Of a stretch of DNA of 64,000 bases, positions 1 to 64,000 are shown piece by piece (the stretch's first letter is position 1; each line of letters opens with the position of its first letter). Source of the DNA: Octopus sinensis. Taxonomy: Eukaryota. The position numbers were made by a program, and so were the translations under genes. Location: the NCBI RefSeq assembly GCF_006345805.1, contig NC_043001.1:126728001-126792000 (forward strand). Direction: 5' to 3'. Under the pieces are notes generated by a model. That model saw only the letters and a list, made by a program, of their open reading frames with translations, did no database searches and was not told the origin of the DNA.

Positions 1-130
1 TCGGCAAATGGATTGCTAGAATAAGTGTCACGCTTAATATATATATATACTCGTGACAATTCATTCGGCTAAAAGTTTTTGAAGGCGGTGCCCCAGCATG
101 GCCGCAGTCCAATAACTGAAAGAGATTAAA
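1..130 (+). mobile_element. 3' end of tRNA-headed SINE family A
   Basis: GGCGGTGCCCCAGCATGGCCGCAGTC...ACTGAA at 84-120 matches the 3' tail of the full copies at 19803-20200 and 43625-44015. Confidence 0.6.
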
Positions 131-726
131 GATGATTAAAAACATCTTTCTCAAAGTACACTAAAAAATTTTCATGGAACCTACTACACCAGGTGGCTGC
201 TTCTCCTAGAAATCGCAGCCAATATGTTTTAAAATTACGATCCATATAAAATAAAGAAAAATAGATCGGCCTATGTTAGAGTTCACATGGACCAAATAAC
301 AGCAGTAACAGTAACAACAACAAAGAAAAAAATAACAGTCATATCAAATTTAATTTTGAGGTCGCTATGTCACTTTTGTCGTACCTCGTTTTCTGTTATA
401 CATAAAAAGCCGTTTTTGTTTTGCTTTCGTTGTTGCTTCATTTTTGTTTTCGTTGTAATAACTCTTCAGAGAAATCCGATCTAGTCCAATCACGTGACGG
501 CGTTATCTCATGCTCGTAATTCTTGAAATGGCTAATGGATGGCTACTTTCAAAATAAGCAAAGCCTACCTACCGTGCCAAGATAAAAGGGCGAACAGTTT
601 TTCAAATACTTGGAAAGGCTTTTTTTTGTTCTCAACTCACAGGAATCCAAGTCACTATGCGAAACAAATAACCAACTTGAAAATACTGTATACATTTGTG
701 TGTATATGTGGGAAGTATATGTGCGG

Positions 727-802
727 ATGTATGTATGTATGTATGTATGTATGTATGTATGTATGTATGTGTGTGAGTGTATTTATGTATATATATATAT
801 AC

Positions 803-833
<31 letters not shown>

Positions 834-1026
834 CATATATCTATATATACATATATATACATATATACATATATATATACATACATATATATATATACAT
901 ATATATACACATATATATACATATATATATATACATATATATACATATATACATACATATATACATATATACATACATATATATATATAGATATATATAT
1001 ATATACATACACACACACACACACAC

Positions 1027-1080
<54 letters not shown>

Positions 1081-1100
1081 TATACATATATACATATATA
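727..1100. repeat. Compound microsatellite (TATG)n/(TA)n/(CA)n
   Basis: Directly visible; explains the overlapping YIYI/MYVC ORFs. Confidence 0.97.
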
Positions 1101-1980
<880 letters not shown>

Positions 1981-2562
1981 GAAGATACAAAAAAAACAAC
2001 TTTCAGGAACAGGTTTATTGGCGCCGAATGTAAAATTTTGCCGTATCGAAGTACGATAAGCTGAGAAAGCTTATTTTATAATTCGCCGCTAGCAATTGGG
2101 ATTGCTGTTTAGGCGAATAACCATCAAAAATTAGGGAATGGAGTAGATAATATCCAGACTACATATGTTTCATAGCCAGCTGAACCTCGGAATTTAATCG
2201 AGTGAATCTGAAAAATTTCCCTCAGCACTTTAAGTCCGTTAAAAAAATGCTTCATTTCAAAAAGGTTTTTAAATAAGGTAACTCAATGCAAAAACAAATG
2301 CAGATATGAACTTAAACCTTTTGTAAAATAACTTCAATTTGACATATGTTGTCTTTTTCACTATTTTTACATTGACATTTATATTAGATGCATACTATTC
2401 TTTCGTTCCACATTATTTTGTAGTTGTTTTATAGTCCTCGATAACAATATCTGGGAGTTATGCATTACATTTGATGGACAATTAATTGGAATGTTTCAAC
2501 TATATTCGTTCATTTAAGCAAGTTTTATACAAAGGTTTAACATTCCTAATGGGAATAGCATG

Positions 2563-2604
2563 ACGACTACTACTACCACCACCACCACCACCACCACCAC
2601 CACC

Positions 2605-2635
<31 letters not shown>

Positions 2636-2685
2636 ATAATAATAATAATAATAATAATAATACCAACAACAACAACAACAATAAT
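2563..2685. repeat. Compound trinucleotide repeat (CTA)(CCA)(TAA)(CAA)
   Basis: Directly visible. Confidence 0.95.
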
Positions 2686-2694
2686 GCAAAAATA

Positions 2695-3130
2695 ACCACG
2701 ATAGGGTAAGACAGTATTTACACTGGAAAATATTTAAACATTATAAAATCGGTACTTCTGCTTACTGGTATGAAAGTTGTTGAAGGGCAAAATGTCACTC
2801 TTCTCTGTGATTTCCCACTCAACACCGATAAAACGATCCAGGCTAATTGACCAGACATAGTCATTAAAGACTAGGAAGAAAATACTTGTAGACTAATAGA
2901 TGTAAGTGTTCCCACTTTGACAAATTAAGTAAATATAAGGACCTGGAAATTGAAATACAAAAGATGTGGCATCTTAAGCAAGAACTGTTCCTGTTATTGT
3001 AGGTGCCCTAGGTATAAGAAAGGGATGTCAGAAACATCTAGACAGCATCCCAAGAGAACTATGTCTCAGAGAAATCCAAAAGATTGTGCTGACAAGTACT
3101 GCCCACGCCCTTAGAAAAACCCTTGCAATT
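2695..3130 (+). mobile_element. R4/Dong-like non-LTR retrotransposon, C-terminal restriction-like endonuclease remnant
   Basis: Interrupted reading HDRVRQYLHWK...AN*PDIVIKD*EENTCRLIDVSVP...TVPVIVGALG...EIQKIVLTSTAHALRKTLAI*. Confidence 0.8.
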
Positions 3131-3352
3131 TAAATGCCTGTGTTGTATGGAGATGTTTCGTTACTGCCCCTGCCACTTTTCTTCTCCAAGCTTTTGGTGC
3201 CGAAATTTGTGGGAGGGTGCTAATCGATTACATCGGCTCCAGTGCTCAATTGGTACGTTTTTTATTTGCATGTATCTTTATATATGCAAGCACATCATAT
3301 ATGTTGATATACATATATAATGTATTCATGATATGACAATAAACATATATAT

Positions 3353-3657
3353 GTGAAGGTGCGTGTTTGAGTGGTTAGGGCAGTCGTGAGTTCAATTCCC
3401 GGCGACGCGTTGTGTCTTTGAGCAAGACACTTTATTTCACGTTGCTCCAGTCCACTCAGCTGGCAAATATTAATAGTGTCTGTATTTCAAAGGGCCAGCC
3501 TGGTCGCACTCTGTGTCACGCTAAAATCTCCCTGAGAACTACGTTAAGGGTACACGTGTCTGTGGAGTGCTCAGTCACTTGCACGTTAGTTTCACGAGCA
3601 AGCTGTTCCGTTGATCGTATCGCTGGGACCCTCGTCGTCGTAACCGACGGAGTACTC
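3353..3657 (+). mobile_element. tRNA-headed SINE family C
   Basis: Degenerate A box (GTTTGAGTGG), B box GAGTTCAATTCC, then the GTGTCTTTGAGCAAGACACTT...GCTCCAGTCCACTCAGCTG core; related head at 24125-24312. Confidence 0.7.
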
Positions 3658-4102
3658 TATTAATACATATGTGTGTGTATGTGTGTGCATGTATATTTAT
3701 ATATAAGCACACAAACACGAACGCATTCACTGATACGCATACATACATACATACATACGCATAATTGTAATTAAAGTAGTAGTATTTTCGAGAAATACTT
3801 TGTTTCATTTTTAATTTGATTTACAAATTATATCGTTCACTCTTAATTATAATTTACTCTTGGGTTGATTAAAGGTGAAATAGCTTGACTTGCGATAATC
3901 TAATATTCTTCTGTGGTTTAATGTTGTTGCGTCATCATCGTTTACTTCCTTTACTAAATATTTAGTTTCAATTTTTGGCACAAGGTTAGCAAATTCGATG
4001 AGTAGTGGATAGACGATTACAACGACAACAGTGCTCAACTTGTACTTGAAATCAGCTTTCGCAAACCGACCCATCATATAGTCATACGCACACACATATA
4101 TG

Positions 4103-4324
4103 TATTTCTTTATTGCACACAAGGGGCTAAACATAGAGGGGACAAACAAGGTCAGACAAACGGATTAAGTCGATTACATCGACCCCGGTGCATAACTGGT
4201 ACTTAATTTATCGACCCCGAAAGGAGAAAGGCAAAGTCGACCTCGGCGGAATTTGAACTCAGAACGTAACGGCAGACGAAATACGGCTACGCATTTCGCC
4301 CGGCGTGCTAATGTTTCTGCCAGC
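4103..4324 (-). mobile_element. tRNA-headed SINE family B
   Basis: Minus strand has B box GAGTTCAAATTCC and GAGGTCGACTTTGCC...GGGGTCGATAAATTAAGTACCAG core; same family at 22286-22957 and 37530-37760. Confidence 0.85.
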
Positions 4325-4359
4325 ACACATGTTCTTTCTCTCTCTCTCCCTTTCACACC

Positions 4360-4698
4360 CACACACGCACTCACACATACATACATACACATACATACGT
4401 ACATGCAAGCATACATACACACATACATACATACATACATGCATGCATGCATACATACACACATACATACATACATACATACATACATACATACATACAT
4501 ACATACATGCATACATACATACACATACATACGTAGCATATATGCGTGCATGTATACACGCATTCTAATATGCGTATACATAATCACGAGAATACTGAAT
4601 GTTGCATGCATAAATAAGGGCATTTCTACAATGCTTCTGAGTAAAATACCAGGGTGGCTATTCAAACCAACCTGGATGAGGCACTTTTAAATCTCTCG

Positions 4699-4729
<31 letters not shown>

Positions 4730-4800
4730 TGTCTCTCTCTCTCTCTGTCTCTCTCTCTCTCTATCTCTGTCTCTCTCTCTGTCTCTCTCTCTCTCTCTAA
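4360..4800. repeat. (CATA)n and (CT)n microsatellites
   Basis: Directly visible at ~4370-4560 and 4692-4798. Confidence 0.9.
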
Positions 4801-4878
4801 TATATATAATATTAGGGAGTAAATCCAAACTTACAGGGAAAAATTAGATTTAGGATTAAAACTAATCTTACAGTATAA

Positions 4879-5225
4879 ATATATATATTAAATTAGAGAT
4901 AAAACCACTATTAGGCAAATCAAACAGTGAAAAACATAGAAATAAAATTAATAAATATAATATACAAAAAATATATAAAATATAAAATTCAAAATTTAAA
5001 TTATTTAAATTTAGAATTAAGATTTTTAAAAAAATTTTAATTATTATTTTATACTTATAAATTTATATATATAAATTTATAAGTATAAATTAATAATTTA
5101 AAATTTTTTTTAAATTTTAACTTTAAATTTAAATAATTTAAATTTTGAATTTTATATTTTATATATTTTTTGTATATTATTTGATTTGCCTGATAGTGGT
5201 TTTATCTCTAATTTAATATATATAT
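4879..5225. repeat. AT-rich fold-back palindrome
   Basis: AATTAGAGATAAAACCACTATTAGGCAAATCAAA (4891-) mirrors TTTGATTTGCCTGATAGTGGTTTTATCTCTAATT (-5213); centre near 5068; left arm carries ~30 extra bp. Confidence 0.85.
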
Positions 5226-5325
5226 ATATATGTGCGTGTTTTTATATATACTTATGTACGTATGAATGTATGCATATACATATGTGTGCGTGACTATGTA
5301 TATATATATATATATATATATTATC

Positions 5326-5360
<35 letters not shown>

Positions 5361-6050
5361 TATAATAGTATATATGCATGCATGCATAATTATACATATC
5401 CACATATATGTGTCGTTTGTGAATGAATTAAAGGATGAACAATGAAATTAGGCTGAATGTTATGCTTTAATTTTCTTGTCATCGCTGACGCTCTTTAAAT
5501 ATGTTTATTTCGTTGCTCCTTTTGTTGCTGTTGTTAGCGTTTTTCTTGTTTCAAAGCAGATATGGCAATTATAAGGCTTATCCCGAGTACATCAAACGAT
5601 ATACTCGTTCATTCAGTATCAATAAAGCTTGTTCTATTATACATTTAAAAAATTTAACATGTTGTTGTAAGTATAAAATCAATCAATACCGACCGATTCA
5701 TGTGTACTCATATATACGTTTACATACACGCACGTACACACACACACACGAGCACACGCACGCACACACTCACACAAGCGCACATATACACAAACACACG
5801 CGCTGCGTGCATTCTGCACATGCATGCATACATACACATATCGTTTCTGTTATGCGTATATGTAATCACACTGATGCGAACTGTTGTATGCACTAAAATA
5901 ACATTCTTACAATGCTTTGGGATAAAATATCAGAACAGTTATTCAAACCAGCTTCAATGTTGCACTTTTAAGTATACCTATATATACATACATTCACACA
6001 TATAAACACACACACACAAACATACATACGTACACACACACAACACACAC

Positions 6051-6082
<32 letters not shown>

Positions 6083-6093
6083 ATATATATATA

Positions 6094-6125
<32 letters not shown>

Positions 6126-6279
6126 GAATGCATGCAGGCATATAATACACATGCATTTCGGTAGTGAAGCATATTTATAGATATTAATATATACCTATCT
6201 ACGTACGTGTCTGTAAATATCGATGAATATTTACATATATAGTCAAATGATTAATACACACACACAGACACACACACAC

Positions 6280-6334
<55 letters not shown>

Positions 6335-6392
6335 ACACACACTCACACACACATATATACTTTTTTTATTAAAACTGCAAAGATATCACAAT

Positions 6393-6434
6393 AACTGTTA
6401 CTCAGAGTTTCACGTTCCCGTTCGTCGGACAGTT
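6393..6434 (-). ncRNA. Minimal type I hammerhead ribozyme motif, CCGACGA core
   Basis: Minus strand: AACTGT-CCGACGA-ACG(GGAA)CGT-GAAA-CTCTGAG-TA-ACAGTT; 6-bp stem I, 3-bp stem II, quasi-palindromic stem III, GUA site. Confidence 0.7.
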
Positions 6435-6485
6435 GAAATTGACACTGGAAGAAAATTATCCTAATTTTATTCCATTCTTGATCAC

Positions 6486-6520
6486 AACTGTCTGACGAAC
6501 AATAACGTGAAACTGTGAGG
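6486..6520 (+). ncRNA. Decayed inverted copy of the same hammerhead
   Basis: AACTGT-CTGACGA-ACAATAACGT-GAAA-CTGTGAG, then GC instead of UA; 3' stem I lost. Confidence 0.5.
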
Positions 6521-6649
6521 CATATTATTCTACCTTCGGTAATCGATTACTACTGTTTCCACCTTATTTTGTATTTATACATATTTGCATGATGACTTCA
6601 AAAATTTCCACAAAGCTAGTAATCTTACAAAGTGTTCGTGTGAAGATGA

Positions 6650-6790
6650 TATCAGACCCAGTATTTGATTTGGAAATTATCTTTCGCTGTATGAAAAGTA
6701 AAATCGAGTTCGACGGAATTTGACATCAGAACCTTTCTGAAAAACCCATTTTGCCCGTAGTGCTAAAGGTTCTGCCACGTCGACGCCTAT
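6650..6790 (-). mobile_element. Old diverged SINE family B fragment
   Basis: Weak colinear similarity to the family B head (GGCAGAACCTTTAGCAC...TCAAATTCCGTCGA on minus). Confidence 0.4.
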
Positions 6791-7526
6791 GTATATTATT
6801 TATATACACATATGCACACAGTCACACGCAGACACAAACACACATACACACACATACACACACAGACTCAGACATTCACACACACACAGTTATACATAAA
6901 AGTAAATATAGTCGCATGTATTTATGTATATCTATATAAAAATATGGCTGCAGTCCAGACAAGAACATGTAAAAGGTATATATATATATATACACATATA
7001 CCTGTGTATATGTGTGTGTACATACATACACATACACACACGTACATATATTCTCACGACAGTCTCGAAAATACATTCATAGATTGATAATAAGCATTAA
7101 TAACTCCTATATATTTTTTACGTAGCTTTCATATTTTTTTCCGCTTTAATAACTGGTGACGATAGGAAAATTCTACTGTTTTATATCAATAGTAATTCAA
7201 TTAGATGCGTACCTGAGCATTAGTAACGTTATTTCTATGTTATTGTGCCATTCGCATATACTCTATTCAAATATATTCTTTGTATATAAAAGTTTCCAAA
7301 GATATGTTAAGTATGATTTCATGTTTCACGTCTATACACTTTTGACAAAAGCTTTTCTATATATGTTTTCAAGTGAACATAACTGTCAGTGTGTGTGCAT
7401 ATGTGTATATAAATAATATACATATGAATATATGTATATATATATGTGTATATAAATGATATGCATATAAATATATATATATATATATAAATATATAAAT
7501 ATATATATATAAATATATAAATATAT

Positions 7527-7573
<47 letters not shown>

Positions 7574-7606
7574 TAAGAAAGTTTGTTTGGTAAAGCACGT
7601 GGGTGA

Positions 7607-7869
7607 ATATATAAGAAAATAGTAAAGTGTGAAAAAACGACAGAAGGCTTAAATGTTAAAAAATATATATATTTGTGTCAAAATGTCTGGAGAATATTGG
7701 AAAAATTTTTTTCCTTTCCTTAAAATGACATAATTTAAAAATTTTAAAATTATGTCATTTTAAGGAAAGCAAAAAAATTTTTCCAATATTCTCCAGACAT
7801 TTTGACACAAATATATATATTTTTTAACATTTAAGCCTTCTGTCGTTTTTTCACACTTTACTATTTTCT

Positions 7870-7876
<7 letters not shown>
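7607..7876. repeat. Near-perfect ~270-bp palindrome
   Basis: ~133-bp arms with only a few differences and essentially no spacer; centre ~7741. Confidence 0.92.
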
Positions 7877-7902
<26 letters not shown>

Positions 7903-7933
7903 TATATATATAGATAGATAGATAGATATATAT

Positions 7934-9083
7934 AGATATATATATATATATATGGGTGTGTGTGATTGTGTATAGAAGAATATATTAATAAAAGGAATTC
8001 CAACCTTGTCTGATTTTCACGTTTTATTTACAATCTTATAATGATATATTATAAGATAATATATTATAATTGAATAAAATAAAATGAAATAGTAGAATGT
8101 TAAATGTTCATTCTGATTGAACTAGTACTTTCATGCATTGAATTCTGCAATCTTCGGGTTCATGTAGTAGTGTTGACAGTCATGCTTCACAATTTTTGAC
8201 TGTAGCAAGATGATTGATTCTGTGCTATAATACAGCTGGGTAGGCTCCAGAGTGCTAGGTTTTGCAAACTGTATTCTGACCAATCAGTGTGTAGTATCAC
8301 TCAATTACTTAAGCTGATGGTTGGTTGAGCTGATTGGTTTAGGCATCACGCTTTGTTGGACATGTCAAGAATCCTGTATCTTGACCCTGGCCGAAGCAGC
8401 AATTGTTGGGTTATTTTTAGAAATGTTGTAAATATCCTTTGTCAGAGATTTTTATATTTTTATATTTCAATTGTCATCATCATCATTGTCAGCACCTTAA
8501 TTATTGTTGCTAGTGGTGATGGTGGTGGCAATAGAACTTTTAACCCTAAATGAGATAATTTTCCTGCTATCTTCATCTTGATCACCTTTAGTATTGTTGT
8601 TGTTGTTAGTAGTCATGGTCGTAGCAGTGGAAGTAATACCTCTAAGTATTATTATTATTGCTTATTTAGCTTGGGTTCGAATTTATCAATAAAATTCTTT
8701 TCTCTGATTCTCACAATTTGGGCATTTGATGCAGTAAATTAAATTTCTGCTTTTGCAGTTCATATTCACGTTTGTGAATATTTTCCCGGTTTTTGTGTTT
8801 ATATATTGACCGGTATGTATGAATTGGCATGCGCCACATCGGCTATCATTGCATTTAGATACCGTGAATGTTTGGTCTTTGTTGCTAAGGTCAAATTTTG
8901 CCTTTGTTAGTAATGTTTTCAAGGTTTTAGGCTCTCTTTTAACTAAGCACCATAGCTCGATCCGTGATTATGTCTTTTTAATTCATTACTTTGGGCAATG
9001 ATTGGTAGGTTGCTTTGGCAATGTGAAGATATTCTGGTGACATGGGTTGTGTGTCACTATGAATGGTATGACTTGTTCTTGTT
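7934..9083 (-). mobile_element. Penelope-like element, copy A (3' portion, internally deleted)
   Basis: Colinear with 13524-14802; lacks ~183 bp corresponding to 14246-14428; ORF 8686-8922 has NCKSRNLIYCIKCPNC. Confidence 0.9.
8118..8162 (-). ncRNA. Hammerhead motif in PLE copy A, CCGAAGA core
   Basis: TGAAC-CCGAAGA-TTGCA(GAATTCAA)TGCAT-GAAA-GTAC-TA-GTTCA; identical to 18669-18713. Confidence 0.7.
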
Positions 9084-9724
9084 ATATATATATATATATA
9101 TATATATACATGCATTCTACATACAAATAGATGTATTCATACATATGTATGCACATTCATATATAAACACACACACACATATAGATAAATAAATATAGAT
9201 ATAGATGGATAGACACATTCATCCAGCCACCCATCCATTCATACATCCATACACACATCTGAAATATCTATACATTTCCATATAAAATTATGTATGTACA
9301 TATGCATTCATATATGAATGAATGTATAAATATATATACCTGTTTATACATATAAAAAATTTTTTTAAACAACACAGCCGAAAATATTTTTTTAGATTTC
9401 ATATATAGACTCTTTTGTTGTTTTGAAACAATGAAAATTTTTTTCTCAAATTGAAGCATAATTTGCTCGAATTCAGAAAGCGCAATGCAGCACCGGCATA
9501 CATATAAGTCATTAAAAAAAATGAAACTACAATATTCCCCTTTTCTAATGAGTGTCGTCATTTTTAGCGACATTGGTAGACACTTCCGTCTCCCTCCCTC
9601 ACTGCTCCCCGCTGTCTGTCTGTCCGTCTGTCTCTCTTTCTCTCTCTTCCTCTCCCTCTCACTCTCACTCTCTCCGTATATATATATATGTGTGTGTGTG
9701 TGTGTTTGTGTATCTTCTTTTCTC

Positions 9725-9960
9725 TTTATCTCTTCACGTATTTCAGTCATTTTACTGTGGTCATACTGGGGCACCACGAAGAAAGGTTTTTGTTGAATTG
9801 TCCCCAGGGCTTGTTTTTTCAAGCCTAGTACTTATTCTATCGGTTTCTTTTTGCCGAACCGCTAAGTTATGGGGAGGTAAATCCACCAACACCGGTTGTC
9901 AAGCGATGGTGGGGGACAAACATAGCCACAGACATACACAAACATAGATACAAACACACA
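9725..9960 (-). mobile_element. SINE family A, 3' half
   Basis: Reverse complement of the TTGACAACCG...CTTAGCGGTTCGGCAAAA...GCCCCAG tail. Confidence 0.75.
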
Positions 9961-9965
9961 CATAC

Positions 9966-9997
<32 letters not shown>

Positions 9998-10330
9998 GTG
10001 TATATATTTATACATGTACATATATATATATACACACACAATATATATATATATATTATATATATATATACATGTATATACACACATATATATAAATGTA
10101 TATATACATACATATATATATATGTATATATATATATATACGTATGTATATACGTATATATATATACATATACATATCTACACATATGTATATACATACA
10201 TAAATATATACAAATATATACATGCATATATACATATACATATATATATATACATATACATATATATATACACATACATATATATACATTTATATATACA
10301 TATATATATATACATATATATACATATACA
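9960..10330. repeat. (TA)n/(CATA)n compound microsatellite
   Basis: Directly visible. Confidence 0.95.
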
Positions 10331-10867
10331 ATGCGTTCTAATGAATTTTCCCACCCTCTAGGCTTAAAAAAGCCCTTATTGTTGGTTTCCTTGTCCTCTC
10401 TTTTACTGTTTTTATCTTTATTTGTACTGTGTTTTTCTTTATTTGTATTGCTTTTACGTCCTGTTCTTGTCACATTTTTTTACCCCTCCGCAAATTTTTT
10501 TTATTTAATTCATTTGCGGGAAGGACTGTTTCAGCGTAGTCGTGTTCTGCCCTTACCTTCAAAACACGCAATGAGTCGAAACAGGGTTAGCTGTTGTTTG
10601 TCTTGTACTGTTTTTTCGTTGTTAAAAAAAGTCCGTTTCCTTGTTTTGTTTCTGTTTTTGTTTCTCGTTGTGTTCTACGTTTATTTGTGGTGTCCTGTAC
10701 TCATATATGCATGTATATATACATATATATGTGCGCACATACATATATATGTGCGCATAGACGCACATAGAGATATAAGCATGCGCAAATGAAGACATAC
10801 AATACAAATACAAAATGGCTGACGGTTAGTAAGGAGAGACACAAATAAGAAAGAAGAAAACAAAGTA

Positions 10868-10907
10868 CTACTGATGCGGTCACAGGAGTGTGACGAAAGA
10901 ACTCTGG
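10868..10907 (+). ncRNA. Degenerate hammerhead-like motif
   Basis: CTA-CTGATGC-G-GTCAC(AGGAGT)GTGAC-GAAA-GAAC-TC-TGG; A9 replaced by C, stem I only 3 bp. Confidence 0.4.
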
Positions 10908-11044
10908 CTGAAATAAGATTAAGATTAATGTAAAAAATAGATAACACTGAAGCAAAATAACACCAAATATATAGTGCGTGTGTTTTTATTGGCTAAACTG
11001 GCAAAATGACCATTCCGAAATATAACAATATATATATATATATA

Positions 11045-11160
11045 TCCACGTGACCACGTAACCGACCAGACCATCAGATGTTGTTACACATCGCTGGTCA
11101 CAATGCGTTCGCATTGTTTTAGCCTTCGAATGACGCCACCCCGCTGGCTAAGCGAGCAGG

Positions 11161-11165
<5 letters not shown>
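11045..11165 (-). mobile_element. SINE 3' tail fragment (family C-related)
   Basis: CACGTGACC...ATCAGATGTTGTTACACA motif is shared with 24130-24180, where it adjoins a family C-type head. Confidence 0.5.
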
Positions 11166-11198
<33 letters not shown>

Positions 11199-11760
11199 TT
11201 TCATAGATATTTATACATTTTATTCCAGTTTGCTTACATGCGTTTCCCAAAAATTCGGAGAAAGATTTCCTAACACAAACTTTGTTGAAAACATGTTTCA
11301 ACTAACTAAACAGACAAGGAATTGTAGGTTGTTTTGGAGAAAACGTAAAACGTGTCTACAAGAAGCTAATACAAGGCGAATCCTAGAAGAAAGAAATATG
11401 AAATGTAACACAAGATGTTACTAAACTTCTAAGATGAAAACTAAGACGTGTAAGAGATTTCCCCTCTTCCTATCACTATATGTCTCTTCCTCTCCTTCTT
11501 CTCTCCACTTTCAAGGATAATGAAAATAGAAAAATCGATCGCATTTAAGCCTCATTTTTAGTTTTAATTTTAAAATTTAATGCTAATTTTAACTTTAGAT
11601 GACTCTGAGAGTTTCCTCTCCTTGTCTCCTTGCCTCTATCTCTTTTTCCTTAAAAGAGAGAGCAATAACAAAACGAAAAGCAACTGAAGAGGAAAATCGA
11701 TCGTATTTAAATCTTAAACCTTCCAAATGTAGACTAAAGAATTTCATATTTCCAAGTTAT

Positions 11761-11805
11761 ATTATACTGACGAGTCCAGAATGATGGGCGAAATAGCACA
11801 ATCAA
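11761..11805 (+). ncRNA. Degenerate hammerhead-like motif
   Basis: CTGACGA-GTCC(AGAATGAT)GGGC-GAAA-TAGCA-CA; core and stem II good, cleavage triplet and stem I not recoverable. Confidence 0.35.
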
Positions 11806-12317
11806 CAAGTACTTAAACTATAGGGATATTCCAATAAATGAAGTTTATGAAAATATGGAAACACCATATATTTTTTCACTCATAGGAAAAAGACCGCTCA
11901 AGAAAAGGAAAGAAAAACAACAAAAGATACAAACGTTAAAGTCGTTCCCACGCCTTAAGGAGAATATTCACTGTCTCTGTCATCTCATTGTGTCATTCGC
12001 TCTCAGGCTCAGTAAGCAACTATGTGCAGGAACAGCTCGAGTCCCAGTTAAGAATTCCCGTATATAGGCGCAGGATTGACTGTGTGGTAATACATGCGTA
12101 TTGATATCTTTGAATGTGTGTAGATGTATGCAAGTGTGAGTCTGTGTCTGCTTGTATATGTGTATGTTTGTGTGCGCCCACGCGTCTGTGTGCACGCACG
12201 CATGTGCAAAATGTAACCGTCTGGAAACTCTCAAACTCTAATAAAACTGAACAAACGACCTTCGTATACATAAGCAGTACTTACTCTACATGTATATATA
12301 TATATATATTATATATA

Positions 12318-12383
<66 letters not shown>

Positions 12384-13487
12384 CATCAACAATCAAGGAA
12401 CGGCCATATAGGCCATTCACCCCCTAGAAATAACAGCCAAAGCTTCAACCGCAAATAAAATCATTCCGTAAACCAGGAGAAAATTTAAAAAACATTTACC
12501 CTGTAATTTCTTATACGATGCACCGTTTCATCTGCTGTTTAATGGTAAACTAACCTGATTAAATTAAATCAAGCCAATCTTCCATAGGCCCTCAGATTCT
12601 TCAGTAAGAAATAGCCAAGTCGGAACAGATATTTTCACGAGGCATTTCCGACCCTGCCAAGGTAATATCTGACCTAAAATTTTCAAATCATCGCACTCGC
12701 GCCAAATTTATCGGCAGCAAATAAATATAAGCCGTCGATTCCATTACGGAATTAACCAGAAAATTCATAATTAATCAATATAGGGTGGCAAAAAATTTTG
12801 TAGAATTTTTTTGCCACCAGCGGCCTAGTGGGAAAAAATTAAATAGTCATAGACCATTTTTAAGTTCAACATCAACAATCAAGGAACGGCCATAATAGGC
12901 CATTCACCCACTAGAAATAAATCCAAAGCTTCAACCGCAAATAAAAATCAATTCCGTAAACCAGGAAAAATTTAAAAAACATTTACCCTGTAATTTCTTA
13001 TACGATGCACCGTTTCATCTGCTGTTTAATGGTAAACTAACCTGATTTATATTTATTTGCTGCCGATAAATTTGGCGCGAGTGCGATGATTTGAAAATTT
13101 TAGGTCAGATATTACCTTGGCAGGGTCGGAAATGCCTCGTGAAAATATCTGTTCCGACTTGGCTATTACTTACTGAAGAATCTGAGGGCCTATGGAAGAT
13201 TGGCTTGATTTAATTTAATCAGGTTAGTTTACCATTAAACAGCAGATGAAACGGTGCATCGTATAAGAAATTACAGGGTAAATGTTTTTTAAATTTTCTC
13301 CTGGTTTACGGAATTGATTTTTATTTGCGGTTGAAGCTTGGCTGTTATTTCTAGTGGGTGAATGGCCTATTGGCCGTTCCTTGATTGTTGATGTTGAACT
13401 TAAAAATGGTGTATGACTATTTAATTTTTTCCCACTAGGCCGCTGGTAGCAAAAAATTCTACAAAATTTTTTGCCACCCTATATTGA

Positions 13488-13495
<8 letters not shown>
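12384..13495. repeat. Tandem plus inverted triplication of a ~450-bp unit
   Basis: Blocks X-Y (12384-12730), T-X (12767-13045), then reverse complement of T-X-Y (13046-13495). Confidence 0.9.
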
Positions 13496-13531
<36 letters not shown>

Positions 13532-13655
13532 AAGAATTCCAACCTTGTCTGATTTTCACGTTTTATTTACAATCTTATAATGATATATTATAAGATAATA
13601 TATTATAATTGAATAAAATAAAATGAAATAGTAGAATGTTAAATATTCATTCTGT

Positions 13656-13699
13656 TGAACTAGTACTTTCATGCATTGAATTCTGCAATCTTCGGTTCA
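13656..13699 (-). ncRNA. Hammerhead motif in PLE copy B (one base missing from the C-run at the stem I/core junction)
   Basis: Same as copies A and C except TTCGGTTC versus TTCGGGTTC. Confidence 0.55.
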
Positions 13700-14190
13700 T
13701 GTAGTAGTGTTGACAGTCATGCTTCACATTTTTGACTGTAGCAAGATGATTGATTCTGTGCTATAAATACAGCTGGGTAGGCTCCAGAGTGCTAGGTTTT
13801 GCAAACTGTATTCTGACCAATCAGTGTGTAGTATCACTCAATTACTTAAGCTGATTGGTTGGTTGAGCTGATTGGTTAGAGGCGTCACGCTTTTTGGACA
13901 TGTCAAGAGTCCTGTATCTTGACCCTGGCCGAAGCAAATTGTTGGGTTATTTTTAGAAATGTTGTAAATATCCTTTGTCAGAGATTTTTATATTTCAATT
14001 GTCATCATCATCATTGTCAGCACCTTAATTATTGTTGCTAGTGGTGATGGTTATGGCAATAGAACTTTTAACCCTAATAAGATAATTTTCCTGCTGCTAT
14101 CTTCGTCTTGATCACCTTTAGTATTGTTGTTGTTGTTAGTGGTCATGGTCGTAGCAGTGGAAGTAATACCTCTAAGTATTATTATTATTA

Positions 14191-17100
14191 TTATTGCTTA
14201 TTTAGCTTGGGTTCGAATTTATCAATAAAATTCTTTTCTCTGATTTTCCTCTCTCGATTTCACTTGGGCTGTGTAATTTGAAAATGGAAATATTATATAT
14301 ATTTTCCGACCACATGTTGCTAGGTGGTTACTCAAAGGTATCTGACGGACCTCTGGGTCTCTAATCTGTTGCCGGTGTACACGTGAGCGTTCTAATAGTG
14401 CGTTTCCCGTCTGACCTACATATATTTCTTCACAATTTGGGCATTTGATGCAGTAAATTAAATTTCTGCTTTTGCAGTTCATATTCGCGTTTGTGAATAT
14501 TTTCCCGGTTTTTGTGTTTATATATTGACCGGTATGTATGAATTGGCATGTGCCACATCGGCTTCATTGCATTTAGATACCGTGAATGTTTGGTCTTTGT
14601 TGCTGAGGTCAAATTTTGCCTTTGTTAGTAATGTTTTCAAGTTTTTAGGCTGTCTTTTACTAAGCACCATAGCTCGATCCGTGATTATGTCTTTAATATT
14701 CATTACTTTGGGCAATGATTGGTAGGTTTGCTTTGGCAATGTTGAAGATATTCTGGTGACATGGGTTGTGTGTCACTATGAATGGTATGACTTGTTCTTG
14801 TTTTCCTCTTCCTTGGGTTGTCCTAAGTTGTTGTATAGGTATTTTTATAGCCCGCTGTATGCCATTTTCTATAAGTAGAGATGGGTATTTTTGTTTGAGC
14901 AAAAATTCTCTTAGTTCTATTAGGCGTTTGTTCCTGATATTTGCATCTTCTACAATAGTACAAATTCTTCTGGCTAGGCAGTATGGGATGTTACTTTTGT
15001 ATGTGGTGGATGGCACGACTTAAAATTTAGGTATTGATGTGTGTCTGTGTGTTTATAGTATATATCTGTGGTGATGGTGGTGTCTTTTTTAATTACCATT
15101 ATATCCAGGAATGGTAATTGGTACTACTCATCTCCTTTGTAAATTGGAGAGATGGGTGTAGGTTGTTCATGAGGATATTGAACTCTTCCAGAGTATTTAG
15201 AGATTCTGTCCAGATTATGAAACAGTCGTCTAGGTATCTCTTCCATGCCTTTTCAATATACTTTCTAAACCCAGTGCCATAGTTTTACCCTCCACCTCTT
15301 GGTAGAGTTGTTCTTCTAAGTATCCCATTACAGAGTTGGCGTAACGGAGCAAACCTCGTTCCCATCGCCGTGCCTCTAATTTGGATGTAATTCTTTCCAT
15401 TGAAGAAGAATTGTTATTTTCTAGAATAGCTTGACTGTGTCTAATATAAAAGGCACTGTGAATCTGCTGGAATCACTTCTCTATGTTTTTCTAACCAGTA
15501 TTTAATCGCCTTTATTCCTAAATCGTGTGGAATATTGGTGTAGAGGCTTACCACATCAAAACTTAGTAAAACTGATTTGGTTTCTGTTGTTTTGGGAAGA
15601 TGGGACAAAGTCGATGTCATCCCTGATGAAACTTGGTATGTAAGTACATAGTGGTTTCAAAACAATGTCAATAAAATGCTTAGACGGTGTGTAGGGCATG
15701 CTGGACCAGCTATAATAGGTCTAAGTTTTAGGTCTTTTGGATGTAATAATTTTATATTTATGTACTCACTTTCTTGTTCTTTTACTGCCTGTTGAATGTT
15801 TTTTGATTTGTGTATTTTTGGTAAGCCGTAGAAGTTGCTGGGTTTTTGGTTCAAAATTGGTGATGTAGTCTTTTTCATTATCCGTAAGTGAGTTGTGGTG
15901 TGTTTGAATCAGGTTGTTGATCTTTTTCATGATGTGGTGGTCTATATTTGCGGGTATTTCACAATAGAAGGTTGTATCCTTCAGTTGGTCTTCAACCAAA
16001 TCCTTATAGTATTCGGTATCCATAATAACAATTGCACCACCTTTATCTGCTTGTTTAATTATTATTGTTTGATCGTTTTGTATACGTTTACATGCAGACA
16101 TCTCTGATTTGCTAATGTTTGGCCTAACATTGGTATTGCGTCTAGGGGAATTTAGACAGGATATCAATGTATTGGTCAAGGGTAGTTATTTCTTCCTTTT
16201 GGTGGGGTGAAATTTGATTTATTCCTTACTAGGGATTCATCAATCTCATTACTTTTGTTAGCGAAGATTCTACAAGGCGTAATTTTCGACAGAATTTTTG
16301 GATATCCTCCTTTAAATTCTTGGTGGTTGGCTGTTGGTGTAGGTGTGAATTTCAGTCCTTTTGACAGAAGTTGGATTTCATCATTGTCAAAATCTCTTTT
16401 TGATAAATTAATTATTTTAGGATCTATACGTTCAGTTGTTTGGGGTATGTTTCCTCTTGGATTTTTTCTTTCTCCGGTGTTTGTTGTCCTGACGTAAAAA
16501 AATGGATTTTTTCTGGTTATGATTTATATTCCTGATTTTTTGCTTGATGAATTTTGCGTTTTGGTTGTGGTACTTTACTTGGTTTCGTTATGTTTTCTCT
16601 GTCTTGTTTTTTTGGTATTATGTATGCTACTTTTCATTTCTTGTTAGCATTGTTTTTTAACCACCTGGAGAAATGATCTGGGTTTACTTCTAGATCTAGA
16701 TCGGTTTTTTGTCCAGTTTTCTTGTGGTAATCTCTGTTGAGGTCTTGAAAATGATCTCCTGTTATTTCTACTGCTAATGGTCTGTTTCAACAATATCTAT
16801 TTTGTTTGTGCTTTTTGTTCATGTTGTGTGCATTGGGGGTTTGCATACAAAATGGGAAGAGTTCTTACCGTAGTTCGTCTTCGATTCGTGGTGAAACAGG
16901 TGTTCATGTTGCCACGTGTTCTGGTGTATGTTGCGTTGGTGAGGTTGTCCACTTTTAATGCTATTTCTCGGAGCTCTGTTGTCTTTACCGTAGTTTGTAG
17001 CATATTTGTCGAGAAATAATTTGTTTCCGCTGCCAAAACTTTCTTGATCTGCTTTCTTCTTTTGAGATATCTCTGATCCATAGTTCTCGCATTTTTTCTG

Positions 17101-17275
17101 CTATATTGCCGGTCGTTAGTTTTGGATATTTCATCTCTGATTTGATCATCGATAGCTTCGTATTTGGCTTTGTAGCGGGATTGTTTAGACAGGGTAATGG
17201 AGATGTCGGTCCTGAATTTTATCAAACTAAGGTCCCATCGAAGTTTAGTTTCTTCCTCTGGTTCTCCTGCAATTT
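14191..17275 (-). pseudogene. PLE polyprotein (RT + GIY-YIG endonuclease), frameshifted as assembled
   Basis: Motifs SFDVVSLYTNIPHDLG, GTAMG, WKRYLDDCFIIW, NLIYCIKCPNCEEIYVGQTG, REKNFIDKFEPKLNKQ*; split across ORFs 16797-17312, 15766-16179, 15657-15878, 14693-15016, 14518-14739, 14222-14482. Confidence 0.92.
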
Positions 17276-18668
17276 CTTTAATGGTAATTAAAAAAGACAC
17301 CACCATCACCACAGATATATACTATAAACACACAGACACACATCAATACCTAAATTTTAAGTCGTGCCATCCACCACATACAAAACGAACATCCCATACT
17401 GCCTAGCCAGAAGAATTTGTACTATTGTAGAAGATGCAAATATCAGGAACAACCCTAATAGAACTAAGAGAATTTTTGCTCAAACAAAAATACCCATCTC
17501 TACTTATAGAAAATGGCATACAGCGGGCTATAAAAATCCTATACAACAACTTAGGACAACCCAAGGAAGAGGAAAACAAAACAAGTCATACCATTCATAG
17601 TGACACACAACCCATGTCACCAGAATATCTTCAACATTGCCAAAGCAAACCTACCAATCATTGCCCAAAGTAATGAATTAAAAACATAATCACGATCGAG
17701 CTATGGTGCTTAGTAAAACAGCCTAAAAACTTGAAAACATTACTACACAAAGGCAAAATTTGACCTCAGCAACAAAGACCAAACATTCACGGTATCTAAA
17801 TGCAATGATAGCCGATGTGGCACATGCCAATTCATACATACCGGTCAATATATAAACACAAAACCGGGAAAATATTCACAAACGCGAACGAATGAACTGC
17901 AAAAGCAGAAATTTAATTTACTGCATCAAATGCCAAATTGTGAAGAAATATATGTAGGTCAGACGGAAACGCACTATAGAACGCTCACGTGTACACCGGC
18001 AACAGATTAGAGACCCAGAGGTCCGTCAGATACCTTTGAGTAACCACCTAGCAACATGTGGTCGGAAAATATATATAATATTTCCATTTTACAAATTACA
18101 CAGCCCAAGTGAAATCGAGAGGAAAATCAGAGAAAAGAATTTTATTGATAAATTCGAACCCAAGCTAAATAAGCAATAATAATAATAATATACTTAGAGG
18201 TATTACTTCCACTGCTACGACCATGACCACTAACAACAACAACAATACTAAAGGTGATCAAGACGAAGATAGCAGGAAAATTATCTTATTTAGGGTTAAA
18301 AGTTCTATTGCCATAACCATCACCACTAGCAACAATAATTAAGGTGCTGACAATGATGATGATGACAATTGAAATATAAAATCTCTGACAAAGGATATTT
18401 ACAACATTTCTAAAAATAACCCAACAATTGCTGCTTCGGCCAGGGTCAAGATACAGACTCTTGACATGTCCAACAAAGCGTGACGCCTAAACCAATCAGC
18501 TCAACCAACCAATCAGCTTAAGTAATTGAGTGATACTACACACTGATTGGTCAGAATACAGTTTGCAAAACCTAGCACTCTGGAGCCTACCCAGCTGTAT
18601 TTATAGCACAGAATCAATCATCTTGCTACAGTCAAAAATTGTGAAGCATGACTGTCAACACTACTACA

Positions 18669-18713
18669 TGAACCCGAAGATTGCAGAATTCAATGCATGA
18701 AAGTACTAGTTCA
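18669..18713 (+). ncRNA. Hammerhead motif in PLE copy C, CCGAAGA core
   Basis: TGAAC/GTTCA stem I, TGCA/TGCA stem II with U-U at its base, GAAA, palindromic GTAC stem III, CUA site. Confidence 0.7.
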
Positions 18714-19000
18714 ATCAGAATGAATATTTAACATTCTACTATTTCATTTTATTTTATTCAATTATAATATATTCTTATAATATATCATTATAAGATTGTA
18801 AATAAAACGTGAAAATCAGACAAGGTTGGAATTCTTTTTATTAATATATTCTTCTATACACAATCACACACACCCATATATATATATATTATATATATAT
18901 ATATATACATACATATATATACATATTTATATATATATGTACATATGTATATCTGTATATATATATATATATATATATATACATAGCATACATATACATG

Positions 19001-19061
<61 letters not shown>

Positions 19062-19109
19062 TGTATGTATGTATGTATGTATGTAGGTATATATACAATA
19101 CATTATATA

Positions 19110-19175
19110 TTTCAGGTGGTGGTATTAAGTTAGACATGGCTTGGACCATTCTTTGATCGAAACATATCTAAGTTA
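19110..19175 (+). mobile_element. Isolated 3' tail of the CR1/L2-group LINE
   Basis: CAGGTGGTGGTATTAAGTTAGACATGGC...TCTAAGTTA matches 1790-1863. Confidence 0.7.
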
Positions 19176-19275
19176 TTTTTATTTTAATTTTTTATTTTAA
19201 CTAGTTTCAGCTCACGAGCTGTGGCCATGCTGGGGCACCGCCATTCATCTTTATCTGTCTATCTACCTATTTATT

Positions 19276-19311
<36 letters not shown>

Positions 19312-19387
19312 AATATAATTAATATAAACTGCAGCTTGCAATATTTCACCAAAAAGGAGAATTAGAAATATCACTAAATGTGACTAG

Positions 19388-19802
19388 GGTGTTAGGAAAT
19401 ACCTACATTGCTAGAAATAAGAGCTAAATCACTCTAATGTTGTTGTTAACGCACATGAATAAAAACATACACTAACAAGGACCAAAGTACCGATCGATTG
19501 CATACTGATGTTTATATTAATTGTATATATACACAGTGAATCGCTACATCAACCAATGATTTGGATGACGAAATTGTAAATACTAATAGGCGTATCTAAA
19601 AAGAGCCGAACAATCGAGCGGTCTTGACTGATGAGGCAACGGAAATCACTGAAACTGACGCGTCATTATTATGAATTTTCAATCAGCCCTTTTCAGATGA
19701 TTATGGTCCCTGTTACTGTATATGTTTTAATTCCTGTGCGTTAACTACAGCATTATAGCGGTTTAGCCCTTATTTCTAGCAAGGTAGGTGTTTCCTAACA
19801 CC
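19388..19802. mobile_element. MITE-like element with ~100-bp imperfect terminal inverted repeats
   Basis: GGTGTTAGGAAATACCTACATTGCTAGAAATAAG...GGGACCA (19388-19485) mirrors 19703-19802. Confidence 0.65.
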
Positions 19803-20200
19803 GGCGCGGGAGTGGCTGTGTGGTAAGTAGCTTGTTTACTAACCACATGGTTCTGGGTTCAGTCCCACTGCGTGGCACCTTGGGCAAGTGTCTTCTACTA
19901 TAGCCTCGGGCCAACCAAAGCCTTGTGAGTGGATTTGGTAGACGGAAACTGAAAGAAGCCCGTCGTATATATGTATATATATATGTATGTGCGTGTATGT
20001 TTGTGTGTCTGTGTTTGTCCCCCTAGCATTGCTTGACAACCGATGCTGGTGTGTTTATGTCCCCGTAACTTAGCGTTTCGGCAAAAGAGACCGATAGAAT
20101 AAGTACTGGGCTTACAAAGAATAAGTCCCGGGGTCCAGTTGCTCGATTAAAGGTGGTGCTCCAGCATGGCCGCAGTCAAAATGACTGAAACAAATAAAAA
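19803..20200 (+). mobile_element. SINE family A, full length
   Basis: A box TGGCTGTGTGG, B box GGTTCAGTCCC, internal microsatellite, GGTGCTCCAGCATGGCCGCAGTC tail. Confidence 0.92.
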
Positions 20201-20518
20201 TTAAAATATATATATATATATATTACTCTTTACCTGCTGGTGACTGCGTTTGTATACCCATTTATATTTCATTCACACATTTCTTTTAAAACTATCCATC
20301 CGTATCCCAGAAAAACTAATGGTTTGTTCATGTGTTTATTTTAAAATGAATATTCCTAGTTATAATTTCAAGAGTTGTCGGTATCAACTTAGGTTGTGTA
20401 TTGTCATGCTAATCTCCGGCTGAGTTATTCTTCAGTGACAACTTACGTAAAATTTGCACGACGGAGAATTCTCGTCATAGGTACGCAATATTTACCCTTT
20501 TAACGATTAAATATACAC

Positions 20519-20546
<28 letters not shown>

Positions 20547-20559
<13 letters not shown>

Positions 20560-20914
20560 CTGAAGTTGTCTGTGTGTGTGTGTGTGTGGCAGGTTTGCTA
20601 GCCTTCAACTAACACTATCTCTTCGGAGACCCTGCGGCGCAAGTTAACCAAAATTGAAAGCATGATAGAAGAAGGCTTGCTCTTTATTCTGTAGAAGACA
20701 AAATTCAAATCAGACCATGTTAAGACCAAAAATTACTTACATCAAAAAGGTGCTTTTTTTCTATGAAAATCCCTATTTTTTACGGGTTTTTGACTGCTGA
20801 GTCGCCATTTTGCGCTGTATTTCAACCAGAAAATAATAAGCTTACTTTTCAAAAATTCCAACTCTAAAGGGTCGAAAAGGAAACAAACCCGAGCAACGCT
20901 GGGCTATACTGCTA

Positions 20915-20915
<1 letters not shown>
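20547..20915 (+). mobile_element. Non-autonomous Helitron
   Basis: 5' TATATATAAAG plus (TG)n start; 3' hairpin CCCGAGC-AAC-GCTGGG (20888-20903) followed by CTAG (20912-20915), then T. Confidence 0.75.
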
Positions 20916-20956
<41 letters not shown>

Positions 20957-21016
20957 CTTAAAGATGCACAGAGGTAGAATCAACAAAAGAGTACTCCAGT
21001 GAGAGATTAAATATCA

Positions 21017-21267
21017 ATTTAAATACACAACCGAAAGAGTTACTGATAGTTTCATATTATTATGATACTTGAACAGGCATATTTATAAAATACACCACGT
21101 ATCTTAATGCAATCTTACTGTCCAGCATTCTTGTTTTTAATATATATAATGCATAAGCAGAGCCTGAAGGTCTGCTTTAAGATACATGTCATATTTTATA
21201 ATTATGCCTTTTCAAGTTTCATAATAGCATGAAACTATGAGTAACTCTTTCCGTTGTGTATTTAAAT
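21017..21267. repeat. Inverted repeat (~95-bp arms) overlapping a hammerhead-like motif at 21159-21248 (+)
   Basis: ATTTAAATACACAACCGAAAGAGTTACT... mirrors ...AGTAACTCTTTCCGTTGTGTATTTAAAT; plus strand AGAGC-CTGAAGG-(60 nt)-GAAA-CTATGAG-TA-ACTCT. Confidence 0.7.
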
Positions 21268-21276
21268 ATATATGTA

Positions 21277-21321
<45 letters not shown>

Positions 21322-21522
21322 GGTGTGTGTGCGTGCGCGTGTGTGTGTGTAACAAACTTCGTTAACATGCAGTTATTTCTGTTGCCAAGGGAAGTAAATA
21401 AAGTATGTCAGGAGATGAGACGTGAATATAGGCTTATTTTTTTCCATATGACTTCCATATAAATACAGCTGTTTCGTAAGCTTCATCATGTAGTATTGTT
21501 AATTACAGTAGGCAAAATTAAT

Positions 21523-21553
<31 letters not shown>

Positions 21554-21727
21554 CCACACACACACCCACACATACACACACACACACATACACACACATA
21601 TATATACACATATATATATATATGTATATATTTATATATATACATGTGTATATATATACATATGTATGCATATATATGTATACGTGTATATAGATATATG
21701 TGTGTGTGTGTACATAGACAGACACAC

Positions 21728-21860
<133 letters not shown>

Positions 21861-22004
21861 TACATACATGAATACTTTCGTTCATGCATACATACATACA
21901 TACACAGATGCATTTATGTAAGTATGTGTGTGATTACCTGCACATGTGTGTGATCGCGTGCGCGTGTGAGTGATCACGAGCGCGTGTGTGTATTCGGATT
22001 ACTA

Positions 22005-23600
22005 CCTCCCATTTTGAAGGGTATGGCGCTTGCAATCCAAGAACTGGAAATATCAACCAAATACCTGATGCACAAAAGGGACAGAGAAGCAGGAAAAGCA
22101 ACAAAATATGACACTCGAAGCATCCTTTGTGGAGTTAACACCGAAGATTTCACCAACATCATAAGCAGTTGTCCAAAAATCTCATCACGGTATTATCTAC
22201 CAATGAGACATGATACTGTAGCTAGAATACAGCATAACGAGATCCTTCTGAAGGATAAACCCTAGAATAAAGAAATAAGAGCCCACAGTATCCTTTTCTA
22301 CTCTGGGCATAAGGCCCGAAATTTTTGGGGAGGGTGCCAGTCCATCAGATCGATCCCAGTACGCAACTGGTACTTAATTTATCGACCCCGAAAGGATGAA
22401 AGGCAAAGTCGACCTGGCGGAATTTGAACTCAGAACGTAAAGACAGACGAAATACCTATTTCTTTACTACCCACAGGGGGCTAAACACAGAGACGACAAA
22501 CAAGGACAGACAGACGGATTAAGTCGATTATATCGACCCCAGTGCGTAACTGGTACCTATTTAATCGACCCCGAAAGGATGAAAGGCAAAGTCGACCTGG
22601 CGGAATTTGAGCTTAGAACGTAGCGGCAGCCGAAATACCTATTTCTTTACTACCCACAAGGGGCTAAACACAGAGGGGACAAACGGATTAAGTCGATTAC
22701 ATCGACCCCGAAAGGATGAAAGGCAAAGTCGACCTGGCGGAATTTGAGCTTAGAACGTAGCGGCAGCCGAAATACCTATTTCTTTACTACCCACAAGGGG
22801 CTAAACACAGAGGGGACAAACGGATTAAGTCGATTACATCGACCCCGAAAGGATGAAAGGCAAAGTCGACTTCGGCGGAATTTGAACTCAGAACGTAACG
22901 GCAGACGAAATACGGCTACGCATTTCGCTCGGCGTGCCAACGTTTCTGCCAGCTCGTATTGTGGAAGCTATAGCCACTCATAAAAAAAAGTAAAAAACGA
23001 GTACTGGTGGAATGTCCCAGTGCAAACCTCAGTAAAATGTAAACAATAGGCTTGAAATAATGATTTGAGGTACAGAAGAGAAACTGTGCAGTTGTGCAAA
23101 TCAGTTCCCTAGCGGATGCTCAACGGGAAAGAAAATAACTACGCTAAACTATTGGGAAATTTACAGCTACTCAATCCAGATTACAAGTTCAGGTTTACAC
23201 CTGTAATTATTGGGGCCTTGGGATAAGTAATACGCCGCCTAAATACCAATCATGAAAACTTAGACTTCTCAAAACCAGAAAGAAGAATTCTAATTCGAAG
23301 ACTACAGATCCAATCCATCACTGGAACTGTAAACATCTGTAAAACTTTCCTGAAGTTTATCATTTAAGTATATATGAGTATGTCTAGATAGGCAACTATA
23401 TGCATGAGAACACATACATAAAAGAAAAAAACATACAAATCTGCACACATTCATACATATATATAAAAATGCTCTGTTGATGTTGTTGAAATTCTAATGA
23501 AAGACCCTTGGATCTAGGTTAGAAACCGGCTCTTTCTCTATTGGCAAGAAATCTTGAAATAAAACTGAATAATGACATACATACATACATGCATACATGT
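22005..23600 (+). mobile_element. R4/Dong-like LINE 3' remnant, interrupted by a SINE multimer
   Basis: Zinc-knuckle-like LCGVNTEDFTNIISSCPKISSRYYLPMRHD; after the SINEs EYWWNVPVQTS and PVIIGALG; 3' UTR ends in (CATA)n. Confidence 0.8.
22286..22957 (-). mobile_element. Head-to-tail tetramer of SINE family B
   Basis: Units 22776-22957, 22639-22775, 22456-22638 and ~22286-22455; identical GAAATAC|CTATTTC junctions. Confidence 0.9.
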
Positions 23601-23897
23601 ATACATACACACAAAAATACCTACGTAGTTACATACAGACTTACATACAGACATACATACATATATACAAATGGACGTTCGTACATACCACTACCTCCTC
23701 AACTCCTACCGACGAATCCATATTCGCTCCCTTTATTCGTGTTCAATGAATACACACAAAAGGAACCTTCATAATCTCATTTTTGTGAGCATTCCTTCAC
23801 TTGGAAAATTATACTCCCTATAAACGTGTAAATTTTTATTGCCGCTATTGTAGGTATTAGCAGCGTCAGTAACAACACCAGTAGCAGTAACAGTATT

Positions 23898-23942
<45 letters not shown>

Positions 23943-23980
23943 ATACCCGGAGTTTGTATTGTGATTGTTTGGCTTGTACA

Positions 23981-24019
<39 letters not shown>

Positions 24020-24124
24020 TACTACACAGAAAACTACATTCGAAGGTATATCGCTTTATTGAAGACGGTATTTTGACTTCTATTCCTTTAATGTTGTAGA
24101 AACCGGTTCTTTAGGGCCCTGTTA

Positions 24125-24312
24125 TTATGTATCACATGATCACGTGACCGGCTAAACTATCAGATGTTGTTACACAACGGAAAATAACTGGAGCAACTTG
24201 AAATGACGTATTTTGCTCAAGAACATAACGCGCCGTTGCATCTAGGAATCGAACCTACAATCTGGGGATCGTAAGTGCAACAGCCTAACTACTATGCCAC
24301 ATGCTTTCACGT
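24125..24312 (-). mobile_element. tRNA-headed SINE (family C-related)
   Basis: Minus: TGGCATAGTAG A box, GGTTCGATTCC B box, GTTCTTGAGCAAAATAC...GTTGCTCCAGT. Confidence 0.65.
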
Positions 24313-24624
24313 TGTTATTTATAAGTTCGTAAAATGAAAATTACGCAAGTTAACGACTGATATACCACAACCAAGTCCGATCACATTTCGCAAGAGATAA
24401 ATATATCCTGCCAAAGATATATCCTACCCTCCAGCTACTGTCGCGCACATGTTCTATAACGTTTGCTACTCCTTTTACGTAGAAAACTAGTATTGCTAAT
24501 TTGAATTATTTACACTACAATACATACTTGCTGACGTATATAAAATGAAATTGCACTTCATTGAAAACATTTAGTTAATGCCAAACTGTCCGTTGTTGTG
24601 TCCCATACTTATGGCAACAATAAT

Positions 24625-24661
<37 letters not shown>

Positions 24662-24817
24662 GTTGAGTAAAGTTAAATCATGGTCTGGTTTTCGCTTTTG
24701 TATTTTGGTATTTTAACATTAAAAAAATATTTTGTAATGCTCATAAAGTTAAATTAGCGCTTTCATACATAGAGTAATCATCAGATTTGAAATGTGTTTA
24801 ACTGACAGTTGAGCTTT

Positions 24818-24917
24818 NNNNNNNNNNNNNNNNNNNNNNNNNNNNNNNNNNNNNNNNNNNNNNNNNNNNNNNNNNNNNNNNNNNNNNNNNNNNNNNNNNN
24901 NNNNNNNNNNNNNNNNN
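24818..24917. other. Assembly gap (100 N)
   Basis: Directly visible; distances across it are unknown. Confidence 1.
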
Positions 24918-25168
24918 ATATTATATATATAAATTTATATATGTATATTAGATATATATATATATAGATATATTATATATATATATATATATATCTATAT
25001 ATATATATATATAATGATATTATATTTTATGTAGGTAAATGTATGTATGTAGGTATCTATCTATCTATATATAGTCTACTGTTCGTGATGGTAAGATCAA
25101 CAAGAGTGCTGCATCTGGTAAAAGATGAATATTATTTAATAAACACAATGTATGTTTTTATGTGCCAC

Positions 25169-25324
25169 TATTAGTTTTATACGATGAGAGCATGCCAGAC
25201 AGCATTTTTAACGCATCTGACGTCTCAGCACAATCTTCAGGCACTGAAGTGTCTGGAGATCGTGTTGAGATACCAGACGTGTTAAAAATACTGTCTGTCA
25301 TGGTCTCATCACATAAAACTAATA
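25169..25324. repeat. Imperfect 156-bp hairpin, probable old MITE
   Basis: Arms pair continuously to a TGAA loop; about a dozen mismatches, mostly transitions. Confidence 0.8.
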
Positions 25325-25685
25325 AAACTAATTGTGCTTTTGAGTGTTTACATACACACACACATACACACGCGTGCACACACACACACGCACACACGCA
25401 CACACGCACACACGCACACACACCACACACACACACATATATAGTCTACCGTTCCATGAAGGGAGGATCAACAAAAAAATGTACTCTATCCACTGAGAGA
25501 TAAGTGTCGTTTAATGTACACAGTATTAAGATAAGTGCTACTAATAGTGTTTTGCCGTGGAGATACAATAAGTAGGAAGATTTATATAAATGCACCTTGA
25601 GCCTGAATATTGAAGTTTGCATCCAAGGGGAAGAAATTATTAGTAGTTCTTGTTTTAAATATTGTGTACAGTTACTAGTAGTGTT

Positions 25686-25722
<37 letters not shown>

Positions 25723-25734
25723 ACACACACATAT

Positions 25735-25779
<45 letters not shown>

Positions 25780-25786
<7 letters not shown>

Positions 25787-27372
25787 GTATAAGGGTGAAA
25801 AGGAACACACGAGTTGATATATATGAAAAAACAAGTCAAAATAAAAATGCTAAAAATAATTTTATAGTGAACATTTCAGTACCGGTTTCAGTCATTTTGA
25901 GACCTTTTCAACTGTAACGATTAAATAATTAAATTTAGAAAAATTAGAAGAAAAAGTTTTTTTAAAGAATATTTCTATAGTAGTGTTCAGATTTAAGTGG
26001 CATTCTGCCTTTCTCTGACTCCCTTGTTTGCACTTGTGTGTTCGAGGTAGTTGTGAGTTCTTGGTAGGGTAGTAGAGGAAGAAGGCTGGTGAGGAAAGGG
26101 GGGTGGGAGAATCTGGGAGTGCCCTGATGGTCGTATTTTGAATGGTCAGTGGCGGCTGGCAGTCTCAGTTCAATTCAGGAGAATATTTATATTGACGGGC
26201 TTGTTTATAGAATTAGCGTAGGTGTTATACTAAAAAACATTAGTGACAAGTTAAGGGGTAGGGGTGGGAAGTAGAAGAAGAAGAAGAAGAAGAAGAAGAA
26301 GAGAGAGAAGGAGGAGAGAAGGAGAAGATGACGATGATGGTGATGGTGGTGATGATTATGACGACGATGATGATGATAATGATGATGATGAAGAAGAAGA
26401 AGAGAAGAAGAAGAAGAGGAGGAAAGGAGAAGAGGTGGATGGTGGTGAGATGATGACGACGATGATGATGATAATGATGATGATGAAGAAGAAGAGGAAG
26501 AAGAAGAAGAAAAAAAAACAGAGAAGGGAGAATATGAATGGGTGTAAGTATAGCTATGAAGGGGCTGATTAGTAATGGATTCTATGGAGTGTAGTATTGT
26601 GTGTGTATATATATTTTTTTCCTTTTATTCTAAAGTTGAGGTATATTAATTGTTTGTCGTAGACCGTTAAGAAGTGGCTTGTATTTTGTAATAAAGAGAT
26701 TTTCTTTACTTATTCGTTGTCTCGAGGTTGTATCGTCCCTAAATTGGTAGAGGGGGAAAATTCTGAAGTTTGGTGTTTTTTTGTTGGCGCAAGTATCTAT
26801 GTGTTGGCTAAAAGCTATTTTTCTGTTTGGGGAATTTTTATCTGGGATCTGTGCAGGGCCATTCGTTTACGCAAGCCATTATTTGTTTGGCCTATGTACT
26901 GCTCTTGACACCCGGAGCAGGTTAGTGAGTATATTAGGTTCTCCGAAGCACATGTGAAGTTGCTTTTCACTGTAAACCGTTGTCCCTGTTTGAAGGAGAA
27001 CTCAGAACCCTCGATTAGATAGTCGCATATCCCGCAATTGGGTCTTCCACATTTTTTTACTGTCGGCTTCTGTGTTGAAGAGTGAATTCGGGCTTGTGTA
27101 AGGAGACTTTTCATGGATCTAGGCTGTCTTTTGCTTTTTATGATCGTGTGTGTTTGGAGGATTGTGTTCATTCTGTGGTCTTTTTTTAGGAGGGGTATGT
27201 TGTGGAGGATGGTGTCGAAGGCTTCGTTAATGAGAGGGTTGTGTGTGGAGATGTGTGGTAAGGCTTTTGGTTGTAAGTTTTTCTTTGATTTGGGATGTCT
27301 CAGTTCCTTGATGTTAAGTTGAAGGGCACGTTGAATGCACTTGTCAATAAGTGAAGGTGGATAGTTCCTGGT
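25780..27372 (-). mobile_element. Second Penelope-like family, 3' fragment (GIY-YIG plus 3' UTR)
   Basis: CGRPNCGIC...NLIYSLTCSGCQEQYIGQTNNGLRKRMALHR in ORF 26815-27468; trinucleotide-rich UTR; terminal HHR. Confidence 0.9.
25877..25914 (-). ncRNA. Hammerhead motif with U3-A8 core variant
   Basis: CAG-TTGAAAA-GGTC(TCAAAAT)GACT-GAAA-CCGG-TA-CTG. Confidence 0.65.
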
Positions 27373-27667
27373 GATATATATATATATATATATATATAGT
27401 AGAAATATGTTACGAAAAGAAAATATAAAATATACGTTGAAATGTAAGGGTAAAATATGAAAAATCAACGAAAATGCATATTGCAGATAGAAAAAGGCTA
27501 TTTATGACAGGTAGTGACAAATATATACATTTAGATTGACTGAGGTAGTAATACGAGTCATAAAAGTCATTATTATGAGATGATTATAAGATGATAATAA
27601 AGTAAGAGAACAAAACGAACCAGTGGTTTACGCGAAGGCTATTCATCGTCAGATGAATATAGATGTG

Positions 27668-27769
<102 letters not shown>

Positions 27770-28253
27770 AACCAATATAACATCAGATTACGCTACTCCG
27801 CCTTGAAAAAGTAAGAATGCAGTTGGTATACAAAATGCAAGAGAAGTGCTGCTGGAATGCTAGCTTTTGACAATAAGTCGTTTGTAACAGATATGTTCTG
27901 AAATTAAACGAGAAAAGATCGCATTCAGAAGATGAGAGTGGGAAAATGTTGAAATGTTAACGTACTTAGGAATGATGTTGTTTGAAAGCAAAAAGAAAAC
28001 AGAATAGATAAAAAAAATGCTGCAATACTGTAATATGACAATTCATTAATGAAAGTGGATTAAATACGAAAACTATCTGTTCTTCAATATAAAATGACAG
28101 AGAAGCTGTTTCTGTACACACGTATATACACACGTACATACACAGACTTACATGTATGTATGTATGTATGTATACACACATACATATACATACATACATA
28201 CACAAACACGCACACGCACATATATATATATTATATATGTGTGTGTGTTTATA

Positions 28254-28328
<75 letters not shown>

Positions 28329-28350
28329 TATATATATATGTATGTATATA

Positions 28351-28420
<70 letters not shown>

Positions 28421-28421
<1 letters not shown>

Positions 28422-28580
28422 GACGAGCTTCTTTAAGTTTCCGTCTAGCAAATCCACGCACAAAGCTTTGGTCGGATCGAGACTATAGTGGAAGATACTT
28501 GCCCAAGGTGCCGCGGAGTGGGACTGAACCCGCAACCATGTGGTTGAGAAGCAAGCTTATTACCATACAGCCACACCCAT
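28421..28580 (-). mobile_element. SINE family A, 5' half
   Basis: Reverse complement of head: GGTTCAGTCCC...GGCACCTTGGGCAAGT...GACGGAAAC. Confidence 0.85.
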
Positions 28581-28625
28581 CTATATCTATATCTATCTAT
28601 ATATATATATATATATATGTGTGTT

Positions 28626-28658
<33 letters not shown>

Positions 28659-29296
28659 ATGTAAGTATTATGGTTGGTTGGATGAATGGATGGATGATAG
28701 ATAGATGACTAGCTGACTAGCTACATAGGTAGCTAGACAGAGACAGACAGACAGACAGACTGACAGACAGGCAGATAGATGGATAGATAGATAGATGTGA
28801 ATTAATAACTAGTTATTTTTGAAACGTAAATTTCCAAGAGTCGCCATAGGTTGCCTGTAGGAAATTAAATGTGAGGACACGAACAGAATGAGAGATTGTC
28901 ATGAACGGGATGTAGATGGGTGTGACGAAGAGAGAAATTATATCCGGGTCATGCAAACCAATGCGCAGAACCAATTAGTTATCAGATGAAGAGTCGTCTT
29001 TTGTGTGAATGGAAAACACCACAAAATTGCATTCATTGACTCTTTATTAAAGCAAACACCGAGAGAAGCGATAGGTTGTACCATTGCATAATTAAAGTGA
29101 TATAATATGTCGTGTACTTGCTTGATTGCAAACAGACACGCAGATAAAGGAAAACATACACATGCGCAGGCGCGCACACAGACACATACAGAAATATATT
29201 CGTACACAAATATATTCATAGAGTATACAGAAACTATGACTGACTTCGAAGTTTCGTCGGCTCGATGTCGAAAAAATGTTATCTGCTTATGATCTC

Positions 29297-29665
29297 GTAA
29301 AGCGGCTCTCAATTTCTGGTATAAAGAGAACCAGAGCTCTTAAGGCATTAGAAGAATCAACCGAGAAGGGTTCAAATTGGATCTGGTCTGGGAGGAATGG
29401 CAAGGAATTTCAACATGCATAATTTAACCTACAATCAGCTAATGTCTCCGACTAAACTGGTTACAACACTTTTGAATCTGGGACACTTTGACCATCAAGA
29501 AGATTTGCAAGGCGGACAATAGCACAAAATGAGGCAGCAGAGAGGTATCTGGGTGTCATATCCAGCATGCTGCCCGGCTCCTCAAAGTGTAAAGTGTTAA
29601 GGGCTGAAACACCTGCATGGGGGGAAGCTTCTTCTCTGAAGACCCTCTGCTATTCAGATCTCCCT
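29297..29665 (+). mobile_element. HERO-like (restriction-endonuclease) LINE C-terminus plus 3' UTR
   Basis: 29297-29422 reads VKRLSISGIKRTRALKALEESTEKGSNWIWSGRNGKEFQHA*, resembling the recalled HERO terminus (E..S.W[IL]W..R); UTR contains GTGTA...GAAACACC...CTGAAGA. Confidence 0.6.
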
Positions 29666-29774
29666 AGAATTTCATAATATCATATGAAAAGATGAAACTG
29701 ACGTAAAGAAATACATTATATAAAAAATAAGATGCTTTAAAGTCCTAGTCGTATTTTATTTTGCTATCTAATAA

Positions 29775-30190
29775 ATATTAGTTCTCCTTCGGCTGTCCGT
29801 CTTAGATCGACATTGACTGTTCTTGTTCAGCAATCACCTCTTGCAGGCTCGCCTGCTCTTGATCTGCAGCAGCAATGGAACTTCAGGTGAAGATACTTGA
29901 TGCAACGGAGAAGTGATGCCTCCCACGTGCTCTTTCGTATTTTTTCTGTTGTTCCTGCTCAATGGCTGGAATTATGAGCTTCAGTGACTGGTGGCATTCA
30001 ACGCACCGCAGGGTCTTCTTCCTCGGGTGTCTGAAAAGACGCCGGAGTTCTTCATATGTCCGTTCAGCACATCCCTGTATAACAATCTCCAGTCACAACT
30101 CCTTCACCTGCCCTGGCGCAATTCAGCTTAAAAGCCTGCCTTTAGGAGCCTGTCGCCTTCCTGCAAACATGTCCAGCGCAGCTGCTATGA
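29775..30190 (-). mobile_element. RTE-clade LINE 3' remnant
   Basis: Interrupted QLRW...AELRQG...RLLYRDVLNGHMK, resembling RTE QLRWxGH...ELxxG...RYKDxLK. Confidence 0.6.
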
Positions 30191-31948
30191 GGATTAGAGA
30201 GCCTCCACATCTATATTTAATTTTAATTTCATTTGCACTTTATTCTGTTTGCACTTATATTTATTTCTACTATTTACAGAGGAAAATGTATATTCCACTT
30301 ATTGCATTCCTCAGTTACTATCAATTATAGTAATTCATTATCTTCTACCAACATCAATTATAAAAACTAAACATTTCTAACAAGCGCTATCTATGAAATC
30401 CTGAAATTTTACCAACATTATTAATTAGAAAATCAGGAATATCTTTAAAAAGAGAAACTGATTTATTACATACACATTATATCAGGTGTAACAAAAATTA
30501 TCATAAAATGTTCAACATACAGAATTTTAGCAATTTTTTTTCATTATGTATATAAATAAAAGTGAAATTCTGTCTGTTCGGGACCCCTGAATTTCAATCT
30601 ACATCTGCTCAGCATAGACATATCCCTTTTTAGAATCAGGATGACCCCGGGATTGAAGATCTGACTTTCATTTGGTTCTTGAACATGCAGTATTGCGATC
30701 TGATGTAAGAATATTTGGGCTGCTATTTCTAGCAGGTAAAGTGCTTAAGAGGTCGCAAATGGTTTACAAGTGTTACTTTCCTTAGCTGTAATAATAAACG
30801 CGACATTCTGTGTTAGAAAACTGAGCAAAGCGTTTTGAATTTAACATCAAAACTTTGTGACAGTTACCTCCGTTACCTACAATAATACAATTAACAAGAG
30901 ACAAGGACGAGAATTCAAAATTGTTAGACCTCACCACAGTGCTTTTCTCATGATCAGCTCTATGTTCGTTGTTCTAGAGTTGGAAATGGCAACAATCGCT
31001 TCGTACTAACACCAAATAGTAAAACTAAGAATGTTGTTAATCCTGCTGCTTTACAGTGATCTCCAAATGTCACAGTGGTTCGAATTTCTCCAAATGTGAT
31101 ACTCTGTAATATAAATCTGAGATGGTAGGATATCAATATATGTTTTATTATCATTGCGCAAGAACTAGCTTAAAAGTCTGCATGGAGTGCGGCTTTTTGG
31201 CCCGTAGAAAATAAGAATATGACGTTTGTTCTATGACATAACGTTCGCCCTTCGTTGCCCTGGCCTTCATAATTGAAAAATTAAGTCAAAAGATTCACAG
31301 CTAACGGTGTTACATGAGGAATCGTCATCTAATGACGTCCTAATATTTTTTGAGACTGTTAAGATGTTATTTGGAGAATGTTTCCCTGCCTTTCCTAGCT
31401 TGTTCAGGTACCCTCATTAGTAGAGTGTCTGCGCTGTTCGTTTTGTGTGTAAGTAATAAATAATGTTTGTTTTGCTTGTCGCCTTTTAATGTGCACACTG
31501 TTCCAGGTGATAAAACTTTAGAACTGCTTATTTATTTAATAAACTCTTGTATTTTTTGCTTTGGTTATATTTAAGTGAGAGACTGTGTGGGCGTGGGGTT
31601 ATATTTTTCGTTTTATTTCCTGTTGTTGGATATAGTATTTTGTTGTTTATGAAATTTTTCTATCCGAGTAAGAAGAAAACGAATGTTTTGCATGTAACTA
31701 CGTGTGCCTTTGTCAGTGTTTTAGTGTGTGTTACTGCGTTGGTGTTATTATTTATATAAGTTTCTATGTCTGCGAGTGTTTGTCTGTGTCTTATTGAGTA
31801 TGTAGGCGTGAGTTAGCGAGTTACTACGTTTTAGTACACGTAATTTTGCAGCAGATGCTGGAGATCTAAGAATGTTAATTGTCATCATGACTTTTATTTG
31901 TGTTACGATGAAGAAATATTATTACCCTATTGATAATATAAATTGCAG

Positions 31949-31994
<46 letters not shown>

Positions 31995-32509
31995 TACACG
32001 CATACACGCACACTCACACAATCACAAACATACATTCATACATATGTAACATTATGAATCGTTTGTGCATTCAAGTATCTGTGTGTGGGTGGGTGTGAGT
32101 GCCTGCGTGTGTGTGTGTGTGTGTGTGTGTGAGTAAAAGAGAGAGAGAGTGTGTGTGTGTGTGTGTGTATGTAGCATATTTCAGCTTCTACTCTTTACCT
32201 CTACATACATTGCCACCAGGCAATTGTTTTACCTTCTCCTGAAACAGAGGTAATTTCAATAAGTCAAGAATTTATCTTGTATGCTATGTAATAACCCTTA
32301 TTCGTCTTTATTGTTCAAAACACGTGACACTTATTACTCTATAGTATTTCATTAGGCTCACTTTCCTTTTCATTTATACTAATTTTCTTAGGCTATTAAT
32401 GCTTTCAACTCTTTTTTTTTGTACTATCTAAGTATATTTGTTTGTCGGATGCAGATTACGAAAACTGCTTTTAACACCTATCGAGACACAAATATATGTA
32501 TCCATAGCG

Positions 32510-34959
32510 CAGGGGTTCTCAACCATCGTTTATCTATGTACCCCTTTGATTACTATTTTATTCTGATGGACCCCCACAGTCATTCCATATAAAAAAACTA
32601 GTTTCATAGAAACCTCTACTGATATTAACCCTTTTCTGCTTTTTAGGTAAGTAGAATCGTGCTTCTCCTGCCCTTGGGTGAAGTCCTCCATTCATATCGA
32701 AATCCTTTCTAGTTCTTCAGTCTAGATTTGCTAATTCAGTTTCTGTCCAATCCACAAAAGCTGCTGAGTATCTAAGTAATGATACTGCCCAAGAATTTAC
32801 AGCCTTCACTAGATTCGGACCATTTAGCTTTGATTTCATTATATTCCTCACACTTCTGATGTACTCCTTCTCAATTTTCGTTTTCATTTCTATAGTTAGT
32901 AATCTGTCAGATTCTAAAACTCCTAGATACTTATAATGATTTTAATGTCTGACCATCTGGTAATTGGATGCCTTCACTGTTGACTACTTGTTCCCTTTTC
33001 ATGACATATATTGCATACTTTTCTATGCCAAATTCTTGCCTATATCTTTGCTGAAGTGCCTTACAGTCTGTATTAAAGAATCTATCTCTTCTTGATTCTT
33101 GCTCAAAAGCTTCAGATCATCCATGACGAGCAAATGGTTAAGTTTTCCCTTACTATTTCTGAAGTGATACTCTTCATTTGCCTTCCTTAATACTAAACTG
33201 ATGGGGATCAAACTTAAAGAGGTGGTGGTTCGGAGCACCACCTCTTTAGGGTGGCCCCTAATCCAGTTGATAGTCTTTACAGAAGTGTCGATGACTTTTT
33301 TCAAATTTGGAGGCAATGTTTTCAACGTCAAGGCATGACGATAAAAGAAACAGTGAGTGCCTTGTAAGTGCGGATTCTCCCGCTTCATCAGCGTAAAAAA
33401 TCCAGATTTATTTCCTAGCATAGCAGGGACAGCGTCAGTATACATAGAACCAATAATTTGGATAGCTAATTCATGCTTTGCAAAAAGTTTTTCACAAACT
33501 GGAACATATTTTCTCTTTTCGTGGTTGTTATCAGATCTTCACAGAAGTGGAAATCTTTCTTTACGGCACCAAGATGGACGTACATCACTAATGCGATGAG
33601 TTGTTTGCGACTTGAAACATCAGTTGTTTCGTACAACTGAAGAGAAATTTTCAAGGGACTAATCTTGACATATGAGATAACTTGACCCAAAATATCCGAA
33701 CTCAAATCACCAATTCGTCTCTGAATAACATTATTTGATAGCGGCGCTAATTCCAGCTTCTTCCTTGCTTCTTTTCGCAGAATAAATGTTGCCATTTCTA
33801 ATGCACATGCTTTGATAAGTTCTTCTCCAATTGTATAGGGCTTCTTCGACTTGGCTATTTTATACGACACTTGGTATGAAGCCTCCAGCAGTGGATTGTC
33901 AGCAGATATAAAACCTAATTTTGGAAAGGTTGCTCGAGAATCAAAACGGGCTCTTGTAGCTTTTCAACGGCTCTTCAACATCATGGGCTACAGCATCGGC
34001 TCCACCATGCCAGTTGATGAAGTGTTCTTACAGCTTAGACGGTTTCACATTTGCGTTGGAAAACACTGTGTCACAAAGTATGCACTGTGGTCATTGCAAA
34101 TCCTCAGTTTTTCCCGTGCAAGTCAAACCAAAATGCACATAGTCATCATTCCATTTCCTTTTTTTTTCTTGTTTTGAGGTGATGAAGAGTTAATATGATT
34201 AAATTATGATCTGAAAAGGAAATAAAAATATGGATAAGGTCGATTGGAAGAAAAACGGGAAATCTAACACACTGACAATAATACTATTATATCCAAGAAT
34301 AAGTATGATAATAATACTATTAATAAAAAGACAAAAAACTGCTGGCTTTCAATTCCCTAATCTAACGGGCTAGACTAAATTTGAACACACAAAAATGGTT
34401 AAGAGCTATGTTACTCACAATTATATAATATTCAAATTGATACCACAGCATTAATTTCACGTCTGCTTCATATATTTTCACAATTACCTGGTCTTTAATA
34501 AAGATACCTTTTTCACAAAATGAACACATAACAAAGTTATCGTAATCAGCCGTATAGGTAAATGATTTTTTAAAAAGTTGTGAAACAATATTCACGACTG
34601 AATTATGATAACTGTTATTTGCAAGTCACGTTGTAAATGTAATTTCCTCAAACATGTGTGATCAAAGGCGTTCGGTATGCTGTACCTTCACGACAATCGT
34701 TTTTCGCACTTTGCTATTGTTAGCTGTAAATCGATTTGCCAATGTGTTTTTCTGGAGACAGCCAGATATCACGATATATTATTTCCTCCTTTTCTTGACA
34801 AAACATTTACGTTTTCTCTTACAATTTGTTGCAAGAGAAAACGGAAAAAACTACAGGAGAGTATTATACAAATTAAGTGCCTGGTTGCAAGGCTGGACAT
34901 GGCTGGAATGCTGTCTCGCATTCCTTGGGGGTGCGAGCACCCCTAGTTGGGAAACACTA
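32510..34959 (-). mobile_element. hAT (Buster/Charlie-type) transposon remnant, composite
   Basis: Ends CAGGGGTTCTCAACC and AGTTGGGAAACACTA; transposase pieces KPYTIGEELIK, PLSNNVIQRRI, THCFFYRHAL (33225-34190); flanking 8-mers both fit NNNTANNN but differ, so the ends may come from separate insertions. Confidence 0.8.
32640..33225 (-). mobile_element. R4/Dong-like LINE RT fragment inside the hAT interval
   Basis: LSLIPISLVLRK...NHLLVMDDLKL...YKYLGVLES...AVNSWAVSLLRYSA. Confidence 0.8.
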
Positions 34960-35104
34960 GTCTAAAAGGAACAATAGGCGATTGGGGCCCAATTTCTTTA
35001 AAAGCAACTGAAACGATTTATACGATTTTAAATATCGTATAATTGTGGGAAACAACTTCAATGTTTATGTGCTTCTAAAGTGTTTAATGATCGAACGTTT
35101 CCAG

Positions 35105-35259
35105 GAATGGGTGTGTGGTAAGTAGTTTGCTTATCAGCCACTTGGTTCTGGGTTCAGTCCCACTGCGTGGCACCTTGGGCAAGTGTCTTCTACTATAGAC
35201 TCGAGCCGACCAAAGCCATGCGAGTGAATTTGGTAGACGGAAACTGAAATAAGCCCGTC

Positions 35260-35332
<73 letters not shown>

Positions 35333-35481
35333 TGTATGTTTGTGTGTCTGTGTTTGTCACCCCATCATCGCTTGACAGCCGATGTTGGTGTGTTTACTCC
35401 CCTAACTTAGAGGTTCGGCAAAAGAGACCGATAGAATAAGTACTAGGCTTACAAAGAATAAGTTTTAGGTTCGATTTGTTC
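35105..35481 (+). mobile_element. SINE family A, 3'-truncated at the LINE boundary
   Basis: Head and body match 19803-20200; tail is replaced by LINE sequence. Confidence 0.85.
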
Positions 35482-36640
35482 TCAGATCGCAGAGAACCAT
35501 GCCATGGTCTGAGAGAAGTGGTGTTTTTCCACTGCAATATTGAGGATAGTGTCACTGTGGTTACTGGTCCAAGGGGTTTTTGTGACACCATGTTGGTTCA
35601 CGAACAATTTGGGCCAGGAAAAACTCATCCCTGAAATCAAAAATCAATTCGATTGCTTCTTTATCAGGGGGTGAGGCGGAAAAACCTGGTTTTAAGCTAT
35701 TTGTGGACCAATCAACACTGGGAAGGTTGAAGTCACCCATCATTAATATGCTGTCAGCATGATACTCATGGATGAATCACTTAATACTGTTGAGGCATTC
35801 CTTGAAGCGTAGAAAAGGAGTTAGGGGTGGCCTATAGAGCCCAACTATTATTAAATTTTTGGTTTCACTAAACACAAAAGCAGCTTCACAGTAGCCGTTG
35901 GTAAATACGTATATTGCTTCAGCCGAAATAAGAATTGTGCACGAAAATGGCGGTCCCACCCTTTCTTCTGCTGACACGATCTGCACGGATGGCTGTAAAA
36001 TTCTTCACTCTCACCTCAGCTTTCAAGTGGAGGTTATTGAGATGGGTCTCTGTGAGGACGAAAAAAAGGGATATGGTGTGGATGGTCATTAACCCAGTCC
36101 TCAATAAATTGGATCTTTCATTTTTGAGCAGTGGTGGAAGTGGTGATGCCTTTTGCATTGAGCAAAAATGTTGAAGCGATAGTGGTGACTGATTCTGACT
36201 GTTTTGGTGATTTGCTTGTTAATGGAAGCAATGGGAGTTTGTGCGATAAGGTGGTAGTGGGGGTGGTCGCGTGTGAAGGTTACAACGTTCTTTTGTAGCT
36301 CTTTTGCCAGATTCATAATGGCCATAAAAGAATTATGTTTGGAGAACTGGAAATGTTTGTGGCTGTGGGTTTTGTATTGGTTAGGGGTTTCGTTTATATT
36401 TTTATTTGTGCGAGACGAGTCCCCGGGAGATGGGTAAATGGACAATTATGCTGTAGACATAATCTGTTAGACTGGGAATAGCGGCAGACTCTAGGGTTCC
36501 GTGTAACATGAGTGTTTTTTTCCAAATTTGATTTAGTAATTGGTGAGAGTGATGGCAGTGGAGGTAGAGGCGTTGTTTTAGATTGTGCATTTTGATGGTA
36601 ACGGCTGTTGTGACTAGGAATTGAGCTTTTAGTCCCTGGT
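35482..36640 (-). mobile_element. CR1/L2-group LINE, 5' part (ORF1 remnant plus APE endonuclease)
   Basis: LTETHL...RADRVSRRKGGTAIFV, IIVGLYRPP and MGDFNLPSVDW in consecutive minus-strand frames. Confidence 0.85.
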
Positions 36641-37529
36641 AAATGAGTGTTATGTATATTTGAATAATTTACAGAGAGTAGAATAGAACATCTTTTTTAA
36701 GTTACCTATGTTACATCATAATTTATATAATCTAGCAAATACTGATATGTTATGCAGTAATCGTTACGTAGACGATTATATAATAAACATTTAAATACCA
36801 GATCTAGAGAAGAGAATAAAAATTGAATCAATTATAAATTACCACCAGCGGCTGATTGATAGTGCTGAGATAGAATTGTGTGTAAACTTCTTTATACAGC
36901 AGTAAAGAAAAGAAAAACAAATATTTTATTAGCGAAAGAAAAGGTAGGAATATAATTGTGGGGATGATGTAAGAATAAAAGGTGAACTCCCTAAGTTGTC
37001 ATAGATCAAAGAATATTTGAAGTTAGCATGATAGTTGGCAGTAGTAGTGAAATCAGTCAGGTTCTTGGTTAGCGAAACGCAGCCGCATGTACCTATACAC
37101 ACGTATAAACACGCACACACACACACACACAAACACACACACTCACACACACTTATATACGGGTATATGACTTTTCATCTTTTCTGTAACTACGCACACA
37201 CGTGTGTATTTAGACGTTTAAGACTATATCTCCACACACCTACGAAAGGTGATTGACCTTTTCCTTAAACATCCTGACTACAGTATTGCTCTTTAAGCTG
37301 CAATGCTGGTAATAAAGAAGCGAAGAAGAAAAGGCGGCTGCTTTTCTTAATGGCTTTTCTGTAAGCAATCGGATGTCACATCCTTATATGTGATGTTCCT
37401 TGGGGAAACTATGAGGTAGTCTATTCGAAGCTTTGATTCTTATTATAAAAAGACGTGGATATGTAGTCTTAGATATAGGAAAACGAGAAAGATTTCCTCA
37501 CACGATAAGCTTTCTCATTTCCCTATATC

Positions 37530-37760
37530 TAATCTTATTTCTTTACTACCCACAAGGGGCTAAACACAGAGAGGACAAACAAGGACAGACAAAGAGATTA
37601 AGTCGATTACATCGACCCCAGTGTGTAACTAGTACTTAATTTATCGACCCCGAAAGGATGAAAGGCAAAGTCGACCTCGGCGGAATTTGAACACACAACT
37701 TAACGGCAGACGAAATACGGCTACGCATTTCGCCCGGCGTGCTAACGTTTCTGCCAGCTC
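37530..37760 (-). mobile_element. SINE family B, full length
   Basis: Colinear with 4103-4324. Confidence 0.88.
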
Positions 37761-38152
37761 GCCGACTTGTTTCCCTATATTAATCTATTGGCAGTCTTAC
37801 CAATTTCAGGTTATCCGGGACTGTGCTTTTATTGAAAGCACGTCCCACTGTCTCAATGCTTCCACTTTATGCTATGTAAGCTACAGTTCTTTGTTTTTTC
37901 AATGCTGGAAGTGGGTGCTATTTGTTTGTTGCTGTGAGTAGAGTTACGTATTTAGTTTGTTTGACGTTGTTGGCTTTGCGTGTTTGTCTGCTGGTTAATC
38001 TCTGCTGTGTTCGCTTCTCTGTCTTCGTTTTGTTTCTGTCGGTGGAAATAGTGGTAGTGATAAGTCTACATGATGTGGAATTATTATTTTGGGGGATCAA
38101 TTTGCTATTACTGTCGTTTTGTGTTTATTCTATATATATATATATATATATA

Positions 38153-38327
38153 TTACTCTTTTACTTGTTTCAGTCATTTGACTGTTGCCATGCTGGAGCA
38201 CCGCCTTTTAGTGGAGCAAATCGACCCCAGGACTTATTCTTTGTAAGCCTAGTACTTATTGTATCGGTCTCTTTTGCCGAACCGCTAAGTTGTTAAGCGA
38301 TGTTGGGGGAACAAACACAGACACACG

Positions 38328-38377
<50 letters not shown>

Positions 38378-38542
38378 CTCACACACACACACACATATAT
38401 ACATATATACGACGGGCTTCTTTTAGTTTCCGTCTACTAAATACACTCACAAGGCTTTGGTCGGCCCGAGGCTATAGCGGAACTGAACCCGGAACCACGT
38501 CGTTCGTAAGCAAGTTACTTACCACACAGCCACTCTTACGCC
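38153..38542 (-). mobile_element. SINE family A, near full length
   Basis: Reverse complement of 43625-44015 with a small internal deletion. Confidence 0.88.
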
Positions 38543-38615
<73 letters not shown>

Positions 38616-38639
38616 AAATAGAAAAGGAATAAGCGAAGC

Positions 38640-38905
38640 ATTTGTCCTCACTACAGGACATTTGATTTAAATCTTGAATTTCGAGTCGAAAAGGTCTGCA
38701 GAGCTGGAGAAGAAAAGACGACGACGGAAGGAGCGCCAACAACAACCACGTGCGACTCTCCCTTCCGGCACTAGATGTCCGCACTGTGACCGATCTTTTC
38801 GAGCAAGAATTGGTTTTATCAGTCACCTGCGGACTCACCAATAAATTTGCGCGAAGACCATCATCCTCGACCTTGACGGATTACCATAGTAGTAGTAGTA
38901 GTAGT
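38640..38905 (+). mobile_element. RTE (BovB-like) LINE 3' end
   Basis: LEKKRRRRKERQQQ...RCPHCDRSFRARIGFISHLRTHQ*, followed by a (TAG)n tail. Confidence 0.8.
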
Positions 38906-39499
38906 ATAAACATAGTGCAGAGTAGTTGTGATATATTGGTAAAGTCTCTTACAGCTGTTTCTAGAACAGAAACATGTGGATCATATGTTATTGAGTAAAG
39001 AATTCCACGCAAGCTAAGTAATCCTTCATCGGAGAGAAAGAGGAGACGGATAAGAAAATATAGAAATCAAGAATATGCGTTATAGGACACATTACTAGTT
39101 ACCAGTTCGCTGAGAAGGACCAGAATGAAAGGTATATGTGTTTAGTAGCTCCTTGATAAAGGAATTACGTCAAAGATAAAAGATAGAGCCCGTTAGCATC
39201 TCCATACGTGAAGATTTGAGGATAATGCATGGCAAAAGATTCAGTTTTGAAAAGAAAGTGAAGAATGAGTTGGAGCAGGAAACTAGTTCCATTGGTTGCA
39301 TGCAAAACACATTCATGGATCTCAACTTTAATAAATACAGTAAAATTTAATTAATACAGTAAATTGTGGAAGTTGTAAAGAACATTCTTTACATGCATGC
39401 ATACATACACACATACATACATATATAAGTATATGCATACATACATCTATACATACATAGACACTTTTAGGTACATAAATATACACACACACTCATGAA

Positions 39500-40553
39500 T
39501 TCAAGGCTGGTGATTATAATGTATTTCTGCATTACTCCAGATTGTTCTTCTACATTAGTTTTCGTCTAGTCTTACACACACACACCACCACCACCAACTT
39601 CACTAGAATGTTCCTCGTGCCAATCATTAACAACTTTAGCTGTGTGAATTGGTACATTATCCTGAAAGATTGCATCTCACTCCGGAAACAGTTCCGCAAC
39701 CATAGGATGAATTTGATCAGATAAAATGTTTGAATAGTCTTGACTATTAATTCTGTCATGAAGGGAAACCATTGGGCTGGTGGATTTCCAAGATATAGCC
39801 TCCCAGTTCATCACAGATACTCCTCCATGTTTAACAGTTGCAAGAAGGCAGTCTGGGTCAAATGCTTCTTTTGGCTATCTCCACAAGTATCGCCGGCCGG
39901 TGGTCGGAAATAAGATAAAGGATGACTCGTCCAAGAAAATAGCATTCTTCCACTGCTCTAGGTATCAATTCTATAGGTTTTTACTCCACCTTAAACGCTT
40001 TGCACCGTTTGTTTTTGAAAGTAGTGGTTTTCTGATTGCAGCCCTCCCGTGAAATTCAACTTTGCACAGCTCCCAGCGAACAGTTTTTGCGGAAATTGGG
40101 TTCGCAAGATGGTCATTAAGCTCAGCAGTAATTTTGGGAGCTGTACTTTTGTGATCCTTTCTAATAATTCGTGTAAGAGTCCGACGGTCCCTATCTGAAA
40201 GTTTTGGTTTTTTTCTGGAGTTTTGTTTCGACGAGGAGGTTTTTCCCTCTTTCTCAAAGGCTGTCATTACTTTCGAGACAGTACTTCTTGTTACACCAAA
40301 CAATTCGGCTGTTTTCGTTATGCTAACGCCTGCCATAACAAGCACCAACAATTTGATCTCTCTGAAAGTCCGATAGATCTGTCATGTTAATGAATTTTAA
40401 TTACCGTTTTATGATGATATCTAAAAACAAACAGCAATTTTAGCAAAACATATTAAGCAACACTAATAATAAATCAAAAACAAAAAAAAAAATAAGCGTT
40501 TGACGGTTTTATAGATATTTCAAAATTATCATACTATGATGCTAGGTGTTTCC
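39500..40553 (-). mobile_element. Tc1-family transposon remnant
   Basis: ORF 39971-40351 (ITKTAELFGVTRSTVSKV...GRAAIRKPLLS); downstream DESS and FQDNVPIHTAKV motifs; one terminus missing. Confidence 0.85.
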
Positions 40554-40556
40554 AGG

Positions 40557-40588
<32 letters not shown>

Positions 40589-40686
40589 TGTATGTATGTA
40601 TGTATGTATGTATGTATGTATGTATGTATATATATATATATATACACATATACATATGCACACACATACACACACACACGCACACA

Positions 40687-41982
40687 CGATGTGGTGCTGA
40701 AATTTTCTTAGCTTTAAGTTGATCGTGAGAGAGTAGAACTGTTTCCTTTACAAGGTGTGGGTAGGACAGATATTTAGTGGAAAATATACAAAAAATCACG
40801 ATGTTATACAATACATCTTTCCTTTTTTTACAAATTTAGCTCATGATGCCAAATCCTACAGACGATTTTGGTAAAATTGAAGCACGGGTGCTCATGAAGT
40901 TCCTCTTTTTTCGAAGCAAAAGAGAGGACAGAATCCATGCCAAAATGGACGAAGTCTTCAAAGATGGCTGCTCATCTTACTCCACTTTGAAATATAGAAA
41001 TCAAGGATTCAGACTGGTCATTTCGAGGTCACAGATGAACTGCAGTCAGGACGGCCAACTTCCGCGACCACAGAAGACAAAGATGACGTTGTGCACGTCA
41101 TGAATCTCGAGGATCGCCGCATTTCGGCTAAAGATCATCGCATTTCAGCAACTCTTTCACGTGTTGGCCACATCAGCCATGAAGAGTTGGCCACATCAGC
41201 CACAATATTCTGGGCATGAGAAATCTTTCCGTAAAATGAGAGCCCAAATGATTGAACGCAGATCAGAAGCATATCAGATTGACGACATTAAATGCAATTT
41301 TGAACTGGTTTGAAGAGAGAGAAGTTGATTTTATAGCTCGTTTAACCACCACGAATGAAACTTGGCATCATAGTTATGATTCCCATACCAAGCAGCAATC
41401 AATGGAATGGGTCACAGCGGCTCACCGCATCCCAAGAAATTTCGAACCCAGAAGTCAGCTGGAAGGATTCTGACTTCACTGTTCTGGGACAAAGATGAAG
41501 TACTTGTCATAAAACACATGCCAATGGGTCGCACCATCAACGCAGAATACTACACGTGTCTGTTGGATGAACTGCTTGAAACTTTGAAGCAGAAACGCCA
41601 TGGGAAGCTGAGACTGTTCTTACAGGAAAATGCACCAACACACACAGCACATAAACTCTACGGAAAATACGCAATTTTGGCTTCGAATTCGTAGATCACC
41701 CGACTTAATTTCCTGACTTAGCCCTTTCAGACTATCACCTCTTTCCACAACTGAAGAAACATCTGAAGAGAACGAAATTTCACTGAGATTCGCAAGTGAT
41801 CGCTGATACAGGGGCCTGATTGGCGGCCTCTGTAGCTTAGAAAAACTGACAAGGCATAGAAAAACTAAAGGCCCTCTGTAATAAGTGTTTGAATGTGAGA
41901 GGGGAGTATACTAAAATCATTATTAACTGATCCTCCGATATTCACTTTTACCCAAAGCCAGGAAATTTTCAGCATCCTCTCG
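40687..41982 (+). mobile_element. Mariner transposon, decayed
   Basis: Imperfect TIRs (CGATGTGGTGCTGAAATTTT.. / ..AAATTTTCAGCATCCTCTCG); TTNETW, FWDKDEV, QENAPTH, DLALSDYHLF motifs. Confidence 0.88.
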
Positions 41983-42002
41983 TGTATGTGTGTGTGTGTG
42001 TA

Positions 42003-42084
<82 letters not shown>

Positions 42085-42627
42085 CACACACAGACCATGT
42101 ATATAAACACGGATAAAGTGGAATTATAAACAGTTAAAATCGTAATTCACATAGCAACACTCAGAGAACCGCAAAGCGTGTGATAGTGCGAAATGTAGAT
42201 CGTCTGCTGTTAAGTGACAGATACTATCAAAATAACTTCAACAGAACCAATCAAAGTGTTATTTAATTAATTTATTAGATAAATAGTTAGCTGATTATCC
42301 AATTAACTGGGCATGGCAGAAGTGAAATTTAATCAATGCGTATGAGCGTATGATTTAATGGGCAACAGAACATTCGAAAAATTCAAAAATATTTCATTAA
42401 ATACACAATTTCACACGTACTATTGGCAAAACAAGCAGAGAAACAAGCAGAGAAAAAAACGCAAGCGTACACAGTTTGACAGAAACTACCTAAACACAGC
42501 CACACACGTATGTATACATTATATCTGTGTGTGTGTGTGTGTTTGTTCAGATTTTCACTTTTTGGGAATATTGATAGTTTGTAATTCCTGTACTGGTGAG
42601 AACTCGAAAACACATTAATTAAACAAG

Positions 42628-42669
<42 letters not shown>

Positions 42670-42896
42670 CAAAAATCAGACCATTATCCATAGACAGATA
42701 TCTAATATATTCTTTATACTTTTGTTGTACACGTTGTGTATTGTTGTTAAAATCTTCTTGTTGTATGACAGTCATTCTAATAGGCACATAATGGAAATTA
42801 ATTTGTATTTTACAGTTGGTATTTTGCAATGTTAATATTTTTTCTTTCTCCTTTTATGATTTCGGTACATCATGCATCTGTGTGTGCGTGTGTGTA

Positions 42897-42947
<51 letters not shown>

Positions 42948-43066
42948 TTGTGTGTGTGTAATATTGGTGATATTCATCTAAGCAAGTAAACAAACCAGTG
43001 AGATGTCCTCTGACATGGCCTAAGCTGTGGTCGTTAAGAACAAACAAAAGAATTAAATACATAAAG

Positions 43067-43123
<57 letters not shown>

Positions 43124-43624
43124 GCACGCACACATACGCACACATACGCACACATACACACATGAATCAAAACAGTCATACATACTAACAAACATACATT
43201 TATAAATAATGAATCGAACGGAATTATTACAATGGAGACTAATCTACTGCTTTTGTTACTAAATCGCGTTCCTACTACGAAGTAATTCGCATTTCTTTTC
43301 CTATGTTCTTGCTACTCTTGATCTTAGTTCTCGCACACTCACTTACACACACACATACACACTCAGGCACACACTTGCACATACATATATACGCGCGTGC
43401 GCAATACAATATACCGTTGAATATTTGGGACTCAAAAGAAAACTCCATCTGTAAGATTTAAGAAAGAAATAAAATATTCACGCAACATATTTTTTCTATC
43501 GACTCCTTTAATGTATGTCTGATCTGCTTAATCTTCGCATTAATGTAGATAATGCTATACATACATACATACATACATACATACATACATACATACATAC
43601 ATACATACATACATACATACATAC

Positions 43625-44015
43625 GTGGCTGTGTGGTAAGTAGCTTGTTTACCAACCACATGGTTCTGGGTTCAGTCCCACTGCGTGGCACCTTGGGCAA
43701 GTGTCTTCTTCTATAGCCTCGGGCCGACCAAAGCATTGTGAGTGGATTTGGTAGACGGAAACTGAAAGAAGCCCGTCGTATATATGTATATATATATATG
43801 TGTGTGTGTTTGTGTGTCTGCGTTTGTCCCCCTAGAATTGCTTGACAACCGATGCTGGTGTGTTTATGTCCCCGTCACTTAGCGGTTCGGCAAAAGAGAC
43901 CGATAGAATAAGTACTGGGCTTACAAAAGAATAAGTCCGGGGTCGAGTTGCTCGATTAAAGGCGGTGCTCCAGCATGGCCGCAGTCAAATGACTGAAACA
44001 AGTAAAAGAGTAAAT
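43625..44015 (+). mobile_element. SINE family A, full length
   Basis: A/B boxes, core and tail complete. Confidence 0.92.
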
Positions 44016-44164
44016 GAGAGTAAAGAGTAATACATACACACACATTCATACACATACATACATACATACATACATACATACATACATACATACATACATA
44101 CATACATACATACATACACACACACACAAACACACACACATAATATATATACATGTATATATTC

Positions 44165-44470
44165 TTTTATTATTTTACTTGTATCAGCCATTAGATTGTG
44201 GCCATGCTGGGGCAGCGTCTTGCTGAATTTCAGTCGAACGAATCGACCCCAATACACATTCTATTTGTCTATTTTGCTGAACTGCTAAGTTACGGGGACA
44301 TAAACGCACTAACACATATACACGTTGGGCTTCTTCCTGTTTCTGTTTACCAAATCCATTGATAAGACTTTGGTTGACCAGAGGATACAAGAGGACATAA
44401 CTGCGCAAGGTACCGCACAGTGAGACTGAACCTGGAACCATGTGGTTGGGAAGCAAACTTCATAAGCTTT
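44165..44470 (-). mobile_element. SINE family A, diverged
   Basis: Tail GCCCCAGCATGGCC and head GGTTCCAGGTTCAGTC recognisable on minus. Confidence 0.65.
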
Positions 44471-44704
44471 CAAACGAATATAAAATAATTTTTTGGGAAT
44501 TAAGATTCCAATGTACATAAGTGTTAAAGATAATTGCAATTAAAGAAAGGCAACCGCCGACTTTTTCTATCAAAATTAGTCGTCCAACACAATATTTACA
44601 TGCTATTATTTGTAGCATGTATGTGCTTCGAGATCCTTTTCCCAAAACAAAAAGAGGATTATACACACTCACATACATATACACTTTCTCATGCGCGCGC
44701 ACAT

Positions 44705-44742
<38 letters not shown>

Positions 44743-44759
44743 GCATGTTCTCTTCTGAT

Positions 44760-45450
44760 TTTAATTTACGTTCTTCCTCTGAAGATGGAGCAGGTTTTTA
44801 AACATGAGAAAAGTCTTGCATATTTTTACTGTTCCACCTGGAAATTGTATTTGCAATGCACAAGTTTGTTGGTTCCTTTTGCAGAAAACTCTAGCTTATC
44901 CAGATTGTCGCTTAGGCATTTACTTACAAAACTAAGTGCACCAATTATTATTTGTATAAATGTGAATTTATAATCTGGATATAGAAGCTGGAGGCTTCGA
45001 AGCAGTTGCGCAAAGATATCCTCTTTCTCTTTGATATTCAAACAGATATTCACAATCAAAAGGACAGCTGAGCGCTCTGACAATGCGTACTTTTTCTTGC
45101 CTGTCCCCAACAACGGCATCCAGCCTGTTACGTTTGAACTTGACAAACGTTTCGATGGGAATATTCCACCAGTATTCCTTGTGTTGACGTTTGTGTATGC
45201 ATTCGATGACAGGGAGATTATCTATATTTATTCGAGGACAGTCGGTTTTCCAAATAGCATTGTATATTGTTTTTGCGACAACGCCATGCCACATAACGAG
45301 GTACTAACTTGATGACATTTTTGGAAAGCTACTAATCACATGAATGATACCTTCCGTAGGATTTATGACACAATCAACATTTTCGGTTGGATCTTGGAGC
45401 TCTAAGCACTTCACTATCTCTTCTACCTATTATGTATTTCGTAGTAATCG
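44760..45450 (-). mobile_element. R4/Dong-like LINE 3' remnant
   Basis: KEYWWNIPIETFVK and LQLLYPDYKFTFIQIIIGAL; same family as 22960-23400. Confidence 0.8.
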
Positions 45451-47056
45451 TCTGTTCTTGGATTGAAATGCATAGCTTTCCAAGTTTGATGTAATGTAGC
45501 GGTTACGAGTCCAAGAGAGGTTGCACTTCATGCAATATTAGTCTTCTTCAAGTCTTTGGGAAACATACCCATGTATAGTCACTTTTTGGTATGCTGAGAG
45601 TTTCACATCCAGCATGGTGTCGGTTCAGTATTCTCTCCTTACTGCATTTACGCACGATCATTAAAGTTAAAATCCCTATCTTCGCTCCAGATGATTCAAG
45701 ATCTTGATAGGAGGCTTTCTTAAAGGCAATGTTTTCCTTCCTCATCTTTTTGTATCATGATTATGATTTAGAAGTGAACTTGTGATTTATACAGGCTCGT
45801 TCTAAAATTCGCCTGTGAGAGCGAAGATTTCTGATAGAAAACGTTGGATGTTGTCTTTCTTTATTTGCAATTATTTATAGTATTTATGCACTTCGGGATC
45901 TAATTCCAAAGCAGAATTATTTTATGTTCTCTTGAAAGTTTATGAAGTTTGCTTCTCAACCACATGGTTCCGGGTTCCGTATTTTAGAGTAATCAAAACC
46001 TTCCCTCAAGAGCTTGGTGGGAAGAGTAAGCATAGAGTTTTGTTAATTTATGGATAAAGTGTAAACTCATCTTTCCTTTTGCATTTTATTATCGTGGTTA
46101 ACCATCGAATATGGCGGTGCAGGTTGTTGATGTTTTCTTGGTGAGTCTTGTTTTCCATTTAGGCTACTTTCATTTCGTAGTTTCATTAACATGTATACTG
46201 CAGATTTCTCCTTGGCCTTCTTTAAAACCGATAGCAGCTGTATATATGAGAGTATTGATATTCCAGTAATTAGCATCACGTGATTCTATGTGCTCTTCAA
46301 CGACATCGTCAATTACTTTTCACATTAGAGCTTTCGGATTTTTCTTAACCTGTTGATTAACGATAGTTTCAAAAAAGTAGAAAATATTTCCATAAGTTGT
46401 GTTTTCAGGATGTTTCTAAGTTGAATATATTCCAGTTGTCTCTGTTGACTCAGCTATATTTGAAGAGACACGAGAATTTAGTGATGGCGACAGTGGTTTG
46501 TTTACATATTTTCGACCTCTCTTCAAGCAGGTTTTGGCAAGTTAGTGTATTCAGAAGATCGATTTACGTCACGGGAGCAAGCCATTTTTTTTAAAAAGAA
46601 AAATCCATGGTGCCGAAGTTGTTTTGCAGTAAATGTTCGTCTCAGTATTTTTTAACTGCTTCATATATCCGATAGAAATACCTTCACATGCATTGACATG
46701 GTTTCGAAGTAGATATCGGTTTAGATGTAGGGTCCAAGTAAAATTAGAGGACTACTTACGTCTTCCTGGAAAGCTTACTGGTGCTATAGTGCTGTTTTTG
46801 TTGGTGGTGTTGTTATTAATTTCAGCTATGATCGTGTTAGCAAGTTTCCATGTGATATAAGGTATATTTTTATAGTCCCGTCTGACTAACGTTATGTTGG
46901 TACGTAAAAGGTGTTACTCATATATATAATTAGTGAAATAATCCAACTAATAATTTAGGTTGGAAGTGTCGGCATAAATGTAGAAACAAAATGTTCAAAC
47001 AGAAATTTTAAACGATCCTCTATGCCTGTGCGCCTGGTGTTGACAGCAACAATATT

Positions 47057-47655
47057 CTGTATGTATGTATGTATGTATGTATGTATGTATGTATGTATGT
47101 ATGTATGTATGTATGTATGTATGAATGAATGAATGAATGAATGTATGCATGTATGTATGTATGAATGAATGTATGTATGTATGTATGTATGTATGTATGC
47201 ATGTATGTATTTATGTATGTATGTATGTATGTATGTATGAATGCATGTATGTATGTATGAATGAATGAATGAATGTATGTATGTATGTATGTATGTATTT
47301 ATGTATGTATGTATGTATGTATGTATGTATGTATGTATGTATGTATGAATGTATGTATGTATGTATGTATGTATGTATTTATGTATGTATGTATGAATGT
47401 ATGTATGTATGTATGTATGTATGTATGTATGTATGTATGTATTTATGTATGTATGAATGTATGTATGTATGTATGTATGTATTTATGTATGTATGTATGT
47501 ATGTATGTATGTATGTATGAATGTATGTATGTATGTATGTATGTATGTATTATGTATGTATGTATGAATGTATGTATGTATGTATGTATGTATGTATGTA
47601 TGTATGTATGTATGTATGTATGTATGTATTTATGTATGTATGTATGTATGTATGC
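47057..47655. repeat. ~600-bp (TATG)n array with GAAT and ATTT interruptions
   Basis: Directly visible. Confidence 0.97.
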
Positions 47656-48154
47656 TGTACGGAGTATGCCATTAAACTGCATCCTGTAGTGAGGCTTCAG
47701 TACAGAAGTTCTGGAGTCGTGTGGGAACGTGGAGTCACCTCCATATTATCATTACTCTCGTGTTCATTCTAATTCAAAACAGTAGTACCTGTCAGTGTAT
47801 GTATGGGTTAGATAGATTTTCCACGAGTATAGGAAGCTCCCGTCATTTCTGAAAAAGCTATGCTTCTCCTAGGAGAAGTATACTCTAACATAAGACTCGT
47901 AGTCAAAATAGTATAAGTTATCTTGCAATGGTTGTCATTTGAGTCCACTATGGCGACCAAGAGAGTAAGAAAATTGTTGTACAAGCTTTTGTCACTTAAA
48001 TCCGACGACGTATAGATGTCTCACTATCATTTCGTTTCTTGACCAGTTTTGTATTTTATGAAATCCTATTGCAGGATGAAAGCAAACCAGAACAATTCTA
48101 TTGAATGTATGAATGAAGGCTATCATTTGACATCATGACGCAATCATCAAGTAT

Positions 48155-48345
48155 ATCATTATTCAGTTTTATTTCAAGATTTCTTACCAATAGAGAAAGA
48201 GCCGGTTTCTAACCTAAATCCAAAGCTCCTTCACTGGAATTTCAACAACATCAATAGGGTATTTTTATGTATATATAGGTGCAGATTTGAGTGTTTTGTT
48301 TTATGTATGAATTTTCATGCTTATAGTTGCATATCTAGACATGCT
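48155..48345 (-). mobile_element. 3' UTR of the R4/Dong-like LINE
   Basis: Reverse complement of 23380-23575 (TTAGAAACCGGCTCTTTCTCTATTGG...GAAATAAAACTGAATAATG). Confidence 0.8.
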
Positions 48346-49014
48346 TATATATACTTAAATGATAAACTTCTGGAAAGTTTTAAGTATGTATTTAGGTAGG
48401 TAGGTAGGTAGGTTGGTAGGTAGGTAGGTAGGTAAGTATGTATGTATGTATGTATGTATGTATGTATGTATGTATGTATGTATGTTGTATGTATGTAGGT
48501 AGGTAGGTAGGTAGGTAGGTTGGTAGGTAGGTAGGTAGGTATACATACAAAAGGACAACACAGACGAAATATATATCTTTCCAGAGGAGTGATATAAAAT
48601 ATCCATATTTCTAACATTGAAGCAAGAAATAGTTTCTTTCAGTCTAGAGATAAGTAAAACATACGCTCAACTATTTTGCTGTCAACTCTATAGAATATTT
48701 AATTGCAAATTAATCGGTAATCCTTTATAGACAGAAAAATCCAGCAATATAAATACAAAATATTTAATACATACAAAATTATATAGAAGTATTTATTTCT
48801 TTCAGATTATAAATTACTAATATTTTCTAATGTAATGCATATCTGTATTCATAAATATACTGAAAATTGAATGTATATCCATATAGACACTTTTTTGTTT
48901 ATTCTTACAAATATTGGATAATAAGAGAACAACGAACAATGAGAAACTTAGGATAGTATTATAAATATAGAAAATTACATTGACCCATAGTTTATGTATT
49001 TTGAAACCATGTGT

Positions 49015-49430
49015 AGAGGCGCAGGCATGTTTGTGTGGTAATGAAGCATGCTTTTCAACCATGAGGGTTTCAGGTTCAGTCGCACTATGTGCCACTTTGT
49101 GTAAGTGTCTTCTACTATAACTCCGGACTGACCAATGACACGCGGGTGAATTTGGTTGATGGAAACTGTGCAGAAGCCCATCGTATACATATGTGTGTAT
49201 ATATGTGTCTGTCTGTCTTTGTGCTTATGTGTGCGTTTTCGCCCACTCGTTCACAGCCGGTGCTGGTTTCTTTACATTCCATAACTTAGCAGCTCGGCAA
49301 AAACGAGCCGCGATAATAAATACAAGACTTTAAAATAAGTAAGTCTTGGAAGCGTTTGTTCGACTAAACCTTTCAGGATGGTGCCCCAGCATGGCCACAG
49401 TTTAATGACGGTAAAAGAAGTATAAGGTAA
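49015..49430 (+). mobile_element. SINE family A, diverged
   Basis: Colinear head, core and GGTGCCCCAGCATGGCCACAG tail. Confidence 0.7.
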
Positions 49431-49467
49431 AAGATAACTACTATGTGTGTGCACGCGCGCATGTGTT

Positions 49468-49519
<52 letters not shown>

Positions 49520-49520
<1 letters not shown>

Positions 49521-50135
49521 CTGTATATATAAAAGGCAGGATGTGTGTGTGAGTGTGTGTGTGTGTGTGTACATTTTGCACGTCCACAAATTAGGATGCA
49601 TGTCGCTCCAACTTTAGGAGGACATTCGTCATGAACCTAGCTGTATTTTCGTCAACTTATTTTTTGTTTACCAGAGGCACCAGCGAATAGCAGTAAAAAT
49701 AAATTTTCAATCAAAACTTTTAACAATTTTCAAGTCGGAGAAATCACCGTTGTTTGCAAACAGGAGTTAAGTCCCCTTCTAGCGACGAGTAAGTTTTTGT
49801 TGACTTTTGTTGTTTTTTTTCCATCGAAGAAAAAATTGTTTTGTTGATATACGGGCAACACACGCGCACACACTCACAAACACGCACACACACACATACA
49901 CACACACACACAAACACACACACACGAACATGTATGCATACAAAAAACATGTATGCTATGGGTGTATGTACGTACGTGCGTGTATGTGTGTGTTGCCCAT
50001 ATATATATATAGAAAAACAAATTTCAACGGATTTCGCCCAAATTTAACGTCGATATTACTTAGATTGGTTTGAAATAAAGAACTTGATTAGCTTAATAAT
50101 CCTAACTTAATCGCGGGCAAATCTGGATTATACTG
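49520..50135 (+). mobile_element. Helitron-like non-autonomous element, decayed 3' end
   Basis: 5' TCTGTATATATAAAAGG plus (TG)n; 3' CGGGCAAATCTGGATTATACTG resembles 20890-20911 but lacks CTAG. Confidence 0.5.
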
Positions 50136-50194
50136 TATATATATATATATATATATGCATCAAATGAAATAAAAAACAGAACACAAAGGATGTC

Positions 50195-50286
50195 GCGGTA
50201 CACGTGTTTCAATCTTTATAAAATAACCTATTCTTACATCAATGTGTAATCGACATAACAGATAGTTTAAAGCTCTCTTCAGCCGC
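50195..50286 (-). ncRNA. Type I hammerhead, canonical core, extended stem II (left arm)
   Basis: GCGG-CTGAAGA-GAGCTTTA...TAAAGATT-GAAA-CACGTG-TA-CCGC; one stem II mismatch. Confidence 0.75.
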
Positions 50287-50477
50287 ATGCAATTGCTATA
50301 CCAAACAATTACATCACATGAAATTATGAAAAATCCGAAAATATACATTTGGTATTATCTATAATGGTGGGTATATTGAGTTTCACTGAGAAAGTATGTT
50401 TGCAAATCTTCATAATCAAATATGTGTAGGGTAGCATGGGACTTCAAACATCCGTCCATACTCTATCATCAGACATT

Positions 50478-53305
50478 GCATTATTGGGAAATCTCCCAAA
50501 ATTTCCGGCAATTTCCGACCTATCCGGCAACCTCCGGCAATCTTTTTTTGAAAGATTTTAGAAAAGTTTTCCCCAAAAGTTTCTGAAATTTTTTCCGAAA
50601 TATTTTAGAAAATTTTCTCCAAAATTTTTTAAATCTCCCAAAATGCTATTTCACCTTCCTCCGGCTATATCCGACAATCTCCGGCAATCTCCGGCTATCT
50701 CTGGCCATCTCCGGATATCTACGGCAAATTCCGGTAATTTCCGGCAATTCCCCTCAATCTCCGGCAATTTCCGACAAATTCCTATCACTTCCGGCAATCT
50801 CCGAAAATTTCAGGCAATTCTCGGTAATCTCTGGCAATTTCCGTTAATTTCCGGCGTATCCGACAATTTCCGGCAATATCCGGCTATCTTTTTCTGAAAG
50901 ATTTTTTGAAAATTTTTCCCAAAAACTTTTGAAAATTTTCCCCAAAGATTTTAAAAAATTTTCCCCAAAAATTTTTGAAAATTCTTGGCAAAAAATTTTC
51001 AAAATTTTTGGCCCAAAGTTTTTCCCAAGAATTTTTCAAATCTTTCTCCAAACATTTTTGAAAATTTTTCCATGCATCATTGGGAAATCTCCCAAAATGC
51101 TATTCCACCAATCACCGGCAATCTCCGGCCATCTCCGGCAATTTCCGGTAATTTCCGGCAATCTCCGGCAACTTCCAGTAATTACCGGCAATCTCCAGCA
51201 ATCTCCAGTAATCTCCGGCAATTTCCGGCATCTCCGACAATTTCCGGCAATGTTGGGCAATCTTTTGTTGAAAGATTTTTTGAAAATTTTACCCAAAAGT
51301 TTTTAAAACTTTTTCACAAAAATTTTTCAAAATGTTTCCCAAAAATTTTCGAAACTTTTCCCCAAATTTCTTCAAAATTTTTCCTAAATGTTTTCAAAAT
51401 TTTACCCCAAAATTTTTGAAAAACCTTCTCCAAAATTTTTTTAAATTTTCCAAAAAAGTTTTAAAAAATTTTTCCGAAATATTTTAGAAAATTTTCCCCA
51501 ATAATCTTTGAAAATTTTTCGCTGCCTTATTGGGAAATCTCTCAAAATGCTATTCTGCCTATCTCCAGCAATCTCCGGTTATCTCTGGCAATCGCCGGAT
51601 ATCTCCGGCAATCTCCCGCAATTTCCGGCAATCTCCAAAATTTTGGGAAATTTTCGTTCAAAATCTTTCAAAATTTTTCCCCAAAAATATTTCAATAATT
51701 TCCCCCAAAATTTTTCTAAATTTTACCACAAAATTTTGGAACTCTTCCCCGAAAATTTTTGAAAATTTTCCCCTAAAGTTTTTCAAAATTTTTCGAAATA
51801 TTTTAGAAAATTTTCCCAAAAAAGTTTTGAAAAATTTTCCCTGCATTTTTGGGAAATCTCCCAAAATGCTATTCCGCCTATCTCCGACAATCCTCGACTA
51901 TCTCTGGCAATCTCTGGATATAACCGGATATCTTTGGCAATCTCCGGCAATTTCAGGCAATTCCCGCCAATCTCTAGCAATTTCCGGTAATCTCCGATCA
52001 CTTCCGGCAATTTCCGGCAATCTTCAAAGTTTTTCGAAATCTTCCCCCCAAAAGTTTCAAGATTTTCACCAAAAATTTTTCGAAAATTTTCCACAAATTT
52101 TTTGAAAATCTTCCCCAAAAATTTTTGAAAATTTTCCCCAAAAGTTTTTCAAAATTTTTACGAAATATTTTAGATTTTCCCAAATATTTTTGAAAATTTT
52201 TCCCTGCATTATTGGGAAATCTCCCAAAATGCTATTCCGCCCATCTCCGTCAATCTCTGGCTATCTCTGGCAATCTCCGGATATCTTCGGCAATCTCCGG
52301 CAATTTCCGTCTAACTCGGGAAATTTCCGGAAATTCTCGGTAATCTCCGGAAATTTTCGGTAATTTCCGGCATATCCGACAATTTCCAGCAGTCTCGCCT
52401 GTCTTTTTCTGAAAGATTTTAAAAAATTTTCCTCAACAGTTTCTGAAAACTTTTTGGAAAATTTACCCCAAAAATTTTTGAAAAAATTTTGAAAATTTTC
52501 CCCAATAATTTTTGAAAATTATCCCCCAAAATTTTTCAAAACTTTTTGGGAAATTTTTCACAAAAATTTTTGAAAATTTTCCCTAAAAACTTTTGAAAAT
52601 TTTCTATGAAAATTTTTTAAAATTCTTGCTAAAAAATTTTCAAAATTTAGCCCAAAACCTTTCCCAAGAATTTTTCAAAGTTTTCACCAAAAATTTTTGA
52701 AAATCTTTCTCCAAAATTTTTCCCTGCATTACTGGGATATCTCCCAAAATGCTATTCCGCCAATTTCCGGCAATCTCCGGCTATCTCTGGAAATCTCCGG
52801 CTATCTCCGGTAATTTCCGGCCCTATCCGTAAATTTCGGTAATTTCCAGCAATTTCCGTCAATTTCTGAAAATTTTCAGCAATTTCCGGCCATTTCTTGT
52901 CATTTGCAGCAATTTCCGCTATATCCGAGAATTTCCGGCAATTTTCCCGAAAACGTTTTGAAAATTTTCACGAAAAATTTTCCCCAAAAGTTTTTCAAAG
53001 TTTCTCCCAAAAATTTTGGAGAATTTTCCCAAAAAACTTTTGAAAATTTTTCTCTGCATTATTGGGAAATCCCCAAAATGCTATTCCGCCAAACTCCGGC
53101 TATCTCCGGTAAACTCCGGCTATCTTCGACAAATTCCGACAGTCTCCGGCAAACTCCTTCAATTTCCGGCAATTTTTTCCCAAAAATTTTTGAAAATTTA
53201 CAACAAACATTTATGAAAATTTTCACAAAAATTTTTGAAATGTTTCCCCCAAATGTTTTGAAAATTTTCCCAAATATTTTGAAAATTTTCCCCAAAAATT
53301 TTTGA
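50478..53305. repeat. Higher-order satellite, 8 units of ~150-520 bp
   Basis: Anchor GCATTATTGGGAAATCTCCCAAAATGCTATT at ~50478, 50631 (partial), 51074, 51524, 51843, 52206, 52726 and 53056; each followed by a (TYTCCGGCAA)n-like block and an AAAATTTT-rich block. Confidence 0.95.
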
Positions 53306-53378
53306 AATACCAAATGTACATTTTCGGATTTTTCATAATATCATAATGTGATGTAATTCTTTGGTATAGCAATTTCAT

Positions 53379-53470
53379 GCGGCTGAAGAGAGCTTTAAAC
53401 CATCTGTTGTGTCGATTACACATTGATGTAAGAATAGGTTGTTTTATAAAGCTTGAAACACGTGTACCGC
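53379..53470 (+). ncRNA. Type I hammerhead, canonical core, extended stem II (right arm)
   Basis: GCGG/CCGC stem I, CTGAAGA, 8-bp GAGCTTTA/TAAAGCTT stem II, GAAA, palindromic CACGTG, GUA site; predicted cut after 53466. Confidence 0.82.
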
Positions 53471-53891
53471 GACATCCTTTGTGTTCTGTTTTTTATTTCA
53501 TTTGATGCATATACCCTCTCACCTCTGCTACTAACTGGCATATACAGGTGCTTACACTTATCAAGTATTCTCCCTGAATTTACTTATATATATATACTGT
53601 ATATAAATTCCCTACTGGGAATGACCAAGTTTAAAAATCTGCTGGATCTCACTCATAAGGGAATCTTACATTGCTTATTAACTCTATATTTGGAAGGACT
53701 CATATTAATCTCTGTTGGACTTTTGGATTTTACTCAAAGGATATTGGAATATTGCATATATACCATTGTGCCTATAAAACAGATTTACAACTCAATACCC
53801 ATACATATCTGGCATCTATTTTCGTTCCTCCACCCCACTCACTATTTTGTATCACATCGAAACTAACTATGACTTAATTTTCCTCCACACC

Positions 53892-53943
53892 GTCTCCGAT
53901 GAAGGGATATTATTAATTTATATCCTAGAAACAGCTGTAAGAC
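53892..53943 (+). ncRNA. Type I hammerhead, CCGAUGA core
   Basis: GTCT-CCGATGA-A-GGGATAT(TATTAATTT)ATATCCT-A-GAAA-CAGCTG-TA-AGAC. Confidence 0.72.
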
Positions 53944-54011
53944 CTTCTATCTATAAATGCTCTAATATCTATACAGCCTTGGTTTTTTAATCTTATTACG
54001 CAAAAAATTCT

Positions 54012-54042
<31 letters not shown>

Positions 54043-54882
54043 ACAGCTTATGAAAATACACAAACGAACAATTGTATTAGTATGGCGCTCAATATAAATA
54101 AAACAAGTCTTATCGAGCCTATAAGAGAAAAAATGCGTGCAGTAGCTAACGAATCAACACACACACATACATACGCACATGCATACGTGCGCATATACAT
54201 ACATACGCAGATGCGTACTTACGTGCATATACACATACATACATACGTACACACATACATACGTATATATAACCTGAACTAACTAGATGTAAGGGAGAAA
54301 AGGAAAAATAAAGATAAATAATAGTAAAACAAAAGTTTTGTGATATAGAGATAAGTGACTGATAATAGGTTTTAGAGTTTTGTCGTGGGGGTTAGGGTCG
54401 CAAATCACTTCCTAGTTTCGGCGGGTGAGGTTGAAATTTGATATTGTTGTGATGAGTGGTCAGTCTACATCTATCCATCACTACAGGTTTATAGCTTTAA
54501 GTTTATAGTGTGTGTGTGCGTGCTTATACACACATACATACATACGTACACACATGCATACACACAGGCGTACGTACGTACATACATACATACATGCATG
54601 CATGCATACATGCGTACATACATAGATACACACACACACATACGTACATATATATAACGAACTAACTGTTACTTTCTCAGATGCAGCACGGATTTTTGTC
54701 AGTGAGCAGGTCGCGGTCTTAAAGCGACGAAAATATTTTGACAAATTAAACTTAAATGTTGAAGTGAATCGAGCGGCTTTTGTGTGTTTCTTAAATGGCT
54801 TATAAACACCTTCCACGCTGCAATTGTTTTCGTTTCAGCACACGATCTCAGATCAAATCACTTGCTATGCAAGTACATCTCC

Positions 54883-54959
<77 letters not shown>

Positions 54960-55299
54960 GCAACTCTAACGAATCAAAGAGTAATAAATATACTGGGTAG
55001 CAACTTCTTACAGTCTGTTCCACTCGTTACATACACACATACATACACAATCTCTTTCTCTCTCCCTCTCTTTCTCTTCCCCTCTCTCTCACACACACAC
55101 ACAAACACAGCATGCACACATATATACACATGCATACACATATGTTGTTTGACTGAAGACAATAATTGATCTAATGTAGTCTCGTTGAATATCTCGCAGA
55201 ACTCCCAATTTTTTTATTTCGTATCCTTTTTCTAGAATGTTAAGCATATCCGCCATTTGCCTTAATACAACAACCCTTTAGTAAGTTCATTCTATCGGA

Positions 55300-56600
55300 A
55301 ATCTGATGAGATTTCAAACAGGAGATTATCAAGAATACATTATCCACTGGTACTTTACCTCCACATACGAGACATTTCTCGTTCCTCTGCTATAATGCAT
55401 GTATGTGGTCTGTGTTCTAATCAAGAAGCCTCCACATCATCTCTTACTACGGCTATACATAATTCTCTCAACCTTTATATATAGTCCATCTGTACTATCC
55501 ATATTGCACTCTTTACTCATAGTTCACTCCGGAATGTGGTGAATATGAATATATTAATTACATGTTGTCCACTACTCGATCTCACCACAAAAAAGATTAC
55601 TCTGGCTCAGTATCTGATGATGCTGTCTTTCCTCAACGATATTATATCAAGCTTATATCAGCGATATTATATCAAGCCCAAGATGCGGTTTTGTCTCCTT
55701 CTCATTTTTCTTCCTATACATTAAAGATCTACTTGCTGTCACCGCCATCGACACTTACCCCAATGCAGACGATTCTATCTTTCATTCCTACCTCACTTTG
55801 CATATAGAATTAAGACACTTTACTCAGTCTACATTGACTACACGAAAAGAAACCTTGAAAGTCAACCTAAAATTAAAAAGCCTTTCCCCGATGGGATCTC
55901 GATCAATTTTGTCTCTTTCAACTGTAAATTAACACACTCTGCGCATAATACAAAAGTACATAAACCAGATTACTCTGTCAAATATAATGGTTATTTATTC
56001 CCATAATTTTGAATCAACCGTGCATTATCTTGTAGAAATTTCGATGATGTATTAGTTTAATTTTAGAGTGACATTGTAAGAAAGTGTGAGAGGCATGATC
56101 TGACCCGTTTAAACATAAAATATTTGAACCAGATACGGCCAGTGTACAACGTGCTACTAAAACATTCATACTTGCTGCAATTCCAAGGCGCTACTTGTTA
56201 CTGAAACCTCATCAACTGAATGCCTATCTTCAATATACGAGTAGCAGGGTCTAAATCTCATAGACTGGACTTTCTCTTCACACCCAGAAAATACACCCTA
56301 TCCACACGCACACGCACACGCACACATATACTACCGCACATACTTCATAATGGAGTACCGCTCCCACACTGGGATGAACCTGCTGCAATACACACAACTT
56401 AGAGTGCCTTCATATAAGGATTATTCGGTACTCAAACACACACGACATAGATGTAATGTCTCCTCATTCTTCATTTTATACCGAAATACAGTTTCTTCTG
56501 CTCTTAAGCATTCGCTTAGACACTCTCAACTCAATCACTCCTTTTCTTTTCTTCGGCTATATTCTGTCTGCTTTACATGACATGAATTATTGCGTTCAGT
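55300..56600 (+). mobile_element. Ancient LINE RT remnant (CR1/Jockey-like); boundaries uncertain
   Basis: At ~55675-55775: QAQDAVLSPSHF (cf. PQGSVLSP), YIKDL (cf. YINDL), NADD (cf. YADD). Confidence 0.5.
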
Positions 56601-57000
56601 CCTTTATATTTCTAGAGCATTGGTCTCCCTGAAATACCGTTGTCGCTATTATATTGTCCAGTAGCCAACTACTTGTGGTAGTGTAAGGTTAGTGTTTATT
56701 CTAATCAGCCTCACCAGTGACGGCGGATTTATAAAGTCACTTCTCGAATAAAGAAATATGTGTATGTATATGTGAAGCAGGGAAAAGCTAGGAAGGAGAT
56801 AATGGAGTGCCAGAACATTCTTCGGAAAGGCATCAACATCACAACTCCACTTCTGCATCCATATCCACATGGAATTTTTAACTTGGAAGCCACTGAACCA
56901 CAAAAAGTCAGGCAAGGGAACCAGTTTTATCACATTACATTAGTGCAAAAGTTAATTTTCTATCCTAAACAATGTGTGTGTGTGTGTGTGTGTGTGCGTG

Positions 57001-57062
<62 letters not shown>

Positions 57063-57201
57063 TGTTCACTTTTCTGAGTTTACATAGTCAGACAAATCCA
57101 CTGAGCAAAATTTTCTACTGCTGAATGTTGTTCTTTTAGTAACCATCACCTGTTTCCAGACAAGAACCCAACAACTTTAGAAGAAATTCAATATTCAAAT
57201 T

Positions 57202-57560
57202 GACGCAGGAGTGGCTGTGTGGTAAGTAGCTTGCTTACCAACCACATGGTTCCGGGTTCAATCCCACTGAGTGGCATCTTGGGCAAGTGTCTTCTACTAT
57301 AGCCTCGAGCTGCCCAAAGCCTTGTGAGTGGATTTGGTAGACGGAAACTGAGAGAAGCGCGTCGTATATATGTATATGTATATGTATATATGTGTGTATG
57401 TGTATGTTTGTGTGTCTATGTTTGTCCTCCTAACATCGCTTGACAACCGATGCTGGTGTGTTTATGTCCCTGTAACTTAGCGGTTCGGTAAAAGAGAACC
57501 GAGAGAATAAGTACTAGGCTTACAAAGAATAAGTCCTGGGGTCGATTTGCTTGACTAAAG
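57202..57560 (+). mobile_element. SINE family A, 3'-truncated
   Basis: Complete head and body; stops before the GGCGGTGC tail. Confidence 0.88.
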
Positions 57561-57690
57561 AATGTTATCACCAACAACGTGATTTATCTAAGACATCACC
57601 CAGTAATCTATCAAGTTCATTTACTCATTTCTCAATACTTTCTGCTTCCCTCCTTCATTTTATGCCTCCATTAGATGGGTAGATTTGCTA

Positions 57691-58952
57691 TTAGGTTGTC
57701 AAGAAAGTTCTTGTGGAATTTTTTATTTTGGTTTTAAATGATGTATTTTCAAATTGATTTTCGTAAAAATTACTTTATATATCACTTTAAAGCCCGTTTT
57801 GTTTTTGCTCTATCTAATCGTGTTACTTTTTTTCTTGTTGAATATTTAGGCCATTTTTTCCGGAACGTTGAATGCAACATAGACAAAAAGCAAATTCGCA
57901 CAATTTTCTTATTCCAGTTCAAGCTAGGCCGAAAAGTTGCGGAAACTGCTCGTGATATCAACGATGCGTTTGGCACAGGAACCACTAATGAACGCACAGC
58001 ACAATGGTGGTTCAAATAATTTCGTACCGGTGACGAGAGTCTTGAAGGTGATAAGCGTAGTTGTCGGCCATTGGATGTTGACAACAATCAACTAAGAGCC
58101 TTAGTCGAAGCCAATCCACGCACAACTGTTCGAGAGCTTGCTTCTGAATTATACGTAATGTAAATGACAATTTCCAACCACTTGAAAGAGATTGGATAAA
58201 AAAATACTTGAGAACTGGGTGCCGCACGAATTGAACGACAACCAACAAAAAATATGGTGTTTTGAAGTGTCATCTTCCCTTCTTTTACGTAACAAGAACG
58301 ATCCGTTTCTCGACCGGATTGTGCCTTGCGATGAAAAGTAGATTCTTTACAACAATCGGCGACGCTCAGCTCTACAGCCCTTCCCGAAGCCAAAATTGTA
58401 CCAAAAGAAGGTCATGGTGACTGTTTGGTGGTCTGCGTCCAGTCTCATCCATCACAGCTTTTTGGATCCAGGCGAAACCATTACGGCGAAGAAGTACTGT
58501 CAGCAAAAGGATGAAATGCATATGAAGCTCCGACAACAACAGCCAGCATTGGTCAATAGAAAAGGACCAATTCTTCTCCACGACAACGCTCGGCCGCATG
58601 TCTCACAACTGACCCTGTAGAAGTTGAACAAATTGGGCTACGAAACTCTGCCTTATCCGCCATACTCACCAGACCTCTCGCCTACAGACTACCACTTTTT
58701 CAAGCATCTCGACAACTTCCTGCGTGAGAAATACTTCAAAACCCAAGACGATGCCAAACATGCTTTCAACGACTTCATTGCCACCAGAACGCAGGAGTTT
58801 TACGCTACTGACATAAATAAACATGTTTCGCGTTGGCAAAAGTTTGCTGATTCTCATGGTGTTTATTTCGATTAATAAAGTTTTGTATGAGCCGAGATAT
58901 GTGCACCTGAATTTAAAGGTTAAAAACCGCAAGAACTATCTTGACAACTTAA
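57691..58952 (+). mobile_element. Mariner (D,D34D) transposon, full length, inactivated
   Basis: TA-flanked ~30-bp TIRs TTAGGTTGTCAAGAAAGTTCTTG / CAAGAACTATCTTGACAACTTAA; CDEK, WVPHEL, LLHDNARPH, YSPDLSPTDY; several stops and frameshifts. Confidence 0.95.
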
Positions 58953-61900
58953 TAGTATATATAATTTGATATATACGTATGTGTGTGTGTGTGTGTCTAT
59001 ACATACATTTTTATATATATGCTTAACACACTTGTCCTTATATTTACTTCTCTACCTGCTCAAGTTCAAATCCCTTGAGTACTACGGAGTGTATTCTATA
59101 TAGAAGAACACCTGTCTCTAAATTTATATATCGTTCACGTAGTGTATGAATAATATCCTTAAGGTGAACAATTACCCACCTGCGACCACTTCTAGGCTTT
59201 GTCACTAACTCAGTTTTTAACCAAATTATGGTTTTAGGTTGGTCACATCCTAAGCTACATTTTCAGCTATAAAATTTGAAAATTGCTTCGGTAGAAAAAA
59301 GATTCAGCAAAATATGTGAGGTCAAAATCAAGAGAGTCCAAATACTTTTTTTTAAAAGAAATCTGTTTTATTTTAGCTTATATGATGCATGCGCCCGCAT
59401 TTTATTATTTTTTTCTTTTTTGTACATTTCTAACGAAATCCTTCTTTCTATAAGAAAGAAGCTGCTGCCAATGCAGTGAATCACCAATCTCTTGATGCTA
59501 TTTTTTTATCTGTTGAGAAATAGATTCAAAGCTTTTCCTGAGATATCTGCGAAAAACCATCATCTTATCAAGTCCGTTTTGGAATGCTTACTTTTGTTTA
59601 ATCTTTGATCACTCCAGGTTGAGAACAGCTATGATCAGTATTTCAAAGGCAACCTGTCGTTGGCCTACAATCCTTCCAGATGTAATAAAATTACTTTCCA
59701 ATAACACTGTGTGACAAAGTTTTATTTCTTTTTCTGCCTTTGGTCAATACATCATATTTCCTATGTGCTTCGATCTAGAAACCAAAGGGAAGGACTACTA
59801 TTCCCTTCAAACTTTGCTTTTTTGACCCGCATATCAATGTTTTGAAACCAACTATGCACGCACACGCACGCACACGCACGCACACACACGCGCGCGCGCA
59901 CATATACATGCAGAAAATTAATCGCTGTAAAGGGAAACTTCAAATATATACAAAAGAACGGGATAAATCACGGCTGAAATGCCCATTGTCAATGGTTTTC
60001 TCGCTCAGAGTTGATCAACGACCTAAATAACAAGAAAAAAAACAAGTTTGCATTCCGCTGGAATTGAATTTGGTTTCATTCTAACAGCTTCAGCGATAAT
60101 AGTAAAGGGTCTTTAGACAGTCGCTATTCCTTTTGTTGGTTTGTGTCAACATAAGAACCCCATTTTACTTCTACGCTTATATTATCTATGTTAATATCGG
60201 ATCTGATCTGTGTCTTTCAATACAAATGCTATACTAAATATGAAGTATGTTTTTTAATATCAATGAAAACCTCGAGCCTCTTATTGTAATACTTTGTGTA
60301 AGTTAATGAGGGAAGCCGAGGCACAAACTCTCCTAGAATGTTGAAATTTGTGCGGTAACAACTTAGCTTTACCTAAAACTTAATTTATTGTGTGTTAATA
60401 CATTTCTTTTAATATGAGACTCTATTTCTAAATCACTGTTTGTTTTCATTCCGAATTTTAAGTTTATCAATGATATAATTCAGGTCAGGCTTGTAATTAT
60501 TTGTGTCTATGTTATATTAGGAGGGGAACTTTTGCTTAAGCATACTATGTATTTGAAGTTTTCTGAGAATCAGTATTTTTCATTTGGGATTATGTGTGTT
60601 TCAGTTTTACCGCTGATACAACATTTATAAGAGTTTCAATGTTTCTTCTGATCTAAAATATCATGTATATAAATATTTTCTCTGAGTTTAGATATTCTCT
60701 GAATTAGATTTTCTACGCGTAGAGAAATTCGCACACATCAGAATTATTTTGATCTGAGATTTCCAGGTAATCAATTGTTTATTTCTGACTAAAGATTTAT
60801 AGCGACTATAATATAATTTCTGATCGGAGATCTTATGTGTCCATGCTATCTATCTCTTATCCGATAATTGTAATGATTGTGGGTCACTTGTATAGAGCGA
60901 AGAATGCTCTTATGTATTAGCTATCGAACCCTGATTTCCTACAATTCTATAAATGTAAACACCAAGAATAGATATTTCATAGAGTACGAATGCAGTTAGC
61001 TTAATTGCTATTTGTTATTATGTGTAACTTTCTCTTCCAACTAACAGATAATAATTATTTTGATTTATCCATTTAAAGTATTAACTCTCACAAAATCTGA
61101 GAGTAAACTCTCCTGTTATTGCAGATTGTTTCCATTTCCTTTAACCGAGAACACTTAACGTACGCCATTATAGCCAGAGTAATTTCCTTTATATACAATA
61201 TTACAAATGTGAAGCAGATTTTACGACGTTTCAACATAAATTGTTTTGCTGTTTTCATCTGCCTGTGGATGATTGAACTCAGTTATCTTGCGTAATATTT
61301 TTCAAATCATGCCCAGAGAAACACCAAACAACAAACTAGTGTAATTTACATGGGTATCTTGATAGCATATCAAAAGCATTAAACTTTTGAAGAGTGATAT
61401 CCTTAAAAGTGGTACTATAGTATGGAAGGAATACTCGGACTGTCCTGAAGATTTAAGCTGTTCTTGAAAGATTTTACTTTCATCAGAAACGACAACTAAA
61501 GGACGAAATGTATGCCCCAAAAATCAGAGCCATGCTTGTAACTCTTTATTCTGATGTTATTCTGCATACAATTGTCATCATTTCTGTCTTCAATTAACTT
61601 GCTCTGCCAAAAACCATACAGAAACCAGAAGTTCATTAATATCATCAATAACTCTTTACCTAAGATTGGTATATCTAATGCCATACTTCACTGGAATCAC
61701 ATTCTTCATTATTTTGTCCAGCATCATATTCAATTTTGGTGGTTACATTGCATATCTTTGCATGATCCATGCATTTTCCAAAAAGAGCTTACAAAATGCA
61801 GTGGAGAGGATTGAAAGAAGTTCAGTTATCATTACATGTTAAAACTGTGATAGTACTAAAACTAACTATCGAAAGTTGTTAGTTATTTACAACACGCAGA

Positions 61901-63550
61901 GAAAGAAGTTTTTACTCGAGGCAATATCACGTACGACAAAATTCCAATAAGATAATGATAAAATAGAAATAGGAAATCGAAATTTAAAGCCATTTAACCT
62001 GCACTAACTCATAAATCATATGCGGACCAAACCTACTTAGAACACATATCGGGATATAATGTTTTTCGCACAGAATCTATAAAAGACAAATAAGTAAAAT
62101 TGCTGTTATAAATATGAATAATCATCAATTTGAAAACGGGTCTCTTGAAGTATAAGGATGACAATTAGATAATACATTACCTAATTACCGTAACATGTAA
62201 CAGACACCGACTTACTACATTTTATCATAATAGGACAGGAAAGATTGCAATAATAGTAAAGCCATAATTTTTTTATAACCTCAGACAGAATTTATAAATT
62301 AATCTTCTTTGTAGCCACAGGTTTCCTTGGATGTCACGCCGTTATTGGTTCAACATTTTTATTAATTTTTAATCCGAATTATAATAAATTACTCTTTCTC
62401 TCATCATTTTTTGTTTCGAAATAATAGCTTGATGTTGACACAATGTAGATGTTGTTTGATTATTCCTATACACAGCAATGCCTTCAGCCGGCAGAACACT
62501 ATTTTATAATAGTTTTGCTCGTTAAATTTCACCTGCATTTATTGGATTACATACTTAGTAAACAATAAAATTTAGTAAATCCATTAGCACATCGGTATTC
62601 AATATCTATGAATTTATTCATCAATACTCACTAAGGACATGTGTCAAGTAATTTAGCTAAAAGCACAAAATAGTGATATGCAAATGTGAAGTGTATACCT
62701 AATGTTACATACATATAGCTGTTCAATTGTTAGCTATATCACCTATTTGTGACCTACTATGACATACGAAGTTTTGCATTCTACTTTTGTGAATATACTT
62801 AATTTTTTAAAAAAGAGTTGCACATACTTCTGGTTGTATATCTAAATGCACGAGCGCCAAAAAAGTATAAATAGAAATGAAATAAACGAACAAAAGCAAT
62901 GCTCATTAAAAGAATACGTATAATTTGTTATTCAGTTGTTGCATCTTTTATTGTTACTATTTTTTAATTACAATCAATAAAACATATTTTAAATAAATAG
63001 AAGTAGAGAAGAAATTAGAAAAATAAATATTCCTACGTGAAGGATTTTCGAAACAAATTGAAGATAAAATAATACATGAGTATTAAAATAGTAATAATTT
63101 CTATCTGATACGTAAGAGCAGAAATTAAAAAAGGGAGGTGAAGTCGTGATATTCATGCCTTTTCCAAAGACACGACTATCATAGTTAAAGGAAAGAATTG
63201 CAACCAGGAATTAAAACCATGTTGCAAGTGTCGATGCACTTACGTCAATTTCCATAACATGGGGATTCACTCAATAACAAAAATATTAGGTATCATTAAA
63301 AAAAAAATGAAAATAAGAAGGAACAGTATGGAAAGAAATAGGAAGAGACGGAGAAGTTGTAGAAAGTAGACAATGAGATAGAAACACAATGCAAGGGTTT
63401 ATAACAAAAAATAATATTTGACTACGCCATAAAACTGCGTTGAAGGTCAGCGATGCATTTTGGCAGTGACCAGTTTATCGGTTTCCCATTTGGTTCATAG
63501 TACTGTTACCCTGATAATGTTTAAAGATCGTGTTTTTTATGTTTTATGTT

Positions 63551-63608
<58 letters not shown>

Positions 63609-64000
63609 TTAATTTAATTTTGTTTCTCCATTTATATCTTAATCTTTCGTTTGTTCGTCAAAATAGGAAAGAAGTTCTGGCCGGCAATCAATCAGATGAG
63701 GACTGGTTTAAGGATGTGTTTACTTTCATTGAAGAATCTTGCTGAATCTGAAATGCATAGAGATAAATAAGTTTTTGAATTATATTGTAAAAACCGTGGG
63801 GCAATATGTTGGAAGAGGTCATTAAACGACAAGCAAAGTACTTTTACATTTCCAATCGGAAGAGATACTAATCGTCAAAATTCTAGAATCGTCGAATTCG
63901 TCTTTTATCGTTAAGTGGTCGAAAAATAATTACCAATTAAATACAGAGTTCTATTTAAACGACTACACACTTCTTAAACGATTATTCTTATGTCTATATA

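What the first reader, a model, noticed from the sequence alone, without database searches (positions are those of the whole stretch)
50152..53513. Satellite array packaged between two inverted hammerhead-bearing ends: candidate ribozyme-bounded non-autonomous element
Seen: ~205-bp inverted repeats (~95% identical, differing mainly by substitutions, so not a simple read fold-back) each contain a complete canonical-core hammerhead pointing outward. They enclose 120 bp of unique DNA and a 2.8-kb composite satellite with no credible ORF. Known: PLE 3' ends carry minimal type I hammerheads with palindromic stem III, and PLE insertions can have an inverted, truncated second copy. The same head-to-head geometry is visible in the coding PLE at 13524-18875. 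Inference: what looks like a foldback MITE may be a PLE-mobilised RNA whose cargo is satellite DNA, giving a ribozyme-dependent route for satellite dispersal. I cannot establish novelty without a search.
Basis: partly seen in the sequence, partly recalled or inferred. Interest (0 to 1): 0.9.

Follow-up and report, generated by a model that had tools for sequence, protein, structure and literature searches.

The report
Non-coding Penelope-type insertion carrying a satellite
A 3.35-kb non-coding insertion in a (TA)n microsatellite has the usual layout of a Penelope-like retrotransposon (a long copy plus an inverted short copy of its hammerhead-bearing 3' end), but its body is a satellite array instead of a gene; this is an unusual variant of a known kind, and only one copy could be examined.

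Summary
Two inverted arms (50156-50356 and 53304-53509; 94.7% identical) each carry an outward-pointing type I hammerhead core with a minimal palindromic helix III. They enclose 120 bp of unique DNA and a 2.83-kb composite satellite with no credible ORF. Such motifs are not chance: 3 strict hits in the window against 0.01 expected.

The geometry is the standard Penelope-like element (PLE) insertion signature: a long copy with an inverted 5'-truncated copy at its 5' end, inserted in (TA)n. The window holds two further examples, a frameshifted RT/GIY-YIG PLE (13529-18839) and a second, unrelated hammerhead-bearing non-coding element (12383-13495). Six of seven PLE-type ends abut (TA)n tracts.

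The most likely reading is one PLE-type retrotransposition of a non-coding RNA made of leader, satellite and hammerhead tail.

"Ribozyme-bounded" is misleading. The two hammerheads lie on opposite strands, so any transcript carries only one. The motif is a dimer-type minimal hammerhead with a non-canonical 10.1-11.1 pair, and Rfam does not detect it.

No other copy was found in the window or in any searchable collection. Satellite-tail linkage and ribozyme dependence therefore remain untested. Verdict: new variant of a known kind, moderate interest.

The parts
50136..50155 (.). (TA)10 microsatellite abutting the left end; presumed target tract
   Evidence: Sequence; (TA)>=5 tract list
50156..50356 (-). 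Left arm: inverted, 5'-truncated copy of the 3' terminal module
   Evidence: 94.7% identical to 53306-53513 in reverse complement
50199..50282 (-). Hammerhead motif of the left arm: core intact, one C>A change breaks a helix II pair; predicted cleavage 50199/50198
   Evidence: Relaxed descriptor scan; alignment; monomer MFE does not form the hammerhead
50357..50476 (.). 120 bp of unique sequence. Either the 5' leader of the long + strand copy, or extra upstream sequence of the - strand copy
   Evidence: No other match in the window; assignment is by analogy with PLE-A
50477..53303 (+). Composite satellite of 8 higher-order units (142-520 bp). Each unit is an anchor CCCTGCATTATTGGGAAATCTCCCAAAATGCTATTCCGCC, a 10-mer array CTCCGGCAAT and a 23-mer array TTTTCCCCAAAAATTTTTGAAAA. 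All units are in one orientation
   Evidence: TRF; anchor scan and unit table; ORFs have no Pfam match
53304..53509 (+). Right arm: 3' terminal module (tail) of the long copy
53383..53466 (+). Hammerhead motif of the right arm: CUGAAGA, long helix II, GAAAC-ACGU-GUA. Helix I strands are 53379-53382 and 53467-53470 (GCGG/CCGC; a U.G pair 53378/53471 can be added). Predicted cleavage 53466/53467
   Evidence: Scans; monomer MFE is hammerhead-shaped; dimer MFE is a double hammerhead with an 8-bp helix III
53510..53513 (.). TATA on the right outer side, matching the (TA)n on the left. It is either a short target-site duplication or the remainder of the target tract
   Evidence: Alignment of the outer ends

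Best explanation
This is one insertion of a non-coding, Penelope-like-element (PLE)-type retroelement into a (TA)n microsatellite.

The long copy lies on the + strand (50357-53509). It consists of a ~120-nt leader, a 2.8-kb satellite body and a ~205-nt 3' module with a minimal type I hammerhead. An inverted copy of that same 3' module (50156-50356) sits against its 5' end. That is the arrangement PLE integration typically leaves.

Inferred mechanism:
1. A source copy is transcribed.
2. A PLE reverse transcriptase with GIY-YIG endonuclease, supplied in trans, nicks (TA)n. The two coding PLE remnants in the window have the Zn-knuckle linker of the Neptune/Nematis kind.
3. The enzyme copies the RNA from its 3' module.
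4. The still undefined second step of PLE integration creates the inverted truncated partner.
5. The two arms, identical at birth, have since diverged by about 5%.

The hammerhead is a hallmark of the 3' module, not a boundary device. It sits 43 nt inside the 3' end and only one copy lies on each strand. Its 2-bp helix III with an ACGU loop means it could cleave only when paired with a second sense copy, in tandem or in trans. At this locus it is probably silent.

Shown here: the anatomy, the non-random hammerhead motif, the (TA)n association, and the parallel geometry in neighbouring PLE elements. Inferred: the RNA intermediate, mobilisation in trans, and carriage of the satellite in the template.
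For: 1. Hammerhead motifs occur in both arms, with 0.01 expected by chance per window.
2. Helix III is palindromic, and the dimer MFE is a textbook double hammerhead (-55.5 against 2 x -21.9 kcal/mol). Helix II is long and helix I short (4-5 bp), as described for PLE min-HHRs (PMC4209133).
3. The same geometry is seen in PLE-A. Its long - strand copy (13529-17278) has RT motifs, a CxxC knuckle and a GIY-YIG domain. An inverted truncated copy (17279-18839) adjoins it, with arms 97.3% identical. The geometry recurs in the unrelated hammerhead-bearing element 12383-13495.
4. Published PLE features match: an inverted 5'-truncated copy at the 5' end, (TA)n bias linked to the CX2-5CxxC linker, and hammerheads in pLTRs (PMC8557442). 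Opposite-strand min-HHR pairs 100-700 bp apart were reported in Schistosoma.
5. Six of seven PLE-type ends in the window abut a (TA)>=5 tract, while such tracts cover only 3.2% of the window.
6. Only the outer boundaries are TA-type; the inner arm boundaries are not. This favours one insertion event.
7. Anchor identity among satellite units 2-7 is 81-94%, below the arm identity of 94.7%, so the array predates the arm duplication.
8. The coding PLEs here also carry tandem repeats just upstream of their 3' modules.
Against: - Only one copy exists in the accessible data, so mobility of this composite is unproven.
- The arm shows no sequence similarity to the 3' ends of the two coding PLEs or to the other hammerhead element in the window, so no autonomous partner is identified.
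- The truncation point of the inverted copy falls within about 20 bp of the satellite/tail junction. That would be a ~1% coincidence for a random truncation in a 3.15-kb copy, and it suggests the tail may be a discrete module.
- The 120-bp segment could belong to either copy.
- The hammerhead departs from the family consensus: G.U at 10.1-11.1, no unpaired base after A9, no Rfam hit.
- The age comparison rests on 52-nt anchors, and arrays may mutate faster than unique DNA.
Confidence: 0.55

Rival explanations
1. One-off chimera. An ordinary PLE-type inverted pair of short hammerhead-bearing tails (a ~205-nt solo module, or a 325-nt copy on the - strand plus a 205-nt copy on the + strand) acquired the satellite at its 5'-5' junction. 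This could happen by template switching of the reverse transcriptase onto a satellite transcript during integration, or by later insertion or recombination. On this reading the satellite is not part of a heritable mobile family.
For: The homology between the arms stops at the satellite/tail junction. The 120 bp next to the left arm is absent from the right copy. The tail length (~205 nt) is in the size range of animal retrozyme monomers, 170-400 nt (PMC7229834). In the two neighbouring complexes the inverted copies abut directly, without filler. PLEs are reported to retrotranspose host sequences in trans.
Against: The array begins exactly at an anchor and ends in a 23-mer array that runs smoothly into the tail. 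All units share the tail's orientation. The units are older than the arms by the divergence comparison, which argues against later in-situ growth, though not against capture at the time of insertion.
Confidence: 0.22
2. A DNA-level mobile element (foldback or MITE-like) with ~200-bp terminal inverted repeats and a TA target duplication, moved by a Tc1/mariner-like or other transposase. The hammerhead-bearing PLE fragment has merely been recruited as the repeat.
For: The terminal inverted repeats are near-perfect and TA/TATA lies on both outer sides. There is no ORF. A Tc1-like transposase fragment lies at 39971-40351.
Against: The hammerhead motif in the arms is far from chance. Coding and non-coding PLE elements in the same window show the same inverted layout and the same (TA)n association. 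The arm ends do not match anything else in the window, the Tc1-like region included. TA flanks are equally explained by (TA)n targeting.
Confidence: 0.08
3. Two independent insertions of the same short hammerhead element, in opposite orientation, happen to flank an older resident satellite.
For: The satellite units are older than the arms. The tail could be a complete short element.
Against: Both arms end at the same internal nucleotide. Their inner boundaries lack the (TA)n seen at every other PLE-type end in the window. Both arms would have to be of similar age. Only the two outer sides are TA.
Confidence: 0.05
4. Assembly artefact: a fold-back or chimeric read joined across a satellite.
For: PLE complexes and satellites are known to confuse assemblies.
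Against: The arms differ by 8 substitutions and an indel, and the satellite is unidirectional rather than mirrored.
Confidence: 0.03

Closest known systems
Penelope-like elements with C-terminal GIY-YIG endonuclease (Neptune/Nematis kind) and their complex tandem/inverted insertions
   Same: Inverted 5'-truncated copy against the 5' end of a longer copy. Insertion in (TA)n. Minimal type I hammerhead in the terminal repeat module. Tandem repeats upstream of the 3' module also occur in the coding PLEs of this window.
   Different: No RT/EN ORF or remnant; the body is a 2.8-kb satellite. The tail is not similar in sequence to the coding PLEs at hand. No direct (tandem) pLTR is present.
Animal non-LTR retrozymes (Cervera & de la Pena 2020, PMC7229834; Li et al. 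2026 preprint 10.64898/2026.07.22.740005)
   Same: Non-coding, hammerhead-bearing and presumed to be mobilised by PLEs. The tail length (~205 nt) is within the retrozyme monomer range. They are proposed to derive from PLE terminal repeats.
   Different: Retrozymes are head-to-tail tandems in which every 170-400-nt unit carries a hammerhead and yields a circular RNA. Here the repeated units lack a hammerhead, there is one sense hammerhead per strand, and no circle can be excised. The neighbouring element at 12383-13495 fits the retrozyme pattern better.
SVA (SINE-VNTR-Alu) elements of hominids (own knowledge)
   Same: It may work like one: a composite non-autonomous retroelement whose body is a variable tandem-repeat array, mobilised in trans through a recognised 3' module.
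   Different: SVA uses L1 and a poly(A) tail and has no ribozyme or inverted partner. It is a proven multi-copy family; this is a single copy.
Satellite-carrying DNA transposons: Tetris foldback element of Drosophila virilis, bivalve pearl/Helitron-N elements with internal satellites (own knowledge)
   Same: Terminal repeats or end modules enclose an internal tandem array that can seed satellites elsewhere.
   Different: Those move as DNA and lack hammerheads. In Tetris the tandem repeats are part of the inverted arms; here the array is central and unidirectional.
Opposite-strand min-HHR pairs in Schistosoma mansoni (PMC4209133)
   Same: Two minimal hammerheads close together on opposite strands, attributed to PLE remnants.
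   Different: Those pairs are reported 100-700 bp apart with no satellite cargo described; here they are 3.2 kb apart with a satellite between.

Membership tests
Hammerhead ribozyme, type I, minimal PLE variant (min-HHR) | Catalytic boxes C3-U4-G5-A6-N7-G8-A9 and G12-A13-A14, with a U16.1-H17 cleavage site, in type I order | tested here: met
   CUGAAGA ... GAAA ... GUA|C in both arms; 0.01 such motifs expected per shuffled window
Hammerhead ribozyme, type I, minimal PLE variant (min-HHR) | Short helix III with palindromic 15.2-16.2 and loop 3 (dimer-type) | tested here: met
   ACACGUGU palindrome; the dimer MFE forms an 8-bp intermolecular helix III with swapped helix I; criterion from PMC4209133
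Hammerhead ribozyme, type I, minimal PLE variant (min-HHR) | Conserved G10.1-C11.1 pair and an unpaired nucleotide between A9 and 10.1 | tested here: not met
   The helix II base is G.U with no bulge; the criteria are listed in PMC4209133
Hammerhead ribozyme, type I, minimal PLE variant (min-HHR) | Match to the curated Rfam hammerhead covariance models | tested here: not met
   No hammerhead hit at the gathering score (whole window) or at E<=10 (49500-54200). This is expected for a ~65-nt helix II and a 2-bp helix III, but it is still a failed test
Hammerhead ribozyme, type I, minimal PLE variant (min-HHR) | Self-cleavage | not testable with these tools
   Needs in vitro transcription of monomer and dimer constructs
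Hammerhead ribozyme, type I, minimal PLE variant (min-HHR) | Covariation that preserves the helices across family members | tested here: inconclusive
   Only two copies exist. Four of the 8 substitutions fall in helix II. One pair (C/U at 53401 with G/A at 53441) could be compensatory only after a register shift, and one change breaks a pair
Penelope-like element (autonomous) | ORF with a PLE reverse transcriptase and a GIY-YIG endonuclease | tested here: not met
   The satellite ORFs have no Pfam match and no homologues. The positive control PLE-A does give a GIY-YIG match and RT motifs
PLE-type insertion (autonomous or not) | Inverted 5'-truncated copy adjacent to the 5' end of a longer copy, with 3' ends outward | tested here: met
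   the same layout in PLE-A; description in PMC8557442
PLE-type insertion (autonomous or not) | Microsatellite, (TA)n, insertion bias | tested here: met
   The left end abuts (TA)10 and the right end abuts TATA. Six of seven PLE-type ends in the window abut (TA)>=5 tracts, which cover 3.2% of the window
PLE-type insertion (autonomous or not) | Sequence homology of the terminal module to a coding PLE of the same genome | tested here: not met
Animal non-LTR retrozyme | Head-to-tail tandem units of ~170-400 nt, each with a type I hammerhead | tested here: not met
   The satellite units contain no hammerhead and the two hammerheads are inverted, not tandem
Animal non-LTR retrozyme | Expression as self-cleaved circular RNA | not testable with these tools
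   No transcriptome data
MITE / foldback DNA transposon | Terminal inverted repeats plus a fixed-length target-site duplication | tested here: inconclusive
   Repeats are present. TA/TATA lies on both sides but cannot be told apart from the residual (TA)n target
MITE / foldback DNA transposon | Many copies with invariant ends and a cognate transposase with the same ends | not testable with these tools
   There is no other copy in the window and no host genome in the collections

The most novel reading that the evidence does not exclude
The locus is one member of a mobile family in which a hammerhead-bearing PLE 3' module mobilises a VNTR-like satellite body. That would be an invertebrate, PLE-driven analogue of SVA that seeds the same composite satellite at many (TA)n sites. 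The hammerhead tail would be the recognition or processing signal.
Probability: 0.2. Interest if true: 0.65.

Novelty: new variant of a known kind. Interest (0 to 1): 0.35.

Why it matters
If the composite proves to be a multi-copy family, it would show that PLE machinery can spread whole satellite arrays in trans. That would add a retrotransposition route to the known links between transposable elements and satellite birth. It would also extend the range of non-autonomous PLE derivatives beyond tandem retrozymes.

As it stands, the locus mainly illustrates features of PLE biology that are already described: inverted partner copies, (TA)n targeting and minimal hammerheads in the terminal module. 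It also shows that such complexes can look like foldback MITEs to annotation pipelines.

Tried and rejected
- **Rfam.** Searches at the gathering score (whole window) and at E<=10 (49500-54200) gave no hammerhead, only spurious microRNA-like hits on low-complexity DNA.
- **Copies in the window.** BLAST of the arms, the 120-bp segment and the satellite against the whole window found none.
- **Arm ORF as a proxy for arm copies.** The word-indexed protein search found nothing. The full HMMER scan of 1.84 billion representatives gave one spurious low-complexity hit.
- **Satellite ORF as a proxy.** It found only a Tara Oceans contig that shares the 10-mer minisatellite and nothing else.
- **Exact-pattern DNA scans.** Two scans of metagenome contigs (hammerhead pattern, satellite anchor) and one of viral contigs gave zero matches.
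- **PLE-B endonuclease search, to find the host genome.** Best hits were <=60% identical, on short unnamed metagenome or Logan contigs. The species was not identified, so genome-wide tests were impossible.
- **Similarity between the arm and the second hammerhead element.** Nothing beyond the core.
- **Rejected readings.** Chance motif. Fold-back read artefact (the arms differ). Growth of the array in situ after insertion as the main origin (units are more diverged than the arms).
Full report
**1. What is there**

- The arms are 50156-50356 (reverse strand) and 53304-53509. They align over 208 columns at 94.7% identity, with 8 substitutions and one 3-nt indel.
On the left this TATA is the end of a (TA)10 tract (50136-50155). 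On the right only TATA remains before unique sequence.
- Between the arms lie 120 bp of unique DNA (50357-50476; no other copy in the window) and a 2.83-kb array (50477-53303).
- The array has eight higher-order units of 142-520 bp. Each unit is a ~40-nt anchor (CCCTGCATTATTGGGAAATCTCCCAAAATGCTATTCCGCC), an array of the 10-mer CTCCGGCAAT and an array of the 23-mer TTTTCCCCAAAAATTTTTGAAAA. All units are in one orientation.
- ORFs up to 191 aa run through the array because the repeats lack stop codons. They have no Pfam match. Their only database hit is a marine metagenome contig that shares just the 10-mer minisatellite.

**2. The hammerheads**

Each arm contains, reading outward: GCGG-CUGAAGA, then helix II (an 8-bp base plus an imperfect ~50-nt extension), then GAAAC-ACGU-GUA|CCGC.
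- On the + strand this is 53383-53466, with predicted cleavage at 53466/53467. On the - strand it is 50282-50199.
- A strict descriptor finds three such motifs in the window, against 0.01 per dinucleotide-shuffled window. The left-arm copy is a fourth once a single helix II mismatch is allowed. The motif is therefore not chance.
- Its architecture matches the minimal PLE hammerheads of Cervera & de la Pena (PMC4209133): a long helix II, a 4-5-bp open helix I, and a 2-bp helix III capped by a palindromic tetraloop.
- The predicted minimum-energy dimer is a textbook double hammerhead. It has an 8-bp intermolecular helix III and swapped helix I strands (-55.5 kcal/mol against 2 x -21.9 for monomers).

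Three departures should be stated.
- The 10.1-11.1 pair is G.U rather than the highly conserved G-C.
- There is no unpaired base after A9.
- No Rfam hammerhead model reports it, either at the gathering score for the whole window or at E<=10 for 49500-54200.

The monomer fold is no more stable than shuffles (z = -0.7). With only two copies, covariation cannot be assessed. Catalytic competence is therefore open. This class was reported to cleave poorly in vitro, and only as dimers.

**3. Context in the same window**

Three other PLE-related insertions give an internal control.
- **PLE-A (13529-18839).** The long copy on the - strand (13529-17278) carries RT motifs (SFDVVSLYTNIP, RYLDDCF), a CxxC knuckle and a GIY-YIG domain, all frameshifted. 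An inverted 5'-truncated copy (17279-18839) sits against its 5' end, with arms 97.3% identical over 1.6 kb. (TA)n lies on both outer sides. It carries a hammerhead-like motif with U4 replaced by C (18674-18708).
- **A second non-coding hammerhead element (12383-13495).** It is unrelated in sequence. It consists of 1.6 tandem units (period 487 nt) on the - strand plus an inverted + strand copy. Its hammerhead is well folded (z = -4.4), and (TA)n again lies on both sides.
- **PLE-B.** Its endonuclease ORF is at 26815-27468 (- strand) with a CGRPNCGIC linker, and its 3' end abuts (TA)n near 25790.

Tracts of (TA)>=5 cover 3.2% of the window, yet six of seven PLE-type ends abut one directly. Craig et al. 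(PMC8557442) describe exactly these traits for PLEs:
- an inverted 5'-truncated copy at the 5' end, forming flanking inverted repeats;
- (TA)n targeting linked to the CX2-5CxxC linker of the Neptune kind;
- hammerheads in the pseudo-LTRs.

Opposite-strand min-HHR pairs were already noted in Schistosoma.

**4. Most likely explanation**

By analogy with PLE-A, the locus is one PLE-type insertion.
- The long + strand copy (50357-53509) is leader, satellite and hammerhead tail.
- The inverted truncated partner is 50156-50356.

Three observations favour a single event. Only the outer boundaries are TA-type. Both arms stop at the same internal position. The array starts at an anchor and runs into the tail in the same orientation.

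Anchor identity among units 2-7 is 81-94%, lower than the arm identity of 94.7%. The array therefore probably existed when the arms were created, and it was delivered with the insertion rather than grown afterwards. This inference is weak, because the anchors are short and arrays may mutate faster. The RNA intermediate, trans-mobilisation by a Neptune-like PLE and carriage of the array in the template are all inferences.

**5.

The element is not "bounded" by ribozymes in any functional sense.
- The two hammerheads are on opposite strands, so any transcript carries one sense motif and one antisense copy.
- A read-through transcript would pair the arms into a ~200-bp duplex (-306 kcal/mol) and bury the ribozyme.
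- The cleavage site lies 43 nt inside the 3' end, so the template that was copied had not been cut there.
- Hammerhead function in PLE transposition is unknown, and large PLE clades thrive without it.

"Ribozyme-dependent satellite dispersal" therefore has no support yet.

**6. Rivals**

The main rival is a one-off chimera.
- The truncation point of the inverted copy coincides, within about 20 bp, with the satellite/tail junction. That is roughly a 1% coincidence for random truncation.
- The 120-bp segment could instead belong to the - strand copy.
- The ~205-nt tail is the size of a retrozyme monomer.
- In the two neighbouring complexes the inverted copies abut without filler.
- A template switch onto a satellite transcript, or a later insertion at the 5'-5' junction, would give the same picture without any mobile family.

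The other rivals are less likely, for the reasons given in their entries: a TA-duplicating DNA transposon that uses the arms as terminal repeats, two independent insertions around a resident array, and an assembly artefact.

**7. Searches for relatives**

No second copy was found.
- The window holds none.
- The arm ORF used as a protein proxy found nothing real.
- The satellite ORF found only the unrelated Tara contig.
- Exact DNA patterns in metagenome and viral contigs gave zero matches.
- The closest PLE endonuclease relatives are <=60% identical, on short anonymous contigs. The host genome is thus not in the accessible collections and the species was not identified.

From the sequence, the host is an AT-rich (~35% GC), microsatellite-dense animal genome with PLE, LINE, Tc1-like and hAT-like fragments.

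**8. Comparison and novelty**

Each component is known:
- PLE inverted complexes and (TA)n targeting;
- minimal hammerheads in PLE terminal repeats;
- non-autonomous hammerhead-bearing PLE derivatives, i.e. retrozymes;
- a general link between PLE termini and satellites.

The locus is not a retrozyme, because the tandem-hammerhead test fails. It is not an autonomous PLE, because it has no ORF. It may work like an SVA-type composite, with a tandem-repeat body moved through a recognised 3' module (own knowledge), but a family has not been shown.

My literature searches found no description of a satellite body between inverted hammerhead tails. I rate it a new variant of a known kind and of moderate interest. 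Its value depends on a genome-wide copy survey.

Noticed in passing
window 12383-13495: A second non-coding hammerhead-bearing element, unrelated in sequence. It has 1.6 tandem units (period 487 nt) on the - strand plus an inverted + strand copy, with an exactly identical 268-nt core (12463-12730 / 13047-13314) within 96-98% identical copies. Hammerheads lie at 12604-12514 (-) and 13173-13263 (+), with an 8-bp helix I, a palindromic helix III and fold z = -4.4. (TA)n lies on both sides. It fits the animal retrozyme / PLE pseudo-LTR pattern better than the target does.
   Followed up: partly
window 18674-18708 (+) and mirror near 13660-13694 (-): The coding PLE (13529-18839) has a hammerhead-like motif 131 nt from its 3' end with C instead of U at core position 4 (CCGAAGA ... 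GAAAG-UA-CUA|GUUCA) and a 5-bp helix I. It may be an inactive relic or an undescribed core variant.
   Followed up: no
window 25790-27468: A third PLE remnant on the - strand has a CX5CX2C linker and a GIY-YIG domain. About 270 bp of (CTT/CAT)n lie in its 3' UTR, and its 3' end abuts (TA)n. PLE-A likewise has (AAT)n/(CAA)n upstream of its 3' module, so tandem repeats at this position recur in the PLEs of this genome.
   Followed up: partly
window 53304-53308 and 53511-53515: The 5-nt string ATACC that starts the tail recurs just after the element's 3' end (GATGCAT|ATACC). It could be chance, microhomology at integration, or the first bases of a second tandem unit copied from a more-than-unit-length or circular template.
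   Followed up: no
L001 765-944 (Tara Oceans metagenome contig, ERZ908233): The same 10-mer minisatellite, CTC(C/T)GGCAAT, occurs in an unrelated marine eukaryotic contig next to exon-like sequence that, by eye, resembles a matrix metalloproteinase (not tested). Nothing else of the element is shared.
   Followed up: partly
window 49020-49435: A ~400-bp dispersed repeat, possibly SINE-like, lies just upstream of the element. At least six diverged copies (~70-77% identity) occur elsewhere in the window, e.g. 43630-44017, 57204-57559, 19803-20210 and 35102-35281.
   Followed up: no
window 50659-50889 and the other 10-mer arrays: On the reverse strand the 10-mer arrays read ATTGCCGGAA/ATTGCCGGAG, i.e. 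phased CCGGAA cores that resemble ETS-type binding sites. The 23-mer has phased A5/T5 tracts typical of bent satellite DNA. Any significance is speculative.
   Followed up: no
window 1362-1775, 33023-33870, 39971-40351: Fragments of other mobile elements, judged by eye and not tested: a C-terminal LINE RT-like ORF, hAT-like ORFs and an N-terminal Tc1-like transposase ORF. No host gene was recognised in the window.
   Followed up: no
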